Assembly: GCA_963742735.1 (NCBI GenBank)
Contig: CAVUMN010000004.1
Location: 864,001-928,000, forward strand
Source of the DNA: an uncultured Actinomycetes bacterium
GTDB taxonomy: Bacteria; Actinomycetota; UBA4738; JBBDTT01
DNA: 64,000 nt
Direction of reading: 5' to 3'
Below, one piece after another: positions 1 through 64,000 of the stretch. The position numbers and the translations under genes are program-made. The notes beneath the pieces are model-generated. The model had not been told where the DNA came from and did not search any database. It saw only the letters and a program-made list of their open reading frames with translations. How positions within the stretch are numbered: the stretch's first letter is position 1; each line of letters begins with the position of its first letter.

Positions 1-733
1 CGAGCAGCCACCCGAGGTCGAGCAGCGGATCGCCGATCGTGGACTGCTCCCAGTCGACGATGGCGGCGAGCCGCGCCGGGCTCTGCGGCGCGAACATCAC
101 GTTGATGAACTGGTAGTCGCCGTGCAGGATCGCCGGCTCGGTGCCCTCGGGGCGCGCCTCGTCGAGCCACCCCGCGACCTCGTCCAGCCCCGGGAGGTCG
201 CGGCTCCGGTAGGTCTCCAGCTGTCCGAGCCATCGCCCGACCTGCCGCTCGAGGAAGCCCTCCGGCTTGCCGAACCCCTCCAGCCCGACGGCCCGCCAGT
301 CGACGTTCGCCAGCTCCGCGATCCCCTCGACCAGACGCAGCCCCATGTCCCGGCGGACGCCGGCGTCCCGGTCGAACGGCGGCGGGAGTGGCTCGCGCGG
401 CGCGAACCCCTCGACCTTCTCCATGACGAAGAACGGCGCGCCGATGACGGCGTCGTCCTCGCAGAGCAGCAGGGGCGTCGGATGCGGGACGGCCGTGCCG
501 TCCAGCGCCTTCAGCACCCGGAACTCCCGTCCCATGTCGTGCGCGCTCCTCGAGACCTTGTGCCGGGGGGGACGGCGCAGGATCCAGGTGTCGCCGCCGC
601 GGACGAGCTCGAACATCTCGTTGGAGGCCCCGCTCGAGACGCGGTCGGCGGTGAAGGGCTCGCCCGCGCCGGGGAGCCGGTCGCCCACCCAGGCGTCGAG
701 CGCGGGAAGGTCGATCAGGCCGCGGTCAGTCAA
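1..733 (-). CDS. Phosphotransferase (APH/choline-kinase-like) family protein, 3' end beyond window
   Basis: Manual translation from TTG at 733: LTDRGLIDLPALDAWVGDRL...SSGASNEMF...WILRRPP...HDMGREFRVLKAL, with LHGDYQFINVMF and AIVDWEQSTIGDP kinase motifs near the window start; overlaps the ACAD stop. Confidence 0.88.
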   Translation of the reverse strand, partial: MTDRGLIDLPALDAWVGDRLPGAGEPFTADRVSSGASNEMFELVRGGDTWILRRPPRHKVSRSAHDMGREFRVLKALDGTAVPHPTPLLLCEDDAVIGAPFFVMEKVEGFAPREPLPPPFDRDAGVRRDMGLRLVEGIAELANVDWRAVGLEGFGKPEGFLERQVGRWLGQLETYRSRDLPGLDEVAGWLDEARPEGTEPAILHGDYQFINVMFAPQSPARLAAIVDWEQSTIGDPLLDLGWLL

Positions 734-1994
734 CGCTGAGCGCGTCCAGGACCGTGGCGAACCTCGCCCGCGCGGCCTCGCGGCGGGTGGGGACGTGCTC
801 GCTGGGCCACGGGCCGTCGTGGGGCTCGACGTCCTTCAGGGCCCGGCGGGCGATCGTCACACGGTGGACCTCGTCGGGTCCGTCCATGATCGGCAGGGCC
901 CGCGCGAGCCGGTACATCCCCTCCAGCGGCAGGTCTTCCGAGTACCCGAGGGCGCCGTGGATCTGCAGGGCGCGGTCGATCACGTCGTGCAGGGCTCCGG
1001 AGACGAAGACCTTCGCCGCCGCGATCTCGGTCCGGGCGCCGGACGAGCCCTGCTGATCGGTGACCCACGCCGCGTGCAGGACCAGCAGCCGCGCGGCGTG
1101 GATCTGGATCCACGAGTCGGCGATCCAGTTCTGGACGGTCTGCTTGTCGGCGAGGACGCTGCCGTGCGCGTAGCGCGACACCGCCCGCTCGCGGAGCATG
1201 TCGAAAGCCCGGCCCATCTGGCCCAGGTAGCGCATGCAGTGGTGCAGGCGGCCCGGGCCGAGCCGCTTCTGGGCGATCGTGAACCCCTCGCCCTCGCCGC
1301 CCAGCAGCGCGTCGGCCGGCAGGCGCACGCCCTCGTAGAGGATCTCGGCGTGGTGGGGCCCGCCGTACATTCCGGCCACCTCGCGAACGATGTTCACGCC
1401 CGGGGTTCCGCGGGGGACCAGGAACATCGACGCGCGGGAGTGGGGCTCGGCGCCGGGGTCGGTGACCGCCATGACGATCAGGAACTCGGCGATCGCGGCG
1501 TTCGAGCTGAACCACTTGTGCCCGTCCAGGACCCACTCGTCGCCGTCGCGGACGGCGTGCGTCTCCAGGAGCGTCGGATCCGAGCCGGCGTTCGGCTCGG
1601 TCATCGAGAAGCACGACCGGATGCGGCCGTCCAGGAGCGGCGCCAGGTACTTCGCGCGCTGCTCCTCGGTCCCGTACATCGCGAGGATCTCCGCGTTGCC
1701 GGTGTCGGGGGCCTGGCACCCGAACACCTCGGGCGCGTGGCGCGTCCGGCCGAGGATCTCGTTCATCAGGGCGAGCTTCACCTGGCCGAACCCCCGGCCC
1801 CCGAGGTCGGGACCCAGATGGCAGGCCCAGAGGCCGCGTTCCTTCACCGCGGCCTTCATCGGCTCGGTGACGGCGCGCAGCTGTTCGTCGGTGAGCTCGA
1901 GCGTCTCCAGCGGCGTGACCTCGTCGCGGACGAACGCGCGCATCCACTCGAGATGGGGCTCGAACTCCGGGTCGGTCGAGAAGTCCCAGCTCAT
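726..1994 (-). CDS. Acyl-CoA dehydrogenase (ACAD10/11, LvaC-like subgroup)
   Basis: Start MSWDFSTDPEF (ATGA overlap at 1991-1994); motifs APDTGNAEIL, CFSMTEP, GHKWF, RLGPGRLHHCMR, DGPDEVH. Confidence 0.92.
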   Translation of the reverse strand: MSWDFSTDPEFEPHLEWMRAFVRDEVTPLETLELTDEQLRAVTEPMKAAVKERGLWACHLGPDLGGRGFGQVKLALMNEILGRTRHAPEVFGCQAPDTGNAEILAMYGTEEQRAKYLAPLLDGRIRSCFSMTEPNAGSDPTLLETHAVRDGDEWVLDGHKWFSSNAAIAEFLIVMAVTDPGAEPHSRASMFLVPRGTPGVNIVREVAGMYGGPHHAEILYEGVRLPADALLGGEGEGFTIAQKRLGPGRLHHCMRYLGQMGRAFDMLRERAVSRYAHGSVLADKQTVQNWIADSWIQIHAARLLVLHAAWVTDQQGSSGARTEIAAAKVFVSGALHDVIDRALQIHGALGYSEDLPLEGMYRLARALPIMDGPDEVHRVTIARRALKDVEPHDGPWPSEHVPTRREAARARFATVLDALSVD

Positions 1995-2446
1995 CCGGCG
2001 GCGAGCTCCCGCTTGCGGGCCTTCCAGCGTTCGATCATGTCGATGAACGCCTGGGGGTTGTACGCGTCCTCCTCGTAGGACCACCGCCCGTCGCCCGCGT
2101 ACTTCAGGAGGGTGAGGTTCGCCTCCTCGTGGACGCTCCCGTCGCCGGGGTCCTCCATGCGGTTCCAGATCTTGCAGGCGATCCAGCCGCGCTCGGTGTC
2201 GACGATGTACCACTCGATCGGGAACAACGGCATGGCGTTGCCCGGGAAGACGCTCATCACCTGGGTGATCCAGGTCCGGATGGCCTCGCGGCCGTGCATG
2301 GTCCCGAAGAGGTGCTCGACGTAGGTGGCGTCCTCGGTGAACAGGTCGGCCCACGCGTTCCAGTCCTTCGTGCGTCCGGCCTCCTCGCCGACGCGCTGGT
2401 AGTCGGCGAAGGCCTCCTCGAGCTCGTCGCGCGACCAGGTCTCCAT
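1991..2446 (-). CDS. NTF2/SnoaL-like protein
   Basis: DWNAWADLFTEDATYVEH...GREAIRTWI...YAGDGRWSYEEDAYNP. Confidence 0.85.
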   Translation of the reverse strand: METWSRDELEEAFADYQRVGEEAGRTKDWNAWADLFTEDATYVEHLFGTMHGREAIRTWITQVMSVFPGNAMPLFPIEWYIVDTERGWIACKIWNRMEDPGDGSVHEEANLTLLKYAGDGRWSYEEDAYNPQAFIDMIERWKARKRELAAG

Positions 2447-2456
2447 CGCCCGCAGC

Positions 2457-3374
2457 CTAGCCGCGGAGCGCGGGCAGCACGTCCCGCGCGAACAGCTCGG
2501 TCCCGGTCGTCACATCGGCGCGGCCGAAATGGCAGACGAAGTGGGTGACGCCGGCATCGGCGTACTCGCGCAGGCGGGGCAGGACCTGCTCGGGGGTCCC
2601 GGCCACGACCCGCTCGCCGTACAGGCGGGCGTTGCGATTGTCCGAGCCGCGAGCCCGCTCGGCGCGGGCCGCGACGCGGTCGCCGTCCTCGTCCACCCAC
2701 ACCGGTCCGTAGTACGTGACCTCGGGCATGGGCCGCCCCTCGCCCTCGGCGTAGGCGCGCAGGCGATCGGCGCGCGCGGCGACGTCCTCGGGCGCCAGCA
2801 GCGGGGCGTTCCACGCGTCGGCGAACCGCCCGGCGACGCGGAGCAGCCCGTCGCCCCGCCCGCCGATCCAGATCGGGGGACGCGGCGACTGGAGCGGGCG
2901 CGGGCAGTCGGCCACGCCGTCGCCCGAGTACCAGCGGCCGGTGAACGCGCGCCCCTCCCACATCCCCGTCAGCACCTCCAGGGCCTCGGCCAGGCGTTCC
3001 GCGCGCTCGGCCCCTTCGAGCCAGGGGTAGCCGAACGAGTCGTACTCCGCGCGGTAGCCGCCGGCGCCGATGCCCAGGTTGAGCCGGCCGCCGCTCAGGT
3101 GGTCGAGCGTGGCCGCGGCGCTCGCCAGCCATGCCGGGTTCCGGAACGCCTCCGCGAGCACCAGCGGGCCGCATCGGATCGTCGAGGTGCCCAGCAGGAC
3201 GGCGGTCAGCGTCGTCCACGCCTCCCACACCGGGCTGCCCGGGGCGACGGCGATCACGCGGAGGTGGTCCTCGACCCACACGGAGTCGAACCCGAGCGAC
3301 TCGGCGAGACGAGCGTGCTCGACGACCGTGCCCAGGTCGGCCCCCTCCTGGGGGACGAGGATCCCGACCTTCAC
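2457..3374 (-). CDS. LLM-class (probably F420-dependent) oxidoreductase
   Basis: AESLGFDSVWVEDH, ATLDHLSGGRLNLGIGAG, PPIWIGGRG. Confidence 0.9.
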   Translation of the reverse strand: MKVGILVPQEGADLGTVVEHARLAESLGFDSVWVEDHLRVIAVAPGSPVWEAWTTLTAVLLGTSTIRCGPLVLAEAFRNPAWLASAAATLDHLSGGRLNLGIGAGGYRAEYDSFGYPWLEGAERAERLAEALEVLTGMWEGRAFTGRWYSGDGVADCPRPLQSPRPPIWIGGRGDGLLRVAGRFADAWNAPLLAPEDVAARADRLRAYAEGEGRPMPEVTYYGPVWVDEDGDRVAARAERARGSDNRNARLYGERVVAGTPEQVLPRLREYADAGVTHFVCHFGRADVTTGTELFARDVLPALRG

Positions 3375-3405
3375 GAGGCGTTCACGAGGCGTTCACGAGG
3401 CGTTC
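3370..3405. repeat. Tandem repeat (TTCACGAGGCG)x3 plus TTC at a gene junction
   Basis: Exact 11-bp units at 3370-3380, 3381-3391 and 3392-3402. Confidence 0.95.
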
Positions 3406-4493
3406 TTCGCGGCGAGCTGGACCGCGTCGACGCAGTCGTCCGCCGTGATGCCCGCCGCCGCGTCGGGCTGATCGACGTCCTCGGCGTCGAGGACGGAGCG
3501 CACTCGTGTCAGCAGCTCCTCTCGGTCGGCCGCGTTCGCCCCCGCGAGCGCGCCGGCGACGCGCTCCATGGCGTCGGGCGGGGACAGGTGCATGTCCCCG
3601 GCCATCAGCGCACGCACGATCGTGCCGGCCTCGTCCACGGCCACGCCCGCACGGACGAGCTTCTTGCCCTTCACGTTGGCGAAGCCGACCCGCGAGCCCT
3701 CCGGCGCCGTCTCGGTGAACCGCGAGGTCGAGGTACGCCGGACCCAGTCGTCGGAGCTCACCAGGTCGGCGAAGCCGGGCGCGCCGGCCGCCTCCTCGAC
3801 GGTGAGCTCGCTGTCCTCCAGGTCCAGGCCGAGCACCTCACGGCTCGCGGAGGCGATCGCGTCGCGGAACTCCTCGTAGCCGAGGTCGGTGCCGCGGACG
3901 TCGGCCGGCGTGCAGATGTAGGCGACCGCGTCCTTGATGACCTTGTCCTTGAACTTCTCCTCGGGGACGCGGGCGACGCGCGCGTACAGCTCGAGGTCCG
4001 GGCGCTTGAGGTTGAAGAACGAGCCCACCACGTTCACGCCGAGGGCGGTCTGGCTGATCAGCGCGCCGAGCTTGCGCCCGTTCCAGCGCAGGTCGGAGCT
4101 CCCCTCGAAGGCCACCTCGGCCAGCCCGAGGTCGTCCAGGGCCCGGCGCATGGCCGGGCGGAAGTGCTCCAGCGCCTCGTCGAGGTCGGGCCACCGGGCG
4201 GGGGAGAGGAAGTACGAGAACATCGCCACCGCGTCGGTGTCGTAGAACGCGGCGCCACCGCCCATGATCGGCCGGCGGAAGACGTCCACGCCGGCGTCGC
4301 GAGCCGCCGCGAGGTCCAGCACCGCGTCGACGTCCTCGAACCACCCCACCTGGAAGTGCCCGCGGCTCCACCGGGCGGTCATCAGGATCTCGGGGCCGCC
4401 GTTGATCACGCTCCCGGCCATGGTCGGCATGCGCCCGAACATCACGGGGGCCTCGACGGGCCCGATGTCGACGAACCGCCAGCGGTCCGGCAT
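3393..4493 (-). CDS. Lipoate-protein ligase family protein (LplA catalytic domain plus C-terminal LplB-like domain)
   Basis: VFRRPIMGGGAAFYD (cf. RRxxGGGAVYxD), DLRWNGRKLG with the catalytic Lys, RVPEEKFKDK, C-terminal AGDMHLSP. Confidence 0.82.
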   Translation of the reverse strand: MPDRWRFVDIGPVEAPVMFGRMPTMAGSVINGGPEILMTARWSRGHFQVGWFEDVDAVLDLAAARDAGVDVFRRPIMGGGAAFYDTDAVAMFSYFLSPARWPDLDEALEHFRPAMRRALDDLGLAEVAFEGSSDLRWNGRKLGALISQTALGVNVVGSFFNLKRPDLELYARVARVPEEKFKDKVIKDAVAYICTPADVRGTDLGYEEFRDAIASASREVLGLDLEDSELTVEEAAGAPGFADLVSSDDWVRRTSTSRFTETAPEGSRVGFANVKGKKLVRAGVAVDEAGTIVRALMAGDMHLSPPDAMERVAGALAGANAADREELLTRVRSVLDAEDVDQPDAAAGITADDCVDAVQLAAKNAS

Positions 4494-4499
4494 CCGCGG

Positions 4500-5204
4500 C
4501 TAGGAGGAGACCGTTCGCTCGAAGCCCTGGGCCACCGCGGTGGTCGCCTCGAGGACCTCGCGGACCCCCCACTTCGACCGCTCGAGGAGCTCCTCGGAGG
4601 TGCAGTACTTGCGGATCATCTCGATGGCCCGGCCGGCATGCTCCTCGTCGGCCTCGAGGTGCATGAAGAAGAACTCCAGGTCGTGCTCCGATAGCCCGTA
4701 CTGGTCCCGGTAGATCTGTCCGAGGAAGGCCATCGTCCACGTCCGGGCCTCGATGCCGTAGGACAGCGCCGCCAGCCCCACCACGAAGTGCTCCTCAATG
4801 CAGAGCTTGAGGATCCGATCGACCCACTGGCGGCTCTCCGGGATCGGCTCCACGTCGAACGGGTCGGGGATGTCGGCGCCGAGGGCTCGCGCGAACCGGG
4901 TGACCAGCTGGATGTGGTCGCGCTCGTCGTCGCCCTCGCCGTGCTCCTCCCAGAGGTTCTCGAGCATGAGTTCGCGCACGTCGCGCGGAGCGGCGTTGGC
5001 ATACACGGCGGCGATGAACCGTTTGAACTGGTCCACCTGGAACGGGTACGAGGTCGCGAAGGGGACGAGCTTCTCCTTCGGGATCAGGCCCTGGGCGAAC
5101 TGCTGCATGAAGGGCCGCTCCTCGAACAGGACGCTGCGCGTGACCTCCTCGAGCTCCTTCACGACGCGGTCGGGATCGACGGCGGTGGCTGTGTTCGGTG
5201 GCAT
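4500..5204 (-). CDS. Heme-oxygenase-like diiron oxidase (TenA/PqqC/CADD superfamily)
   Basis: ENLWEEH...H, SYGIE and HLEADEEH (H-x3-D-x2-H) iron-ligand pattern; helical, 234 aa. Confidence 0.82.
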   Translation of the reverse strand: MPPNTATAVDPDRVVKELEEVTRSVLFEERPFMQQFAQGLIPKEKLVPFATSYPFQVDQFKRFIAAVYANAAPRDVRELMLENLWEEHGEGDDERDHIQLVTRFARALGADIPDPFDVEPIPESRQWVDRILKLCIEEHFVVGLAALSYGIEARTWTMAFLGQIYRDQYGLSEHDLEFFFMHLEADEEHAGRAIEMIRKYCTSEELLERSKWGVREVLEATTAVAQGFERTVSS

Positions 5205-5281
5205 CGTTCGATGATTGCACGCGAATCGGAGGCGCTGCTAGGTTCGCCGCTCTCACCCACTCGCAAAGAAGGAGTCAACGC

Positions 5282-6199
5282 ATGGGCTTGCTGGACGGAC
5301 GCGTCGCGGTGGTGACCGGCTCGGGCCGGGGGATCGGCCGGGGGATCGCCCTGGAGCTGGCGAGCGAGGGCGCGAAGGTCGTCATCAACGACGCGGGCGT
5401 CGACGTGGACGGCCGCGGCGGCTCGGAGGACCCGGCCGCGCAGGTCGTCAAGGAGATCGAGGCCGCGGGCGGCGAGGCCGTCGCGAACTACGGTGACGTG
5501 TCGAAGTGGGACGAGGCCCGGGGCATCGTCCAGGCGGCCGTCGACGCGTTCGGCAAGATCGACATCGTCGTGAACAACGCCGGCATCCTCCGCGACAAGT
5601 CGCTGCTCAAGATGGAGGAGGAGGAGTTCGACGCGGTGATCGGCGTGCACCTGAAGGGCACCTTCAACGTCACCCGCCACGCCGCCGGGCTCATGAAGGA
5701 GCAGGGCTATGGCCGGATCATCAACATCGTCTCCAGCGCGGGGCTGCGGGGGAACTTCGGGCAGACCAACTACTCCGCGGCCAAGGCCGGGATCGCGGGC
5801 ATGACCCTCACGTGGGCGATCGAGCTCGGGAAGTACGGGATCACGGTGAACGCCATGGCGCCCGCGGCGGTCACCCGGATGACGACGGGGCTGCTCACCG
5901 CCGACCCGGAGAAGATCCCGCCCGAGATGGACCCGAAGAACAACGCGCCGATGATCGCGTTCCTGGCCAGCGAGGCCGCCGGACACGTGAACGGGCAGGT
6001 TCTGGGGCGCCGCGGCTACACCTACACGATCTTCCAGCAGTACAAGATCATCGCCGGCATGTACCAGGCCGGCGGGTGGAAGCCGGCCGACGTCGCGAAG
6101 CAGTTCGACACGATCCTCGCCGGCTACATGACCGCGCCCGGCATGGACATCACTATCAAGAAGCCGGAGAAGGCGGACGGCGAGACGAAGGCGGGCTGA
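5282..6199 (+). CDS. SDR family oxidoreductase (MFE-2/3-hydroxyacyl-CoA dehydrogenase-like)
   Basis: RBS AAGGAG; MGLLDGRVAVVTGSGRGIG, NNAGILRD, YSAAK. Confidence 0.92.
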   Translation: MGLLDGRVAVVTGSGRGIGRGIALELASEGAKVVINDAGVDVDGRGGSEDPAAQVVKEIEAAGGEAVANYGDVSKWDEARGIVQAAVDAFGKIDIVVNNAGILRDKSLLKMEEEEFDAVIGVHLKGTFNVTRHAAGLMKEQGYGRIINIVSSAGLRGNFGQTNYSAAKAGIAGMTLTWAIELGKYGITVNAMAPAAVTRMTTGLLTADPEKIPPEMDPKNNAPMIAFLASEAAGHVNGQVLGRRGYTYTIFQQYKIIAGMYQAGGWKPADVAKQFDTILAGYMTAPGMDITIKKPEKADGETKAG

Positions 6200-6639
6200 T
6201 GGAGGTCAGCTACTCGGAGGAGGGCCGCGTCCCCGGCCCGCCGGAGGCGGCCTACGACCTCCGCGTCGACTTCACCCGGCTGCCCGAGTACAACCCGAAT
6301 GTCTCGAACCTGGTCCGCACCGACGGCGGTCATACGAGCGGCGCCGGCGCGGTATACGGCTTCGACATGACGATGCCAGACATGGGCGCGGTGTCGGGCG
6401 TGATCTCGGTTTTGGAGGCGGACCGGCCCTCTCGCGTGTACACGCGGACGGACTCCGGGGTGTTCTCCGCACTCGAGGAGGTCCGCTTCGTGCCCGACAG
6501 CGAGGGAACGCGGGTGACGTTCGACGTGGTCGTGGAGGTGCCCGACGACATGGAGGCCGTCGCCCCCATGGTCGACGCGTCGGGGCGCGAGCAGGTTCGC
6601 CTGGAGCTCGACCACATGGCGAAGGTGCTCGGCTCGTGA
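6199..6639 (+). CDS. SRPBCC/START-like protein
   Basis: MEVSYSEEGRVPGPPEAAYD...DFTRLPEYNP...EADRPSR; TGATG coupling to the SDR. Confidence 0.75.
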   Translation: MEVSYSEEGRVPGPPEAAYDLRVDFTRLPEYNPNVSNLVRTDGGHTSGAGAVYGFDMTMPDMGAVSGVISVLEADRPSRVYTRTDSGVFSALEEVRFVPDSEGTRVTFDVVVEVPDDMEAVAPMVDASGREQVRLELDHMAKVLGS

Positions 6640-7427
6640 CCGGCCGCCTGCAGGGCCGGGTGGCGATCGTGACCGGCGCCGGCCAGGGGCTCGGCCGGGC
6701 CTACGCGCTGCGCTTCGCGGAGGAGGGCGCGAAGGTCGCCGTCGCGGAGATCAACGACGCGAACGGCGAGGCGGTCGCCAAGGAGATCGCCGACGCGGGC
6801 GGTGAGTCGATGTTCGTCCACGTCGACGTCTCGGACGAGGAGTCGACCCTGGCCATGGCCAGGGCCGTAGCCGAGCGTTTCGAGCGCATCGACATCCTGC
6901 TCAACAACGCCGGGCTGTACTTCGACCTCGACCAGAAGGACGACTCGCTCGAGTACCTGAAGCACGTGATCGACGTGAACATGCTCGGGCCGTGGCTGTG
7001 CGTCCGCGCGGTGTTCCCGTTCATGAAGGCCCAGGGCGGCGGGAAGGTCATCAACCAGTCGAGCGGCGCCGCATGGATGTACGCGATGTCGGGCTACGCG
7101 ATGCGCTCCGACGCCGAACGCGTCCCGAGCTACCACTACTCGGTGTCGAAGGCGGGGGTGAACGCGTTCACCCACTTCCTGGCCGCGGCCCTCGGCCAGT
7201 TCGGGATCAACGTGAACGCCATCGCGCCGGGCGTGGTGATGACCGAGGCCACCAAGAAGCACGTCCCCGAGCAGATGGTGGGGATGATCAAGATGGCCTC
7301 GTCGCTGCGCCGCACCCTGGAGCCCGAGGAGATCACCGGCACGGCGGTGTTCCTGGCGAGCGACGACGCGAACGCCATCACCGGCCAGGTCATCCCGGTC
7401 GACGCCGGCGTCACGATGCTGGGATGA
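6636..7427 (+). CDS. SDR family oxidoreductase
   Basis: TGAGQGLG, NNAG, YSVSK, ITGQVIPVDAG. Confidence 0.92.
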   Translation: MTGRLQGRVAIVTGAGQGLGRAYALRFAEEGAKVAVAEINDANGEAVAKEIADAGGESMFVHVDVSDEESTLAMARAVAERFERIDILLNNAGLYFDLDQKDDSLEYLKHVIDVNMLGPWLCVRAVFPFMKAQGGGKVINQSSGAAWMYAMSGYAMRSDAERVPSYHYSVSKAGVNAFTHFLAAALGQFGINVNAIAPGVVMTEATKKHVPEQMVGMIKMASSLRRTLEPEEITGTAVFLASDDANAITGQVIPVDAGVTMLG

Positions 7428-7855
7428 CCCCCGAGCCGGTCGACGTACCACACGACCTCGAGCCCTCCCTGCAGCGCCTGCTCGGGATCAAGATGTCGTT
7501 CGGCCCGAACGGCGAGGGCATCGCGTGGGTCGAGATCGACAAGGACAAGCACTACGGCCGCACGCGGGTGCACGGGGGCCTGTTCCCCCCGCTGGTCGAC
7601 GTGGCCGGCGCCATCGCGGTCGCCCGCGACTCCGACGACGCGCTGAACGCCGTCGACGCCACGATCGACATGCACGTGAGCTACCTGCGCAAGGCCCGCG
7701 AGGGCGACCTGACCGCGACCGCGCGGATCGTCCGCCGCGGCCGTCGGGTGGCGGTGTGCGAGGTGGACCTCACCAACCAGGGCGAGCTGTGCGGCAAGGC
7801 CATCGTCACGTACCTGCTGCGCCCGAACTCGAAGCCCGACCCCGAGGGCGGATGA
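7424..7855 (+). CDS. PaaI family hotdog thioesterase
   Basis: VHGGLFPPLVDVAG, ATIDMHVSYLR, RRGRRVAV. Confidence 0.85.
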   Translation: MTPEPVDVPHDLEPSLQRLLGIKMSFGPNGEGIAWVEIDKDKHYGRTRVHGGLFPPLVDVAGAIAVARDSDDALNAVDATIDMHVSYLRKAREGDLTATARIVRRGRRVAVCEVDLTNQGELCGKAIVTYLLRPNSKPDPEGG

Positions 7856-8496
7856 CCGAGCTCTTCGAGGCGATCCACACGCAGCGGGCCATCCGCCGGT
7901 TCACGGACGAGCCCGTGACCGACGAGGAGATCCATCAGGTCCTGGAGGCCGCGACCAAGGCGCCCAGCGCCTCGAACACCCAGCCCTGGTCGTTCGTCGT
8001 GATCCGCGAGCCCGATCGTCGCCGCCAGCTCGCCGAGCTGTACGCGAAGAGCTGGGAGATCGCGAGGAACTTCTACGGCGACCCCGAGGCGGCCGAACAC
8101 GACTGGGAGCGCCGGATGCTCGTCGCGGTGAACGGGATGGCCGCGTCGCTGGAGTCGGCCCCGGTCCTGATCCTCGCGTGCCTGGATCGCGCCCGGCTGG
8201 GCCCGCTGGTCACCACCGACCTGGCGACGCTGCTCGATCCGCCGTCGGCGTACGGAGCGATCTGGGCGGCGGTCCAAAACCTCCTGCTCGCCGCGCGTGG
8301 CCTCGGACTGGGGACGGTTCCGACGACCCTCCACCGCCTCCACGAGCCCCAGGTCCGCGCGCTCTTCGAGCTCCCCGACACGGTCGAGCCGATGGTCCTG
8401 GTGGTGATGGGTCGGCCGGACGCGCCGTTCGGCCCCACGTCACGGGACCCGGTGGAGCAGGTGACGTTCGCGGAACGCTGGGGAGATCCGCTCTAA
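7852..8496 (+). CDS. Nitroreductase family protein
   Basis: QRAIRRF, APSASNTQPWSF, QNLLLAARGLGLG. Confidence 0.9.
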   Translation: MTELFEAIHTQRAIRRFTDEPVTDEEIHQVLEAATKAPSASNTQPWSFVVIREPDRRRQLAELYAKSWEIARNFYGDPEAAEHDWERRMLVAVNGMAASLESAPVLILACLDRARLGPLVTTDLATLLDPPSAYGAIWAAVQNLLLAARGLGLGTVPTTLHRLHEPQVRALFELPDTVEPMVLVVMGRPDAPFGPTSRDPVEQVTFAERWGDPL

Positions 8497-8711
8497 CTGC
8501 GAGAGACGCGGGGCTTCGCCCCAACGGCAAGGGCGATGGCCGTCAGGTCAGATCGCACGGAGTCGAATCGGTCGTCGAACCGCTCCATCCGATCCTCGAG
8601 GCGGTCCATCCGATCCTCGAGCGACTGGAAGCGCCCGTTCATGAAAAAGCCGAGAACGCCGGTCGCGATCGCGACGACGACAGCATTGACGATGTTGTTG
8701 GTCAGCTCCAT
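8493..8711 (-). CDS. Small membrane-anchored coiled-coil protein (72 aa)
   Basis: RBS GGGGAG; hydrophobic N-terminus IVNAVVVAIATGVLGFF followed by heptads LEDRMDR-LEDRMER-FDDRFDS. Confidence 0.7.
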   Translation of the reverse strand: MELTNNIVNAVVVAIATGVLGFFMNGRFQSLEDRMDRLEDRMERFDDRFDSVRSDLTAIALAVGAKPRVSRS

Positions 8712-8786
8712 GAGTGCTCCCCGCTTCCGGGGGAGATCCCGACCGCCCGAGCGTAGCACCGGCCACCGACAACACGAGAGGACCGG

Positions 8787-9098
8787 TCAGAACGATCGGA
8801 AGAGGCGCAGTCGCTTGGCTTCGGCGCTGTCCCACCTCTTCCACCAGCTCACCCGCCGCAGTGCTTTGACCCGCCGAACGGCTTCGACGGCGACCCGCCG
8901 CGCTTCGTCCTCCGGAAGTCCGCCGATCGACGAGATGAAGCTCGCCAGGTCGGCCTCGTCGCGCCACCGCGTACCCCATCGGAAGGGCAGGCCCATCCGC
9001 CAGCCCGGCGGGTAGATCCTGGCCCTGTGGCGTCGATCGTCGATCTCGAGGTAGAGCGGCCCGGTCGAGGTCTCGGCCACGAGCCCGGAACCGATCAT
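8787..9098 (-). CDS. Hypothetical protein (103 aa)
   Basis: ATGA-coupled to the aldehyde dehydrogenase stop; MIGSGLVAETSTGPLYLEID...; no recognisable family. Confidence 0.5.
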   Translation of the reverse strand: MIGSGLVAETSTGPLYLEIDDRRHRARIYPPGWRMGLPFRWGTRWRDEADLASFISSIGGLPEDEARRVAVEAVRRVKALRRVSWWKRWDSAEAKRLRLFRSF

Positions 9099-10549
9099 TC
9101 GACCCAGGTGACGTGCTTGAGCTCGGTGTACTCCTCGAGGCCGGCGCGCCATTCGCGGCCGATGCCGGACTGGCGGTAGCCGCCCCACGACCCGTTGAAG
9201 TTCGGGACGGCGACGCCGAGGCCGACGTAGCCGGTGCGCAGCCGTCGCGCCACCGCCTGAGCCCGGTCGCGGTTCGAGGACACGATCGCGCCGGCCAGCC
9301 CGTACATCGAGTCGTTGGCGATGGCCACGCCCTGGTCCTCGGTGACGTAGGAGATCACGCACAGGACGGGGCCGAAGATCTCCTCCTGGGCGATGCGCAT
9401 GTCGTTGCGCACGCCGGTGAACACCGTGGGCTCGAAGAAGAACCCCCGCTCGAGGTGCTTCGGTCTGCCCCCACCCGCGGCGAGCGTGGCGCCCTCCTCG
9501 AGGCCCGAGGCGACGAAGCCCTCGACGCGCTGGCGATGCTGCTCCCGGATCAGCGGCCCGACCTGCGTGCCCGGGTCCCGAGGATCGCCGACGGTCACGC
9601 TTCGGCACGTCTCGACGACGCGCTCGACGACCGCGTCGTGCATGGACTCGGGGACCAGCAGGCGCGTGGTGCAGCCGCACCCCTGTCCCGCGTGGATGAA
9701 GCAGCCGGCCACGGCGTTCATCGCCACCTCGTCGGGCGAAGCGTCGTCCAGGACGAACAGCGGGGACTTGCCGCCCAGCTCCAACTGGATCTTCTTGATG
9801 GTCTGCGCGGCGGCCGCGCCCACGCTCCGGCCGGCGGGAACGCTGCCGGTGAACGAGACCATGTCCACCAGCGGGCTCGAGACCATCGCCTGGCCGACGT
9901 CGACGCCGCCGCCGCCGATGACGTTGACGACGCCGGGAGGCAGGTCCGCCTCCTCGACGGCCCGGGCGATCTCGAACGCGTCGAGGGGGGTCCACGGCGC
10001 CGGCTTCAGCACGACCGTGTTCCCCATCGCCGTCGACATCGCGACCTTCCAGCAGTTGACGAACAGCGGGAAGTTGAACGGGGTGATCGCGGCCACGACG
10101 CCGATCGCGTCGTGGATCAGCAGCGAGCGCACGTGGAGCGGCTCCGTGGCGGGCTCGGCCTCGCGTTCCCACGCGAACGCCTCGGCCCAGTCGGCGACCT
10201 TCGAGAACGCGTCGATCGGCCACCGGCCCTGGAACGTCTTCGCCAGGATGACCGTGGCGCCCACCTCGTCGGTCACCAGCTCGGCCAGGTCGCGCCGGCG
10301 CGCGTAGAGGGCCTCGCGGACCCGGCGGAGCGCCGCCGCCCGCTCGGCCACCGGCATCCGCGGCCACGGCCCCTCGTCGAACGCCGTTCGCGCCGCGGCG
10401 ATGGCCCGTTCGGCGTCCCGGGGGTTCGGGATCGCGGCGTGGGCGATGACCTCCTCGGTCGCGGGGTTCTGGATCGCGCTGACCTCGTCGCCGTCGGGCT
10501 CCACCCACTGCCCGCCGATGAAGAAGGACTCCACGTCGCGATCGCTCAC
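9095..10549 (-). CDS. Aldehyde dehydrogenase
   Basis: GTG start coupled to the ACAD; ITPFNFP, SFTGS, LELGGK, AGQGC, QEEIFGP. Confidence 0.93.
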   Translation of the reverse strand: MSDRDVESFFIGGQWVEPDGDEVSAIQNPATEEVIAHAAIPNPRDAERAIAAARTAFDEGPWPRMPVAERAAALRRVREALYARRRDLAELVTDEVGATVILAKTFQGRWPIDAFSKVADWAEAFAWEREAEPATEPLHVRSLLIHDAIGVVAAITPFNFPLFVNCWKVAMSTAMGNTVVLKPAPWTPLDAFEIARAVEEADLPPGVVNVIGGGGVDVGQAMVSSPLVDMVSFTGSVPAGRSVGAAAAQTIKKIQLELGGKSPLFVLDDASPDEVAMNAVAGCFIHAGQGCGCTTRLLVPESMHDAVVERVVETCRSVTVGDPRDPGTQVGPLIREQHRQRVEGFVASGLEEGATLAAGGGRPKHLERGFFFEPTVFTGVRNDMRIAQEEIFGPVLCVISYVTEDQGVAIANDSMYGLAGAIVSSNRDRAQAVARRLRTGYVGLGVAVPNFNGSWGGYRQSGIGREWRAGLEEYTELKHVTWVE

Positions 10550-11622
10550 AGGCCGGCCATCCTGGCGATCAGCTCGCGGTGCAGGTGGGCGTCGCCTCCC
10601 AGCACCTGCAGGCTCTTGATCCGCCGGGCGTAGAGGTGCATGTCGTGCTCCCAGGTGTAGGCGATGCCGCCGTGGACCTGGATGCCCTCGCCGGCGATCC
10701 ACCCGCACGCGTCGGACGCGTAGGACTTCGCCGCGCTCATCGCCATGGCGGCGTCCTCGGCGCCGGCGTCGGCGGCCCAACAGGCGTAGAAGGTCGCGGC
10801 GCGCGAGGCGTCCAGGAGCGTCGCCATCTCCGCGCAGCGGTGCTTGATGGCCTGGAACGAGCCGATGGGACGGTCGAACTGCACCCGGTCCTTCGAGTAC
10901 TCGACGGTCAGGTCGAGGACCTTGCCCGCCACGCCGACCATCTCCGCGCACTCCGAGGCCACCTGGATCGGGTAGATCGACGCGGGATCGCCGTCGAGCG
11001 GATACGCGGTGGCCCGTTCGAACCGCACCTCGCCGACCGGGCGTGTCAGGTCGAACCCCTCCCGCGGCGTGACCTCGAATCCGTCCTCGACGACGAAGAG
11101 CCGGTCGCGATCCTCGGCGCGCGCGGAGACCACGAACAGGTTGGCGGCGGGCGCGTCCAGGACACCGAGCTTGGTCCCGGTGAGGTGCCAGCCCGTCTCG
11201 TCGCCGTCGGCCTCCAGACGCACCTCGGCGTACGCGAGCTCGTCGAAGTGGGCGAGGGCGGCGATCCGTTCCCCCGAGGCGATGCCCGGCAGCCACTGCG
11301 CTCGCTGCTCGTCCGTCCCCAGGCGATCGATGGCCATCCCGCACAGGGCGACCGAGGACAGATACGGGACGGGCGCGAGGGCCCGGCCGAGCTCGCCGAG
11401 GAGGAGCACGATGTCGAGGTAGCCCATCCCGAGCCCGCCGTGCTCCTCGGGGAAGGGCATCGCCATCCAGCCCAGGTCCGCCATCTGCTTCCAGAGATCG
11501 GCCGACCATGCGGCGGGGTCCTCGAGGTTCACGCGCAGACGGGCGGGCGGGCACTGCTCCTCGAGGAACCGGCGGGCTTCTCGTTGGATCTCGTACTGCG
11601 CCTCGCTGAAGTCGAAGTCCAT
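10546..11622 (-). CDS. Acyl-CoA dehydrogenase, short non-catalytic-type subunit (FadE27/28/32-like)
   Basis: 358 aa; ELGRALAPVP, RVQFDRPIGSFQAIKH, IQVHGGIAYTWEHD; lacks the Glu in the LxxER position. Confidence 0.88.
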   Translation of the reverse strand: MDFDFSEAQYEIQREARRFLEEQCPPARLRVNLEDPAAWSADLWKQMADLGWMAMPFPEEHGGLGMGYLDIVLLLGELGRALAPVPYLSSVALCGMAIDRLGTDEQRAQWLPGIASGERIAALAHFDELAYAEVRLEADGDETGWHLTGTKLGVLDAPAANLFVVSARAEDRDRLFVVEDGFEVTPREGFDLTRPVGEVRFERATAYPLDGDPASIYPIQVASECAEMVGVAGKVLDLTVEYSKDRVQFDRPIGSFQAIKHRCAEMATLLDASRAATFYACWAADAGAEDAAMAMSAAKSYASDACGWIAGEGIQVHGGIAYTWEHDMHLYARRIKSLQVLGGDAHLHRELIARMAGL

Positions 11623-12846
11623 CTAGGCGGGCTCCTTCGGCTTCGGGGCCCACACCTCGCCCCGGGGCATCCCCAGGATCCGCTCCGCGATGATGTTCTT
11701 CTGGATCTCGCTGGACCCCGCGGCGATCGTCTGCGCGAACGACGACATGAACCCGTTGTGCCAGCGGCCCTCGCGCGGCGAGTCGCCTCCGTACAGGAGG
11801 CCCTCGATGCCCTCCATCTCCAGGGCGAGCAGGTTCATCCGCCGGACCATCTCGCTCCAGTACAGCTTGGCCATCGACGCCTCCAGGCCGGGCCGTCCGG
11901 TCTTCAGGATCCCGGTCACCATCCGGAGGCCGATCGCCCGCATGACCTCGACCTCCGCGTAGCTCGCCGCGAGCCGCTCGCGGAACGCGGGGTGCTTCGA
12001 CAGCGGGACCCCGTCGCGCGTGCGCGACCGCGCCTGTTCGAGCAGGTCCAGCAGGTAGTTGCGGAACCGGATCTGGTGGGCCAGGAACGCGGGTCCGCGC
12101 TCGTGGGCCAGGGTGGTGTTCGCGTAGGTCCACCCCATGCCCAGCTCGCCGAGCAGGTTCTCCTTCGGGACGCGGACGTCGGTGAAGAACACCTCGTTGA
12201 ACTCGGCCTCGCCCGTGATCTGGCGGAGGGGGCGCACGTCGATCCCCGGCGACTGCATGTCGACGATCACGTAGCTCAGGCCCTTGTGCTTGGGCACCGC
12301 CGGATCGGTGCGGCACAGGACCAGGCACCAGTTCGCGATGTGGGCGTAGGACGTCCACACCTTCTGGCCGTTCAGGACGAACTCGTCGCCATCCGGGACG
12401 GCTTTCGTCTGCACGTTGGCCAGGTCGCTGCCGGCGTTCGGCTCGCTGAATCCCTGGCACCAGATCTCCTCCATGGTGAGGATCGGGGGCAGGTAGCGGG
12501 CCCGCTGCTCGTCGTTGCCGTAGATGCGGATGGTCGGTCCGGACAGGTTGATCCCCACGAAGTTGACCGAGATCTGCGGGGCCCGGGCGCGGGCCATCTC
12601 CTCGTGGAAGATCACCTGTTGCATCAGGGAGAGGCCGGCGCCGCCGAACTCCTTCGGCCACGAGATCCCCGAGTAGCCGCCCGCGGCCAGCCGCCGCTCC
12701 CAGTCCCGGGCCACCTCCAGGCGCTCCTCGAGCGTCTTCGGCTCGACGTGATTCGGCCCGCCCCAGCCGTCGGGAAGGTTGCCGGCGATCCACGTCCGGA
12801 TCTCGTCGCGGAAGGCCAGCTCGTCGGGATCGAGCGCCAGGTCCAT
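11623..12846 (-). CDS. Acyl-CoA dehydrogenase, catalytic-type subunit (FadE26/29/30-like)
   Basis: WCQGFSEPNAGSDLA, NGQKVWTS, EFNEVFF, TLAHER, AGSSEIQKNIIAERILG. Confidence 0.93.
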   Translation of the reverse strand: MDLALDPDELAFRDEIRTWIAGNLPDGWGGPNHVEPKTLEERLEVARDWERRLAAGGYSGISWPKEFGGAGLSLMQQVIFHEEMARARAPQISVNFVGINLSGPTIRIYGNDEQRARYLPPILTMEEIWCQGFSEPNAGSDLANVQTKAVPDGDEFVLNGQKVWTSYAHIANWCLVLCRTDPAVPKHKGLSYVIVDMQSPGIDVRPLRQITGEAEFNEVFFTDVRVPKENLLGELGMGWTYANTTLAHERGPAFLAHQIRFRNYLLDLLEQARSRTRDGVPLSKHPAFRERLAASYAEVEVMRAIGLRMVTGILKTGRPGLEASMAKLYWSEMVRRMNLLALEMEGIEGLLYGGDSPREGRWHNGFMSSFAQTIAAGSSEIQKNIIAERILGMPRGEVWAPKPKEPA

Positions 12847-12882
12847 CGGCCGCGACGATAGCCCGCGCTACGATCCGGCGCG
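12847..12882. promoter_or_regulatory. 36-bp divergent intergenic region with back-to-back -10 elements (probably leaderless)
   Basis: TACGAT at 12869-12874 (+), 8 nt before ATG 12883; TATCGT at 12860-12855 (-), 8 nt before ATG 12846; no SD on either side. Confidence 0.55.
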
Positions 12883-13686
12883 ATGGACTACGAATACATC
12901 CTGTTCGAGCGGCGCGGGAACGTGGCGTGGGTGACGCTGAACCGTCCCGACGTCCGCAACGCGATCAAGCCCGAGATGCGCGAGGAGCTCATCCGCGCGT
13001 TCGGCGAGATCGCCGGCCACGTCGAGCTCCGCGCGCTGGTCCTGACCGGGGCGGGCGACGGGTTCTGCACGGGCGCCGACATCGGCGGCGCGAGCAAGCG
13101 TCAGGGCGAGGGCGGCCGGCGGCTGGCCGGCGCGGCCCGCGACATGATCAAGGGCGGCGCCCAGCGGCTGTTCCGAACACTGTGGGAGCTCGAGGTCCCC
13201 ACGATCGCCGCGGTGAACGGGACGGCCGCCGGGTTCGGCTGCCACCTGGCCTTCGCGTGCGACCTGGTCATCGCCAGCGAGTCGGCCAAGTTCAACGAGG
13301 TGTTCCTGCGCCGGGGCCTGGTCCCCGACGGCGGCGGCGCCTACCTGCTTCCGCGGCTGATCGGCCTGGCCAAGGCGAAGGAGTTCGTGTTCTTCGCGGA
13401 CTCGTGGCCGGCGGCCGACGCCGAGCGCCTGGGCCTGGTGAACAAGGTGGTGCCGGCCGATGAGCTCGAGGCGACGGCCACGGAGTGGGCCGACCGGCTG
13501 GCCGCGGGACCGACCCGCGCGATCGGGCTCGCGAAGCGGCTGCTGAACCGCTCGCTCCAGTCGGACCTGGAGACCGCGCTGGAGGAGGAGGCCCTCGCCC
13601 AGGAGCTGATCATGGGGACGAACGACATCAAGGAGGGCATGGTCGCGTTCAAGGAGAAGCGCGACCCGAAGTTCACGGGCACCTAG
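12883..13686 (+). CDS. Enoyl-CoA hydratase/isomerase (PaaG-like)
   Basis: TLNRPDVRNA, FCTGAD, AAVNGTAAGFG, GLVPDGGG. Confidence 0.92.
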   Translation: MDYEYILFERRGNVAWVTLNRPDVRNAIKPEMREELIRAFGEIAGHVELRALVLTGAGDGFCTGADIGGASKRQGEGGRRLAGAARDMIKGGAQRLFRTLWELEVPTIAAVNGTAAGFGCHLAFACDLVIASESAKFNEVFLRRGLVPDGGGAYLLPRLIGLAKAKEFVFFADSWPAADAERLGLVNKVVPADELEATATEWADRLAAGPTRAIGLAKRLLNRSLQSDLETALEEEALAQELIMGTNDIKEGMVAFKEKRDPKFTGT

Positions 13687-14466
13687 GTGCTGGTCGACTC
13701 GCACTGCCACCTGGAGCCCGAGCTTCCCCTCCCCGGGCTGCTGCAGGCCATGGACGCCGCCGGCGTGGACCGCGCGGTCCTCCTGGCCGCCGCCCAGGCC
13801 CCGATCGCGTCCGTCCCCAAGGTCGGCGCCGCGCTGTTCCGGGGCTGCGTTCGACTGCCGGGCGTCGGGATGGCCGTGTATCGCGGCGCTCTCAAGTCCA
13901 AGCGGGTCGTGCCCTTCCCGAGGCCGGACAACGACGTCGTGTTCGACGCGGCCCGCGCCCACCCGGAGCGGTTCGTGCCGTTCGCGTTCCTCAACCCGGC
14001 CCTCGGCGACGAGGTCCACGGCGAGCTCGACCGCCGCCTGGCCGAGGGCGCCGCCGGCGTGAAGCTCCATCCCTGGCTCCACGGCTACCGGCTGACCGAC
14101 GCCATGCCCGTCCTGGTCCGTGCCGCGGTCGCGGGGATCCCCGTGCTCGCGCACCTGGGGACCGGGCCGGCGGAGGACGTCGAACGGGTGATGCAGCGGC
14201 TGCCGGCCCTCAAGCTCGTCCTGGCCCACGCGGGCATCCCACACTTCGAACGGCTGTGGCGGCTCCCGGGGATCCGGTTCGACGTGGCGGCGCCGCTGGT
14301 ATCGCCCCGGACGATGCGCCGGCTGGTGAGGGCGGTCGGCGCCGAGCGCGTCCTCTACGGCTCGGACGCGCCGATCGGGATCCGCGGGGGCGGCGGCCAC
14401 GCCTACGCCCTGCCGCCGCTGCCCGACCGGGCCATGGGACAGAACCTGCTGGACCTGCTCGCCTGA
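13687..14466 (+). CDS. Amidohydrolase_2 family protein
   Basis: DSHCH, KLHP, LAHAG, LYGSDAP. Confidence 0.85.
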   Translation: MLVDSHCHLEPELPLPGLLQAMDAAGVDRAVLLAAAQAPIASVPKVGAALFRGCVRLPGVGMAVYRGALKSKRVVPFPRPDNDVVFDAARAHPERFVPFAFLNPALGDEVHGELDRRLAEGAAGVKLHPWLHGYRLTDAMPVLVRAAVAGIPVLAHLGTGPAEDVERVMQRLPALKLVLAHAGIPHFERLWRLPGIRFDVAAPLVSPRTMRRLVRAVGAERVLYGSDAPIGIRGGGGHAYALPPLPDRAMGQNLLDLLA

Positions 14467-14470
14467 GCGA

Positions 14471-14902
14471 CTACGCCGGGTGGAACACCGGCAGGGACAC
14501 CACGTCGTCCTCGGCCCTCGCCTCCGCGCGGAAGGCCACGGCGACCGGCATGTCGCAGCGGACGTCCTCCGGGGCGATGCCCTCGATGTTCGAGGTCATC
14601 CGGACGCCCTCCTCGAGCTCGACGATGGCCACCACGTAGGGGGTCCGTTCGTTGAACGGCGGGAGGTCGTTCTGGTGGACCACGGTGAAGGTGTAGACGG
14701 TTCCGCGGCCGCTGGCCTCGATCCACTCGGTATCCGAGGACCAGCACTTCGGGCAGTAGGTGCGCGGATAGAAGAAAACCTCGCCGCACGCGTTGCACGA
14801 CTTGATGAGGAGCCGGCCATCGCGGGCGGCCTCCCAGTACGCCTCGGTCTCCACGTCGGGGACCGGCAGATGCCAGGTCTTCGTCCTCGGCATCTCGGGC
14901 AT
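14471..14902 (-). CDS. DUF35 Zn-ribbon/OB-fold protein
   Basis: CNAC...CPKC, SGRGTVYTFT, PYVVAIVELEEG. Confidence 0.92.
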   Translation of the reverse strand: MPEMPRTKTWHLPVPDVETEAYWEAARDGRLLIKSCNACGEVFFYPRTYCPKCWSSDTEWIEASGRGTVYTFTVVHQNDLPPFNERTPYVVAIVELEEGVRMTSNIEGIAPEDVRCDMPVAVAFRAEARAEDDVVSLPVFHPA

Positions 14903-16051
14903 CTACTCGACCCCCAGGATCAGCGTGCCGGTGGAGGAGAACCACCCGCCGGTGCCGTTCACCGCGGCGAGCTTCGCGCCCTCCACCTGGCGACCCTCGG
15001 CCTCACCGCGGAGCTGCCGGGCGGCCTCGATGACCAGGAACAGGCCACGCATCCCCGGATGGTTCGAGGACAGCCCGCCACCGTCGGTGTTCGTCGGCAG
15101 GTCGCCGTCGATCGTGAGCCTGCCGCCCTCGACGAATGCCCCCCCCTCGCCCTTTCCGCAGAACCCGAGGGCCTCGAGGGTGAGCAGGACCGTGATCGTG
15201 AACGAGTCGTAGACCTGGACGACGTCGATCTCGTCCGGCTTCACACCGGCCATCCCGAACGCCCGCCGGGCGCTGTGGACGGCGGGCGACTCCGTGAAGT
15301 CCTCCCACTCGGCCATGTTGTGGTGGCTCGACGCCTCCGCCGCGCCGAGGATCCACACCGGGGCTTTCGGCAGGTCCCTGGCGCGGTCCTCGCCGACCAG
15401 GACGACCGCCCCACCTCCGTCGGAGCGGATGCAGCAGTCGAGCTTGTGCAGCGGGGTGCAGATCTGCCTCGAGCCGACGACGTCCTCGACCGTGATGGGG
15501 TCGCGGTACATCGCGAGCGGGTTCCGGGCCGCGTTCGCCCGCGTCTGGACGGCCACCTCCGCGAGCTGCTCGGGCGTCGTGCCGAACTCGTGCATGTGCC
15601 GGGTCGCGGCCATGGCGTGGCGGCCGATCACCGTGTGGCCGTAGGCCGACTCGAACTGGGCCGGGCCCCGCGCGTCGATGGCCACGTTCGAGCTCCGGAT
15701 CTTGCGCTTCAGGTCGGAGCGCGAGGTGGTCGCATAGGGAAGCAAAGCCACGTCGCAGAGCCCCGCCTCGATGGCGCCGACGGCGTGATGCACGAAGAAC
15801 TCCCACGACGACCCGCCCACCTGGGTGCCGTCGACGTAGCCGGGGCGCAGCCCGAGGTACTCGCCGACGACGACGGGATGCATGTGGTGAGCGCCGCACG
15901 AGAACAGGCCGTCGACGTCGCCCTTGGTCAGGCCGGCGTCGGCGAGGGCCAGCGACGAGGCCTCAGCGTGGAGCTGGAGGGCCGTGGCGTCGGGGACCTC
16001 ACCGAACCGGGACTCGGCCACCCCGGCGACGGCGACCCTGCGGCGAGGCAT
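14903..16051 (-). CDS. Thiolase-fold (SCP-x/Ltp2-like) protein lacking the nucleophilic Cys
   Basis: VGGSSW in place of the Cys, LDCCIRSDGG, YDSF, NTDGGGLSSNHPG. Confidence 0.9.
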   Translation of the reverse strand: MPRRRVAVAGVAESRFGEVPDATALQLHAEASSLALADAGLTKGDVDGLFSCGAHHMHPVVVGEYLGLRPGYVDGTQVGGSSWEFFVHHAVGAIEAGLCDVALLPYATTSRSDLKRKIRSSNVAIDARGPAQFESAYGHTVIGRHAMAATRHMHEFGTTPEQLAEVAVQTRANAARNPLAMYRDPITVEDVVGSRQICTPLHKLDCCIRSDGGGAVVLVGEDRARDLPKAPVWILGAAEASSHHNMAEWEDFTESPAVHSARRAFGMAGVKPDEIDVVQVYDSFTITVLLTLEALGFCGKGEGGAFVEGGRLTIDGDLPTNTDGGGLSSNHPGMRGLFLVIEAARQLRGEAEGRQVEGAKLAAVNGTGGWFSSTGTLILGVE

Positions 16052-16063
16052 GCGAGCAGGCTA

Positions 16064-16080
16064 GCGAACAAACTGTTCGC
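16064..16080. promoter_or_regulatory. Inverted repeat GCGAACA-AAC-TGTTCGC, candidate operator
   Basis: Perfect 7-bp arms in the divergent intergenic region, directly upstream of the -10 TAGCCT (16063-16058) of the thiolase gene. Confidence 0.5.
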
Positions 16081-16123
16081 CGTTGAACACTTCGAGCCAT
16101 ACCGAGAAGGAGGCGTCTGAACG

Positions 16124-17023
16124 ATGGGAGCTCTGGAGGGGAAGGTCGCCGTGGTCACCGGCGCCGGCCGCGGCATCGGCCGCGCGGAGGCCCTGCTGCT
16201 CGCGGCGGAGGGCGCCTCGGTCGTCGTGAACGACCTGGGCGGCGACTGGGACGGCACCGGGAAGGACGATCGCCCCGCGCAGGTGGTCGCGGACGAGATC
16301 GTGGCCGCCGGCGGGAAAGCCGTCGCGAACTACGACGACGTCTCGTCGTGGGCCGGCGCGCAGGCCCTGATCCGTCAGGCCATCGAGGAGTACGGAGACG
16401 TCCACGCGCTGATCAACAACGCCGGGATCCTGCGCGACGGGATGATCTTCAACATGACCGAGGACCAGTGGGACGCGGTCGTGAACGTCCACCTCAAGGG
16501 CCACGCCGCCACCACCGCGGCGGCCACGGCGCACTGGCGCGAGCGGGCCAAGGCCGGCCAGGAGGTCAGCGGCCGGATCGTGAACACCTCCAGCGAGGCC
16601 GGGCTGTACGGGCTGAAGGGCCAGTCGAACTACGCGGCGGCGAAGGCGGCGATCGCCGCGCTCACTCAGGTCACCGCGCGGGAGATGAAGAAGTACGGCG
16701 TGACCGCGAACTGCATCGCCCCTCGCGCCCGCACGCGGCTCATCACCCAGACATTCGGCGAAGGGGTCATGGCCGCACCGGAGGACGAGGGGGCCTTCGA
16801 CCTGTTTGCGCCGGAGAACGTCGCGCCGCTGGTGACCTTCCTGGCCAGCGACCTGGCCGCGCACATCAGCGGGCAGGTGTTCGTGGTCCACGGCGGGCTG
16901 GTGACGCTCATGCAGGGATGGACGGCGGCCGGCGAGATCGACCGCGGGGAGCGGTGGACGGTCGACGAGCTCTCCGAGCGGATCGGCGAGCTGTTCCCGA
17001 GCAGGTCCTCCTCGCTGGACTGA
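16124..17023 (+). CDS. SDR family oxidoreductase (paralog of 5282-6199)
   Basis: RBS AAGGAGG; TGAGRGIG, NNAGILRD, YAAAK. Confidence 0.92.
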   Translation: MGALEGKVAVVTGAGRGIGRAEALLLAAEGASVVVNDLGGDWDGTGKDDRPAQVVADEIVAAGGKAVANYDDVSSWAGAQALIRQAIEEYGDVHALINNAGILRDGMIFNMTEDQWDAVVNVHLKGHAATTAAATAHWRERAKAGQEVSGRIVNTSSEAGLYGLKGQSNYAAAKAAIAALTQVTAREMKKYGVTANCIAPRARTRLITQTFGEGVMAAPEDEGAFDLFAPENVAPLVTFLASDLAAHISGQVFVVHGGLVTLMQGWTAAGEIDRGERWTVDELSERIGELFPSRSSSLD

Positions 17024-17024
17024 C

Positions 17025-18311
17025 GTGACCGAGGAGGCCGTCCGGACCGAGGGGGTCCTCGACCCGAATGAGGCCCTCGGCGACGACGAGCGGCGGGCGC
17101 ACCACGAGGGCGTCCTTCGGGAGACCCTCGGGGTGGTCTGGGCGTCCGACGCCGGCTACCGGGCGAAGCTCGAGGAGGCGGGGCTCGCGCCGCAGGACGC
17201 GCTCGGCCTCGGCGACCTCGGCCGCATCCCCATCACCCGCAAGGACGAGCCCGGCTCGGCCACGATCGGCCTCGGGTCGATCCCGCTGCACGAGGCCCGG
17301 CGGATCTACGTTTCGCCGGGGCCGAAGTTCTACGCGTCGCAGCGCCGGGACGACCCGCCGCCGGCGAAGGGCACGCGCACGCCGATGGCGCTGGCCTTCC
17401 ACGCGATGGGGTTCCGCGAGCACGACATCGTGCTGAACACGTTCAGCTACCACCTGGTTCCCGGCGGCCACGGGTTCGACCAGCAGCTCGCCACGGCGGG
17501 CTGCGCGGTGGTCCCCGCCGGGCCGCAGAACACCGACCTGCAGGCCCAGATCCTTGCCGGGCTGCCCGTGGCCGGCTACGTGGGGACCCCCACGTTCCTG
17601 AAGCTGCTGTGCGACAAGGCCGGCGAGCTGGGGATCTCGACCCGGGACGACTGGAGCCTTCGGGTCGCGTTCGTGACCGCCGAGCGCCTGCCCGAGTCCC
17701 TCCGCGAGGACCTGGAGGCGCGGACCGGCGCGCGGGTCCGACAGATCTACGGCTCGGCCGACGGCCTGATGCCCGCCTACGAGTGCTGGGCGAAGACCGG
17801 CATGCACCTGCACCCCGATCAGGTGCTCGAGGTCCTGGACCCGGAGTCGTGGGAGCCGGTCCCTGCGGGCACGCCGGGCGCCGTCGTGGCCACAACGGCC
17901 GTGAACCCCGCCCGCCCCCTCCTGCGGTTCGCCAACCTCGATCTGGTCGAGCTTCGCGACGACCCGTGCCCCTGTGGACGGACGGGCCCACGCATGGCCC
18001 GGTTCGTCGGCCGGATGGACGAGGCCACCAAGGTCCGGGGGATGTTCGTGTATCCGAACCAGGTCGGCGAGGTGGTGGGCCGCCACCCCGAGGTGACGCG
18101 GTGGCAGGCGGTGGTCTCCCGGTCCGAGAAGGGCACCGACGACTTCGCCGTCCGGCTGGAGCTGCGCGGGCCCGAGCCCCCGGGGCTGCGGGCCACGGTG
18201 GCCGAGGGCATCCGCGGGCTCGTCCGGCTGCGGGCGGACGTCGAGGTCGTCCCGCCGGGCACGTTCCCCGACGACGCAAAGCAGCTCGAGGACCTCCGCC
18301 CCACGGACTAG
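17025..18311 (+). CDS. Phenylacetate-CoA ligase (PaaK) family protein
   Basis: FSYHLVPGG, GTPTF, YGSAD, CPCGR, GRMDEATKVRGMFVYP; P-loop variant VSPGP. Confidence 0.85.
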   Translation: MTEEAVRTEGVLDPNEALGDDERRAHHEGVLRETLGVVWASDAGYRAKLEEAGLAPQDALGLGDLGRIPITRKDEPGSATIGLGSIPLHEARRIYVSPGPKFYASQRRDDPPPAKGTRTPMALAFHAMGFREHDIVLNTFSYHLVPGGHGFDQQLATAGCAVVPAGPQNTDLQAQILAGLPVAGYVGTPTFLKLLCDKAGELGISTRDDWSLRVAFVTAERLPESLREDLEARTGARVRQIYGSADGLMPAYECWAKTGMHLHPDQVLEVLDPESWEPVPAGTPGAVVATTAVNPARPLLRFANLDLVELRDDPCPCGRTGPRMARFVGRMDEATKVRGMFVYPNQVGEVVGRHPEVTRWQAVVSRSEKGTDDFAVRLELRGPEPPGLRATVAEGIRGLVRLRADVEVVPPGTFPDDAKQLEDLRPTD

Positions 18312-18333
18312 CCCGGAAATAGACTCGCGCGCG

Positions 18334-18750
18334 ATGGCCGACACGCCGCCGCCGCGGCTCCTTCCCTCCCTCACGCCCCAGACCGAGCCGTTCTGGACCG
18401 GCGGCGCGAACGGCGAGCTCCGCATCCTTCGCTGTGAGACGTGCGGGCACTGGATCCATCCGCCCGCCCCCGTCTGCCCGGTCGATCTGTCGCGAGACGT
18501 GCAGGCCCAGCCGGTGAGCGGACGGGGCACCGTCCATTCCTTCACGGTGAACCATCAGCCGTGGAACCCCGAGGTGCCCACGCCCTACGTGATCGTCCTG
18601 GTGGAGCTGGAGGAGCAGCCCGGCCTGCGGGTGCTCTCGAACCTGGTGGGCGTCGATCCGGACGACGCCGCGATCGGCATGCCGGTCCGGGTGCGGTTCG
18701 AGCCTGCCGGCGACCTCCACGTCCCCGTGTTCGAACGAGACGGGACATGA
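18334..18750 (+). CDS. DUF35 Zn-ribbon/OB-fold protein
   Basis: CETC...CPVD, SGRGTVHSFT, PYVIVLVELEEQ. Confidence 0.9.
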   Translation: MADTPPPRLLPSLTPQTEPFWTGGANGELRILRCETCGHWIHPPAPVCPVDLSRDVQAQPVSGRGTVHSFTVNHQPWNPEVPTPYVIVLVELEEQPGLRVLSNLVGVDPDDAAIGMPVRVRFEPAGDLHVPVFERDGT

Positions 18751-19925
18751 GCGAGCGGTTCGAGTCGCGAGCGGTCATCTCGGGCATCGGACAGTCCGAC
18801 GTCGGACGCCGGCTGGGCCGCGACGGGCTGGCCCTCACCGTCGACGCCTGCCTGGAGGCCATCGAGGACGCCGGCCTCACGCGCGAGGACATCGACGGGC
18901 TGTCCTCGTACCCGGGGGCGATGTCCTCGGGCTCGGCCGGGTTCTCCGGGCCGGGGACGCCCGAGGTCCAGGATGCCCTGCGGCTGAACCTCGACTGGCA
19001 CGGGGCCGGGCCGGAGGGGCCCGCGCAGCTGGGGGCGGTGATCAGCGCCGCGATGGCCGTCGCCGCCGGCCTGGCCACCAACGTCCTGGTCTACCGCACC
19101 GTCACCGAGGGGAGCGGACAGGCCGGGGGCGGGCGAAGGGGGATCGGGCTCGGCGAGGGCCGCCCTCGAGAGGTGTCCGGCTACCTGCAGTGGCTGCTGC
19201 CGTTCCACGCGTACTCGGCGGCGAACTGGGTGGCGCTCTACGCGCAACGCCACATGCACGAGTTCGGGACGACCCGCGAGCAGCTCGCGCAGGTCGCGCT
19301 CAACGGCCGTCGCAACGCGACGCGGAACCCGAAAGCGGTCTACCGCGAGCCGCTCTCGCTCGAGGACTACCTGGCGGGCCGGCCGATCAGCACGCCCCTG
19401 GGCCTGTACGACTGCGACGTGCCGTGCGACGGCTCGACGGCGGTCGTGGTGTCCCGGGCGGAGCGCGCGAAGGACGCCCCCGCCGCGGTCCGCCTCGAGG
19501 CCGTGGGCTCGGCGATCCGCGGCCGGCCGTCGTGGGACCAGTGGGAGGACCTGACGACCATGGCGTTGCGGGACGCCGCGGCCCACCTGTGGTCGCGTAC
19601 GGACCTCGGGCCGGGCGACGTCGACGTGGCGCAGCTGTACGACGGGTTCAGCTTCGTCACGCTCGCGTGGCTCGAGGCCCTGGGGTTCTGCGGGAAGGGG
19701 GAAGGAGGGCCCTTCCTGGTCGAGCGGGTCGCGGCCGGGGAGCTCCCGCTCAACACCGCCGGCGGACAGCTCTCGGCGGGGAGGCTGCACGGGTTCGGCC
19801 TGCTCCACGAGGCGTGCCTTCAGCTGCGGGGAGGCGCCGGCGAGCGGCAGGTTCCCGGCGCCGCCACGGCCCTCGTCGCGGCCGGAGGGGGCCCGCTGGC
19901 CGGGGCGCTCCTGCTGACCCGATGA
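18747..19925 (+). CDS. Thiolase-fold protein lacking the nucleophilic Cys
   Basis: MSERFESRAVISGIGQS, YDCDVPCDG, YDGF, NTAGGQLSAGRLHG. Confidence 0.9.
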   Translation: MSERFESRAVISGIGQSDVGRRLGRDGLALTVDACLEAIEDAGLTREDIDGLSSYPGAMSSGSAGFSGPGTPEVQDALRLNLDWHGAGPEGPAQLGAVISAAMAVAAGLATNVLVYRTVTEGSGQAGGGRRGIGLGEGRPREVSGYLQWLLPFHAYSAANWVALYAQRHMHEFGTTREQLAQVALNGRRNATRNPKAVYREPLSLEDYLAGRPISTPLGLYDCDVPCDGSTAVVVSRAERAKDAPAAVRLEAVGSAIRGRPSWDQWEDLTTMALRDAAAHLWSRTDLGPGDVDVAQLYDGFSFVTLAWLEALGFCGKGEGGPFLVERVAAGELPLNTAGGQLSAGRLHGFGLLHEACLQLRGGAGERQVPGAATALVAAGGGPLAGALLLTR

Positions 19926-19992
19926 GCCGGATGTGCAGGTGAACGCCCCCCGGCGGCGTACCACCACCGTTAGGATCGGCCCGGGAGCCAAC

Positions 19993-21525
19993 ATGGTTCA
20001 GAGATCACGCCCCGCACCCCTGCTTGCCCTGCTCGGGGTGCTCTGCCTCATCGCCGCCGCGTGCGGCTCCAGAGTCGTTCCCCTGGAAGGCACCCAGGTC
20101 GCCGGTCCCGGTGGGCAGGTCATCCAACCCACCGACCCGGGTGCCACCGTCGACCCGAACAACCCCAACCCCACGAACACCCCCGGGACGGGCGGGACCA
20201 CGCCGCCCGAGAACCTGCCCGACTGCAAGGGTGGAGCGACCGACGTGGGGGTCAGCGCGGACAAGGTGAAGATCGGCCTCGTCGCGGCGAAGACCGGGCC
20301 GCTGCCCCATCAGTTCGACGCGAACATCGAGGCCGTCGACGCCCACCTCAAGATGATCAACGCCGAGGGCGGGATCTGCGGGCGCCAGTTCGAGCTCCAC
20401 ATCCGCGACGATCAGGGCAACGGGACCCGGAACGAGGCGGTCGCCCGCGAGCTGGCCGAGGAGGAGAAGGTCTTCGCGTTCGTCGGCAGCACCTCGGCGC
20501 CTGACGACCGCGGGATCGCCAAGGTCTCCCGCGAGCACAAGATCCCGGACATCGGGTTCCCGCTCACCTATGAGCGGTCGGAGAGCCCGTACACGTTCGG
20601 CGTGCCGGGCCAGCTCCGGCGCGAAACGATCGGCGAGGGCGCCACCGGCGGCCCCTTCCTCATCAAGGAGCTCGGGATCAAGCAGATCGCGATCCTCTGG
20701 CTCGGGGAGAGCCTCGTGTCGAAGGCGAACGCCTGGGCGTTCGAGGCCACGTTCCTGAAGTCCGTCAACGGCGACCTGAGCATCTGCTACGAGCAGGAGA
20801 CGACGGTCCTCGACAACAACTTCCAGAACTACGCGATCGCGATGAAGGGCGACTGCCCGCCCTCGGACGGGCCGCTCGCCGTCTTCTCCACGATGGAGAA
20901 CAGCTCGAACATCAAGCTCGCGGACGCGATGCGACAGCAGGACGTGCAGTACGAGGCATTCATGCCGACGTTCACCTCGTACCTCCCGGCCTTCATCCGT
21001 CCCTCCACCGAGAACGCCTACCTGGCGATCCCCCAGCTCCCCTTCGAGCGGTGCGCTCAGGGATCCGACGGCCGGCCGCAGCCGCCGTGCTCGCACCCCG
21101 AGCTCAACAGCTACGTGACCGCGCTGCACCGCTACGTGCCGGGGTTCCGCGCGCCGGGCAGCTTCGGCGCACCGGGCTGGGGGCAGGCCGCGCTGTTCGT
21201 CGAGGCTGTACGCGACTGCGGCGCCAACCTCACCCGGGTCTGCATCCTGAACTTCCTGGAGACCACGGGGCGGTTTTCGGCCAACGGCTTCCTGGCGCCG
21301 GCCAAGCCCGGCGACCATCGCATCTACACGGCCGACCTCGTGATGCAGGTCCGCAACGGCCGCTTCACCGAGCTCCGTCCCAACGACCACTCGGGGCATC
21401 CCGAGGCGCCGGACATCTGGGACGACAGCCGCCTGTACAACTGGTGGGACTACTACTGCGCGCACCGGGACCAGTTCACCGACGAGAGCCGGCCCGCGAT
21501 CGACGAGTTCGTGACGAGCTGTTGA
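19993..21525 (+). CDS. ABC transporter substrate-binding lipoprotein (LivK/PBP type I-like)
   Basis: Lipobox LIAAAC, Pro/Thr linker, ATDVGVSADKVKIG, INAEGGICGR, EKVFAFVG. Confidence 0.85.
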   Translation: MVQRSRPAPLLALLGVLCLIAAACGSRVVPLEGTQVAGPGGQVIQPTDPGATVDPNNPNPTNTPGTGGTTPPENLPDCKGGATDVGVSADKVKIGLVAAKTGPLPHQFDANIEAVDAHLKMINAEGGICGRQFELHIRDDQGNGTRNEAVARELAEEEKVFAFVGSTSAPDDRGIAKVSREHKIPDIGFPLTYERSESPYTFGVPGQLRRETIGEGATGGPFLIKELGIKQIAILWLGESLVSKANAWAFEATFLKSVNGDLSICYEQETTVLDNNFQNYAIAMKGDCPPSDGPLAVFSTMENSSNIKLADAMRQQDVQYEAFMPTFTSYLPAFIRPSTENAYLAIPQLPFERCAQGSDGRPQPPCSHPELNSYVTALHRYVPGFRAPGSFGAPGWGQAALFVEAVRDCGANLTRVCILNFLETTGRFSANGFLAPAKPGDHRIYTADLVMQVRNGRFTELRPNDHSGHPEAPDIWDDSRLYNWWDYYCAHRDQFTDESRPAIDEFVTSC

Positions 21526-21535
21526 GGGACGCGCG

Positions 21536-22954
21536 ATGAGCCAACGGCGCCGCAGGGTATCGGTCCTCACCGCGGCGGTGGGTGTCCTGTGCTTGGTCCT
21601 GTTGATCCCCGGCTCGGGGACGGCGCAGACGGTCGTGTTCGACTCCTACCGGGTCCAGGGCACCGCCCGCGGCATCGAGTTCTCCTTCACGTTCTCCGGG
21701 AGCCTCTTCGAGCCGCTGCTGCACGTCGGCGTGCCGTACGCGCGGACCGACCTTCGCTCGGAGGCCGGAGCCACCGCCGACGCGGTGGCCGGCCAGGTCT
21801 ACCCGGGTGACCTCATCTCCAGCCAGGCTGGGGAGCAGTTCCCCGGCGTGGCCGCGGCGGGGTTCCCGCCGGGCCGCGAGAACGTCAAGGACCTGATCCC
21901 CTTCCCGGGTGCCGGGCCGGTGTCCGCCGGCGTGGGCCACGTCGAGGCGATCGCCGCGGCCGACCGGGCCTTCGGAACCGTCACCACCGCCAACGGCGGC
22001 TTCGCAAACGGCGAGGTGCCGCTGATCTCCGCCGCCAGCATCCGGGTCACCAGCGACGGCACACGCACCGGCGAGGGGGTCGGGCAGGTGGTTCGCTCCG
22101 TGGTCAAGGGCCTCGAGGTGAACCTCGCCGATGGCTTTGCCATCCGCATCGACTCGGTCCGGAGCACGGCGCAGGCGACGTCGGACGGCGTGGACGGCCT
22201 GGCCGAAGCCCACCTGACGATCGGCGACGTGGTCGTCGAGCTGGGCGGGCAAACGTTCCCGGCCACGATCGACGACCGCGGGATCCGTCTTCCCGAGCCC
22301 CTCCAGGACGTGGCCGGGATCCCCCTCGACCTCGAGCAGACGATCCGCGCCGGCCTCCGCCAGGCCGGGATCTCGATCACCACCGCAGGGCCCGTCGAGA
22401 TCGTGGACGGGGCGAGCGCCGATGCCTCGGTGGGAGGGCTCGTGTTCGGGTTCACCGGCGAGATCCCCGCCGTGGGCGTCCCCCAGACGTTCGCGCAGCT
22501 GATCGCGCAGGCGCAGGGTTCGATCCCCTCGGAGATCACCGACCCGATCTGCTTCCAGGAGACCATCTCGCCGGACTTCCCGCTCCCGCTGTGCGTGAGC
22601 CCTGCGCTCCTCCCCGGCCCCGGCACCGGGATGACCCAGACCCTGTCGCTCGGCAACGTCAACGCGTTCGCCGTGGCCAGCCTGGCGCCGCCGCCCATCG
22701 ACGACGGCGACGGCGGCCCCATCGACAACCCGCCGGCGGGCAACGTGGACATCCCGCCCATCGACAACCCGCCCATCGGCAACGGGGACGGCAACGGGGA
22801 CGGCAACGGGGGTAGCGGCGGCGGGCAGCTCACGGGATTGCTCGCCAGGATGCCCCCCGGCGCGCTGCTCGCCGCAGGTATCGTGCTCCTGCTGGTGGCC
22901 GCCGGGGCCGCCGTCTTCCCGCTCCGCAGGCCGTGGAGGGAGATGCAGCCATGA
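21536..22954 (+). CDS. Secreted beta-rich protein with Pro/Gly linker and C-terminal membrane anchor
   Basis: Signal peptide RRRRVSVL...GTA; PPID/GNGD repeats; C-terminal LLAAGIVLLLVAAGAAVF-PLRR. Confidence 0.75.
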   Translation: MSQRRRRVSVLTAAVGVLCLVLLIPGSGTAQTVVFDSYRVQGTARGIEFSFTFSGSLFEPLLHVGVPYARTDLRSEAGATADAVAGQVYPGDLISSQAGEQFPGVAAAGFPPGRENVKDLIPFPGAGPVSAGVGHVEAIAAADRAFGTVTTANGGFANGEVPLISAASIRVTSDGTRTGEGVGQVVRSVVKGLEVNLADGFAIRIDSVRSTAQATSDGVDGLAEAHLTIGDVVVELGGQTFPATIDDRGIRLPEPLQDVAGIPLDLEQTIRAGLRQAGISITTAGPVEIVDGASADASVGGLVFGFTGEIPAVGVPQTFAQLIAQAQGSIPSEITDPICFQETISPDFPLPLCVSPALLPGPGTGMTQTLSLGNVNAFAVASLAPPPIDDGDGGPIDNPPAGNVDIPPIDNPPIGNGDGNGDGNGGSGGGQLTGLLARMPPGALLAAGIVLLLVAAGAAVFPLRRPWREMQP

Positions 22955-23529
22955 CGAACGGACGCGTGCGCGCTCCCGGCCGCCGCGCCGGCGGGGGACA
23001 GGCGATGAAGGAGGCCGCGTCCGGCGTATCCGGCAACGGGGCCGACGCGAAGCCCGAGCCCGCGAAGTCCCCGGCGCCCCGCGCCGGGCGCCTGAAGGAG
23101 TTCGTCGTCGCAAACGCCCGCGCCCTGATCGCCGTGGGGCTGATCGGGATGGGGATCGTGATCGTGCTGCTCGGCTGGTACGGAACGGCCTACACGAACA
23201 TCCTCACCGAGCAGATCCCGTACTTGGTGTCGGGGGGGCTGCTCGGGCTCGGCCTGATCATCGTCGGCGGGCTGCTGGCGGTCTCGGCCATCCAGTCCCG
23301 CGAGCTCCACGAGATGCGCAGCGACCTGGTCCGCATGGCCCTCTCGCGCGGCGAGGCGGGCGGCGCCAAGGCCGGCCCGGCCGACGGCCAGGTCTACGTG
23401 GTTCCGGGCGGACGCAGCTTCCACGTGGCGGGGTGCCCGCTGCTGGAGGGGAAGGACGGCGAGGCGTACGCGCCGTCGCGGGCCCGAGACGCCGGGTACG
23501 CCGCCTGCAAGCTCTGCGGGCCCGAGTAG
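22951..23529 (+). CDS. Two-TM membrane protein with C-terminal Ada-like metal-binding motif
   Basis: Two hydrophobic helices (EQIPYLVSGG between them); FHVAGC...GYAACKLC. Confidence 0.75.
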   Translation: MTNGRVRAPGRRAGGGQAMKEAASGVSGNGADAKPEPAKSPAPRAGRLKEFVVANARALIAVGLIGMGIVIVLLGWYGTAYTNILTEQIPYLVSGGLLGLGLIIVGGLLAVSAIQSRELHEMRSDLVRMALSRGEAGGAKAGPADGQVYVVPGGRSFHVAGCPLLEGKDGEAYAPSRARDAGYAACKLCGPE

Positions 23530-23536
23530 ACCCCAC

Positions 23537-25453
23537 GTGGAGATCTTCTTCCGGACCCTGTTCATCGGGGTCGTCGCCGGAAGCGTCTACGCCCTCGCGT
23601 CCACCGGCCTGGTCCTGACCTACCGGACCTCCGGCGTCCTGAACCTCGGGTACGGGGCGCTGGCCTTGCTCATGTCGTTCGTCCACTGGCAGCTCGGCGT
23701 GGTGTGGGGCTGGCCGCTGTGGCTGTCGGCGCTCGTGGTCATCCTGGTGGTTGCACCCATCGTCGGGGTGTTGCTGGACCTCGCCATGTTCCGGCGGCTG
23801 GCCGGCCAGCCGCCGGTGATCCTGATCATCTGCACGGTCGGCCTGTGGGTGCTGCTGCAGGGCATCGTGGTGTTCGTGTGGGGCTCGGAGACCGAAACGG
23901 TGCCCTCCCTGTTCCCCACGGAGACCGTCGGCGTGTTCGGCGCGCGCATCGGCGTGGACCAGATCGCGATCCTGGTCATCGCCCTGGGGGCGGCGGCGAC
24001 GCTGGCCGCGTTCCTCCGGTTCACCAAATGGGGGATCGCCCTGCGGGCGGTGGTCGACAACCGCGAGGTGGCGGGCCTGATGGGCATCAACTCGGGCCTG
24101 GTCTCCGCCGGCTCGTGGGCCCTGGGGACCTCCTTCGCGGCGATGACCGGGGTGCTGCTCACTCCGCAGCTGCTGCTCGATCCGAACTTCCTGCCGCCGT
24201 TCATCATCTCCTTCGTCCTGGGGGCGGCGATCGTGGGCTACCTGCGCAGCCTCGCCCTGGCCTTCGCGGGCGGCATCCTGCTCGGGCTCATCCAGGCGTT
24301 CCTGATCCAGTACGGGACGTTCAGCGGAATCCTCGGCAGCGTCACGCGCATCGCCCCCTTCCTGGTCCTCGCCGTGCTGATCCTGTTCGCCCCGCGGAGC
24401 GTTCGCCGGGCGGGCACGGGGACGTCGTTCGTGGTGCGGATCCGGGAGGTCGCCGACAAGGCACCGGCGGGCGCGGCGATGGCCGTGGGCGCGGCCGTCT
24501 TCGTCGCGTTGGCCTTGCTGCCGCTCCTGGTCGGCGGCTCGGTGTCGTGGCTGCTCGCGGTGACCGCCGGGCTGGTCAACGCGATCGTGTTCCTGTCGCT
24601 GGTGATCCTCACCGGCTACTCGGGACAGATCTCGCTCGGGCACACCGCGTTCATGGGGATCGCCGCGTTTACCACGGCCCACCTGGTGTCGGGCGCGGGG
24701 CTGCCGGTGTGGGTGGCGTTCGCGCTGGGCGCGCTGGCCGCGGTCCCGGCCGGAGCCCTGGTCGGGCTCATCGCGGTCCGGCTGCACGGGCTGTTCCTGG
24801 CACTGATGACGCTGGCCTTCGCCTTCGTGATCCAGGAGCTGTTCTTCAACAAGCCGTCGGTCTCGGGGATCGAGGGGAGCGTCGTGGTGCCGCGGCCTCC
24901 CGGCGCCGAGAGCAACGTGGCGTTCTACTACCTCGTGGTGGCGGTGCTGGCGGCGTGCGCGCTGCTGGCGGTGAGCCTGCGGACCGGGCGGACCGGCCGG
25001 GTCCTGGCGGCGATGCGGGACAGCGAGACCGCCACGCGGGCCCTGGGGATCAACGTCGTGAAGTACAAGGCGATCATCTTCGGGCTCTCGGCCTTCATGG
25101 GAGCCATCGGCGGCATCCTGTTCGCGATGATCCGCCAGGCCGCCGACCGCCTGGACTTCCTGCCGTTCTACTCGCTGATCTACGTGACGCTGGCGGTGAT
25201 CGGCGGGCTCTTCCACGTGGGCGGGGCCATCGTGGCCGGCCTGCTGTTCGGCCTATACCCGAAGCTGTTCGGGCAGAACGAGCTGATGCTCGACATCCAG
25301 CTGATCCTGTTCGGCGTCGGCGCGACGCTGGCGCTCGCCCGCGAGCCGGAGGGGATGTACGGCGAGCTCCGCCGCGGGGGAGCCAAGCTCCTCGCCATCG
25401 TGCGACGCGACCGGACACCCGCGGCCGCCGAGACGGCGAAGGAGGCCGGATGA
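23537..25453 (+). CDS. Fused LivH-LivM branched-chain-type ABC permease
   Basis: YALASTGLVLTYRTSGVLNLG (LivH) and GYSGQISLGH (LivM) motifs. Confidence 0.92.
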   Translation: MEIFFRTLFIGVVAGSVYALASTGLVLTYRTSGVLNLGYGALALLMSFVHWQLGVVWGWPLWLSALVVILVVAPIVGVLLDLAMFRRLAGQPPVILIICTVGLWVLLQGIVVFVWGSETETVPSLFPTETVGVFGARIGVDQIAILVIALGAAATLAAFLRFTKWGIALRAVVDNREVAGLMGINSGLVSAGSWALGTSFAAMTGVLLTPQLLLDPNFLPPFIISFVLGAAIVGYLRSLALAFAGGILLGLIQAFLIQYGTFSGILGSVTRIAPFLVLAVLILFAPRSVRRAGTGTSFVVRIREVADKAPAGAAMAVGAAVFVALALLPLLVGGSVSWLLAVTAGLVNAIVFLSLVILTGYSGQISLGHTAFMGIAAFTTAHLVSGAGLPVWVAFALGALAAVPAGALVGLIAVRLHGLFLALMTLAFAFVIQELFFNKPSVSGIEGSVVVPRPPGAESNVAFYYLVVAVLAACALLAVSLRTGRTGRVLAAMRDSETATRALGINVVKYKAIIFGLSAFMGAIGGILFAMIRQAADRLDFLPFYSLIYVTLAVIGGLFHVGGAIVAGLLFGLYPKLFGQNELMLDIQLILFGVGATLALAREPEGMYGELRRGGAKLLAIVRRDRTPAAAETAKEAG

Positions 25454-26250
25454 GGGAGCTACGCGCCGAGGACGTGACGGTTCGATTCGGGGGCCTGCTC
25501 GCCGTGACCGAGGTGTCGCTCGCCGTCCCGGTGGGCGGCTTCGTCGGCCTGATCGGGCCGAACGGCGCCGGCAAGACCACGCTGTTCAACGCGATCAACG
25601 GGTTCCTCGCGCCCACCTCGGGCCGGATCCACTTCGGCGACCTGGACATGACCGACCTCCCCACGTGGCGGCGGGCCCGGCTGGGGATCGGCCGGACGTT
25701 CCAGAAGCTCGAGCTGTTCGGGCGCATGACGGTCTTCGACAACCTGCTCTCCGCGGCGGAGGCGGGGACCAGCCGGCTCGACGTCGCCTCCGACCTGCTC
25801 CACCTGCCCCGCCGCCGGAGGGAGGAGCGCAAGTGCGCGTCGATCGCCGAGGAGTTCATGGACCTGCTGGACCTTGGGTGGGCTCGCGACCGCCTCGCCG
25901 GCGAGCTCCCCGTCGGAACGGCCCGGCTGGTCGAGCTGGGGCGGGCCCTGTGCGGAGGATCGCAGGTGCTCCTGCTGGACGAGCCGTCCTCGGGACTGGA
26001 TTCCTCGGAGACCAAGGCCTTCGGGAGGCTGCTGACCGTGCTCAACCAGGAGCGGGGGATCGGGATCCTGCTGGTCGAGCACGACATGGACCTGGTGCTC
26101 GACGTCTGCAAGGAGGTCTACGTGCTGGACTTCGGGCGGCTCATCGCCCAGGGGCCTCCCGCCGGGCTGATCTCGGACCCGGCGGTGCGCGCCGCCTATC
26201 TCGGGGAGGAGGACCGTGGCGCGAGCGCTGCTCAAGCTTCGGGGCGTTGA
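25450..26250 (+). CDS. livG: ABC ATPase, LivG-like
   Basis: RFGGL, GPNGAGKT, RTFQ, LLDEPSSG, VEHD. Confidence 0.9.
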   Translation: MRELRAEDVTVRFGGLLAVTEVSLAVPVGGFVGLIGPNGAGKTTLFNAINGFLAPTSGRIHFGDLDMTDLPTWRRARLGIGRTFQKLELFGRMTVFDNLLSAAEAGTSRLDVASDLLHLPRRRREERKCASIAEEFMDLLDLGWARDRLAGELPVGTARLVELGRALCGGSQVLLLDEPSSGLDSSETKAFGRLLTVLNQERGIGILLVEHDMDLVLDVCKEVYVLDFGRLIAQGPPAGLISDPAVRAAYLGEEDRGASAAQASGR

Positions 26251-27019
26251 GGCCCGCTACGGCCGCTTCGTCGCGCTCCAGGACGTCTCGCTGGTGGTCC
26301 CCGAGGGGGCCGCGGTGGCGCTGCTCGGCCCGAACGGGGCCGGGAAGACCACGCTGCTACGAACGGTGTCGGGGATGCTCGCGCCCTCCCGCGGCGAGAT
26401 CCGGTTCGACGGGGTGCGCATCGACGGGATGCGCGACCACCGAATCGCGCGGATGGGCCTCGCGCACATCCCCGAGGGACGGGGGATCTTCCCGGGGCTG
26501 ACGGTCCGCGAGAACCTGGCCATGGCCGCGAACGCCGGCGACAGCCGGGGCGGCGTCGACCGCGCCCTCGAGCTGTTCCCGGTCCTGGCCGAGCGGCGGG
26601 ACCAGGTGGCGGGGACGCTCTCGGGGGGTGAGCAGCAGATGCTGTCGCTGTCCCGCGCGATCATCGTCCGCCCCCGGCTGCTGCTCCTGGACGAGCTCTC
26701 CCTCGGGCTCGCCCCCCGCCTCGTCACCCACCTGTTCGATACCGTGGCGCGCATCCGCGACGAGGGCGTCTCGATCCTGCTGGTCGAGCAGTACGTGACC
26801 CACGCCCTGCGCCTCGCCGACATCGTCCTGATCATGGCCAAGGGCAAGGTGGCGTTCATCGGCGAGCCCGGCGAGCTGGAGAAGGACGAGCGGCTGGTCG
26901 AGTCCTACCTGGGCCACGCGGGGACGGCGAGCTACGCGATCGCCGAGGCCCCGGCCAAGCCGAAGCGGAAGCGCGCCGCGACCCGCAAGCGCGGCCCCGC
27001 GAAGCGCGCCGCGCGCTAG
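26216..27019 (+). CDS. livF: ABC ATPase, LivF-like
   Basis: GPNGAGKT, PEGRGIF, LSGGEQQM, DELSLGLAP, VEQ. Confidence 0.9.
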   Translation: MARALLKLRGVEARYGRFVALQDVSLVVPEGAAVALLGPNGAGKTTLLRTVSGMLAPSRGEIRFDGVRIDGMRDHRIARMGLAHIPEGRGIFPGLTVRENLAMAANAGDSRGGVDRALELFPVLAERRDQVAGTLSGGEQQMLSLSRAIIVRPRLLLLDELSLGLAPRLVTHLFDTVARIRDEGVSILLVEQYVTHALRLADIVLIMAKGKVAFIGEPGELEKDERLVESYLGHAGTASYAIAEAPAKPKRKRAATRKRGPAKRAAR

Positions 27020-27828
27020 CGGATCCGCGGCTCGGGGCGCTCGCCCGAACGGAACGACTCCTGGCCCTGCCGCAGCGACTCGGCGTCGTTGCCCATCTTC
27101 ACGAAGGCGAACGCCTGGGCCAGGGCCTGCTGGCGCGGCAGGTCCTGCGCCGCCCAGATGGCTCGCAGCGTTCCCTGGATCGCGAGCGGCGGCTGCTTCG
27201 CGATGGTCTCGGCGACCCACCCCGCCGCCGCGGCCAGCCTCTCGCCGGGGACGACCTCGCTGACCATCCCGACCTCGTAGGCCCGCCGCGCCGACATCCG
27301 CTCGTGGTTGCCGAGCAGCTGCAGCCGGAGGACCTCGCCGAGGGGGAGCCGCTGCAGGATGTGCATCGACTCGAACGACGACGCCATGCCGTAGGTGACG
27401 TGCGGGTCGAAGAACGTCGCGTGCTCGGCGGCGATGATGATGTCGACCTCGCCCAGGAAGTAGAAGGCGCCGCCGCACGCCATGCCGTTGACGGCGCACA
27501 CCACCGGCTTCCACAAGTCGTTGCTCTTCGGCCCGATCAGCGAGCCGGGGTCGTCGAACATGAACGGCCCCGAGCCGGCCGAGCCGACCGCGGAGTCCGC
27601 CGGGGCGGCGTCGAGGATCTCGGAGCGGTCGATGCCGGTGGTGAACGCCTTCCCGCCGGCGCCGGTCAGGACCACCGCGTGCACGTCGTCGTTCCCGCGG
27701 AGGTCCCGCCACAGCCCCTGCAGCTCCCGCTGCATGGCGACGTTGAACGCGTTGTGGACCTCCGGGCGGTTCAGCGTCACCCACGCGACGTGGTTGCGTT
27801 CCTCGTAGAGCAGCGTCTCGAAGCTCAT
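27016..27828 (-). CDS. Enoyl-CoA hydratase/isomerase family protein
   Basis: MSFETLLYEERNHVAWVTLNRP, AVNGMACGG, FFDPHVTYG. Confidence 0.9.
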   Translation of the reverse strand: MSFETLLYEERNHVAWVTLNRPEVHNAFNVAMQRELQGLWRDLRGNDDVHAVVLTGAGGKAFTTGIDRSEILDAAPADSAVGSAGSGPFMFDDPGSLIGPKSNDLWKPVVCAVNGMACGGAFYFLGEVDIIIAAEHATFFDPHVTYGMASSFESMHILQRLPLGEVLRLQLLGNHERMSARRAYEVGMVSEVVPGERLAAAAGWVAETIAKQPPLAIQGTLRAIWAAQDLPRQQALAQAFAFVKMGNDAESLRQGQESFRSGERPEPRIR

Positions 27829-29117
27829 TCGTCCACCACCCTGGCAGGCTTGTACGCCGGACGGGGGAGGGCGCCGGTCTCCACCAGGTCGACCTCGGCC
27901 GGGACGCCCAGACGCTCCTCCAGCAGCCCGGTCACCCGCGCCCGCAGCGTCGCGTTCGGATCCCGCGTCTCGACGCGCACCCGCAGCGCCGACGTGTCGG
28001 GCGAGCGGACCATCTGGAACTCCAGGGCCGGCCGGGTCACCTCCTCGACGTCGTCCAGGGCCTCGGAGACGTCGATCGGCAGCAGGTCGCGGTCGGCGGC
28101 GCGAACCAGGTCCGCGGCGCGGCCGTCCCAGAACCCGCGGGCGTGGGTCTCGCCGCACGGGCACGGCGAGCGGTCCAGGCGGACGACGTCCTGCAGGTCG
28201 TAGCGGAGCATGAAGTTGTCCTTGGTCAGCGTGGTGACGACCTCGGTGCCGCGCTCGCCCTCGCCGACCGGCTCGCCAGTGGCGGGGTCGACGACCTCGA
28301 CGATGGCCTCGTCCTCGCACAGGTGGGAGCCCTGGGAGTGGCCGCAGGAGGACCCCAGGAACGCGAAGCACTCGATGCCGGCCGAGAACGTCCGCCACGG
28401 GATGACCTCCTCGGGCTCGGGCATGCCGAGGTCCTCCCGTGGGTCGAGGCCCATCTCGATGGCGGTGTCCCAGAACAGGTGCCGGGGCGGTCCGAACATC
28501 TCGTAGCCGGTCGGGCGGAGCTCCTTCCACAGGGCGATCGCCCGCTCGGCGTCGGCCTTCGACACGGGCGGGCCGACCGCGACGTTCAGCGCGCCGAACG
28601 CCTCGAGGGCCCCGCCCAGCAGGGCCTGTCCGCCGTACAGGCCGCCCGGGTGGGCATGGGTGATGACGTCACCCGGGCGGTACCCCTGCCGCCAGAACAT
28701 GCGGGCGGCCGCGTCGTGCTCGACGTCGAGGTCGTGCCGGGTGAACAGCATGATCGTGGGCCGGCCCGTGGTTCCGGTGGACGTACCCAGGCGGATGCAC
28801 TGCTCCAGGGGCGCGCCGCGGTAGTCGCCAAGCGGCGGGTTGGCGGCCTCGGACTCGCGCAGCTCGGCCTTGGTGGTGGTCGGCACGCGGCGGAGGTCGT
28901 CGAGGGTCTTCACGTCGTCGGGCCCGACGCCGGCCGCCTCGAGCTTGCGCTTGAAGAACGGGACCGGCTGGTCGAACACGCGGGCCACCAGGTCGCGCAG
29001 CCGGAACTCCTGGGTCGCCACGATCTCCTCGCGGGAGAGCGTCTGGATCTCCGGCCGGTAGAAGTCGCCGGGCGCCGAGATGCCGGCGCCCCAGCCGCGG
29101 TCGGCCGGTCCGCTCAC
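27825..29117 (-). CDS. Phenylacetate-CoA ligase family protein
   Basis: TSTGTTGRP, RYDLQD, CPCG, YKPARVVD. Confidence 0.88.
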   Translation of the reverse strand: MSGPADRGWGAGISAPGDFYRPEIQTLSREEIVATQEFRLRDLVARVFDQPVPFFKRKLEAAGVGPDDVKTLDDLRRVPTTTKAELRESEAANPPLGDYRGAPLEQCIRLGTSTGTTGRPTIMLFTRHDLDVEHDAAARMFWRQGYRPGDVITHAHPGGLYGGQALLGGALEAFGALNVAVGPPVSKADAERAIALWKELRPTGYEMFGPPRHLFWDTAIEMGLDPREDLGMPEPEEVIPWRTFSAGIECFAFLGSSCGHSQGSHLCEDEAIVEVVDPATGEPVGEGERGTEVVTTLTKDNFMLRYDLQDVVRLDRSPCPCGETHARGFWDGRAADLVRAADRDLLPIDVSEALDDVEEVTRPALEFQMVRSPDTSALRVRVETRDPNATLRARVTGLLEERLGVPAEVDLVETGALPRPAYKPARVVDE

Positions 29118-29124
29118 CCCCCGC

Positions 29125-29562
29125 TCATCCCCGGCTGGGGAGCGCGGCGGTCGCCGTCCCGGTCAGGATGACCTCGTCCTTCTGGTTGGTGACGGCGAGC
29201 TCACAGTCGACGCGGGCCTCGTCGTCGTCCTTGTACTTCTTGGTGACCTTCGCGCCGAACGTGAGGGTGTCGCCCGGGTAGACCTGGCCCTTGAACCGAA
29301 CGCCGTACGCGCGCAGGTTCCCGACGCCGAGCCAGTCGGTCAGGTAGTGGGAGAGCACTCCGGCCGTGAACATGCCGTGGCCGAACACGCTCGGGTAGCC
29401 GACCTTCGTGGCCACGGTGTCGTCGTGGTGCATCGGGTTGAAGTCCCCCGACGCGCCCGCGTACTTCACGAACATCGTTCGGGTGACGCCGTCGACCTTG
29501 AACTCCGGCCCCGCGTCGCCCTCCTCCACGTCCTCGAAATGGGTCTCGCTGCGCTCGTGCAT
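29125..29562 (-). CDS. MaoC-type (R)-hydratase, catalytic subunit
   Basis: YAGASGDFNPMHHD...GHGM. Confidence 0.92.
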   Translation of the reverse strand: MHERSETHFEDVEEGDAGPEFKVDGVTRTMFVKYAGASGDFNPMHHDDTVATKVGYPSVFGHGMFTAGVLSHYLTDWLGVGNLRAYGVRFKGQVYPGDTLTFGAKVTKKYKDDDEARVDCELAVTNQKDEVILTGTATAALPSRG

Positions 29563-29571
29563 CGTGGGCTC

Positions 29572-30009
29572 CTAACTGGCGGCCTTGGCCGTCTCGACGA
29601 GGACGTTGCGGGATACCAGGGCCACGTCGCCGTCCTGGTTGACCCACTCCGTCTCCAGCACCAGGAAGGTCATGGTCCCGCCGCGCTTGCCCTCCTTCTC
29701 GTACACGTCGGCGACCTTCGTCGTGCCGGTGATCGTGTCGCCCGCCTTGATCGGAAGCCGGTACTCGAAGTGCTGCTCGCCGTGGAGGACCCGCAGGTAG
29801 TTGAGGCCCAGGTCCGGCGGCGGCCCGTCGGACTTCCGCGGCCAGAACGCCTGGGTCATCGCGAAGGTCGGCGGCGCGAGCGGCGCGGCGTCCTCCAGGT
29901 ACGCGGGATTGTCGTCCAGGATCGCCGTGGCGAACTCGCGGATCTTCCCCCGCTCGATGGGAACGGTCGTGCTGCCGGTGACGGTCCCCACCATCGACTT
30001 GTCGGCCAT
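29572..30009 (-). CDS. MaoC dehydratase N-terminal-type (HadA-like) partner
   Basis: ERGKIREFA, APPTF, LHGEQHFEY. Confidence 0.9.
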   Translation of the reverse strand: MADKSMVGTVTGSTTVPIERGKIREFATAILDDNPAYLEDAAPLAPPTFAMTQAFWPRKSDGPPPDLGLNYLRVLHGEQHFEYRLPIKAGDTITGTTKVADVYEKEGKRGGTMTFLVLETEWVNQDGDVALVSRNVLVETAKAAS

Positions 30010-30073
30010 GCTGCCTCCCTCGAAGATGACTGCCGCCGGAGTCTAACGAGCAACTACTGGAGGCCGAACCCCC

Positions 30074-30868
30074 ATGCCGATCGAGGTCGAGAAGGACGGC
30101 GGCATCACGACGATCACCATCAACCGCCCCGAGCGGCGGAACGCGCTCGACCTTCCGCACTTCGGGGCCCTCGCCAACGCGTGGGTGGAGTTCCGCGACG
30201 ATCCCAGCGCGCGCGTGGCGATCGTCACCGGCGTCGGCGATTCATTCTGCGTGGGCGCAGACCTGAAGAGCTTCGTCCCCATGGTGACGGACAACGTGGA
30301 GGCGCTGGCGTCGGGGACGTCGGATATTCCGGCCGACGCGGGGCTTGTCGCGGTGCTTCGCGAATTCGACCTCTTCAAGCCGGTGATCGCCGCGGTGAAC
30401 GGCGTCTGCGCGGCGGGCGGCATGGAGATGCTGATGGGGACCGACATCCGCGTCGCGTCGGAGAACGCCACGTTCGGGGTGGTCGAGCCCCGGCGCGGGC
30501 TGTTCCCCGGTGGAGGGACGACCGTCAGGCTCCCACGGCAGATCCCGTACCCGTGGGCCATGGAGATCCTGCTCACCGCGGAGCGCGTCGACGCGGAGAC
30601 GGCCTTCCGGATGGGCATCGTGAACAAAGTCGTCGGGACCGGCGAGCTGCTGGCGGAGGCCCGCCGCTACGCCGAGGTCATCCTCGAGAACGCACCGTTG
30701 GCCATCGAGGCCGTGAAGCGCTCGGTGATGACCGCCCTCGGGTTGCCCCTCAAGGAGGCGTTCGCGCAGGAGCTCGAGCTGGCAGCTCAAGTGTTCATGA
30801 CCGAGGACGCCCGGGAGGGACCGCTGGCCTTCGCGGAGAAGCGAAAGCCGCAATGGCAGGGCAAGTAA
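30074..30868 (+). CDS. Enoyl-CoA hydratase (EchA19-like)
   Basis: AGGMEMLMGTDIR and FGVVEPRRGLFPGGG (both catalytic Glu present). Confidence 0.88.
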   Translation: MPIEVEKDGGITTITINRPERRNALDLPHFGALANAWVEFRDDPSARVAIVTGVGDSFCVGADLKSFVPMVTDNVEALASGTSDIPADAGLVAVLREFDLFKPVIAAVNGVCAAGGMEMLMGTDIRVASENATFGVVEPRRGLFPGGGTTVRLPRQIPYPWAMEILLTAERVDAETAFRMGIVNKVVGTGELLAEARRYAEVILENAPLAIEAVKRSVMTALGLPLKEAFAQELELAAQVFMTEDAREGPLAFAEKRKPQWQGK

Positions 30869-32550
30869 TCCCCGGCGGACCCCTTCGGCTCAACTACTTC
30901 ACGCCCTCCTGGGCGGAGCGGCGGCGCACCTTCATCACCGAGCGGAGCCGCCTCAACTACGCGACGTTCGTCGATCGCTTCGTCGAGCTGTGGGGGGAGC
31001 GGACCGCGTTCGCCCTGGACCACGTCATGGACTACCCGGGCTTCACCGGCGACGTCCTGTCCTACCGGGACCTCGGGCGCCTGGTGAACCGGATGGCGCA
31101 CGCCCTGCGCGAGCTCGGGGTGAAGCGCGGCGACCGGGTCGGCCTGATCACCATGAACCGCATCGAGATGGCGTTCGTGAACTTCGCGGCCGGCAAGCTC
31201 GGCGCGATCCCCGTCCCGATGAACTTCATGCTCAAGCCGAACGAGATCGAGCACATCGTGCAGACGGCCGGGGTCGAGGTGCTGGTCTGCGACCCACTGG
31301 TGTTTGCGATGACCATTCAGCAGACCGCGAACGTCCCGAGCGTGAAGACGTGGGCGATGGTGGGCGAGGAGCCGGCGCCCGAGGGCGTCGTCGCCATCCG
31401 CGACCTGATGGAAGGAGCCCCCGACTTCGTCGAACCCGTCGAGCCCGAGTCGGAGGAGGACGTCGCGTTGCTGTTCTTCACCAGCGGGACGACCGGGTTC
31501 CCGAAGGGCGCGATGATCACGCACGCCGGTTCGATGGTGTTCCCGCGCCAGCACGGCCGGGCGTACGCGCTGAGCCCCAGGGTCTCGAAGCAGCTCTCGC
31601 TGCTGGTGATGCCCGTCGCCCACGCCGGCGGCTACGCCGCGATGATGGCGCAGCTGACCACGGGCACCCCGGCGTTCTTCGTGTCGAAGTTCGACCCGGC
31701 GGGGATCCTGGAGGCGGTCCAGACCTACCGCGCCACATTGATGTCGGGCACGCCCGCCATGTACCGCATGCTCATCGACGCCGGCATCGAGAACTACGAC
31801 CTGAGCTCGATCCGGATCTGGGCCGGCGGCGCCGACGCGTTCACCGACGATCTGATCCGCACCATGCGCTCGCTGGCGGCGCGCACGCTGCCGAACGGCC
31901 GGGTCCGCCGGCCGCTGTTCGTCCGCGGCTACGGGATGGCCGAGAGCAACTCGTACCTGGCGCAGGCGTTGCTCGAGGCGGGCGACAACTGCCTGGGCTG
32001 GGTGCTGCCGCCGGTGAAGCACCGGATCGTGGGCGAGGACGGCAAGGACGTGGCCCGGGGCGAGGCGGGCGAGCTGTGGGTGCGGGGTCCGAACGTCACG
32101 AAGGGCTACTGGAACGACCCGGTCGCGACCGAGCAGGCCATCCGCGGCCCGTGGTTCCGGACCGGCGACGTCGTGCGGCAGGGCAAGTGGCGGATGCTCT
32201 ACTTCGTCGACCGGCAGAAGGACGTCATCAAATCCGGCGGCTACAAGATCTCCGCCGCCGAGATCGACCAGGCCCTGTGCCAGCACCCCGACGTGGAGCA
32301 CGCCGCCACCGTGGGTATCCCCGACGCGGTGAAGGGCGAGCGCCCGATGGCCGCGGTGGTCCTGGCGCCGGGCGGGCAGGCGACGGGGGAGGAGATCCTG
32401 GAGTGGGCCCGCGAGCGCCTCGCCGCCTACAAGTGCCCCCGGCGGATCTTCGTGATGCCGGACCTGCCGTTCACCTTCAGCATCAAGCCCAAGCACCACG
32501 AGGTCCGCGAGCGGATCCTCGCCCTGCTGGACGCCGAAGCCGCTCGGTGA
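30853..32550 (+). CDS. Long-chain acyl-CoA synthetase (FadD family)
   Basis: FTSGTTGFPKG, GYGMAE, RTGD, DRQKDVIKSGG; start position approximate. Confidence 0.9.
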   Translation: MAGQVIPGGPLRLNYFTPSWAERRRTFITERSRLNYATFVDRFVELWGERTAFALDHVMDYPGFTGDVLSYRDLGRLVNRMAHALRELGVKRGDRVGLITMNRIEMAFVNFAAGKLGAIPVPMNFMLKPNEIEHIVQTAGVEVLVCDPLVFAMTIQQTANVPSVKTWAMVGEEPAPEGVVAIRDLMEGAPDFVEPVEPESEEDVALLFFTSGTTGFPKGAMITHAGSMVFPRQHGRAYALSPRVSKQLSLLVMPVAHAGGYAAMMAQLTTGTPAFFVSKFDPAGILEAVQTYRATLMSGTPAMYRMLIDAGIENYDLSSIRIWAGGADAFTDDLIRTMRSLAARTLPNGRVRRPLFVRGYGMAESNSYLAQALLEAGDNCLGWVLPPVKHRIVGEDGKDVARGEAGELWVRGPNVTKGYWNDPVATEQAIRGPWFRTGDVVRQGKWRMLYFVDRQKDVIKSGGYKISAAEIDQALCQHPDVEHAATVGIPDAVKGERPMAAVVLAPGGQATGEEILEWARERLAAYKCPRRIFVMPDLPFTFSIKPKHHEVRERILALLDAEAAR

Positions 32551-33164
32551 CGCTCGAGCTGCCGCGCGGGTCCACGGGGATGCTCGTGATCGAGCTCCAG
32601 AACGACCTGGTGCACGCCTCGCTCACCGAGCGCCGAGGGCTGGCCGGGGCCCTGGCCCGGGCCGTCCGCGATCGGGGAGTGCTTCCCCGGCTGGCCGGCC
32701 TGCTCGACGCGTGCCGCGCTGCCGACGTTCCGGTCCTGTACGCGATCAAGGAACGGGAGCCGGGCCGGGAGCAGCCCGACACCGCGCCGATCTACCGGAT
32801 GTCGGGGGAGGAGCCGATCCTGGTCACGGGGACGTGGGGCGCCCAGGTCGTGGACGAGGTCGCGCCCCGCGACGGCGACGTGGTCCTGCCGCGACTCGAG
32901 TCGATCGACCCCTCCCACGGCTCGGACCTGTGGCCCACGGCCGACCGGCTGGGGTTGACCACCCTGGTGATGGCGGGGATCTCGACGACGCTGGCGGTCG
33001 AGGGGGCCGTTCGCGGGGCGGCCAATCGTGGACTGCGCGCCGTCGTCGTCGAGGACTGCTGCGCGAGCGTCCCCGAGGAATGGCACCGGTTCTCCGCCGA
33101 CAACGTCCTGCCGCTCCTGGCCGACGTCGTCTCCGCCGAGGACGTGATCGGAGCCCTGGCGTGA
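32547..33164 (+). CDS. Isochorismatase/cysteine-hydrolase fold protein with a degenerate triad
   Basis: LVIELQND, GTWGAQVVD, AGISTTLAVEGAVRGA, VVEDCC. Confidence 0.82.
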   Translation: MTLELPRGSTGMLVIELQNDLVHASLTERRGLAGALARAVRDRGVLPRLAGLLDACRAADVPVLYAIKEREPGREQPDTAPIYRMSGEEPILVTGTWGAQVVDEVAPRDGDVVLPRLESIDPSHGSDLWPTADRLGLTTLVMAGISTTLAVEGAVRGAANRGLRAVVVEDCCASVPEEWHRFSADNVLPLLADVVSAEDVIGALA

Positions 33165-34033
33165 CGAGGTTCGTGGTCAGCCTGCCGATCCGCCGGGGGG
33201 ACGAGGGCTTCGAGGATCCCTCGACGCTGGCGGAGCTGGTCGGTGCGGCCGAGGCGGCGGGGTTCTGGGGGGTGACCGCCCCGGACCACGTGGTGGCGCC
33301 GGACGCCTGGGCCGCGGCGGGCGGCGGCGAACGGTGGTTCGACCCGTTCGTGCTGTTGGGGTTCCTCGCGGCACGGACGTCCTCGATCCGCCTGATCACC
33401 CACATCATCGTGCTGCCGTACCGGAGCCCCTTCTCCGTGGCCAAGGCGGTGGCGTCGCTCGACCGCCTCTCCGGCGGACGCGCCGTTTTCGGCGCGGGGG
33501 CGGGATACCTGAAAGAAGAGTTCGAGATTCTCGGCGTGCCGTTCGAGGACCGCGGCGCCCGCACCGACGAGTATCTGCGCGCGATCGAGGTCTGCTGGAC
33601 GCAGGAGCGGCCGGAGTTCTCCGGGGAGTTCGCGTCGATCCACCGGGCGGCCCTGGACCCGAAGCCCGTCCAGACCCCGCGACCCCCGATCTGGATCGGC
33701 GGCAACAGCCTGCGGGCGGTGCGCCGGACGGTGGAGCTGGGGGACTGCTGGACGCCGTTCGTCGCCGAGCCGGAGGACGTGCGGGCCGGGCTGGCCCACG
33801 CCGAGGGCCTCGGACGGCGGGTGGAGGCCGCGGCGCCGCTCGGCCGGGTGCAGGCGGAGGCGCCCGAGCGCGATGGAGGCGTCTGGGGCGACGCCGTCTC
33901 GCCCCGCGTTCGCGAGTACCTCGATGCCGGCGCCGGCTACGTGAAGGCCGGGTTCGGCGGGCGGGATCCCGGCGCGTGGCTTGCCAACCTGCGGTGGTTC
34001 GCCGCGGAGGTCATGCCGGCGTTTCGGGGATGA
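33161..34033 (+). CDS. LLM-class F420-dependent oxidoreductase (Rv2161c-type)
   Basis: PDHVVAP, DPFVLL, AKAVASLDRLSGGR, PKPVQTPRPPIWIGGNS. Confidence 0.88.
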   Translation: MTRFVVSLPIRRGDEGFEDPSTLAELVGAAEAAGFWGVTAPDHVVAPDAWAAAGGGERWFDPFVLLGFLAARTSSIRLITHIIVLPYRSPFSVAKAVASLDRLSGGRAVFGAGAGYLKEEFEILGVPFEDRGARTDEYLRAIEVCWTQERPEFSGEFASIHRAALDPKPVQTPRPPIWIGGNSLRAVRRTVELGDCWTPFVAEPEDVRAGLAHAEGLGRRVEAAAPLGRVQAEAPERDGGVWGDAVSPRVREYLDAGAGYVKAGFGGRDPGAWLANLRWFAAEVMPAFRG

Positions 34034-34892
34034 ACCGGTCGACGTCCTCGGACAGGAACCCGCGCCGCTCCCCGGGAGTGCGCCACGCCGCGCGGACGCG
34101 CATGCCGATCCGAGCCTCGCTCGCGGGGACGCCGACCAGGTGGAGGAACGACGAGTCGGCGCCGTCGAGCTTCACGTGCCCGAGGACATAGGGGATCTCC
34201 ACCTCCTGTCCGGGGAAGGGGACGTTCACCACGACGTAGGTCTCGACGACCCCCTCGTCGGCGACGCGCTCCCAGCCCTCCGTGCGCTCCCAGCACCGGG
34301 GGCACGTCGGCCGCGGCGGCACGTAGACGCTTCGGCAGACCGGGCAGCGCACGCCGTGGATCTCGCCGGCGCGGAGCCCCTCGGCGAACCGGGTGAGCAG
34401 CCGTCCCGCCGAGAACCGGAACGGGAGCCGGAGGTCGGTGCGGATCGCCTCGACGGGCTCGCCGGCGGGCGGCCGCTCGGCGAGGACGCCGTCCGCGAGG
34501 ACGAACCGGTCGAGGTCCAGGATCGAGCCCGTCGGCGCGTCCGCCCACGCCGGGCGAACCCGCATCCCGCGGGCCAGGCCGGGGTCGCCCCGATGGATGA
34601 GGTCGGTGCCCGCGCCGTCGAGGCGCACGGCGACGAACGCGTGGAGACCGTCGACGACGGTGATCCCGGTGACGGTCCCTTCCGGCCCCACCTCGACCCA
34701 GTCGGCCAGACCGGATCCGCACGTCTCGCAGTGGTCGTTCGCGGGGATGACCACGCGGTCGCAGGACGGGCATCGCCGTCCCCAGATCACTCGGTCGCGC
34801 AGTCCGGCCAGGAACCGTCCCAGGGCGGGCCCGGTCGAGTGCCGGTACGGGAACGCGACCTCGAAGTCGACCCGGAGCGGCTCGGAGCTCAT
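34011..34892 (-). CDS. Tandem (double) DUF35 Zn-ribbon/OB-fold protein, Rv3521-like
   Basis: Two repeats: CPSC...CETC and CPVC...CPRC, each followed by LDGA. Confidence 0.88.
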   Translation of the reverse strand: MSSEPLRVDFEVAFPYRHSTGPALGRFLAGLRDRVIWGRRCPSCDRVVIPANDHCETCGSGLADWVEVGPEGTVTGITVVDGLHAFVAVRLDGAGTDLIHRGDPGLARGMRVRPAWADAPTGSILDLDRFVLADGVLAERPPAGEPVEAIRTDLRLPFRFSAGRLLTRFAEGLRAGEIHGVRCPVCRSVYVPPRPTCPRCWERTEGWERVADEGVVETYVVVNVPFPGQEVEIPYVLGHVKLDGADSSFLHLVGVPASEARIGMRVRAAWRTPGERRGFLSEDVDRFIPETPA

Positions 34893-36037
34893 GGCGCCTC
34901 CGATCCGAACGCCATCATCGCGAAGTAGTTCGAGGCGCCGCCGTAGGCGTGGCCGACGGCGAGCCGCGCCCCGTCGACCTGGCGGTCGCCGGCCCGGCCG
35001 CGGACCTGCTCGACCGCCTCGACCATCCGGAGCATCCCGGACGCCCCGATCGGGTTCGTGGACAGGACGCCGCCGCTCGGGTTCACCGGGAGGTCTCCGC
35101 CGAGCTCGGTGACGCCCTCGTCGAGGAGCCGCCACCCGTCGCCGGGCTCGCAGAACCCGAGGTTCTCGTACCACATGACCTCGATCCAGCTGAACGGCTC
35201 GTAGATCTCGGCGACGTCGAGGTCGCGGCGAGGATCGGTCACCCCGGCCTGCGCGTAGACGGCCTTCGCGCACGTCCTCCCGGCCGCAGGATCGAGCGCG
35301 TCGCGTCCGGGGAACCCCGCGGCCTCGGCCATCGCCGCCGCCCCCCGCACCCACGCGACGCTCGGACGTCCGGCCGCCGCGGCCTCGGTCCCGAACACCA
35401 TCGCCGCGGCCCCGTCCGAGGTCGGGCAGCTCTCGAGCCGCCGGATCGGGTCCCACAGCATGGGCGAGGCCGTGACCTCCTCGAGGGTGACGGGCTCGTG
35501 CAGATGGGCGAAGGGGTTGCGCGCGGCATTGCCTCGAGCCTTCACGGCGACCCGCGGTCCGATCTCCTGCGGCGCGCCGGACCGGTCGATGTACTGGCGG
35601 CAGTACGGGGCGAAGAACGCGCCGGCCCCGGCGCCGAACGCCCGGCCGAACGGATTGCGAGGGGACAGGCCCCACAGCGCGTCGCCCTCGGAGTGCTTCT
35701 CGAAGGCGACGGCCAGGATGCGATCGAAGAGCCCGGATCCGACGTGCGTCGCGGCGGACACGGCGGTCGAGCCCCCCACGCTCCCCGCGGTGTGGATTCG
35801 CAGCACCGGCTTGCCCACCGTGCCCACCGCGCCGGCCAGCCACTGCTCGGGCTGGGTCACGCCCTCGAAGAAGTCGGGGGCCGTCCCCACGACGACCGCG
35901 TCCACGTCGGCGTGCGTGAGGGATGCGTCCCCCAGGGCCCGGTCCACCGCCTCCCGGACGAGCCCGGACAGGCTCACGTCCGTCCGTGCCTTCGCGTGGT
36001 GGGTCTGCCCCACGCCGAGGACGGCGACTCGGTTCAC
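34889..36037 (-). CDS. ltp3: Ltp3-like thiolase-fold aldolase subunit
   Basis: APDFFEGV, HTAGSVGGST, CPTSDGA, YEPFSW, NPIGASGMLR, GHAYGG. Confidence 0.8.
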   Translation of the reverse strand: MNRVAVLGVGQTHHAKARTDVSLSGLVREAVDRALGDASLTHADVDAVVVGTAPDFFEGVTQPEQWLAGAVGTVGKPVLRIHTAGSVGGSTAVSAATHVGSGLFDRILAVAFEKHSEGDALWGLSPRNPFGRAFGAGAGAFFAPYCRQYIDRSGAPQEIGPRVAVKARGNAARNPFAHLHEPVTLEEVTASPMLWDPIRRLESCPTSDGAAAMVFGTEAAAAGRPSVAWVRGAAAMAEAAGFPGRDALDPAAGRTCAKAVYAQAGVTDPRRDLDVAEIYEPFSWIEVMWYENLGFCEPGDGWRLLDEGVTELGGDLPVNPSGGVLSTNPIGASGMLRMVEAVEQVRGRAGDRQVDGARLAVGHAYGGASNYFAMMAFGSEAP

Positions 36038-37050
36038 CGTCGGTCTCCCTCAAGCAGCCAGACCATCGACTGTTGGAGCGCGTGGCCGGCGGACGTGTGC
36101 GCCAGCCCACGGGAACCCGGGTGCTCCATCACCCGGCGGGCGGCCTCGGCGAGCCGGATGAGTCCGGTCGCGATCACCGGATCGGCCGCGAGCGGGCCGC
36201 CGGAGGGGTTCACATCCACGGCCCTTGCCGTGAGCCCGAGGGCCTCGAGGAGCAGCGGTTCCTGGTGGGCGAACGACGCGCCGACCTCGGCGACCTCGAC
36301 GTCCTCCCAGCCGGCAAGCTGCCGCGCCCGTGCGGCCGCGACCTCGGTGGCAGGAGAGCGGGACAGGTCGCGGTGGCCGAGGGCGCCGGACTCGGTGCGG
36401 TGGTCGGCGCCGGCGATCCACGCGCGAGGACGGTCGGACGGACCGGCCTCCTCCGCGGCCAGGACGATCGCGCAGGCCCCGTCGGCCGCTCTGGGGCAGT
36501 GGCGCACCCACAACGGCGACGCGACCGGCCGGTCGTCGTCGACCGCTGCCGCACCCGAGCGCTCCACGACCGCGTCCAGGTCCTCGAGCGTCGTTCCCGT
36601 CCGGGCCAGGAAGGCGTCCGCCTGCAGGGCGGCGGTGGTCACGTGGTCGAGCCCGAGCGGGGCCAGGACGAACGGGTCGAGCTGGCTGTTCGTGATGTCG
36701 CGGAGCGAGCTCTCGGAGGTCTTGCCCCACGCGACGACGAGCGCGCTGTCGGCCTCGCCCGACAGGATCTTCAGCCACGCGTAGTAGGCGGCCCACGCGC
36801 CGTCCATCTCGACGTGCGACTCGTTGACGGCCGGCCAGGTCCCGAGCGCCTCGAGCCCCTGGACGAAGTTGAACGAGCGGCCCTCGAGCATGTCGCTCGA
36901 CGCGGAGACCGTGAAGCCGATCTCGCGGCGGTCGAGCCCGCTCGCCTCGACGGCCGCCCGGCTGACCTCGAACGCCAGCTCCGGCGTCCCGGTCTCCGGG
37001 TCCGGCGCCAGGCCGCTCCGGGCCACGGCCAGAACCCCCACCCGCCGCAC
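36034..37050 (-). CDS. ltp4: Ltp4-like thiolase-fold subunit
   Basis: SSDMLEGRSFNFV, ESHVEMDGAWA, AHTSAGHALQQ. Confidence 0.8.
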   Translation of the reverse strand: MRRVGVLAVARSGLAPDPETGTPELAFEVSRAAVEASGLDRREIGFTVSASSDMLEGRSFNFVQGLEALGTWPAVNESHVEMDGAWAAYYAWLKILSGEADSALVVAWGKTSESSLRDITNSQLDPFVLAPLGLDHVTTAALQADAFLARTGTTLEDLDAVVERSGAAAVDDDRPVASPLWVRHCPRAADGACAIVLAAEEAGPSDRPRAWIAGADHRTESGALGHRDLSRSPATEVAAARARQLAGWEDVEVAEVGASFAHQEPLLLEALGLTARAVDVNPSGGPLAADPVIATGLIRLAEAARRVMEHPGSRGLAHTSAGHALQQSMVWLLEGDRR

Positions 37051-37056
37051 GACGCG

Positions 37057-38508
37057 TCAGATCCTCCGCTCGCGGCCGGCCCAGTACGGCTCGCGGAGCT
37101 CACGCTTCTGGAGCTTCCCGTTCGGATCGCGGGGAAGGGCCTCGACCAGGTCGACCGACCGGGGGCACTTGTAGTGGGCCAGGCGTTCCCGGGCGAAGGC
37201 GATCAGCTCGCCGGGGTCGAGCTCGCCCCACGGCTGCACGATCGCCTTCACCGACTCGCCCCACTCGTCGTCGGGCACGCCGATGACCGCGACGTCGGCC
37301 ACGGCGGGGTGTCCGAACAGGACGGCCTCGACCTCCGCCGGATAGACGTTCGCCCCGCCGGAGATGATCAGGTCCTGCTTGCGGTCGGTGAGGTACAGGT
37401 ACCCGTCGGCGTCCAGGAAGCCCATGTCGCCGACGGTGTACAGGCCGCCCCGCCACGTCTCCGCGGTCTTCTCCGGCGCACCGGCGTACTCGAATCGCGC
37501 GCCGCCCATGGGGGAGATGTAGACCAGGCCGACCTCTCCCGGCTCCAGCTCGCGCCCGTCCTCGCCCAGGACCTTCACCGTCAGGCCCTGCGCGGCGCGC
37601 CCGACGCTCCCCGGCTTCTCCAGCCACTCCTCCGAGGAGATCACCGTCGCCAGGCCCTCGGTCGCGCCGTAGTACTCCCAGACCGTGCCGGGAGGGAACA
37701 GTTCGAGGACCCGGCGCTTCACGTCCACGGGACAGGGCGCCGCGGCGTGCAGGACCCGGCGGATCGAGGAGAGGTCGTACCGGGCGAGGACGTCGTCGCC
37801 CAGCGCCAGGATCCGGATGAAGTTGATGGGCACCATGTGGGTCCAGGTGACGCCCTCGTCCTGGATGAGGCGCAGGCACTCCTCGGCGTCGAACCCGTCC
37901 ATGAGCACCACCCGCTGCCCGAGCAGGACCGCGTAGTGGGCGTAGGCGCACGGGGCCGTGTGGTACAGCGGCCCGCACGCCAGGTGGACGCCATCGGGAT
38001 CGTCGACGCCCCACGAGGCGGCGTAGTCCCTCGATCCCTGCGCGCGGGCGGCCGGGTCCGGGTTGACCGGGCGATCCACTCGCTTGGGCCGGCCCGTCGT
38101 GCCCGACGTGTAGTACTGGAACTCGGGGTACGGCGGGTCGGCCCACTCCGCCGAGGGGGAGGGGTCCTCCGCGGCCAGCGCGGCCTCCCAGCCCGCCCCC
38201 GCCCTCAGCACCGGTACGCCGGTGCCCGGCTCGGGGCCCTCGGGCTCGGCGACCAGAACGCCCGAGCGGGAGTCCTCGACCAGATAGGCGACCTCGCCGG
38301 CCTTGGAGCGCCACGGAACCGTCACCACGGGCGCCCGCAGGCGGCCGGCCGCCGCGGTTGCCTCGAGGAACTCCGGCCGGTTGCGCAGGGCCACCGCCAC
38401 CCGCGTCCCCGGCCCCACGCCGACGCGCGCGAGGGCGCGCGCCGCGCGGTTCGCGCGCTCCGCGAACGCCTCCGTGCCAAGCCGGCGTCCCTCCGCCACG
38501 ACCTCCAC
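37057..38508 (-). CDS. Acyl-CoA synthetase (FadD4-like)
   Basis: YTSGTTGRPKRV, PLYHTAP, YYGATE, TVGD, NGKL. Confidence 0.92.
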   Translation of the reverse strand: MEVVAEGRRLGTEAFAERANRAARALARVGVGPGTRVAVALRNRPEFLEATAAAGRLRAPVVTVPWRSKAGEVAYLVEDSRSGVLVAEPEGPEPGTGVPVLRAGAGWEAALAAEDPSPSAEWADPPYPEFQYYTSGTTGRPKRVDRPVNPDPAARAQGSRDYAASWGVDDPDGVHLACGPLYHTAPCAYAHYAVLLGQRVVLMDGFDAEECLRLIQDEGVTWTHMVPINFIRILALGDDVLARYDLSSIRRVLHAAAPCPVDVKRRVLELFPPGTVWEYYGATEGLATVISSEEWLEKPGSVGRAAQGLTVKVLGEDGRELEPGEVGLVYISPMGGARFEYAGAPEKTAETWRGGLYTVGDMGFLDADGYLYLTDRKQDLIISGGANVYPAEVEAVLFGHPAVADVAVIGVPDDEWGESVKAIVQPWGELDPGELIAFARERLAHYKCPRSVDLVEALPRDPNGKLQKRELREPYWAGRERRI

Positions 38509-38578
38509 GGGCGCATCTTGACCGCTCCAGCGGACCGCGCGTAGACTGACGTCAGCGTCAGTTCCCCGTTACCCGGAG

Positions 38579-39310
38579 GTGCATCTCGTGAGCGCCATCC
38601 CTCTTGAACGCGACTCCAGCCCCGCCCGGACCCGCACGATCGCGCCCGCGCCCAAGGACTGGGGCCGGCTGGTGGCCGAGGGCCGCGCGGCCCGCGCGCA
38701 GGCCGACGGGGGCCGGTGGCGGATCGGCCACCTCGCCGACATGGTCGAGCATCGATACCGCTCGCGGGCCGTCCAGCAGTTCGCGGAGGACATCGGCGAG
38801 TCGTACTCCACCGTCCGCCGCTATCGCTGGGTGGTCACGCGGTACGAGCCCGGCGTCCGCTTCCGGTTCCCCGGGCTCGCCTTCTCGCACTTCCAGGCCG
38901 TCGCCGGGCTGCCCGACCGAATGGCGTGGCTCGAGCGCGCCGAGCTCGGCTGCTGGAGCGTCGACCGGCTGGTCAAGGAGTCCCGGGGCCGCGAGGGGGC
39001 GGGAGCTCCGCAGGTCCCGCGGCTTCACGCCGCACTGAGCGGGGCGGTCCGCTCGCTGGCCGACGTCGAGTCGCTGGACGACAAGCAGCTCGCCCGGGCC
39101 GCCGAGGAGTGGCTCGGGGAGACCCTCGACGAGCTCGAGGAGCGCGTCGAGGCCGTCCGCACGCGGATCGCCGGCGTGTCCAAGCCGAAGACCACGTCGC
39201 TCAACCGCTACAAGGTCACCGGCCGGGCCGCCAAGAAAGGCGCCGCCGCGCAGCCCGCGGCGAACGGCAAGCCGAAGTCGACCCAGAAGCTTCCGGTCAA
39301 CCCCTTCTAG
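38579..39310 (+). CDS. LmbU-like putative DNA-binding regulator
   Basis: WRIG...Y...IGESYSTVRRYRWV...LAFSHFQAVAGLPDR.AWLERAE..WSV resembles the LmbU-family core; Lys-rich tail. Confidence 0.6.
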   Translation: MHLVSAIPLERDSSPARTRTIAPAPKDWGRLVAEGRAARAQADGGRWRIGHLADMVEHRYRSRAVQQFAEDIGESYSTVRRYRWVVTRYEPGVRFRFPGLAFSHFQAVAGLPDRMAWLERAELGCWSVDRLVKESRGREGAGAPQVPRLHAALSGAVRSLADVESLDDKQLARAAEEWLGETLDELEERVEAVRTRIAGVSKPKTTSLNRYKVTGRAAKKGAAAQPAANGKPKSTQKLPVNPF

Positions 39311-40761
39311 CCGGCCTCGCCGTCCAGCAGCTCCACGAACCGCTCCGCGAGCATCATCGTGGTCAGGTTCGTGTTCGCCCGCGGACCGTCCGGCATCACG
39401 CTCGCGTCGCACACACGCAGCCCCGCCACGCCGTGCACGCGCAGGTGGGGGTCGAGCACCGGCCCGATCGCGCACGTCCCCACCGGGTGATGGTCGGTGA
39501 GGGCCACCGCGCGCAGCAGCTCGCGGAGCTCGGCCTCGGGTGTCGAGGGGTCGGGGAACGCCACCTGGCCGATGACCGCCTTGAGCGCCGGCTGCCCGTA
39601 GAGCTCGAAGATCAGGCGGACGCCCTGGACGAGGGTGTCGAGGTCCGACGGCTCGTCGAAGTAGTTGAGGGCGATCCGCGGCGCGGCGTCGGGGTCGGCC
39701 GACGCGAGCCGCACCGTGCCGCGCGACCGGGGCTTCGCCCCGAACCCCGCGATGACGAACCCGCCGGGCGGCATCGGCGTGCGCACGGCGTACTCGGTGA
39801 ACGGCCCGAACAGGTGCAGCGCTTCCTCGCCGTCCGGGCCCTCGGTCCGGAGCATGAACCGCAGCAGCAGGTTCGAGTCGATGTCGGCCGGGTCGCGCGC
39901 CACCGCCAGCACGCCGAGCGACGGGTGATCGATCAGGTTGTCCCCGACCGGGAGGTCGGCGAGCGCGTTCACCCCGTGCTCGGTGAGATGCGCCGGCGGG
40001 CCGATCCCGCTGCGCATCAGGATCGCCGGCGAGGCGTACGCGCCGGCGGACAGGATCACCACGTCCGCGGAGAGCTCCTCGCCGCCGGCGATCACCCCCG
40101 TCGCGCGGCCCTCGCGGATCACGACCCGGTCGACGACCGTGTCCGGCCGGAGCTCCAGCGTGTCCCGGCGGCGCGCCTCGCGCAGGTAGGTGACGAGGGT
40201 CGACTGGCGCGCCCCGTCGCGGACGTTCGCCGGCTGCGGGCCGGCCCCGGTCGCACCCGGCGCGTTCTGGTCGGGCTGGTCGGCGTACCCGGCCTCCAGG
40301 CAAGCCTCGAACGCCGCTCGCGTGGCGGGGGCCGCGGCGAGCAGGTTCGGGCGCTCGATCCGGATGGGCCCGCCGCGACCGTGGTACTCGCGGTCCCCGA
40401 ACTCGGCGTCGTCCTCCAGCCGGGACAGCGAGGGCAGGCACGCCTCCCACGACCACTCGGGGATGCCCCACGCGTCCAGGTCGGCGGGCTGTGGCCGCAC
40501 CGCGGCCACCGCGTTCACCGCGCTCGACCCACCGACCACCCGGCCGCGGGGGAGTGGGATTCCCCGATCCTGCGCGAAGTACCCCCAGTCGTACTCGTGG
40601 ACGGGGATCCGCAGGTCGGTCGTCAGCAGCTCGGGCGGCGCGTCGGCGTAGTCCGGGCCGGCCTCCAGGAGCAACACGCGGCGGCCCCGCTCGGTCAGGC
40701 GTGCGGCGACGATCCCGCCGGCCGAGCCGGCGCCGACGACGATCGTGTCCCAGCCGGGCAC
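39307..40761 (-). CDS. GMC family oxidoreductase
   Basis: VVGAGSAG, GRVVGGSSAVN, HPVGTC, DASVMP...NTN. Confidence 0.92.
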   Translation of the reverse strand: MPGWDTIVVGAGSAGGIVAARLTERGRRVLLLEAGPDYADAPPELLTTDLRIPVHEYDWGYFAQDRGIPLPRGRVVGGSSAVNAVAAVRPQPADLDAWGIPEWSWEACLPSLSRLEDDAEFGDREYHGRGGPIRIERPNLLAAAPATRAAFEACLEAGYADQPDQNAPGATGAGPQPANVRDGARQSTLVTYLREARRRDTLELRPDTVVDRVVIREGRATGVIAGGEELSADVVILSAGAYASPAILMRSGIGPPAHLTEHGVNALADLPVGDNLIDHPSLGVLAVARDPADIDSNLLLRFMLRTEGPDGEEALHLFGPFTEYAVRTPMPPGGFVIAGFGAKPRSRGTVRLASADPDAAPRIALNYFDEPSDLDTLVQGVRLIFELYGQPALKAVIGQVAFPDPSTPEAELRELLRAVALTDHHPVGTCAIGPVLDPHLRVHGVAGLRVCDASVMPDGPRANTNLTTMMLAERFVELLDGEAG

Positions 40762-40774
40762 TTCGAACCCTGCG

Positions 40775-42412
40775 CTAGAGCATCGCCATCATGCCGCCGA
40801 CCATCTCCGTGACCTGGCTCACCACGCCCGGCTGGACGATGACGTTCACGACGGCGGGCTTGTTCGAGTCGATCGCCCGGCGGATGGCCGGGCCGACCTC
40901 GGCGGCGTCCTCGACCCGCTCGGCGTGGCCCCCGAAGGCCTCGGCGATCTTCTCGTAGGACGCCACCGCCAGCTTGGTGGCGTCGTTCTGCGAGAACTGC
41001 TTCCCCTGCTCGTGGCGGATGTTGCCCCATGCCCCGTTGTTCGCGATGACCGCGACGAACGGAAGGTTGTGGCGGGCCGCGGTGTCCAGCTCCATGGCCC
41101 CGAAGCCGAACGAGCCGTCGCCGATGCACATGACCACCGGCCGGTCCGGCGCCCCCGCCTTGGCGCCGACGGCGTACGGCACGCCGACGCCGATGGTGCC
41201 GAGCGCGTCGTGGGTGGTCAGGAGCGAGCCCGGACGGTTCGCCGGGAACACCGTCACCGCCCACGTGTGGATGTCGCCGCCGTCGCTGACCAGGATGGCC
41301 TCCGGGCCGGCCTCCTCGAGGATCGCGCCGGGAACGACTCCGGGTGGGACGGGCGACCCCTCGCCCTTGAGCGTGTCCCGCCACTGCATGCTCATCATCT
41401 GGCTGCCCTGCTTGGCCGCGGCCAGCCACTCGTCCTTGGGCTTGCCGTCCCAGGCCGCCGTGAGCTGTTCCAGGACGACCCGCACGTCGCCGAGCAGCCC
41501 CAGGTCGGGGGTGCGGTTGAGCCCCACCGAGCTCGGCTCGATGTCGACCTGGATCAGCTTCTCCTGGCCGGTGAACAGCGGGGGCCCGCCGAACGTGACG
41601 CTCACGTCGAGCTTCGTGCCCAGCAGCAGCACGGCGTCGGACTGGAGCAGCGCGATGCCGCCCTGGGAGAGGGGCCCCAGGCACGCGTCGTGGGTGTCGG
41701 GCAGGAGCCCCCGGGCCGCGTTCACCGAGGTGACCGGGATCTGCGTCCGCTCCACGAACTCGCGCAGCGCGCCGGCCGCGCCCGACCAGAAGGCGCCGCT
41801 GCCGGCGACGATCACGGGGTGCTCGGCCTCGGCCAGCATCTGTGCGGCCCGGGCGAGGCCCTCGGGCGCGGCGCCGGGCGGCTCGGGCAGGACCACGGGC
41901 TCGGCCTCGGCGTCGGTCTCGGCGAGCTGGACGTTGTGGGGGAGCTCGAGCATGACGGCGCCGGGCCGTCCCCCGACCATCCGTCGCCACCCGGCGGCCA
42001 GGTAGCTGGGGATGCGGTCCGCGTCGAAGATCGTCTCGTTCCACTTGGTGGACGCGTTCGCCAGCGCCCGCCCGTCGATGTCCTGGAACGTGCCGGACAT
42101 GCGCATGGGCGTGGACGTCCGTCCGGCCAGGAGCATCACCGGGCTTCCGCACGTGTTCGCCACGGCCAGGCCGGTGATCGCGTTGGTCACCCCCGGGCCC
42201 GCGGTGACGGCGGCGACGCCGGGCTTGCCGGTCACCCGCGCGTAGGCCTCGGCCTCGAGGACCGCGCTCTGCTCGTGGCGAGCGCCGATCACCTCGATGC
42301 CCTCGTCGGCGCAGCCGTCGAGGAACGGCAGGATGTGTTCCCCGCACAGCGCGAACACATGCGAGACGCCCTGAGCCTTCAGCCACCGCGCCGCGAGCGC
42401 GCCTCCACGCAT
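40775..42412 (-). CDS. ThDP-dependent enzyme (2-hydroxyacyl-CoA lyase/IlvG-like)
   Basis: FALCGEH, RHEQ, TAGPG, GDGSFGF...NNGAWG. Confidence 0.88.
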   Translation of the reverse strand: MRGGALAARWLKAQGVSHVFALCGEHILPFLDGCADEGIEVIGARHEQSAVLEAEAYARVTGKPGVAAVTAGPGVTNAITGLAVANTCGSPVMLLAGRTSTPMRMSGTFQDIDGRALANASTKWNETIFDADRIPSYLAAGWRRMVGGRPGAVMLELPHNVQLAETDAEAEPVVLPEPPGAAPEGLARAAQMLAEAEHPVIVAGSGAFWSGAAGALREFVERTQIPVTSVNAARGLLPDTHDACLGPLSQGGIALLQSDAVLLLGTKLDVSVTFGGPPLFTGQEKLIQVDIEPSSVGLNRTPDLGLLGDVRVVLEQLTAAWDGKPKDEWLAAAKQGSQMMSMQWRDTLKGEGSPVPPGVVPGAILEEAGPEAILVSDGGDIHTWAVTVFPANRPGSLLTTHDALGTIGVGVPYAVGAKAGAPDRPVVMCIGDGSFGFGAMELDTAARHNLPFVAVIANNGAWGNIRHEQGKQFSQNDATKLAVASYEKIAEAFGGHAERVEDAAEVGPAIRRAIDSNKPAVVNVIVQPGVVSQVTEMVGGMMAML

Positions 42413-42451
42413 GGTCAGCCTCCCTGAGAAGTGGTCGTGGAAGTCATTCGA

Positions 42452-44083
42452 TCACGAACCCTCCGGCGCGAACATCGCGGAGATGAACCGCATGGCCGGA
42501 TGCACCGGCGCCGGGTCGATCGTGACGTCGAGCACGGCCGTCCGCCGCATGCCGAGCACGCGCGCCAACCCGTCCTCGAGCGCCCGGAGGGTCGCCGCCT
42601 GCTCCGCCCACGCCCCCAGGGCCAGGGCGAGGACCTTGTACTGAGCCCCGGGCAGCTCGGCGGCCACCGAACGGCCGAAGCCCATCTCGGCCTGGCGCTT
42701 CACGATGCCCCACGCATGGTCGTTGCCGATGACCACCTTGACCTGCACCCCGTGGCGAACGGCCGTGTCGAGCTCCATCGCCTGCAGCCCGAACGCGCCG
42801 TCACCCACCAAGGCGATCGAGGGCTCGTCCGGCCGGGCGAGCTTCGCGGCGATCGCGAACGGGATTCCGTTGCCCAGGGTCGCGAGCGGGGTGGCGAACG
42901 AGCTCAGCAGGCGCCCGGCCCCGTGGGCGGGGAGGCCGCCGATCGCCCACAGCGCGAGCTCGCCGGCGTCGACGGAGAACGTCGCCGGTCCCGGGATCGC
43001 CGCCAGGGCCTCCACGAGCTTCGACGGGTGGGCCGGCCGTTCCGGGTCCGACGGCAGGTCCGAGGCCGGCTCCATCACGTCGTGGAGCTCTTTCAGCCAG
43101 GCGTCCGTCGGCAGCGCATCGAGATCGTGCTCGAGGACGACCAGCGCTTGGTGTTCGTCGCCCACCACCGCGACATCCGGGTCCCGGGGGCGGCGGACGC
43201 GATCGGCGTCGGCTTCGATCCGGATCAACCTTGCTTGCGCGAAGGGATGCCCGAATCCGAGGACGATGTCGATCTCGGTGCCGATTGCCAGGATGAGATC
43301 GGCGCGGGCGAAGGCCAGCTGACCCAGCGCGCCGAGGAAGCTGGGCTGCCCCAGCGCCAGCTCGTGGTCGTCCGGAAGGACCCCCCGCCCGGCACGAAGT
43401 GTGAACACGGGAATCCTGGCCTTTTCCGCCAGCCTCGTGAGAACCGGCCCCGCGCCGGACCAGAACGCTCCCTCTCCAGCCAGGATCAGCGGCCTCTCCG
43501 CCGTTCGCAGCAACTCGGCCGCGTCCTTCACCGTCTTGGGGTACTTGAGGACGGGGTTGTAGACCGCCCCGATCACGTCGGGCACGCGCGCCTCGGCCAG
43601 CTGAACGTCCAGCGGGAGCTCCAGCAGGACCGGACCTCGTTCCGAGCGGGCGTGACCGAACGCGTCGGCAATCGCGCCGGGGATGGCGCCGGCCGAGCGG
43701 ACCGTGTCGGACCATCGCGTGAACGGGGCCAGGGCCGCGTGATGGTCGACGTCCTGGGGGTGGCCGGCGCCACGCTCCGACTGACGGATCGCCCCGGTGA
43801 GCACCACCATCGGGATCCCGGCCATCGACGCATCCGCCACCGGCGTCTGTACGTTCGTCAGCCCCGGTCCGCCGGTCACCAGGACGACGCCCGGACTGCC
43901 GGTCGCCAGCGCCCATCCCTCGGCCATGAACCCCGCTCCGGCCTCGTGCCGGGCGTCGATCACCCGCAGGCCCTCCTCGGCGCAGCCGTCGAGGGTCGCG
44001 GTGATGTGGTCGCCGCAGAGGGTGAACACCGGGCCCGACCGGTTCGCGGCCAGGGCGGCGGCGACGAGCCGGCCGCCCCTCAC
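42452..44083 (-). CDS. Second ThDP-dependent enzyme (HACL/IlvG-like paralog)
   Basis: FTLCGDH, RHEA, TGGPG, GDGAFG...GNDHAWG. Confidence 0.88.
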   Translation of the reverse strand: MRGGRLVAAALAANRSGPVFTLCGDHITATLDGCAEEGLRVIDARHEAGAGFMAEGWALATGSPGVVLVTGGPGLTNVQTPVADASMAGIPMVVLTGAIRQSERGAGHPQDVDHHAALAPFTRWSDTVRSAGAIPGAIADAFGHARSERGPVLLELPLDVQLAEARVPDVIGAVYNPVLKYPKTVKDAAELLRTAERPLILAGEGAFWSGAGPVLTRLAEKARIPVFTLRAGRGVLPDDHELALGQPSFLGALGQLAFARADLILAIGTEIDIVLGFGHPFAQARLIRIEADADRVRRPRDPDVAVVGDEHQALVVLEHDLDALPTDAWLKELHDVMEPASDLPSDPERPAHPSKLVEALAAIPGPATFSVDAGELALWAIGGLPAHGAGRLLSSFATPLATLGNGIPFAIAAKLARPDEPSIALVGDGAFGLQAMELDTAVRHGVQVKVVIGNDHAWGIVKRQAEMGFGRSVAAELPGAQYKVLALALGAWAEQAATLRALEDGLARVLGMRRTAVLDVTIDPAPVHPAMRFISAMFAPEGS

Positions 44084-45072
44084 GCCTCGAGATCCTCGAC
44101 GACGTCGAGCGGGTCCTCGCCGCGCGCCGCGCGGCGGACGTTCTCGATGGCCGCGCTCAGGATGCGCATCACCGACTCGTTGGTGACCCCGGCCATGTGC
44201 GGCGACAGGACCAGGTTGTCCAGCCCCGTCAGCGGAGAGTCCTCCGGCGGGGGCTCCGTCTCGAACACGTCCAGCGCCGCGGCGCGTATGCGCCTCGCCC
44301 GCAGGGCCTTCGCCAGCGCCTCGACGTCCACCAGCGCGCCGCGGGCGGTGTTCACCAGCACCGCGGTCGGCTTCATCAACGCCAGGGTGCGCTCGCCGAT
44401 GATGCCCCGCGTCGACTTCGTGAGAGGCGCGTGCAGCGACACCACGTCGCTCGCCTTCAGCAGGTCGTCGAGCTCCCGGAACTCCAGGCCGAGCTCGCGC
44501 TCCTGGTCGGCGTCGGGGCGCACGACGTCGGTATAGAGGACGCGCATGTCGAACGCCCGCGCTCGCTTGGCGACCTCGCGGCCGATCCGTCCCAGGCCGA
44601 CCAGGCCCATCGTCTTTCCGGCCAGCTCGACCACGTCACCGCCCTCGAAGAGCATCCGCTGCACGCCCCACCCACCCTCGCGCATCATGCGGTCGCCGGC
44701 GAGCACCCGGCGGCTGGCCGCCCCGGCCAACAGGATCGCCATCTCCGCCACGGTGTGTGCCTCCGCGCCCGAGGACGCCACGGAGCACACCGGCACGCCC
44801 GCAGCGTTGGCGTCCGAGACGCTCACGTGGTCGTAGCCGTGTCCGGGGACCTGCACCATCCGCAGCTTCGGCATCCGCGAGAGGAGCGCGGCGTCCACGC
44901 GCTGGGGGGCCGCGGGCATCAGGTACTCGGCCTCCGCCGCCACGTCGTCGGGGACGTCGGCGCCGTCGCGGTACGCGTGCACATGCCATCCGTCGCCGAG
45001 CATCCCCTCGTACCCGGGGCCGGCAAGCTCCGGCGGCGCGGGGGGCGGAACCAACGCGACCAGCAGCGGCAT
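44080..45072 (-). CDS. D-isomer-specific 2-hydroxyacid dehydrogenase
   Basis: GLGRIG, NTARG, DVFETEP, SPHMAG; start MPLLVALV. Confidence 0.9.
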   Translation of the reverse strand: MPLLVALVPPPAPPELAGPGYEGMLGDGWHVHAYRDGADVPDDVAAEAEYLMPAAPQRVDAALLSRMPKLRMVQVPGHGYDHVSVSDANAAGVPVCSVASSGAEAHTVAEMAILLAGAASRRVLAGDRMMREGGWGVQRMLFEGGDVVELAGKTMGLVGLGRIGREVAKRARAFDMRVLYTDVVRPDADQERELGLEFRELDDLLKASDVVSLHAPLTKSTRGIIGERTLALMKPTAVLVNTARGALVDVEALAKALRARRIRAAALDVFETEPPPEDSPLTGLDNLVLSPHMAGVTNESVMRILSAAIENVRRAARGEDPLDVVEDLEA

Positions 45073-45184
45073 TCCGAGGCCCTTTCGTAGAGTCGGGCAA
45101 TAGGGTCGATCCAGACACCGCGCGCTCGCCGGCGTCCGCGACGCCGATATCCTCACCGACCCGCCGCCGTCATACCATCCCGGC

Positions 45185-46819
<1,635 letters not shown>

Positions 46820-46820
46820 C

Positions 46821-48782
46821 TCAGGCGGGGCGCCACTCGACGCTCCCGACGCGAACCGGCTCGGGGATGCCCTTGGCGGCGATCTCCTTCGATCCGGACA
46901 CGGTGAACCCGTCGCCGGCCTCGGCGAGGGTGTCCTCGCTGGCCAGGATCTCGCCCCCCTCGGCGGCTGCGGCGATACGGGCGGCCTTGTGGACCTCCCC
47001 GCCGCTGTAATCGCCGCCGCGCCGGGTCGCCTCGGCCGAGTGCACGCCGATCCGGACCTGCGGCGCGAACCCGTGGGCGCGGCGGTGCTGGGCCAGCGCC
47101 CGCTGGACCCCGACGGCCGCCGCGAGCGCCGCCCGGGCGTCGGCGAACGCCACGAAGAACCCATCGCCGGTGCCGTGGGCCACCTCGCCGCCGTTCGCCG
47201 CGAACTGCGACCGAAGGGCCTGGTCGTGCCACCGGAGCAGGTCCTCCCACGCCTCGTCCCCGATTGCGCTCACGAGGTCCGTCGACTTCACGATGTCGGT
47301 GAACATGAAGGCTCGAGTGACGCGCTCCGACGCCGTTGCCCCGGCGGCCAGCTCCCCGAGGAGCGCGGTCGCGTCCGCGTTCGCAAGCTGCGCCCCGATG
47401 CGGTCGAACGTGGCACACGCAGCTCGGAGCTCCGCAACCGCGGCGTCCTCATCGCCGAGGGCCCGGTAGGCGCGTCCGAGGAGGACTCGGACCTCCGCGA
47501 CCTCGAACGGCGCCTCCAGCTCTTGCCACCGCTTCCGCGCACTCTCGAGGTCGGCCAGCGAGCCCTGTGCGTCGCCCCGCGCCAGGCTGACGGCCCCGCG
47601 GATCCGCGCCGCGGCGGCCTGCAGGGAGGCGACGTCGTAGGCGCTGAGGATCTCGTCGGCCTCGGAGGACGCCGCAGCGGCGGCCTCGGCGTCCTCCGCC
47701 GCGAGCGCGATGTCGGCCCGCGCGATGAACAGCCGGAACCGCGACAGGGGGTCCGTCGAGCTCTCCAGGGCCCGCGTGATCCCCGACGCGGCCGAGCCGG
47801 CCTTGCCCTGTGCCAGACGAAGCAGCGAGAGCCCGGGCTGCGGATCCCGGCCGTTCTCGCTGGCTCGGGTGTAGGCCTCTTCCGCGGCGTCCAGGTCGCC
47901 CATGCGACGACGGACCTCGCCGATCTCGTAGGCGGCGTCGCCGGCCCCGAACGCGATGTTGAACCGGGGGAGCTCGACGGCCGCTTGACGGGCCTCCTGC
48001 TCGGCGGTCGCGAAGTCGCCGTGGAGCCGGTGGAGCTCGGCGCGATGGATCCGGCAGAGCCCCGGGAACCCGGTGATCGACTGTCGCTGGCACCAACGCA
48101 GCGTCGCGTCGGTCCACTCGGCGGAGCGCCGGTAGTCGCCGAGGTGCGAGCAGAACCCGATCATGCTGCAGTACACCCGGCCGGTGTAGTGGGTCGAGAG
48201 CTCGCCGCCGACCGCGGCCACCATCGCCTCGTCGATGAGCCCCAGTCCCTCGGCGAGGCGTCCCTGCTTGCAGATGACCTGGCCCTTGTCGTGCATGGCC
48301 AGCGCGTACAGGTTTCGGTCGCCGGTTCGCTTGGCGACGGCGAGCGCCTCGTCGAACAGCGCCATGGCCTCCTCGACCGCTCCCTCGAACTCGTACTTCG
48401 TGAAGCCCTGGATCGCGGCCAGGTAGCCCGTCACCGGGTAGTCGGGGTGGCCCTCGGCGAGCTCCCGGGCCCGGACCAGCCACGCCCCGAACTGCGGTAT
48501 GGACAGGCGCATCATGTGCTGCTCGGCGATCTCGAACGCGGCGAACGCGGCCGTCGCCGTGTCGCCCTCCCCGAGGTAGGCCCGGTAGGCCCGCTCCATG
48601 GCATCGAGGATCCCGTCGCCCTGCCCGGTCCACCACGCGGCCTGCGCCAGGAGATCGAGGTCGGCGGCGGAGAGGGGCGACTGCCCGTCGGCCTCGACGA
48701 GCGCGTCATAGGCCTCCTGCCAGGCGTGGCGTTCCATGGCCTCACGGGCGGCCCGGACCAGATCGACGGCCGGCTGGCTCAC
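46821..48782 (-). CDS. TPR/MalT-like helical protein with C-terminal class III nucleotidyl cyclase domain
   Basis: FMFTDIVKST, TGDGF, RIGVH, DYSGGEVHKAARI; start set at GTG 48782 by -10 TACGAT 7 nt upstream. Confidence 0.85.
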   Translation of the reverse strand: MSQPAVDLVRAAREAMERHAWQEAYDALVEADGQSPLSAADLDLLAQAAWWTGQGDGILDAMERAYRAYLGEGDTATAAFAAFEIAEQHMMRLSIPQFGAWLVRARELAEGHPDYPVTGYLAAIQGFTKYEFEGAVEEAMALFDEALAVAKRTGDRNLYALAMHDKGQVICKQGRLAEGLGLIDEAMVAAVGGELSTHYTGRVYCSMIGFCSHLGDYRRSAEWTDATLRWCQRQSITGFPGLCRIHRAELHRLHGDFATAEQEARQAAVELPRFNIAFGAGDAAYEIGEVRRRMGDLDAAEEAYTRASENGRDPQPGLSLLRLAQGKAGSAASGITRALESSTDPLSRFRLFIARADIALAAEDAEAAAAASSEADEILSAYDVASLQAAAARIRGAVSLARGDAQGSLADLESARKRWQELEAPFEVAEVRVLLGRAYRALGDEDAAVAELRAACATFDRIGAQLANADATALLGELAAGATASERVTRAFMFTDIVKSTDLVSAIGDEAWEDLLRWHDQALRSQFAANGGEVAHGTGDGFFVAFADARAALAAAVGVQRALAQHRRAHGFAPQVRIGVHSAEATRRGGDYSGGEVHKAARIAAAAEGGEILASEDTLAEAGDGFTVSGSKEIAAKGIPEPVRVGSVEWRPA

Positions 48783-48840
48783 GGTCGAGATCGTACGCCC
48801 GGCGTCTGGAGGGTGATCCGGAACATCTAAACTCGCCGGG

Positions 48841-50238
48841 ATGGCCGTTCCCGCACCGGTTTCCGTGCGCGCGGTCGGTGCGTCCCTGCCCGACCTGCGC
48901 GTCGCCTCGTCCGACGTCGCCGCCGCCTGGGGCGGGCGCGCGAAGGGGACCGTCCGCGTCTGCGACTTCGACCAGGACCCACTCACGCTGGCCTGGGACG
49001 CGGCGACCGCCGCGCTGGCGGCGGCGGACCTCCGTCCCTCGGAGGTCGACTACCTCGGCTGGGGGGTCGCCCGGCCGCCGTTCGCGGAGGGGCCGAGCCA
49101 CGCGCTGCTCGCGGCCTCGCTCGACGTGCCGGCCGACGCGGAGGGCGCGCTGTTGGCGGGCTCGGCGACTGCCGGGCTCGAAGCCCTCTTCGCCGCGTGG
49201 GACGCGATCGCCGCGCACGCCGCGCGGGTCGCGCTCGTCGTCGCCTCCGACGCCACCGTCCCCGGTCCGGGCACGTCGCTCGAGACCCGGACGGGCGCCG
49301 GCGCGGTCGCCTTCGTCCTCTCCGGAGCCGGGGGCCGCGCGCGTCTGGTCGCCCGGGCGTCCCGGAGCGTCCCGACGATCGACCGCTACCGCGGCGACGG
49401 CGAGCCGGCCAGCCGCGACCTCTACGACGGCCGCCTGTTTCGCGAGGAGGTGTTCCTGCCCGAGACGTCCTCGCTGGCGACGATCCTGGCCTCCGACGTC
49501 GGCTCGTGGAGCCTTCCGGACCCCGACGGCCGGCTCGGCGCAGCGCTCTCGAAGCGGCTGGGCGGCGAGCACGCCTCCGCCGACCTGTTCGCCCGGGCCG
49601 GAGAGACCGGCGCGGCGGCGCCGCTGCTCGGCCTGCTGCCCGCGCTGACCGGGCCCGGCCGCTCCGGCGCGATCGCCCACGGCGGCGGCCGCACACTCGG
49701 CGTCGTCGTGGAGGCCGAGGATGCCGTCCCCGGCGCCGATTCGCTCGCCGCGCTCCTGGACGAGGGCCGCGACGTCCCCTACACGACCGCCCTGCGCAGC
49801 CGCCGGCTCCTCGAGCCGACCGGCGAGCCCGTCCCCATGGGCGTGCCTCCTGGGAGCGCCCAATTCGTCCGCGGGGGCCGCGAGTTGCTCTCGCTGCAGG
49901 GCGCGCGCTGCGTCGACTGCGGCACGATCGCCACGCCCCCCGACACCCACCCGTCCTGCCTGAACTGCGGCGGCGGCAAGCTCGAGGTCGTCCCGCTCGC
50001 CCGCGCCGGAGGCATCCACACCTTCTTCGTGAACTTCGCGATGCCCCCGCCGTTCATCGCCCCGCTACCGATCGCGATCCTGGACCTGGACGACGGCTCG
50101 CGGCTGATGCTCCAGGTGACCGGCGGGGCGGAGGATCTGCAGATCGGAGAGCGTGTCGAGCTGGTCCTGCGCCGCCACGTGGTCGAGCGCGGCGCGCCCG
50201 TCTACGGCTTCAAGGCCAGACGAGCGAGGGGAGTCTGA
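48841..50238 (+). CDS. HMG-CoA-synthase-like domain fused to a DUF35 Zn-ribbon/OB-fold
   Basis: DQDPLTLA, VASD, GAGAVA, GETGAA, AHGGG; C-terminal CVDC...CLNC and LDDG...YGFKA. Confidence 0.82.
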   Translation: MAVPAPVSVRAVGASLPDLRVASSDVAAAWGGRAKGTVRVCDFDQDPLTLAWDAATAALAAADLRPSEVDYLGWGVARPPFAEGPSHALLAASLDVPADAEGALLAGSATAGLEALFAAWDAIAAHAARVALVVASDATVPGPGTSLETRTGAGAVAFVLSGAGGRARLVARASRSVPTIDRYRGDGEPASRDLYDGRLFREEVFLPETSSLATILASDVGSWSLPDPDGRLGAALSKRLGGEHASADLFARAGETGAAAPLLGLLPALTGPGRSGAIAHGGGRTLGVVVEAEDAVPGADSLAALLDEGRDVPYTTALRSRRLLEPTGEPVPMGVPPGSAQFVRGGRELLSLQGARCVDCGTIATPPDTHPSCLNCGGGKLEVVPLARAGGIHTFFVNFAMPPPFIAPLPIAILDLDDGSRLMLQVTGGAEDLQIGERVELVLRRHVVERGAPVYGFKARRARGV

Positions 50239-50240
50239 AC

Positions 50241-51419
50241 GTGAGCTGGAACCGCGTGGCGATCGCCGGCGTCGGGATGATCAAGTTCGGGGAGCTGTTC
50301 GACCAGAGCTACGAGCAGATGGCCGCCGGCGCGTTTCGCGCTGCGGTCGAGTCCGTGGACAAGGGCTTCGACACCGCCGACATCGGCACGGCCTTCGTGG
50401 CCACCCAGCGCGGCACGCTCTGGGGTCAGGAGGGGATCGGCGGCAACACGGTCCCGTCCGCGATCGGGATCGTCGGCGTCCCCACCACTCGCGTGGAGAA
50501 CGCGTGCCCCTCGGGCTCCGACGCCTTCCGCATCGGGGCGATGGCGGTGGCCAGCGGCGTGTACGACGTGGCCCTGGTCCTGGGCGTCGAGAAGATGCGC
50601 GACAAGGCGACCGAGGAGTCGCTGCTCGCCCGCGCCACCCAGGGCCACCCGATCTACGGCCGGGGTGAGGTCGCGCCGGCCCTGTTCGCGCCGTTCGCCA
50701 CCCGGCACATGCACGAGTACGGGACGACGAAGGAGCAGCTCGCTGCCGTCGCGGTGAAGAACCACCACAACGGCACGCTGTGCCCGTACGCCCACTTCAA
50801 GGCCGAGGTCACGATCGAGCAGGTCCTGGCCAGCCCGCCGGTGTGCCACCCGCTCAACCTGCTGGACTGCTGCCCACAGACCGACGGCGCCGCCGCCGCA
50901 CTGCTGGTGAACGCCGACATCGCCGACCGCTACACGGAGAAGCCCGTCTACGTCGCCGGCTTCGGCGTGGGCATCGATCACCCCGGCCTGCACGAGAAGG
51001 CCAGCTACACGGAGCTCGCCGCGACCGTGCAGGCGAGCAAGCGGGCGTACGCCATGGCCGGCCTGGGCCCGGACGACATCGACATGGCCGAGGTCCACGA
51101 CTGCTTCACGATCACCGAGATCCTGGATATCGAGGACCTCGGGTTCGTCGAGAAGGGCAAGGGCGGCCCCGCGGTCGCCGACGGCGAGACCGCCCTCGAC
51201 GGCCGCATCCCCATCAACACCAGCGGCGGCCTGCTCGCCAAGGGCCACCCGATCGGCGCGAGCGGCGTCGCCCAGATCGCGGAGTGCTACTGGCAGCTCC
51301 GCGGCGAGGCCGACCAGCGCCAGGTCGAGATCCGCAAGGGCAACGTGCTGCAGCACAACGTGGGCGGGCGGGGCTCCGGCGTGAGCGTCGTCAACATCCT
51401 CACCACGAACCCCAACTAA
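50241..51419 (+). CDS. Thiolase (SCP-x/archaeal type) with catalytic Cys
   Basis: RVENACPSG, EVHDCF, KGHPIGASG, QHNVGG. Confidence 0.92.
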   Translation: MSWNRVAIAGVGMIKFGELFDQSYEQMAAGAFRAAVESVDKGFDTADIGTAFVATQRGTLWGQEGIGGNTVPSAIGIVGVPTTRVENACPSGSDAFRIGAMAVASGVYDVALVLGVEKMRDKATEESLLARATQGHPIYGRGEVAPALFAPFATRHMHEYGTTKEQLAAVAVKNHHNGTLCPYAHFKAEVTIEQVLASPPVCHPLNLLDCCPQTDGAAAALLVNADIADRYTEKPVYVAGFGVGIDHPGLHEKASYTELAATVQASKRAYAMAGLGPDDIDMAEVHDCFTITEILDIEDLGFVEKGKGGPAVADGETALDGRIPINTSGGLLAKGHPIGASGVAQIAECYWQLRGEADQRQVEIRKGNVLQHNVGGRGSGVSVVNILTTNPN

Positions 51420-52217
51420 GTGGACGAGGTCGCGTACCAGGTCGCCGGGGACGTCGGCGAGATCACCCTGAACCGGCCCGAGGCGAAGAACGCGCTGAAC
51501 ATCCCGATGCGCGACGAGCTGGTCCGGATCGTCCGCGAGGCTCGGAGCGACCCCGCCGTTCGCGCCCTGCTGGTCACCGGGACCGGTGATGCGTTCTGCG
51601 CCGGTGCGGACATGGGCACCACGACGGTCAGCAAGTCGGCGGAGGCGGGGTTCGACACCCGTTCGACCCAGGAGGCGCTCCGGGTGGGGGTGCAGACGCT
51701 CGTCCGCGAGCTGTGGGAGCTCGACAAGCCCACCGTCGCCGCCGTCAACGGGACGGCGGTCGGCCCCGGCGCGCACCTCGCCCTCGCCTGCGACTTCGTG
51801 GTCATCGCCGAGGACGCCCGGCTGATGTGGTCGTTCGCGAAGTGGGGACTGGTCGTGGACGCCGCCGGCGCGTACCTGCTGCCCCGGCTGGTGGGCCTGC
51901 CTCGCGCGAAGCGGATGGTCCTGCTCGGCGAGGGCTTCACCGGTGCCGAGGCGGTCGCCGAGGGCCTGGCGTATGCGTCGGCGCCCGCCGGGGACGTGAT
52001 GGCGAAGGCCACCGAGCTGGCCCGGACGCTGGCCGCCGGCCCAACCCGGAGTCTCGGACTGTCGAAGGCGCTGCTGAACCGCAGCTTCGAGACCGACCTG
52101 CCCACGAGCCTCGACCTGGAGGGCGCCTACCAGTCGCTGGCCACCACGAGCGAGGACCTCAAGGAGGGCATGGCCGCCTTCAAGGACAAGCGCCCCCCGA
52201 ACTTCACCGGCCGCTGA
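51420..52217 (+). CDS. Enoyl-CoA hydratase/isomerase (paralog of 12883-13686)
   Basis: LNRPEAKNA, LWELDKPTVAAVNG, GLVVDAAGAYLLPRLVG. Confidence 0.9.
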   Translation: MDEVAYQVAGDVGEITLNRPEAKNALNIPMRDELVRIVREARSDPAVRALLVTGTGDAFCAGADMGTTTVSKSAEAGFDTRSTQEALRVGVQTLVRELWELDKPTVAAVNGTAVGPGAHLALACDFVVIAEDARLMWSFAKWGLVVDAAGAYLLPRLVGLPRAKRMVLLGEGFTGAEAVAEGLAYASAPAGDVMAKATELARTLAAGPTRSLGLSKALLNRSFETDLPTSLDLEGAYQSLATTSEDLKEGMAAFKDKRPPNFTGR

Positions 52218-53407
52218 TGGATCCGCTCGCCGACAACGAGGAGCAGGCGGCCCTCCGCAAGCTCGCCCGCGACGTGGCCGAGCGCGACCTGGCCCCCAAC
52301 GCCACCCACTGGGACGAGACCGAGGAGTTTCCCCACGCGTCGTGGGACGCTCTGAAGTCGGCCGGCCTGTTCGGCGTGACGGTCGGCGAGCCATGGGGCG
52401 GGGCCGGTCTCGGCGACGTCGAGTCGGCGATCGTCCTGGAGGAGCTCGCCCGCGCCGACGTCGGAAGCGCGATCCTCTGCCAGCTCACCTTCAACGGCGC
52501 GCCGCGCGCGATCGAACACCTCGGCAACGAGCGCATGAAGGACCGCTGGCTGCCCGCCGCCGCCAGCGGCGAGCACCTGTTCAGCGTGGGCATCAGCGAG
52601 CCCGACGCGGGCTCGGCCGCGAACCACCTCACCACCCGCCTGAGCGCCGACGGCGACGGCTTCCGGCTGGAGGGCTACAAGAACTACGTGACCGGCGGCC
52701 ACGTCGCCGGCGCCTGCCTGGTGTGGGCCCGGTGGCCGGGCAGCGAGGGCTCCAAGGGGATCGGCTCGGTCGTCGTCGACCTCGCCGCCGACGGAGTGAA
52801 GGTCGTCGGTACCCACAAGAAGATGGGGCTGCGCGGCACCAGCGAGGCCGAGCTCGCGTTCGACGGGGTGCGCGTCGAGCCCGACGACGTCCTGGTCCCC
52901 GGGGCGGAGGACCAGTCCAGCTTCGTCTCCCTGATCTCGCACCTGAACCACGAGCGATGCGGGAACGCGGCGATGTGCGTCGGGGCCGCGCAGGGCGCGC
53001 TCGAGCACGCCATCCGGTACATGAACGAGCGCCGGGTCGGGGAGCGGATGCTCGCCGACTACCAGGGCTTGCAGTGGAAGATCGCCGACATGGCCATCCG
53101 CCTGGAGGGCGCGCGCCTGCTGCTCTACCGGGCGGTCGGCAAGGCCGGCCCGCACGGGACGCCGCCTGCCCTGGAGACGGCGCTGGCGAAGGCCGCCGCG
53201 AACCTGGCCGCGCGCGACGTGTGCGACGAGGCCATCCAGATCTTCGGCGGCTACGGCTACAGCCGCGAGTACCCGGTGGAGCGCATCTACCGCGACGTCC
53301 GGGGGCTCCTCATCGGCGCCGGGACGGTGGAGGTCCAGCGCAACTTCATCGCCGGCCACCTGCTGAGGGGCAAGACCCCGCCCGGCCCCGCCTGGCGTAC
53401 CTCCTAG
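52217..53407 (+). CDS. Acyl-CoA dehydrogenase
   Basis: ISEPDAGS, KMGLRG, LNHER, QIFGGYGY, GTVEVQR. Confidence 0.92.
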   Translation: MDPLADNEEQAALRKLARDVAERDLAPNATHWDETEEFPHASWDALKSAGLFGVTVGEPWGGAGLGDVESAIVLEELARADVGSAILCQLTFNGAPRAIEHLGNERMKDRWLPAAASGEHLFSVGISEPDAGSAANHLTTRLSADGDGFRLEGYKNYVTGGHVAGACLVWARWPGSEGSKGIGSVVVDLAADGVKVVGTHKKMGLRGTSEAELAFDGVRVEPDDVLVPGAEDQSSFVSLISHLNHERCGNAAMCVGAAQGALEHAIRYMNERRVGERMLADYQGLQWKIADMAIRLEGARLLLYRAVGKAGPHGTPPALETALAKAAANLAARDVCDEAIQIFGGYGYSREYPVERIYRDVRGLLIGAGTVEVQRNFIAGHLLRGKTPPGPAWRTS

Positions 53408-54672
53408 GCGCCGACGGGCGCGGCCTCGGTCTCCGGCGCGTCGGCTTCGATGACGTCGGCGGGCTCGTTGCGGGCCCGGAGTCGCGCGTAGACCGGGAGC
53501 GAGAGCAGGGTGGCCAGTCCGCCGACGACGAACCCCGCCGGCACCGAGCGCTCCTGGGACAGGTAGCCCAGTCCGGTCTGTCCTCCGACGCTGCCCACGC
53601 TGCCGACCAGCGAGACGAACGAGACCAGGGTCGCCCGCTCGGAGCTGGGGATCGAGCCGTGGAGGTAGGCCTGGCCCAGCGGGCGGAGCATGCCCCCCGC
53701 CACGGCGCCGAGCAGGAACACCGGGACCGTGATCCAGAACGAACGGACGGCGCCGGTCCCGATCATCGCCGCGGTGAGGACGGCCTGGCCCGCCAGCAGC
53801 AGGGTCGTTCGCCGCCTGCCCGGCTTCGCCAGACGGCTCACCAGGACGTTCCCGGCGATGCCGGCCAGCGCGAAGAGCGCGGCGATGACGCCCGCCAGCC
53901 ACACGGCGTCGCGGCCCCACAGCTCCAGGAAGTACGGCTGCCACGCGTACCAGGCCCAGGAGAAGAACCCGAACGACACGAAGGCGTCGAGCATCAACAG
54001 CCGCACCGATGGCGTCCGGACCCCGAACGTGAGGCCGGCCCGCGCCACCTTCCGCATCTCGCCGACGATGCCCTTCAGTTGCAGCGTCCGGGGCGTGAAC
54101 CCCAGGTCGTGCATCGTCCGCACGCCGACGGCGAAGGCCAGTAGCAGGAGCCCGGCGCGCACGACGTACGGAAGCGACAGGTCGGCCTGCCCGAGGATCC
54201 CTCCGCCGACCGTGCCGATGATCATCCCGACGCTGGAGACGACCCCCGCCCGCGCGAACACGCGGTCCAGAGGCCGCGTGTATCCCGTGGCCTTCAGGGC
54301 GTCGACCAGCCACGCCTCGACCGCGCCGGTGAAGAAGGTGTAGCCGAGCCCCAGGACCACGCCGGCGACGCAGAACAGCAGGAGCCCGCCGCCGATCGCG
54401 GCCACCCCGACATACATGAGCGTCCCGACGGCGAGGATCGACGCCGAGAGCAGGAACGACGCCCGTCGTCCCCGCGTGTCGGCGACGACGCCGGTGGGGA
54501 CCTCGAACAGAGCCATGGCCGCGGTGAACGCCGCGTTGGCCACGAACACCTCGAAGATCGTCAGCCCGGCGTCCAGCAGGAACAGCGTGTTGATGCCCCA
54601 GATCAAGGAGGCGGAGACCGTGAACAGCGCGTTGATCGTCAGGTAGGTGCGGATCACGCGCTCGGGATTCAT
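53404..54672 (-). CDS. MFS transporter
   Basis: EVPTGVVADTRGRR motif A; about 12 TM segments. Confidence 0.9.
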   Translation of the reverse strand: MNPERVIRTYLTINALFTVSASLIWGINTLFLLDAGLTIFEVFVANAAFTAAMALFEVPTGVVADTRGRRASFLLSASILAVGTLMYVGVAAIGGGLLLFCVAGVVLGLGYTFFTGAVEAWLVDALKATGYTRPLDRVFARAGVVSSVGMIIGTVGGGILGQADLSLPYVVRAGLLLLAFAVGVRTMHDLGFTPRTLQLKGIVGEMRKVARAGLTFGVRTPSVRLLMLDAFVSFGFFSWAWYAWQPYFLELWGRDAVWLAGVIAALFALAGIAGNVLVSRLAKPGRRRTTLLLAGQAVLTAAMIGTGAVRSFWITVPVFLLGAVAGGMLRPLGQAYLHGSIPSSERATLVSFVSLVGSVGSVGGQTGLGYLSQERSVPAGFVVGGLATLLSLPVYARLRARNEPADVIEADAPETEAAPVGA

Positions 54673-54700
54673 GTCCGTGTCAGCGTAATCCCGCCGCGAG

Positions 54701-55105
54701 CTATTCCGCGGCGCGATCCAGCTCGCGGCGGAACGAGCCCGACCCGCGGGCGTTCGCCCCGAGCTCCCGGATCCGCTCCGCCAGCCGGGCGTCCGACGTG
54801 ACGACGGTGATCGACGACGGGTCGGCGTCCTCGGAGACCATCCGCACGATCTCGTGGTCCGCGGCGTTGCGCCCCCGCCGCGACGCGAAGGCCACCTCGA
54901 CCGCCCCGTGGCGGCCCGGCTCGACGTCGGGCGGACGGCGGTCGAACACCACCGTGATCTCGCCCGGGCTCGCGGCCGCGTACCGGCCGAGCTCCTCGAT
55001 GAACCGCCGCACGGCGCGGTCGGGGTCGTTCCACCACTTGTCCGGCCGGGACCCGATGACGTTCATCCCGTCGACCAGCAGGCGCGATTCGCGAGCGGCG
55101 CTCAG
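54701..55105 (-). CDS. NYN/YacP-like PIN-domain RNase (probable CTG start)
   Basis: LLVDGMNV, VVFD, NAADHEI, VVTSDARL; the first Asp motif lies upstream of the first ATG (55066). Confidence 0.75.
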   Translation of the reverse strand: MSAARESRLLVDGMNVIGSRPDKWWNDPDRAVRRFIEELGRYAAASPGEITVVFDRRPPDVEPGRHGAVEVAFASRRGRNAADHEIVRMVSEDADPSSITVVTSDARLAERIRELGANARGSGSFRRELDRAAE

Positions 55106-55106
55106 G

Positions 55107-55874
55107 TCAGCTCGGCGCCATCCGCAGGGCGCCGTCCAGCCGGATCGTCTCCCCGTTCAGCATGGGGTTCTCGGCGATCGAGCACACCAGGTGGGCGTAC
55201 TCCTCGGGCTTGCCCAGGCGCTTCGGGAACGGGATGCCGGCCCCCAGGGCCTGGCGCTGCTCGTCGGGCATCAACGAGAAGAGCGGCGTGTCGAACAGCC
55301 CCGGGGCGATGGTGTTGACGCGGATCCCCCGGCTGGCCAGGTCGCGGGCCGCGGGGAGCGTGAGCGAGACGATGCCGCCCTTCGAGGCGGCGTAGGCGGT
55401 CTGGCCGATCTGCCCATCGAACGCGGCGACCGACGCGGTCATGACGACCAGCCCGCGCTCGCCCTCCTCGTTCGGCTCGTTGGCGTTCATCGTCCACGCC
55501 GCGTGGCGCAGGAAGTTGTACATGCCGATCAGGTTGACGCGGATCACGCTCTCGAACGGGTCGACCGGCGCGGGGCCCTCCCGGGAGATCGTTCGCTGCG
55601 CCCACCCGATGCCGGCGCAGCCGACCGCCAGCCGCACCTCGCCGAACGCCTCCACCGCGCCCTCGAACGCGGCCCTGACCGTCTCGCCGTCGCCGACGTC
55701 GCACGGGAAGGCGCGGGCCGCATCGCCGAGCTCGGCTGCGAGCTGCGTCCCCCGGTCCGCGTTGTAGTCGGCGATGGCCACGCGGCCGCCCCGGGCCACG
55801 ATCGCGCGGGCCGTGGCCTCCCCCAGGCCCGACGCGCCGCCGGAGACGACCGCGGAGATCCCCCTCAGGTCCAT
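55107..55874 (-). CDS. SDR, HSD10-like 3-hydroxyacyl-CoA dehydrogenase
   Basis: GGASGLG, ASVAAFDGQIGQTAYAASKGG, NGETIRLDGALRM. Confidence 0.92.
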   Translation of the reverse strand: MDLRGISAVVSGGASGLGEATARAIVARGGRVAIADYNADRGTQLAAELGDAARAFPCDVGDGETVRAAFEGAVEAFGEVRLAVGCAGIGWAQRTISREGPAPVDPFESVIRVNLIGMYNFLRHAAWTMNANEPNEEGERGLVVMTASVAAFDGQIGQTAYAASKGGIVSLTLPAARDLASRGIRVNTIAPGLFDTPLFSLMPDEQRQALGAGIPFPKRLGKPEEYAHLVCSIAENPMLNGETIRLDGALRMAPS

Positions 55875-55898
55875 GTCGGCACCTTACCCGTACCCACC

Positions 55899-56210
55899 TC
55901 AGGCGAGGAGCCGCGCCGCCGCCGTGACCGCGGCCGCCAACCCGATCACCAGCAGCGTCGGCGCCCGCCGCCACCCGGCCACCAGGATCGCGGCGGCCCC
56001 CACGCCGATCGCCCGCTCGTCCAGCACCAGCCGGGGCCCCGACGCGAACGTCTGCGTGACCACCAGCGCGGCCAGGACCGCCGGCGCCAGCAGGATCAGC
56101 GCGCCGTCGAGCCTCGCCGGCAGGGGCCGCGCGCCCAGGACGACGGGGCCGAGGGCCTTGAAGACCACCGTCACGCCGCCGACCAGGGCCACCACCACCC
56201 AGCCCCTCAT
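55899..56210 (-). CDS. azlD: AzlD domain branched-chain amino acid exporter subunit
   Basis: Hydrophobic, PAVLAALV; downstream of azlC. Confidence 0.8.
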   Translation of the reverse strand: MRGWVVVALVGGVTVVFKALGPVVLGARPLPARLDGALILLAPAVLAALVVTQTFASGPRLVLDERAIGVGAAAILVAGWRRAPTLLVIGLAAAVTAAARLLA

Positions 56211-56884
56211 CCCGCACCCCGACGTCCGAAGGCCCCGGGAAGGCAGGCCGCCGCGGCCGCGATGATCGGCACGCCGGCCGGGGCGAACGGCAGGAGGGCG
56301 AGCGCGATGGCCGCGCCGCCCAGCGCCGCCGCCATCGCACGGCGGTTGCGGAGCTGCGGCGTGAGGAGGGCCAGGAAGAGCGCCGGGAAGGCGGCGTCCA
56401 GGCCCAGCGTCTCAGGGTCCGGGAGCGCGGCGGCCCCGAGCACCCCGAGCAGCGTGCCCCCCACCCACCCAAGCCACAGCAGGACGCCGGCGCCGAGCAG
56501 GACGTCGCGGTCGATGCGGCCGTCGCCCCGGTTCGCCACCGCCCACGACTCGTCCACCACCAGCTGGGCCAGCAGCGCTCGCCGCCACCAGGGCCCGTTC
56601 AGCACGGAGGCGACCGAGACGCCGATCGGCACGTAGCGGGCGTTCAGCAGCGCCGCCGCCGCGACCGCCGCGGCGATCGTCCCGCCGCCCCCCAGGATCG
56701 ACACGGCCGCGAACTGGGCCGAGCCCGCGAAGGTCGTCGCCGACATGACCACCGGCGCGACCGGACCCATCCCCGCGTCGCGCGCCAGCAAGCCGAACGG
56801 GATCCCGAACGCGGCGACGGCGACGGCGAGCGGCCAGCCCCGGCGGAACCCGGGCCGGAGGAACGAGAGCGACGGGGCGGGCAC
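56207..56884 (-). CDS. azlC: AzlC family permease
   Basis: MSATTFAGSAQF, LNARY, VDESWA, GLDAAFPALF. Confidence 0.9.
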   Translation of the reverse strand: MPAPSLSFLRPGFRRGWPLAVAVAAFGIPFGLLARDAGMGPVAPVVMSATTFAGSAQFAAVSILGGGGTIAAAVAAAALLNARYVPIGVSVASVLNGPWWRRALLAQLVVDESWAVANRGDGRIDRDVLLGAGVLLWLGWVGGTLLGVLGAAALPDPETLGLDAAFPALFLALLTPQLRNRRAMAAALGGAAIALALLPFAPAGVPIIAAAAACLPGAFGRRGAG

Positions 56885-57334
56885 CTAGTGGGGCTGGTGC
56901 GGCCCGGCGGCGGCCTCCAGGCCGGCCGCGACCGCGCGCAGCTGCGCCTCGGTCAGCTTGCCGGTGAAGTGCTCGCGGACGCCGCGGAGGTGGGTCACCG
57001 AGGCCCGCTTCAGGTGCGCGAGCCCCTTCGGCGTGAGCAGCACCCGCCACGCCCGCGCGTCCTCGGCGTCCTCCGCTCGTTCGACGAGCCCCTGCGCAAC
57101 CAGGCGGTCGACGGCCCGCGTGGCGCCGCTGGGGGAGAGCAGGACCCGCTCGGCGAGCTCGCGCATGCGGAGCGCCCGGTCCGGTGCGCGGGCGAGCCGG
57201 AGAAGAACATCGTACGAGGCCATCGAGAGGTCGTGCTCCTCGCGGAGCTCGCGGTCGAGCCGCTCCACCACGTCGTGCGACGCGTGCAGGAGCGCCTGCC
57301 AGGCCCGCAGCTCGGTGTCGCTCAGCCGGCTCAC
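56885..57334 (-). CDS. MarR family transcriptional regulator
   Basis: YDVLLRL...MRELAERVLLSPSGATRAVDRL...D.R...LTPKG. Confidence 0.92.
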   Translation of the reverse strand: MSRLSDTELRAWQALLHASHDVVERLDRELREEHDLSMASYDVLLRLARAPDRALRMRELAERVLLSPSGATRAVDRLVAQGLVERAEDAEDARAWRVLLTPKGLAHLKRASVTHLRGVREHFTGKLTEAQLRAVAAGLEAAAGPHQPH

Positions 57335-57340
57335 GAGAGG

Positions 57341-57402
57341 AGCCTAGCAAGAAATTAATTGCGTACGCAACTACTTTGGCATAGTATTTGCGTACGCAAC
57401 TA
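57341..57402. promoter_or_regulatory. Divergent promoters with two palindromic operators TTGCGTACGCAA (probable MarR boxes)
   Basis: Palindromes at 57359-57370 and 57388-57399; TTGCGT-N17-TAGTAT (+) and TTGCGT-N18-TAGGCT (-). Confidence 0.8.
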
Positions 57403-57420
57403 AATCAGGGAGGGACGAAC

Positions 57421-58299
57421 ATGCGCTACGGACTGAACGTTTCGCCGTCGGCGGCTCAGGGAGCCGACCCCGTGGGCGACGCCCGGCGGGCCGAGGAGCT
57501 GGGGTTCGACTTCGTCTCGGTGAACGACCACCTTCACGGGACGAGCCCCACGTTCGAGACGTGGACGCTCCTGACGTGGATCGCCGCCGCCACGACGCGG
57601 ATCGGCGTCGCCAGCCGGGTCCTGGGCGTGCCGTACCGGTCGCCGGCGGTCCTCGCCAAGATGGCCGAGAGCCTGGACCGCCTTTCGGAGGGCCGTCTGA
57701 TCCTGGGCCTCGGCGGCGGTGCGTCCAACGAGGAGTTCCGCGCGTTCGGGCTCGGCGAGCCGACGCCGGGGGAGAAGGTCGCCGGCCTCGAGGACGCCAT
57801 CCGCATCGCCCACGGTCTGTGGTCGGAGCCCGGCTTCACCTTCGAGGGCGGCCGGTACCGCGTGGAACGCGCCGAGCTCGAGCCGAAGCCCGTCCGGCCG
57901 ATCCCGATCTGGGTCGGCACGTACGGACCCCGCATGCTGGACCTGACCGGGCGGCTGGCCGACGGGTGGATCCCGTCCTACGGGTACGCGCCGCCGGAGG
58001 CGATCCCGACAATGCGCGGACGGATCCTCGCCGCCGCGGAGGGCGCCGGCCGCGACCCGGCGGCGCTCGAGCTCGTCTACAACGTCGAGGTCCGCGTGGA
58101 GGACCGCCCGAGCGGCACGCACGCCGAGGTGAGCGGGTCCCCGGACGAGCTGGCCGAACGGCTGGCCGGCTTCGCCGCGCTCGGGTTCACGGGCGTGAAC
58201 CTGTTCCCGGTCGGCGGGGGGCTCGCCGAGCAGGCCGAACGCCTGGCGCGGGAGGTGATCCCCGCGATCCGCTTTGAGACGGACATCACAGTTCCGTGA
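57421..58299 (+). CDS. LLM-class flavin/F420-dependent oxidoreductase
   Basis: RBS GGGAGG; AEELGFDFVSVNDH, SLDRLSEGRLILGLG, IPIWVG. Confidence 0.9.
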   Translation: MRYGLNVSPSAAQGADPVGDARRAEELGFDFVSVNDHLHGTSPTFETWTLLTWIAAATTRIGVASRVLGVPYRSPAVLAKMAESLDRLSEGRLILGLGGGASNEEFRAFGLGEPTPGEKVAGLEDAIRIAHGLWSEPGFTFEGGRYRVERAELEPKPVRPIPIWVGTYGPRMLDLTGRLADGWIPSYGYAPPEAIPTMRGRILAAAEGAGRDPAALELVYNVEVRVEDRPSGTHAEVSGSPDELAERLAGFAALGFTGVNLFPVGGGLAEQAERLAREVIPAIRFETDITVP

Positions 58300-58336
58300 G
58301 CGACCAGAGGGGAATATCCTTGGGGAGGAGGCCCGC

Positions 58337-58612
58337 ATGGTCCGCTACTACTGCACGTGGTGTGGGAACACCGCGAAGCGGGACGGCCGGAACGACACCG
58401 TCCGGTGCGGCCGCTGCGTGCAGGAGGCCGTCCGCCTGTTCCACTACTGGCCGTGGACCGTGATGATCCCGCTGGAGCCGGGCGAGCGTCCGCCCCCGCC
58501 CCGAGCCTCTCGCCGCCGGTTCGAGTTCCGCGACGTGCAGTCGCACCAGGTCACCGGGCGGACCGAGGTCGTGGGGGCGCCCCGCCTCCGGCTGAAGCCC
58601 GTCCCCCTGTAA
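58337..58612 (+). CDS. Small Zn-ribbon protein (CxxC-x14-CxxC), unknown function
   Basis: RBS GGAGGAGG; MVRYYCTWCG...RCGRC. Confidence 0.65.
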   Translation: MVRYYCTWCGNTAKRDGRNDTVRCGRCVQEAVRLFHYWPWTVMIPLEPGERPPPPRASRRRFEFRDVQSHQVTGRTEVVGAPRLRLKPVPL

Positions 58613-58718
58613 CGCCCACGCTCGAAGCCGAGCAAGTTCACACGCCTGTCACCTTCCGGCAATCGGTGCGCAACGTTCGCGCGCCATCCTGGGCTCGCGT
58701 CCGAAGGGAGGTGGGCAC

Positions 58719-58943
58719 ATGCAGGACCGGGTCAGGATGGGTCTGGCGGGTCAGCCGAGCGTTGCCGCCGGGCGACACCCCGAGGCATGGGGCTCCGTTG
58801 CCGGTGGCGAGGTCGGCGCGGTCGTGGAGGCCGTGACGGCGCGCTCGTTCCTGTACGAGGACCCCGGATCCTTCCGGGCGGGCGTGGCGGAGCTGCTGCG
58901 CGCGCTCGGGGCGGCCGGGGTGTTCGCGCCGCTTCCCGCGTAG
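58719..58943 (+). CDS. Small hypothetical protein (74 aa)
   Basis: RBS GGAGGT; GC-rich codon usage; stops 2 nt from the convergent ADH stop. Confidence 0.5.
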   Translation: MQDRVRMGLAGQPSVAAGRHPEAWGSVAGGEVGAVVEAVTARSFLYEDPGSFRAGVAELLRALGAAGVFAPLPA

Positions 58944-58945
58944 CC

Positions 58946-59968
58946 CTACGGGATCGCGACGAGCTTCGTCGGCGGATCGACCAGCGCCTCCGCGACCTCG
59001 TCCCACGACACCGTCGTGCGGATCCGGTCGGGGTCGATCCGCCCGGACGCCACCAGGTCGATCACGCGCGGCAGCATCGGGCCGACGTGGGGGCGCCCGA
59101 TGAAGAACGTGATCCCGTTGTCGTACATCTCCAACAGCGGCACCGGCGTCGGCGTGTAGTAGATGCCGATGCTGGTGCACACGCCCCCGGGCTCGGTCGA
59201 GCGCAACGCCACCGCGAGGCCCTCCGGCATCCCGCTGGCGTCGACGGTGACCCCGAACCGTCCGGCCTTGCGCTCGGGGAGCTCGGCGATCGTCTCGGCC
59301 CCGTACGCTTCCGCCGCGGCGCGCCGCTCCGCGTTCCCGTCCACGTAGACCACCCGCGAGGCGCCAAGCGCGCGCGCCACGTCCACCGCGTAGAGCGGGA
59401 TGCTCGCCGCCCAGCCACCGACCACCAGCACCTCCGCGCCGGCGTGAGCGCCCTCCAGGGCCGGGGCCACGGTTCGCCAGCCGTCGGTGATGTTGTCGCT
59501 GGCGGTGGCGAGCGTGGCCGGCTCGATCCCCTCCGGAATCCGGAACAGCATCCGCTCGGCGAACGGCACGCGGACCAGGTCCGAGAACGCGCCGCCCCAC
59601 TCGTGGCCGCCGAGCGCCCCGAACCCGTACATGGCCCGGTAGGGCACGCCCTCGCCCTGGCAGTTCGCGGTCAGTCCGAGCGAACACCGGTCGCACTCGC
59701 CGCAGTAGATCTGGAACGACACCGCTACGCGATCGCCGGGCGCGAACGACGTCACGCCGTCGCCCACGTCCACCACCTCGCCCGCGAACTCGTGGCCGAT
59801 CGCATACGGGCCGGGGATCGGCGCCAGGCCCCGGACGACCGCACCGTCCAGGTCGCAGGCGGCCACCGCGAGCGGCCGAACGATGGCCTCACCCGGCCCC
59901 CGCAGCGCGGGCTCGTCGACGTCGCGCCACTCGAGCTTGCCGGGCTCCACGAACCACAGGGACCGCAC
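58946..59968 (-). CDS. Zn-dependent (MDR) alcohol dehydrogenase
   Basis: ACDLD, GHE, CGECDRC...NC. Confidence 0.9.
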   Translation of the reverse strand: MRSLWFVEPGKLEWRDVDEPALRGPGEAIVRPLAVAACDLDGAVVRGLAPIPGPYAIGHEFAGEVVDVGDGVTSFAPGDRVAVSFQIYCGECDRCSLGLTANCQGEGVPYRAMYGFGALGGHEWGGAFSDLVRVPFAERMLFRIPEGIEPATLATASDNITDGWRTVAPALEGAHAGAEVLVVGGWAASIPLYAVDVARALGASRVVYVDGNAERRAAAEAYGAETIAELPERKAGRFGVTVDASGMPEGLAVALRSTEPGGVCTSIGIYYTPTPVPLLEMYDNGITFFIGRPHVGPMLPRVIDLVASGRIDPDRIRTTVSWDEVAEALVDPPTKLVAIP

Positions 59969-60019
59969 GCGCGGACCCTATCGGCGTTTCGGCCGGCGCG
60001 CCGCGCGTAGAGTTCGCGC

Positions 60020-60757
60020 ATGCCCGCCAGGCGCGAGGCCGCGGCCCTCGATCGCCGCACCCGGTACGAGGAGATCCTCATCGTGCTGGGGCTGACGGTC
60101 CTGTATTCCGTCGTCCTGTCGGTCATCGATCTGCTGTCGGTGCCCCTCAAGGGCAGCTCGGTGGCCACCATCTCGCAGTCGGTGTTCGTGGCCCGCCACC
60201 TGGCCGGGATCGTCTTCGCGCTGGTCCCGGTGTGGCTGGTCGTCCACCTCCTGCGTCGAAGCGGCGATGGACCGGAGGCGATCGGCTTCCGTCTGCGACT
60301 GCCCGGCGACGACCTCGCGCTCGGCATCGCCCTCGCCGTCGTCGTCTCCGCGGTGGGGCTGGGCGTCTACGTGCTCGCCTTCGAGCTCGGGCTGAACCGG
60401 CTGGTGATCCCGGTGCCGCCCCTCGATCACTGGTGGACGGTGCCGGTGCTGGTCCTCGACGCGGCCCAGAACGGCTTCCTGGAGGAGGTCGTCGTCGCCG
60501 GGTACCTGCTCCACCGGCTGGGACAGGCCGGGTGGTCACCGCGCAAGGCCCTGATCGCGACCTCGGTCCTGCGCGGTTCGTACCACCTCTACCAGGGGTT
60601 CGGTGGGTTCGTGGGGAACCTAGCCCTCGGGATGCTCTTCGGATGGATCTTCCAGCGGACCCGCCGCGTGTGGCCCCTCATCGTGGCCCACACGCTGGTG
60701 GACGTACTCGCCGGGGTCGGCTACATCGTGTTCAGGGACCGTGTCGCCTTCATCTGA
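60020..60757 (+). CDS. CPBP (Abi/CAAX) intramembrane metalloprotease
   Basis: LEEVVV.GY, SYHLYQG, AHTLVD. Confidence 0.9.
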   Translation: MPARREAAALDRRTRYEEILIVLGLTVLYSVVLSVIDLLSVPLKGSSVATISQSVFVARHLAGIVFALVPVWLVVHLLRRSGDGPEAIGFRLRLPGDDLALGIALAVVVSAVGLGVYVLAFELGLNRLVIPVPPLDHWWTVPVLVLDAAQNGFLEEVVVAGYLLHRLGQAGWSPRKALIATSVLRGSYHLYQGFGGFVGNLALGMLFGWIFQRTRRVWPLIVAHTLVDVLAGVGYIVFRDRVAFI

Positions 60758-61940
60758 GCGCGGGGGGAGCCGGCTCCGCCGGGTCCTGGCCGTCGCGGTC
60801 ACGGCCGGGCTGGTCTTCGCGCTCGCGCTGCCCTCCGGGCGCGCGGCCGTGCCCGACCGCGTCCCGATCGCCGGGTGGAAGCCGCTGCCGGCGGCCTCGA
60901 AGGTGCGCGTCTCCCGTGAGGCTCGAGCGGCGCGGAAGGCGATCCTGGGTCGGCACGCGCTGGATCCTCGCTACGTCACCCTCGCCTGGTACGGCGTCTC
61001 GTCGTTCATCGTCACGATCCGCGGGCATCTCTTGCTGTTCGACGCGTGGGAGATCGTCGGCGCGCACAAGGACTACGTGCCGATCGGGCGGGAGGACCTG
61101 GCCGCGATCGACCCCGAGGCCATCCTGATCGGGCACGGGCACTTCGACCACGCGGCCGACGCCGGATACGTCGCCGGGCGAACCGGCGCCGCGGTCGTGG
61201 GCAGCGAGGAGATCTGCGACCAGGCCAAGGCGTACGCGAACGAGGACGGCCTCGCCGGCAGGTTCACCTGCGCGATCACCGGCACGGCCACGACGCCGGC
61301 GCCCGGCACCATCCAGTCCTTCCGGCTGTTCGAGGACGTCGCGCCGGTTCGCGTCCTGCAGCACATCCACTCCGCCAGCGAACCGCCGTCGGCCGAGAAC
61401 CCGCCGGACCCGTTCCTGCCGGTGTTCGACCCTCTGCCGTACGTCGAGCACTTTCAGGACGACCCCGAGGAGCTCCAGAAGTTCATGGAGAGCCTGGACG
61501 ACGCCCAGGGCGGGACGTGGATGTATCACCTGACGGCCGGCGCCTTCACGCTGCTGATCGGGGACTCGGCCGGGCCGATCTGGGACTCCGCGGACGTCCG
61601 GGGGGCGCTCGACTCGTTCCCGGGATGCGTCGACGTCATGGCCAACGCGATCCTCGGGTTCGACCAGCCGGTGTCCGGGCTGCGCGATCCCCGGCTCTAC
61701 GTCGAGCACGCCCACCCCCGTGTGTTCGTCCCCAGCCACGCCGACGCGTGGGCGCCGGTGCTGTCCGCGGGGCAGGACCGATACGTCGACGAGTGGTCGA
61801 CCCAGATGGCCGAGCTCGATCACCGGCCGCAGGTGGACTTCCTGATCGACCCCGAAGACTACCTGGCCGAGCGGGCCTACCGGGTGGCCGACCGCCGGTG
61901 GCGGGCGCCGATGCCCGGCTCCCGCTGCGCGAAGCGCTAG
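60741..61940 (+). CDS. Secreted MBL-fold metallohydrolase
   Basis: Signal peptide RRVLAVAV...GRA; GHGHFDH, HIHS, GDS, PSH.D. Confidence 0.8.
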   Translation: MSPSSERGGSRLRRVLAVAVTAGLVFALALPSGRAAVPDRVPIAGWKPLPAASKVRVSREARAARKAILGRHALDPRYVTLAWYGVSSFIVTIRGHLLLFDAWEIVGAHKDYVPIGREDLAAIDPEAILIGHGHFDHAADAGYVAGRTGAAVVGSEEICDQAKAYANEDGLAGRFTCAITGTATTPAPGTIQSFRLFEDVAPVRVLQHIHSASEPPSAENPPDPFLPVFDPLPYVEHFQDDPEELQKFMESLDDAQGGTWMYHLTAGAFTLLIGDSAGPIWDSADVRGALDSFPGCVDVMANAILGFDQPVSGLRDPRLYVEHAHPRVFVPSHADAWAPVLSAGQDRYVDEWSTQMAELDHRPQVDFLIDPEDYLAERAYRVADRRWRAPMPGSRCAKR

Positions 61941-62467
61941 GAGCCCCGGACCGCCTCCAGCGCCCTGCGGGCCTGCTCCAGGTGGAACCGGTCGTGGCCG
62001 GCGATCAGCCGGAACGACAGGTCGTAGGACTCCGGGCCCCGCTCGGCGTGCTGGCCCACTTTGGCCCGCTCCTCGCGGGTCGATCGCGCCCACATGTCGA
62101 GGTTCGCCCTGCGCAGGATGCGGAACCGCTCCATCAGGTCCTGCGGGTCGTAGTCGTTGGCGTGGAGGTTGTCGATCCACAGGTCCTGGTCGTAGCCGAT
62201 GAGCGGTGGTTCGTCGTGAGCCACGATCCACCGGTATCGCCCCGCGTAGACGATCTCGGCGTCGGCCACATGGGCGAAGCACTCCAGGACCGACCATTCC
62301 TTCGCCTCCGGCCGGTCGCGCACGCGGGCCCCCGCGTCGGCGATCAGGAAGGAGAAGGCATCCGCCGTCCCCTGCTGGACCTCGGCCGGGTCGTCGTTCC
62401 CCAGGTAGGCGAGGATGGCTTCCTGGTAGGCCTTGCCCTCGCGGACCGGATCGGGGACGTCGTTCAC
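61937..62467 (-). CDS. DinB family protein
   Basis: EWSVLECFAHVADAE, AGHDRFHLEQ. Confidence 0.88.
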   Translation of the reverse strand: MNDVPDPVREGKAYQEAILAYLGNDDPAEVQQGTADAFSFLIADAGARVRDRPEAKEWSVLECFAHVADAEIVYAGRYRWIVAHDEPPLIGYDQDLWIDNLHANDYDPQDLMERFRILRRANLDMWARSTREERAKVGQHAERGPESYDLSFRLIAGHDRFHLEQARRALEAVRGS

Positions 62468-62474
62468 GCGCGCA

Positions 62475-62933
62475 TCATGCCAGCCACCGTTCGGGTGCGC
62501 CGGGAGGCGGGACGACCGGGCTTCGCCGCCTGAATCCCTGCAGGGCGTAGCGGTCGCAGGCCGTCTCGGCGCCCGATCGCCGGCCGAGGATCTCCCGCAG
62601 GTACCAGTGGTAGTACTCGTGCAGGTACAGGAACCGGAGCACGTCGCGGCGGTTCCGGAACGGGACCATCGCCACCTCCCACGCGAACCGCAGCCCCTTG
62701 CCCGGGATCCGCCGGGCCCGGTAGGGGACGCGCTCCTCGAACGCGTAGAAGGGCTCCGGGACCTGCAGGGTGATCCGGCGATCCTCGAAGTCGCACATCG
62801 CCACCAGGTGGGGCTTCGTCCGGTAGCGGAGCGGCTTCACGATCAGCCCGTAGCCGTCGGCGACGGGGAGGCCCTCCAGCGCGCGGACGATCCGATCCGG
62901 CTCCCACTCGCTCAGGAACGTCTCCATCCGCAT
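62475..62933 (-). CDS. Small HExxH putative metallopeptidase
   Basis: FLYLHEYYHW...AETACDRYA (HExxH plus E-x2-C-D). Confidence 0.6.
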   Translation of the reverse strand: MRMETFLSEWEPDRIVRALEGLPVADGYGLIVKPLRYRTKPHLVAMCDFEDRRITLQVPEPFYAFEERVPYRARRIPGKGLRFAWEVAMVPFRNRRDVLRFLYLHEYYHWYLREILGRRSGAETACDRYALQGFRRRSPVVPPPGAPERWLA

Positions 62934-62993
62934 GTCGCAGATGATGGCAGGGATCGGCGATATGGCCGGAAGGCTGGCCTACCATTGGACGCG

Positions 62994-63803
62994 ATGGAGG
63001 CAGCCTTCTTCGATCTCGACAAGACCGTCATATCCAAGTCCAGCTCGCTGGCCCTGTCCAAGCCGTTCTACCGGGCAGGGTTGGTATCCCGCTCGACCCT
63101 GCTCAAGGGCGCCTACGCCCAGCTCGTCTACCTGCTCGTGGGGGCGGACGAGAAGAAGATGGACAAGGCCAAGGACGGCATGCTCGCGCTCTCGAAAGGG
63201 TGGGACCGGGCCCAGGTCGAGGAGGTCGTCCGCGAGGCCCTGATCTCGGTCGTGGATCCCTACGTCTACCAGGAGGCGCTGGACCTGGTCGCCCTGCACC
63301 AGGCGCTGGGACGGAAGGTGTACATCGTCTCGTCCTCGCCCGAGGAGGTGGTCAGGCCCCTCGCGGAGCATTTGGGTATCCGGGACGTGATCGCCACCCG
63401 GGCCGAGATCGTCGACGGCAAGTACACCGGCAACCTGGAGTTCTATTGCTACGCGGAGAACAAGGCGGTGGCCATCAAGGAGGTCGCGGAGCGGGAGGGG
63501 ATCGTCCTGTCCGACTCCTACGCCTACTCGGACTCGGCCACCGACCTACCGATGCTCGAGGCCGTCGGGCACCCCGTTCCGGTCAATCCGGACAGGGAGC
63601 TGCGCAAGGTGGCCGAGCGCGAGAGTTGGCAGGTTCGAGACTTTCGGCGGCCCGTGCCGCTCAGGAAACGCATCCACGTTCCCCGTCCGACCCCCTCGGT
63701 GGCCGCCGTGGTGGCCGGCGCGGGCCTCGCCGCCGTGGTCGGCTGGGTGTACGTGCGTCCGTGGCTGAACCGGCTCGTCTCGGGCGGCCGGAAGGCCGCC
63801 TGA
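62994..63803 (+). CDS. HAD-IB hydrolase (Rv3661/SerB-like)
   Basis: AAFFDLDKTVI, VSSS, AYSDSATDLPML, VNPD; C-terminal TM. Confidence 0.9.
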   Translation: MEAAFFDLDKTVISKSSSLALSKPFYRAGLVSRSTLLKGAYAQLVYLLVGADEKKMDKAKDGMLALSKGWDRAQVEEVVREALISVVDPYVYQEALDLVALHQALGRKVYIVSSSPEEVVRPLAEHLGIRDVIATRAEIVDGKYTGNLEFYCYAENKAVAIKEVAEREGIVLSDSYAYSDSATDLPMLEAVGHPVPVNPDRELRKVAERESWQVRDFRRPVPLRKRIHVPRPTPSVAAVVAGAGLAAVVGWVYVRPWLNRLVSGGRKAA

Positions 63804-63892
63804 CCGGCTCGAGCGCCAGACCGTAGGCTTCCTTGCTCAATGCGCGCTCGAAAACCACCCGTATCCACACGAGCCCTTCGGCGCTTTCATTG

Positions 63893-64000
63893 ATGGCGGG
63901 CGTGGACCCGGTCGGGGAACTCGTGCTCCAGGCTCGTGAAGGGGACGCGGAGGCCTTTGCCGGGCTCTACGACCTGTTTCACGCCCGCCTGTATCGCTAC
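63893..64000 (+). CDS. ECF sigma factor, N-terminal fragment (runs off window)
   Basis: MAGVDPVGELVLQAREGDAEAFAGLYDLFHARLYRY, typical ECF region 1.2/2 start. Confidence 0.75.
   Translation, partial: MAGVDPVGELVLQAREGDAEAFAGLYDLFHARLYRY

What the first reader, a model, noticed from the sequence alone, without database searches (positions are those of the whole stretch)
2457..5204. Candidate new system: CADD-like diiron oxidase, orphan lipoate-ligase-like enzyme and LLM in one operon
Seen: an HDO gene (E...H, E, H-x3-D-x2-H ligands) 6 bp upstream of an Lpl-family gene, followed by an LLM. By eye the HDO lacks CADD's sacrificial Tyr27 (PFM instead of TFY) and Lys152, so it is probably not a pABA synthase. 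No lipoyl domain, GcvH/LbpA, LipA/LipS or E2 gene is in the window. Known: HDOs such as UndA, BesC and SznF perform unusual oxidations of fatty or amino acids, and Lpl enzymes adenylate carboxylates and transfer them to amines. Inference: an oxidase-adenylation-reduction module that makes or processes a modified fatty acid or cofactor, or an amide-forming pathway unrelated to lipoylation. I know of no described system with this pairing.
Basis: partly seen in the sequence, partly recalled or inferred. Interest (0 to 1): 0.8.

Follow-up and report, generated by a model that had tools for sequence, protein, structure and literature searches.

The report
Conserved diiron-oxidase and lipoate-ligase-like gene pair
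An uncultured soil actinobacterium carries a metal-dependent oxidase gene directly in front of a very diverged lipoate-ligase-like gene; the pair recurs in related genomes inside fat-breakdown gene clusters, and its function is still unknown.

Summary
On the minus strand lie an HDO (4500-5204; PF14518), a two-domain LplA-fold ligase 6 nt downstream (3393-4493; PF21948) and an F420-type LLM (2457-3374). The HDO keeps all six CADD metal ligands. It has Met and Gly where CADD has Tyr27 and Lys152. The genome holds a true CADD-family paralogue elsewhere.

The pairing is conserved but narrow. Of 15 genomes with an HDO orthologue among 401 sampled, 14 have the ligase orthologue beside it. Only 13 of 80 loci holding ligase relatives carry the HDO. 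These form one clade, so the pairing arose once.

The ligase family is wider and patchy: 9 of 101 genomes in one Acidimicrobiia order. Without the HDO it sits among SDR, acyl-CoA ligase, ACAD and alkyl-sulfatase genes. LipB is found in 40 of 41 genomes of the window's order. LipA, GcvH and E2 lie elsewhere in this genome.

Best reading, at about 0.4: an accessory module acting on a fatty-acid-like carboxylate within a lipid-catabolic island. No functional coupling was shown. I rate it a new variant of known enzyme kinds, of moderate interest.

The parts
4500..5204 (-). HDO: heme-oxygenase-like dimetal oxidase, 234 aa. It belongs to an isolated subfamily, has a complete six-ligand metal site and lacks CADD's Tyr27 and Lys152.
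   Evidence: PF14518 at 90.5 bits; TIGR04305 at 84.3 bits against a cut-off of 200. Alignment to 1rcw. AF2 pLDDT 92.2. Foldseek best match CtCADD, TM 0.81-0.88, 22% identity.
3393..4493 (-). Lpl-like ligase, 366 aa: an LplA-fold catalytic domain plus a strongly conserved C-terminal LplB-like domain. The catalytic Lys (K141) and the RRPxxGGGxAFY motif are kept.
   Evidence: PF21948 at 49.5 bits; TIGR00545 at 30.9 bits against a cut-off of 280. Invariant residues. AF2 pLDDT 90.2. Foldseek to E. coli LplA and Listeria LplA1, TM 0.66-0.78, 16-20% identity.
2457..3374 (-). Luciferase-like oxidoreductase of the F420-dependent type, 305 aa, starting 18 nt after the ligase stop.
   Evidence: PF00296 at 175 bits; TIGR03560 at 190 bits against a cut-off of 231.4. 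FbiC (CofG/CofH) is present in the genome.
1991..2446 (-). SnoaL-like (NTF2-fold) protein, 151 aa, starting 10 nt after the LLM stop.
   Evidence: PF13577 and PF12680. A high-identity match was found only in L001.
726..1994 (-). Acyl-CoA dehydrogenase, 422 aa. Its ATG overlaps the SnoaL stop codon by 4 nt.
   Evidence: Acyl-CoA_dh_N, _M and _1 domains. Start position worked out. Orthologues in L001, L008, L012 and L123.
2..733 (-). APH-family phosphotransferase. It runs off the window start and overlaps the ACAD stop.
   Evidence: PF01636 at 129.5 bits. Orthologues next to the ACAD in L001, L012 and L123.
5288..6199 (+). SDR1, about 303 aa, transcribed divergently from the HDO. It is the most constant neighbour of the pair.
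   Evidence: PF00106. Found at 75-90% identity beside the HDO in 13 of 13 paired loci and in L123.
6199..6639 (+). SRPBCC / polyketide-cyclase-like protein, 146 aa.
   Evidence: PF10604 at 46.4 bits. The equivalent gene cluster c38 occurs in paired loci.
6636..7427 (+). SDR2, 263 aa.
   Evidence: PF13561. Found at 70-92% identity in 10 paired loci and in L123.
7430..7855 (+). 4HBT-type thioesterase, 141 aa.
   Evidence: PF03061. Found at 43-85% identity in 9 paired loci and in L123.

Best explanation
The three genes are the head of a co-directional, tightly spaced array: HDO, Lpl-like ligase, F420-type LLM, SnoaL, ACAD, APH. The array forms an accessory module inside a lipid or acyl-CoA catabolic island of an uncultured, 72% G+C Actinomycetota lineage.

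Shown here:
- The HDO has a complete dimetal O2-activating site but not CADD's self-sacrificial residues.
- The ligase has the full two-domain LplA fold, with the catalytic Lys and the nucleotide-binding motifs. It is far outside the curated LplA equivalogue.
- The pair is retained side by side through order-level divergence.
- The ligase family is patchily distributed and lies among fatty-acid-handling genes, not lipoyl-protein genes.

Inferred mechanism: the module works on a medium-chain, fatty-acid-like carboxylate.
1. The HDO uses O2 to oxidise the chain, by hydroxylation, desaturation or decarboxylation, as UndA-type HDOs do.
2. The ligase activates a carboxylate as acyl-AMP and hands it to an amine or thiol acceptor that is not identified.
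3. The F420 LLM, SDRs, ACAD and kinase reduce or process the product towards beta-oxidation.

The ligase has probably been recruited away from housekeeping lipoylation, because the LipB/LipA route is general in this order.
For: - Gene order and spacing: gaps of 6, 18 and 10 nt, then 4-nt and 8-nt overlaps, with no terminator-like site in 1-5400.
- Metal ligands are invariant. The HDO fold matches CADD, PqqC, FlcD, UndA and BesC.
- K141, RRPxxGGGxAFY and the PxxKFxDK loop are invariant in 44 ligase relatives. They align with T. acidophilum LplA. The fold is that of LplA.
- Co-occurrence in 401 sampled genomes of the phylum: HDO orthologues (at least 71% identity) occur in 15, ligase orthologues (E <= 1e-100) in 15, and both, adjacent on one contig, in 14.
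- Spacing: 9 of 13 paired loci have the two genes within 26 nt of each other.
- Accessory status: among 31 other genomes of the window's order in that sample, only 1 has the pair. The ligase family is found in 9 of 101 genomes of an Acidimicrobiia order. LipB is found in 40 of 41 genomes of the window's order.
- Context of the wider ligase family: a same-strand SDR lies directly downstream in 39 of 80 loci. An alkyl-sulfatase-like gene lies directly upstream in 15 loci. AMP-binding, ACAD, thiolase, ECH, ALDH and CoA-transferase genes lie around it.
- Window context: ACADs, ECH, a ChsH2-like OB protein with an SCP-x-type thiolase, SDRs and a PaaK-like ligase.
- The C-terminal domain of the ligase is at least as conserved as the catalytic domain (0.69 against 0.64 mean top-residue frequency; 0.79 for residues 268-310). 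This suggests a specific extra function.
- Precedent for an LplA-superfamily enzyme outside lipoylation: MgcA in malyngamide clusters (passage read in PMC10088813).
Against: - The pairing arose once (one clade, SH-aLRT 99, quick tree). Its recurrence is therefore largely inheritance, and kin are not independent.
- The whole block (TE, SDR2, SRPBCC, SDR1, HDO..., LLM, ACAD, APH) is syntenic, so adjacency alone may reflect block conservation.
- G098 keeps the HDO and LLM but has a HAD hydrolase and a DUF222 gene where the ligase would be.
- In 4 of 13 loci unrelated genes, including a methyltransferase and an ECH on the opposite strand, separate the HDO from the ligase.
- 67 of 80 ligase loci have no HDO.
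- No substrate, acceptor or product is identified, and nothing excludes ordinary lipoate or octanoate ligation.
- Actinobacterial genomes are dense in lipid-catabolic genes, so that context is weak evidence.
Confidence: 0.4

Rival explanations
1. The ligase is simply a diverged lipoate or octanoate salvage ligase (LplA function) that modifies GcvH and E2 encoded elsewhere. The HDO and LLM are unrelated neighbours.
For: - It has the complete LplA two-domain fold, the catalytic Lys and the adenylate-loop motifs.
- Apart from the LipB locus beside E2, it is the only PF21948 match in this genome and in G403 and G405.
- GcvH, an E2 lipoyl domain and LipA are present in the genome.
- Salvage ligases are typically dispensable and patchy (recalled). 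Free octanoate from fatty-acid breakdown would be a sensible substrate in this context (inference).
Against: - It scores 30.9 bits on TIGR00545 against a cut-off of 280 and has 16-20% identity to solved LplAs.
- It is never next to a lipoyl-protein gene in the loci mapped.
- The tight, conserved placement behind an HDO or in front of an SDR is not explained.
- The strongly conserved C-terminal domain is not expected for a purely structural accessory domain (recalled).
Confidence: 0.25
2. The genes share only a catabolic island. Each acts in a different lipid or acyl-CoA pathway, and the adjacency is inherited synteny without a shared substrate.
For: - Single origin of the pairing.
- Block-wide synteny that includes G098, which lacks the ligase.
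- Variable insertions between the HDO and the ligase, and between the ligase and the LLM.
- The LLM is absent near the pair in L006 and L010.
Against: - The spacing is 6 nt or similarly small in 9 of 13 loci, despite only 60-66% (ligase) and 71-75% (HDO) identity between orthologues.
- The HDO orthologue group is found almost only where the ligase is: 14 of 15 genomes.
Confidence: 0.2
3. The pair installs or matures a new acyl modification on a protein lysine. Either the ligase attaches a non-lipoyl acid made by the HDO, or the HDO oxidises a ligase-installed acyl-lysine. This would be an O2-dependent counterpart of octanoylation followed by LipA.
For: - Enzymes with the LplA fold normally acylate protein lysines (established knowledge of the family).
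- The closest solved relative of the HDO, CADD, acts on protein-derived residues (passages read in PMC9522330).
- The conserved C-terminal domain of the ligase could be an acceptor-docking surface (inference).
Against: - No candidate carrier or acceptor gene is conserved beside the pair.
- The HDO lacks CADD's sacrificial residues.
- The surrounding genes are small-molecule acyl-CoA enzymes.
Confidence: 0.1

Closest known systems
CADD / CT610, the self-sacrificing p-aminobenzoate synthase of Chlamydia trachomatis (PDB 1rcw, 8va9; NCBIfam TIGR04305)
   Same: Seven-helix heme-oxygenase-like fold (Foldseek TM 0.81-0.88). It is the best sequence match among solved structures (E 5e-13). The six metal ligands are identical.
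   Different: - Only 22% identity.
- Scores 84.3 bits on TIGR04305 against a cut-off of 200.
- Met33 replaces the Tyr27 that CADD cleaves to make pABA (passages in PMC9522330), and Gly162 replaces Lys152.
- The genome has a separate true CADD-family gene (240.5 bits).
UndA (fatty-acid decarboxylase) and BesC, substrate-acting HDOs (PDB 4wwj, 6p5q, 7twa)
   Same: Same fold (TM 0.71-0.81). They act on free fatty or amino acids, which fits the gene context here.
   Different: Only 13-17% identity. No substrate-binding residues could be compared, so the chemistry is inferred only.
Lipoate-protein ligase A: E. coli LplA (1x2g), Listeria LplA1 (8cri), T. acidophilum LplA/LplB (2ars, 3r07)
   Same: Two-domain fold (TM 0.66-0.78). 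The catalytic Lys, the RRxxGGG motif and the adenylate-binding loop PxEKFxDK are kept.
   Different: - Only 16-21% identity.
- Far below the curated cut-offs: TIGR00545 30.9/280, NF053751 49.9/550, NF053749 26.2/65.
- Pfam's Lip_prot_lig_C model does not match.
- The C-terminal domain is unusually conserved.
- The gene context is fatty-acid catabolism, not lipoyl proteins.
MgcA, a LipM-like LplA-superfamily acyltransferase in malyngamide biosynthetic clusters
   Same: A member of the LplA superfamily proposed to work outside protein lipoylation, moving an octanoyl group into a small-molecule pathway (passage in PMC10088813).
   Different: MgcA is a LipM-type transferase that uses octanoyl-ACP and sits in a PKS/NRPS cluster. 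The gene here is a two-domain LplA-type ligase in a catabolic context. No sequence comparison was made.
sLpl(AB)-LbpA lipoate assembly of sulfur oxidisers (NCBIfam NF053749-NF053751)
   Same: A specialised Lpl ligase dedicated to a non-canonical acceptor. The weak HMM matches are to these models.
   Different: Scores are far below the cut-offs. No GcvH- or LbpA-like gene lies in the window. No hit to NCBIfam's LipA model lies in the window; LipS was not searched for. The domain order differs from the LplAB model, which has its catalytic part at positions 132-346 of 348.

Membership tests
CADD-type pABA synthase (TIGR04305) | Scores above the curated family cut-off | tested here: not met
   84.3 bits against a cut-off of 200. 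The paralogue at G000:C4:~1407149-1407787 scores 240.5 bits.
CADD-type pABA synthase (TIGR04305) | Sacrificial Tyr27 and Lys152 | tested here: not met
   Tyr27 aligns with Met33 and Lys152 with Gly162 in the phmmer alignment to 1rcw. Position 33 varies (M/L/I/V) among 23 orthologues. The role of Tyr27 comes from passages in PMC9522330. The role of Lys152 as amine donor is recalled.
HDO superfamily (PF14518, heme-oxygenase-like dimetal oxidases) | HO-like helical fold with the E, H, E and HxxxDxxH ligand set | tested here: met
   PF14518 at 90.5 bits against a cut-off of 28.9. The ligands are invariant. AF2 pLDDT 92.2 and Foldseek matches to CADD, FlcD, UndA and BesC.
PqqC / TenA (the names given by automatic annotation) | Match to the PqqC or TenA family models; a cofactor-less or thiaminase active site | tested here: not met
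   No PqqC model is listed for this protein at E <= 0.01 in NCBIfam. PF03070 scores only 30.1 bits, weaker than PF14518. The full metal-ligand set is kept. That PqqC lacks these ligands is recalled.
Lipoate-protein ligase A (TIGR00545 equivalogue) | Scores above the curated cut-off | tested here: not met
   30.9 bits against a cut-off of 280.
Lipoate-protein ligase A (LplA fold and chemistry) | Catalytic domain with the conserved Lys, the RRxxGGG motif and the adenylate-binding loop, plus an accessory domain | tested here: met
   PF21948 at 49.5 bits against a cut-off of 27. K141, R73, R74, G78-G80, K180, F181, D183 and K184 are invariant in 44 sequences. They align to T. acidophilum LplA. The two-domain model matches LplA structures.
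Lipoate-protein ligase A (function) | Lipoylates or octanoylates GcvH or E2 lipoyl domains | not testable with these tools
   Acceptors exist elsewhere in the genome, with none in the window.
sLpl(AB)/LbpA system | Match to the LplAB, LplA_large or LplB models and an adjacent LbpA (GcvH-like) gene | tested here: not met
   NF053751 49.9/550, NF053750 44/480, NF053749 26.2/65. The only GcvH match is at C3:846170.
F420-dependent LLM oxidoreductases | Bac_luciferase fold with F420-type subfamily signatures, in an organism that makes F420 | tested here: inconclusive
   PF00296 at 175 bits. The top NCBIfam hits are all F420 subfamilies but fall below their cut-offs (TIGR03560 190/231.4). FbiC-type CofH scores 513 bits in the genome. 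Cofactor use was not tested.

The most novel reading that the evidence does not exclude
An LplA-fold ligase family has left protein lipoylation. In this clade it works with a dedicated dimetal HDO oxidase and an F420 reductase in one of two ways. Either it makes or degrades a modified medium-chain acid through an acyl-adenylate passed to a non-lipoyl acceptor, or it installs and oxidatively matures a new acyl-lysine modification. Either case would be a new metabolic role for both superfamilies.
Probability: 0.2. Interest if true: 0.8.

Novelty: new variant of a known kind. Interest (0 to 1): 0.5.

Why it matters
HDOs are a fast-growing source of unusual O2 chemistry. This subfamily is small and isolated: only 12 cluster representatives at E <= 1e-30 among 1.84 billion. 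It has an intact metal site and no assigned substrate.

The ligase belongs to a well-populated but undescribed branch of the LplA fold, with at least 375 relatives in public data. Its gene context points away from lipoyl proteins.

If the two act together, that would give a new substrate class for LplA-type adenylation and a handle on the function of a widespread soil and freshwater Actinomycetota gene family. If the ligase only salvages lipoate, the finding reduces to an uncharacterised HDO in a lipid-catabolic cluster.

Tried and rejected
- Complex prediction of ligase plus HDO (alignments A3 and A2): verdict 'no answer', score 0.00; the controls were not run. I do not use it as evidence either way.
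- RNA runs for window:1900-5400: none was listed.
A cluster look-up gave only automatic names ('pyrroloquinoline-quinone synthase', 'iron-containing redox enzyme'). Whether remote HDO relatives also sit beside Lpl genes is untested.
- The promoter and terminator scan of 1-5400 found 0 of each (shuffles: 0.1 and 1.1). The consensus may not suit this organism.
- The ESM Atlas search for the ligase returned only 'lipoate-protein ligase family' clusters.
- Literature: 0 papers hold 'lipoate-protein ligase' with 'heme-oxygenase-like' and 0 hold 'lipoate protein ligase' with 'Acidimicrobiia'. A 2026 HDO review has 0 occurrences of 'lipoate' or 'ligase'. Supplementary files, which may hold SSN cluster tables in HDO papers, were not opened.
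- I considered that the ligase replaces a dead LipB in this genome. LipB beside E2 is broken by several frame changes. I rejected this as a general explanation because LipB is intact in 39 of 41 genomes of the order, including the same genus. The break may be an assembly error.
- I considered pABA synthesis by the HDO and rejected it.
Full report
**1. What is there**

The window has 71.9% G+C and is G000:C4:864001-928000 of a 3.08-Mb, 5-contig assembly.

Six co-directional genes lie on the minus strand at its left end:

| Gene | Coordinates | Length | Family evidence |
|---|---|---|---|
| HDO | 4500-5204 | 234 aa | PF14518 |
| Lpl-like ligase | 3393-4493 | 366 aa | PF21948 |
| LLM | 2457-3374 | 305 aa | PF00296 |
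| SnoaL-like | 1991-2446 | 151 aa | PF13577, PF12680 |
| Acyl-CoA dehydrogenase | 726-1994 | 422 aa | |
| APH-family phosphotransferase | 2-733 | runs off the window | PF01636 |

The gaps between successive genes are 6, 18 and 10 nt, then a 4-nt ATGA overlap and an 8-nt overlap. A simple scan found no terminator-like site in 1-5400.

Five genes are transcribed divergently from the HDO: SDR1 (5288-6199), an SRPBCC protein (6199-6639), SDR2 (6636-7427), a 4HBT thioesterase (7430-7855) and a nitroreductase (7858-8496).

Further right are two more ACADs, an ECH, an amidohydrolase, a ChsH2-like OB protein with an SCP-x-type thiolase, an SDR, a PaaK-like ligase and a branched-chain-type ABC transporter. 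The region is therefore a lipid or acyl-CoA catabolic island.

**2. The HDO**

- It matches PF14518 (90.5 bits). On the CADD family model TIGR04305 it scores 84.3 bits against a cut-off of 200.
- Against solved structures the best sequence match is CT610/CADD (E 5e-13).
- In that alignment the six ligands are kept (E87, H97, E152, H182, D186, H189). CADD Tyr27 aligns with Met33 and Lys152 with Gly162.
- Tyr27 is the residue CADD cleaves to make pABA (passages read in PMC9522330). The role of Lys152 as amine donor is recalled.
- The ligands are invariant in 23 orthologues and in 12 remote relatives of 25-42% identity. Position 33 varies.
- The AF2 model is confident (pLDDT 92.2). It superposes best on CtCADD (TM 0.81-0.88, 22% identity), then on PqqC, FlcD, UndA and BesC.
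- The same genome has a second HDO at C4:~1407149-1407787. It scores 240.5 bits on TIGR04305, above the cut-off, and reads HSFY and SK at the two critical places.

The subfamily is small and isolated. A profile search of 1.84 billion representatives gave 1233 hits at E <= 1e-3, 302 at E <= 1e-10 and only 12 at E <= 1e-30.

**3. The ligase**

- It matches PF21948 at 49.5 bits (cut-off 27). It is far below every curated Lpl model: TIGR00545 30.9/280, NF053751 49.9/550, NF053750 44/480, NF053749 26.2/65. The last of these matches residues 274-361.
- The AF2 model (pLDDT 90.2) has the two-domain LplA architecture. Its best Foldseek matches are E. coli LplA and Listeria, Streptococcus and Mycoplasma ligases (TM 0.66-0.78) at 16-20% identity.
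- In 44 family members of 42-83% identity the following are invariant: R73, R74, G78-G80, Y84, K141, P177, K180, F181, D183 and K184.
- These align with the RRxxGGG motif, the catalytic lysine region and the 'VPDEKFRDK' loop of T. acidophilum LplA. An adenylate-forming ligase is therefore likely.
- The C-terminal domain is at least as conserved as the catalytic one (0.69 against 0.64 mean top-residue frequency). Residues 268-310 reach 0.79, with an invariant AGDM..P segment.

**4. Is the pairing conserved?**

From the ligase side:
- A scan of one genome per species found 100 relatives, of which the best 80 were kept.
- tblastn with the window's proteins found the HDO in 13 of the 80 loci (L001-L012, L023). 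It is always upstream on the same strand, at 71-86% identity, and these are exactly the loci whose ligase is at least 60% identical.
- The two genes are within 26 nt in 9 of the 13 loci and 0.74-1.7 kb apart in 4 (L002, L004, L005, L023). In L004 the gap holds a methyltransferase and an ECH on the opposite strand.
- SDR1 is divergent from the HDO in 13 of 13 loci.
- An LLM orthologue follows the ligase in 9 of the 13 loci. It is directly adjacent in 5 and follows a 427-aa protein of no known family in 4. It is missing in L006 and L010, which have enough flank. L002 and L005 end too soon to tell.

From the HDO side, in an even sample of 401 genomes of the phylum:

| Feature | Genomes (of 401, G000 included) |
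|---|---|
| HDO orthologue, at least 71% identity (next-best hits at most 33%) | 15 |
| Ligase at E <= 1e-100 | 15 |
| Both, adjacent on one contig | 14 |
| HDO orthologue only (G098) | 1 |
| Ligase only (G346, 49% identity) | 1 |

- In G098 the block TE-SDR2-SDR1 / HDO ... LLM ... ACAD-APH is syntenic. The ligase position holds a HAD hydrolase and a DUF222 gene.
- The two data sets overlap; for example G218:C360 is L004. They are not independent.
- The tallies include genomes flagged unpublished (G343, G148, G088, G226, G048, G018, G001, G420, G421, G418, G427). None of them carries the pair. They affect only the denominators, the weak paralogue hits and the LipB counts.
- A quick IQ-TREE of 77 ligase sequences puts all 13 HDO-linked rows in one clade (SH-aLRT 99, one change). 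Four sequences were dropped for short or interrupted matches: L023, L069, L078 and L080. The careful search did not finish.

The pairing is therefore real and retained over divergence spanning at least three GTDB families in two orders (f1, f5, f16). But it arose once.

**5. The wider ligase family**

- The other 67 loci, mostly labelled Acidimicrobiia, have the ligase at 42-54% identity and no HDO.
- 39 of the 80 loci, all among these 67, have an SDR starting within 500 nt downstream on the same strand.
- 15 loci have an alkyl-sulfatase-like MBL gene directly upstream.
- AMP-binding ligases, ACADs, thiolases, ECH, ALDH, family III CoA-transferase and SnoaL_4 genes recur around the ligase.
- No lipoyl-protein gene turned up among the neighbour clusters I annotated.
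- The family is patchy. It is in 9 of 101 genomes of the order of G401 at E <= 1e-30. It is in 1 of 31 other genomes of the window's own order within the phylum sample.
- LipB is found in 40 of 41 genomes of that order. This genome also has LipA, GcvH and an E2 lipoyl domain elsewhere. The ligase is therefore an accessory gene and is not the general lipoylation route.
- G000's own LipB is broken by several frame changes. The same-genus genome G408 has it intact, so I treat the break as a probable assembly error or a strain-level pseudogene.

**6. Interpretation**

Shown: the gene families, intact catalytic motifs, tight spacing, conserved adjacency with a single origin, accessory distribution, a lipid-catabolic context, and a separate true CADD in the genome.

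Inferred: the three enzymes share a substrate, that substrate is a medium-chain fatty-acid-like carboxylate, the HDO oxidises it, and the ligase passes an acyl-adenylate to an unknown acceptor.

I give this reading about 0.4. Simple lipoate or octanoate salvage with unrelated neighbours gets about 0.25. Shared island without a shared pathway gets about 0.2. A new protein acyl-lysine modification gets about 0.1.

The F420 assignment of the LLM rests on subfamily matches below their cut-offs and on FbiC being present in the genome.

The APH-ACAD pair recalls the kinase-plus-ACAD logic of ACAD10/11 for 4-hydroxyacyl-CoAs (starts of the abstracts of PMC12440821 and PMC11342911, in the listing). 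That is a lead only.

**7. Comparison with what is known, and novelty**

Both proteins are members of known superfamilies but fail the curated family tests (CADD, LplA). I found no paper that pairs them. The nearest precedent for an LplA-superfamily enzyme outside lipoylation is MgcA (passage in PMC10088813).

I rate this a new variant of known kinds. It is a good enzymology target, with moderate interest (0.5), because no coupling has been shown. Supplementary SSN tables of HDO papers were not available and could already list this cluster.

Noticed in passing
G000:C4:~1407149-1407787 (outside the window; L084:1471-2109, minus strand): A second HDO in the genome is a true CADD-family member (TIGR04305, 240.5 bits, cut-off 200) that keeps the HSFY tyrosine and the SK lysine. 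It is a likely self-sacrificing pABA synthase in this actinobacterium. Weak hits (at most 33% identity) that may be the same paralogue occur in many families of the phylum sample.
   Followed up: partly
G000:C2:203101-203616 (outside the window; L082): The LipB gene directly after the E2 gene is split over all three reading frames, with at least five frame changes and a TGA. It scores only 41 bits, whereas 39 of 41 genomes of the order, including the same genus, have it intact. This is either an assembly indel cluster or a pseudogene.
   Followed up: partly
window 2-733 and 726-1994, minus strand: An APH-family kinase gene overlaps the stop of an acyl-CoA dehydrogenase gene. The pair is conserved in L001, L012 and L123. 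It recalls the kinase-plus-ACAD arrangement of ACAD10/11 that feeds 4-hydroxyacyl-CoAs into beta-oxidation.
   Followed up: partly
L036, L038, L044, L048, L053, L058, L059, L063, L064, L073 and others (around position 10001 of each locus): In Acidimicrobiia the ligase family often sits in an apparent operon of alkyl-sulfatase-like MBL gene, ligase and SDR. The sulfatase-like gene is in 15 loci, and the downstream SDR is in 39 of 80.
   Followed up: partly
L003:10432-11715 (+), and the same position in L007, L009 and L011: A 427-aa protein with no Pfam or NCBIfam match lies between the ligase and the LLM in four paired loci. It is absent from the window.
   Followed up: partly
L123 (G098:C80:106000-125999), about 7065-9887: In an otherwise syntenic block the ligase is missing. 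Its place holds a HAD hydrolase, a DUF222 protein and ORFs without a family, which suggests replacement or an insertion.
   Followed up: partly
L020, L051, L056: Three contigs are labelled Burkholderiales or Bifidobacterium breve, yet their ligase genes nest among Actinomycetota and Acidimicrobiia sequences. L051 and L056 are nearly identical to 'Actinobacteria bacterium IMCC26207'. The MAG labels or binning look doubtful.
   Followed up: no
window 14471-16051, minus strand: A ChsH2-like OB-fold/zinc-ribbon protein lies next to an SCP-x-type (Thiolase_C_1) thiolase. This pairing is typical of steroid or branched side-chain degradation clusters.
   Followed up: no
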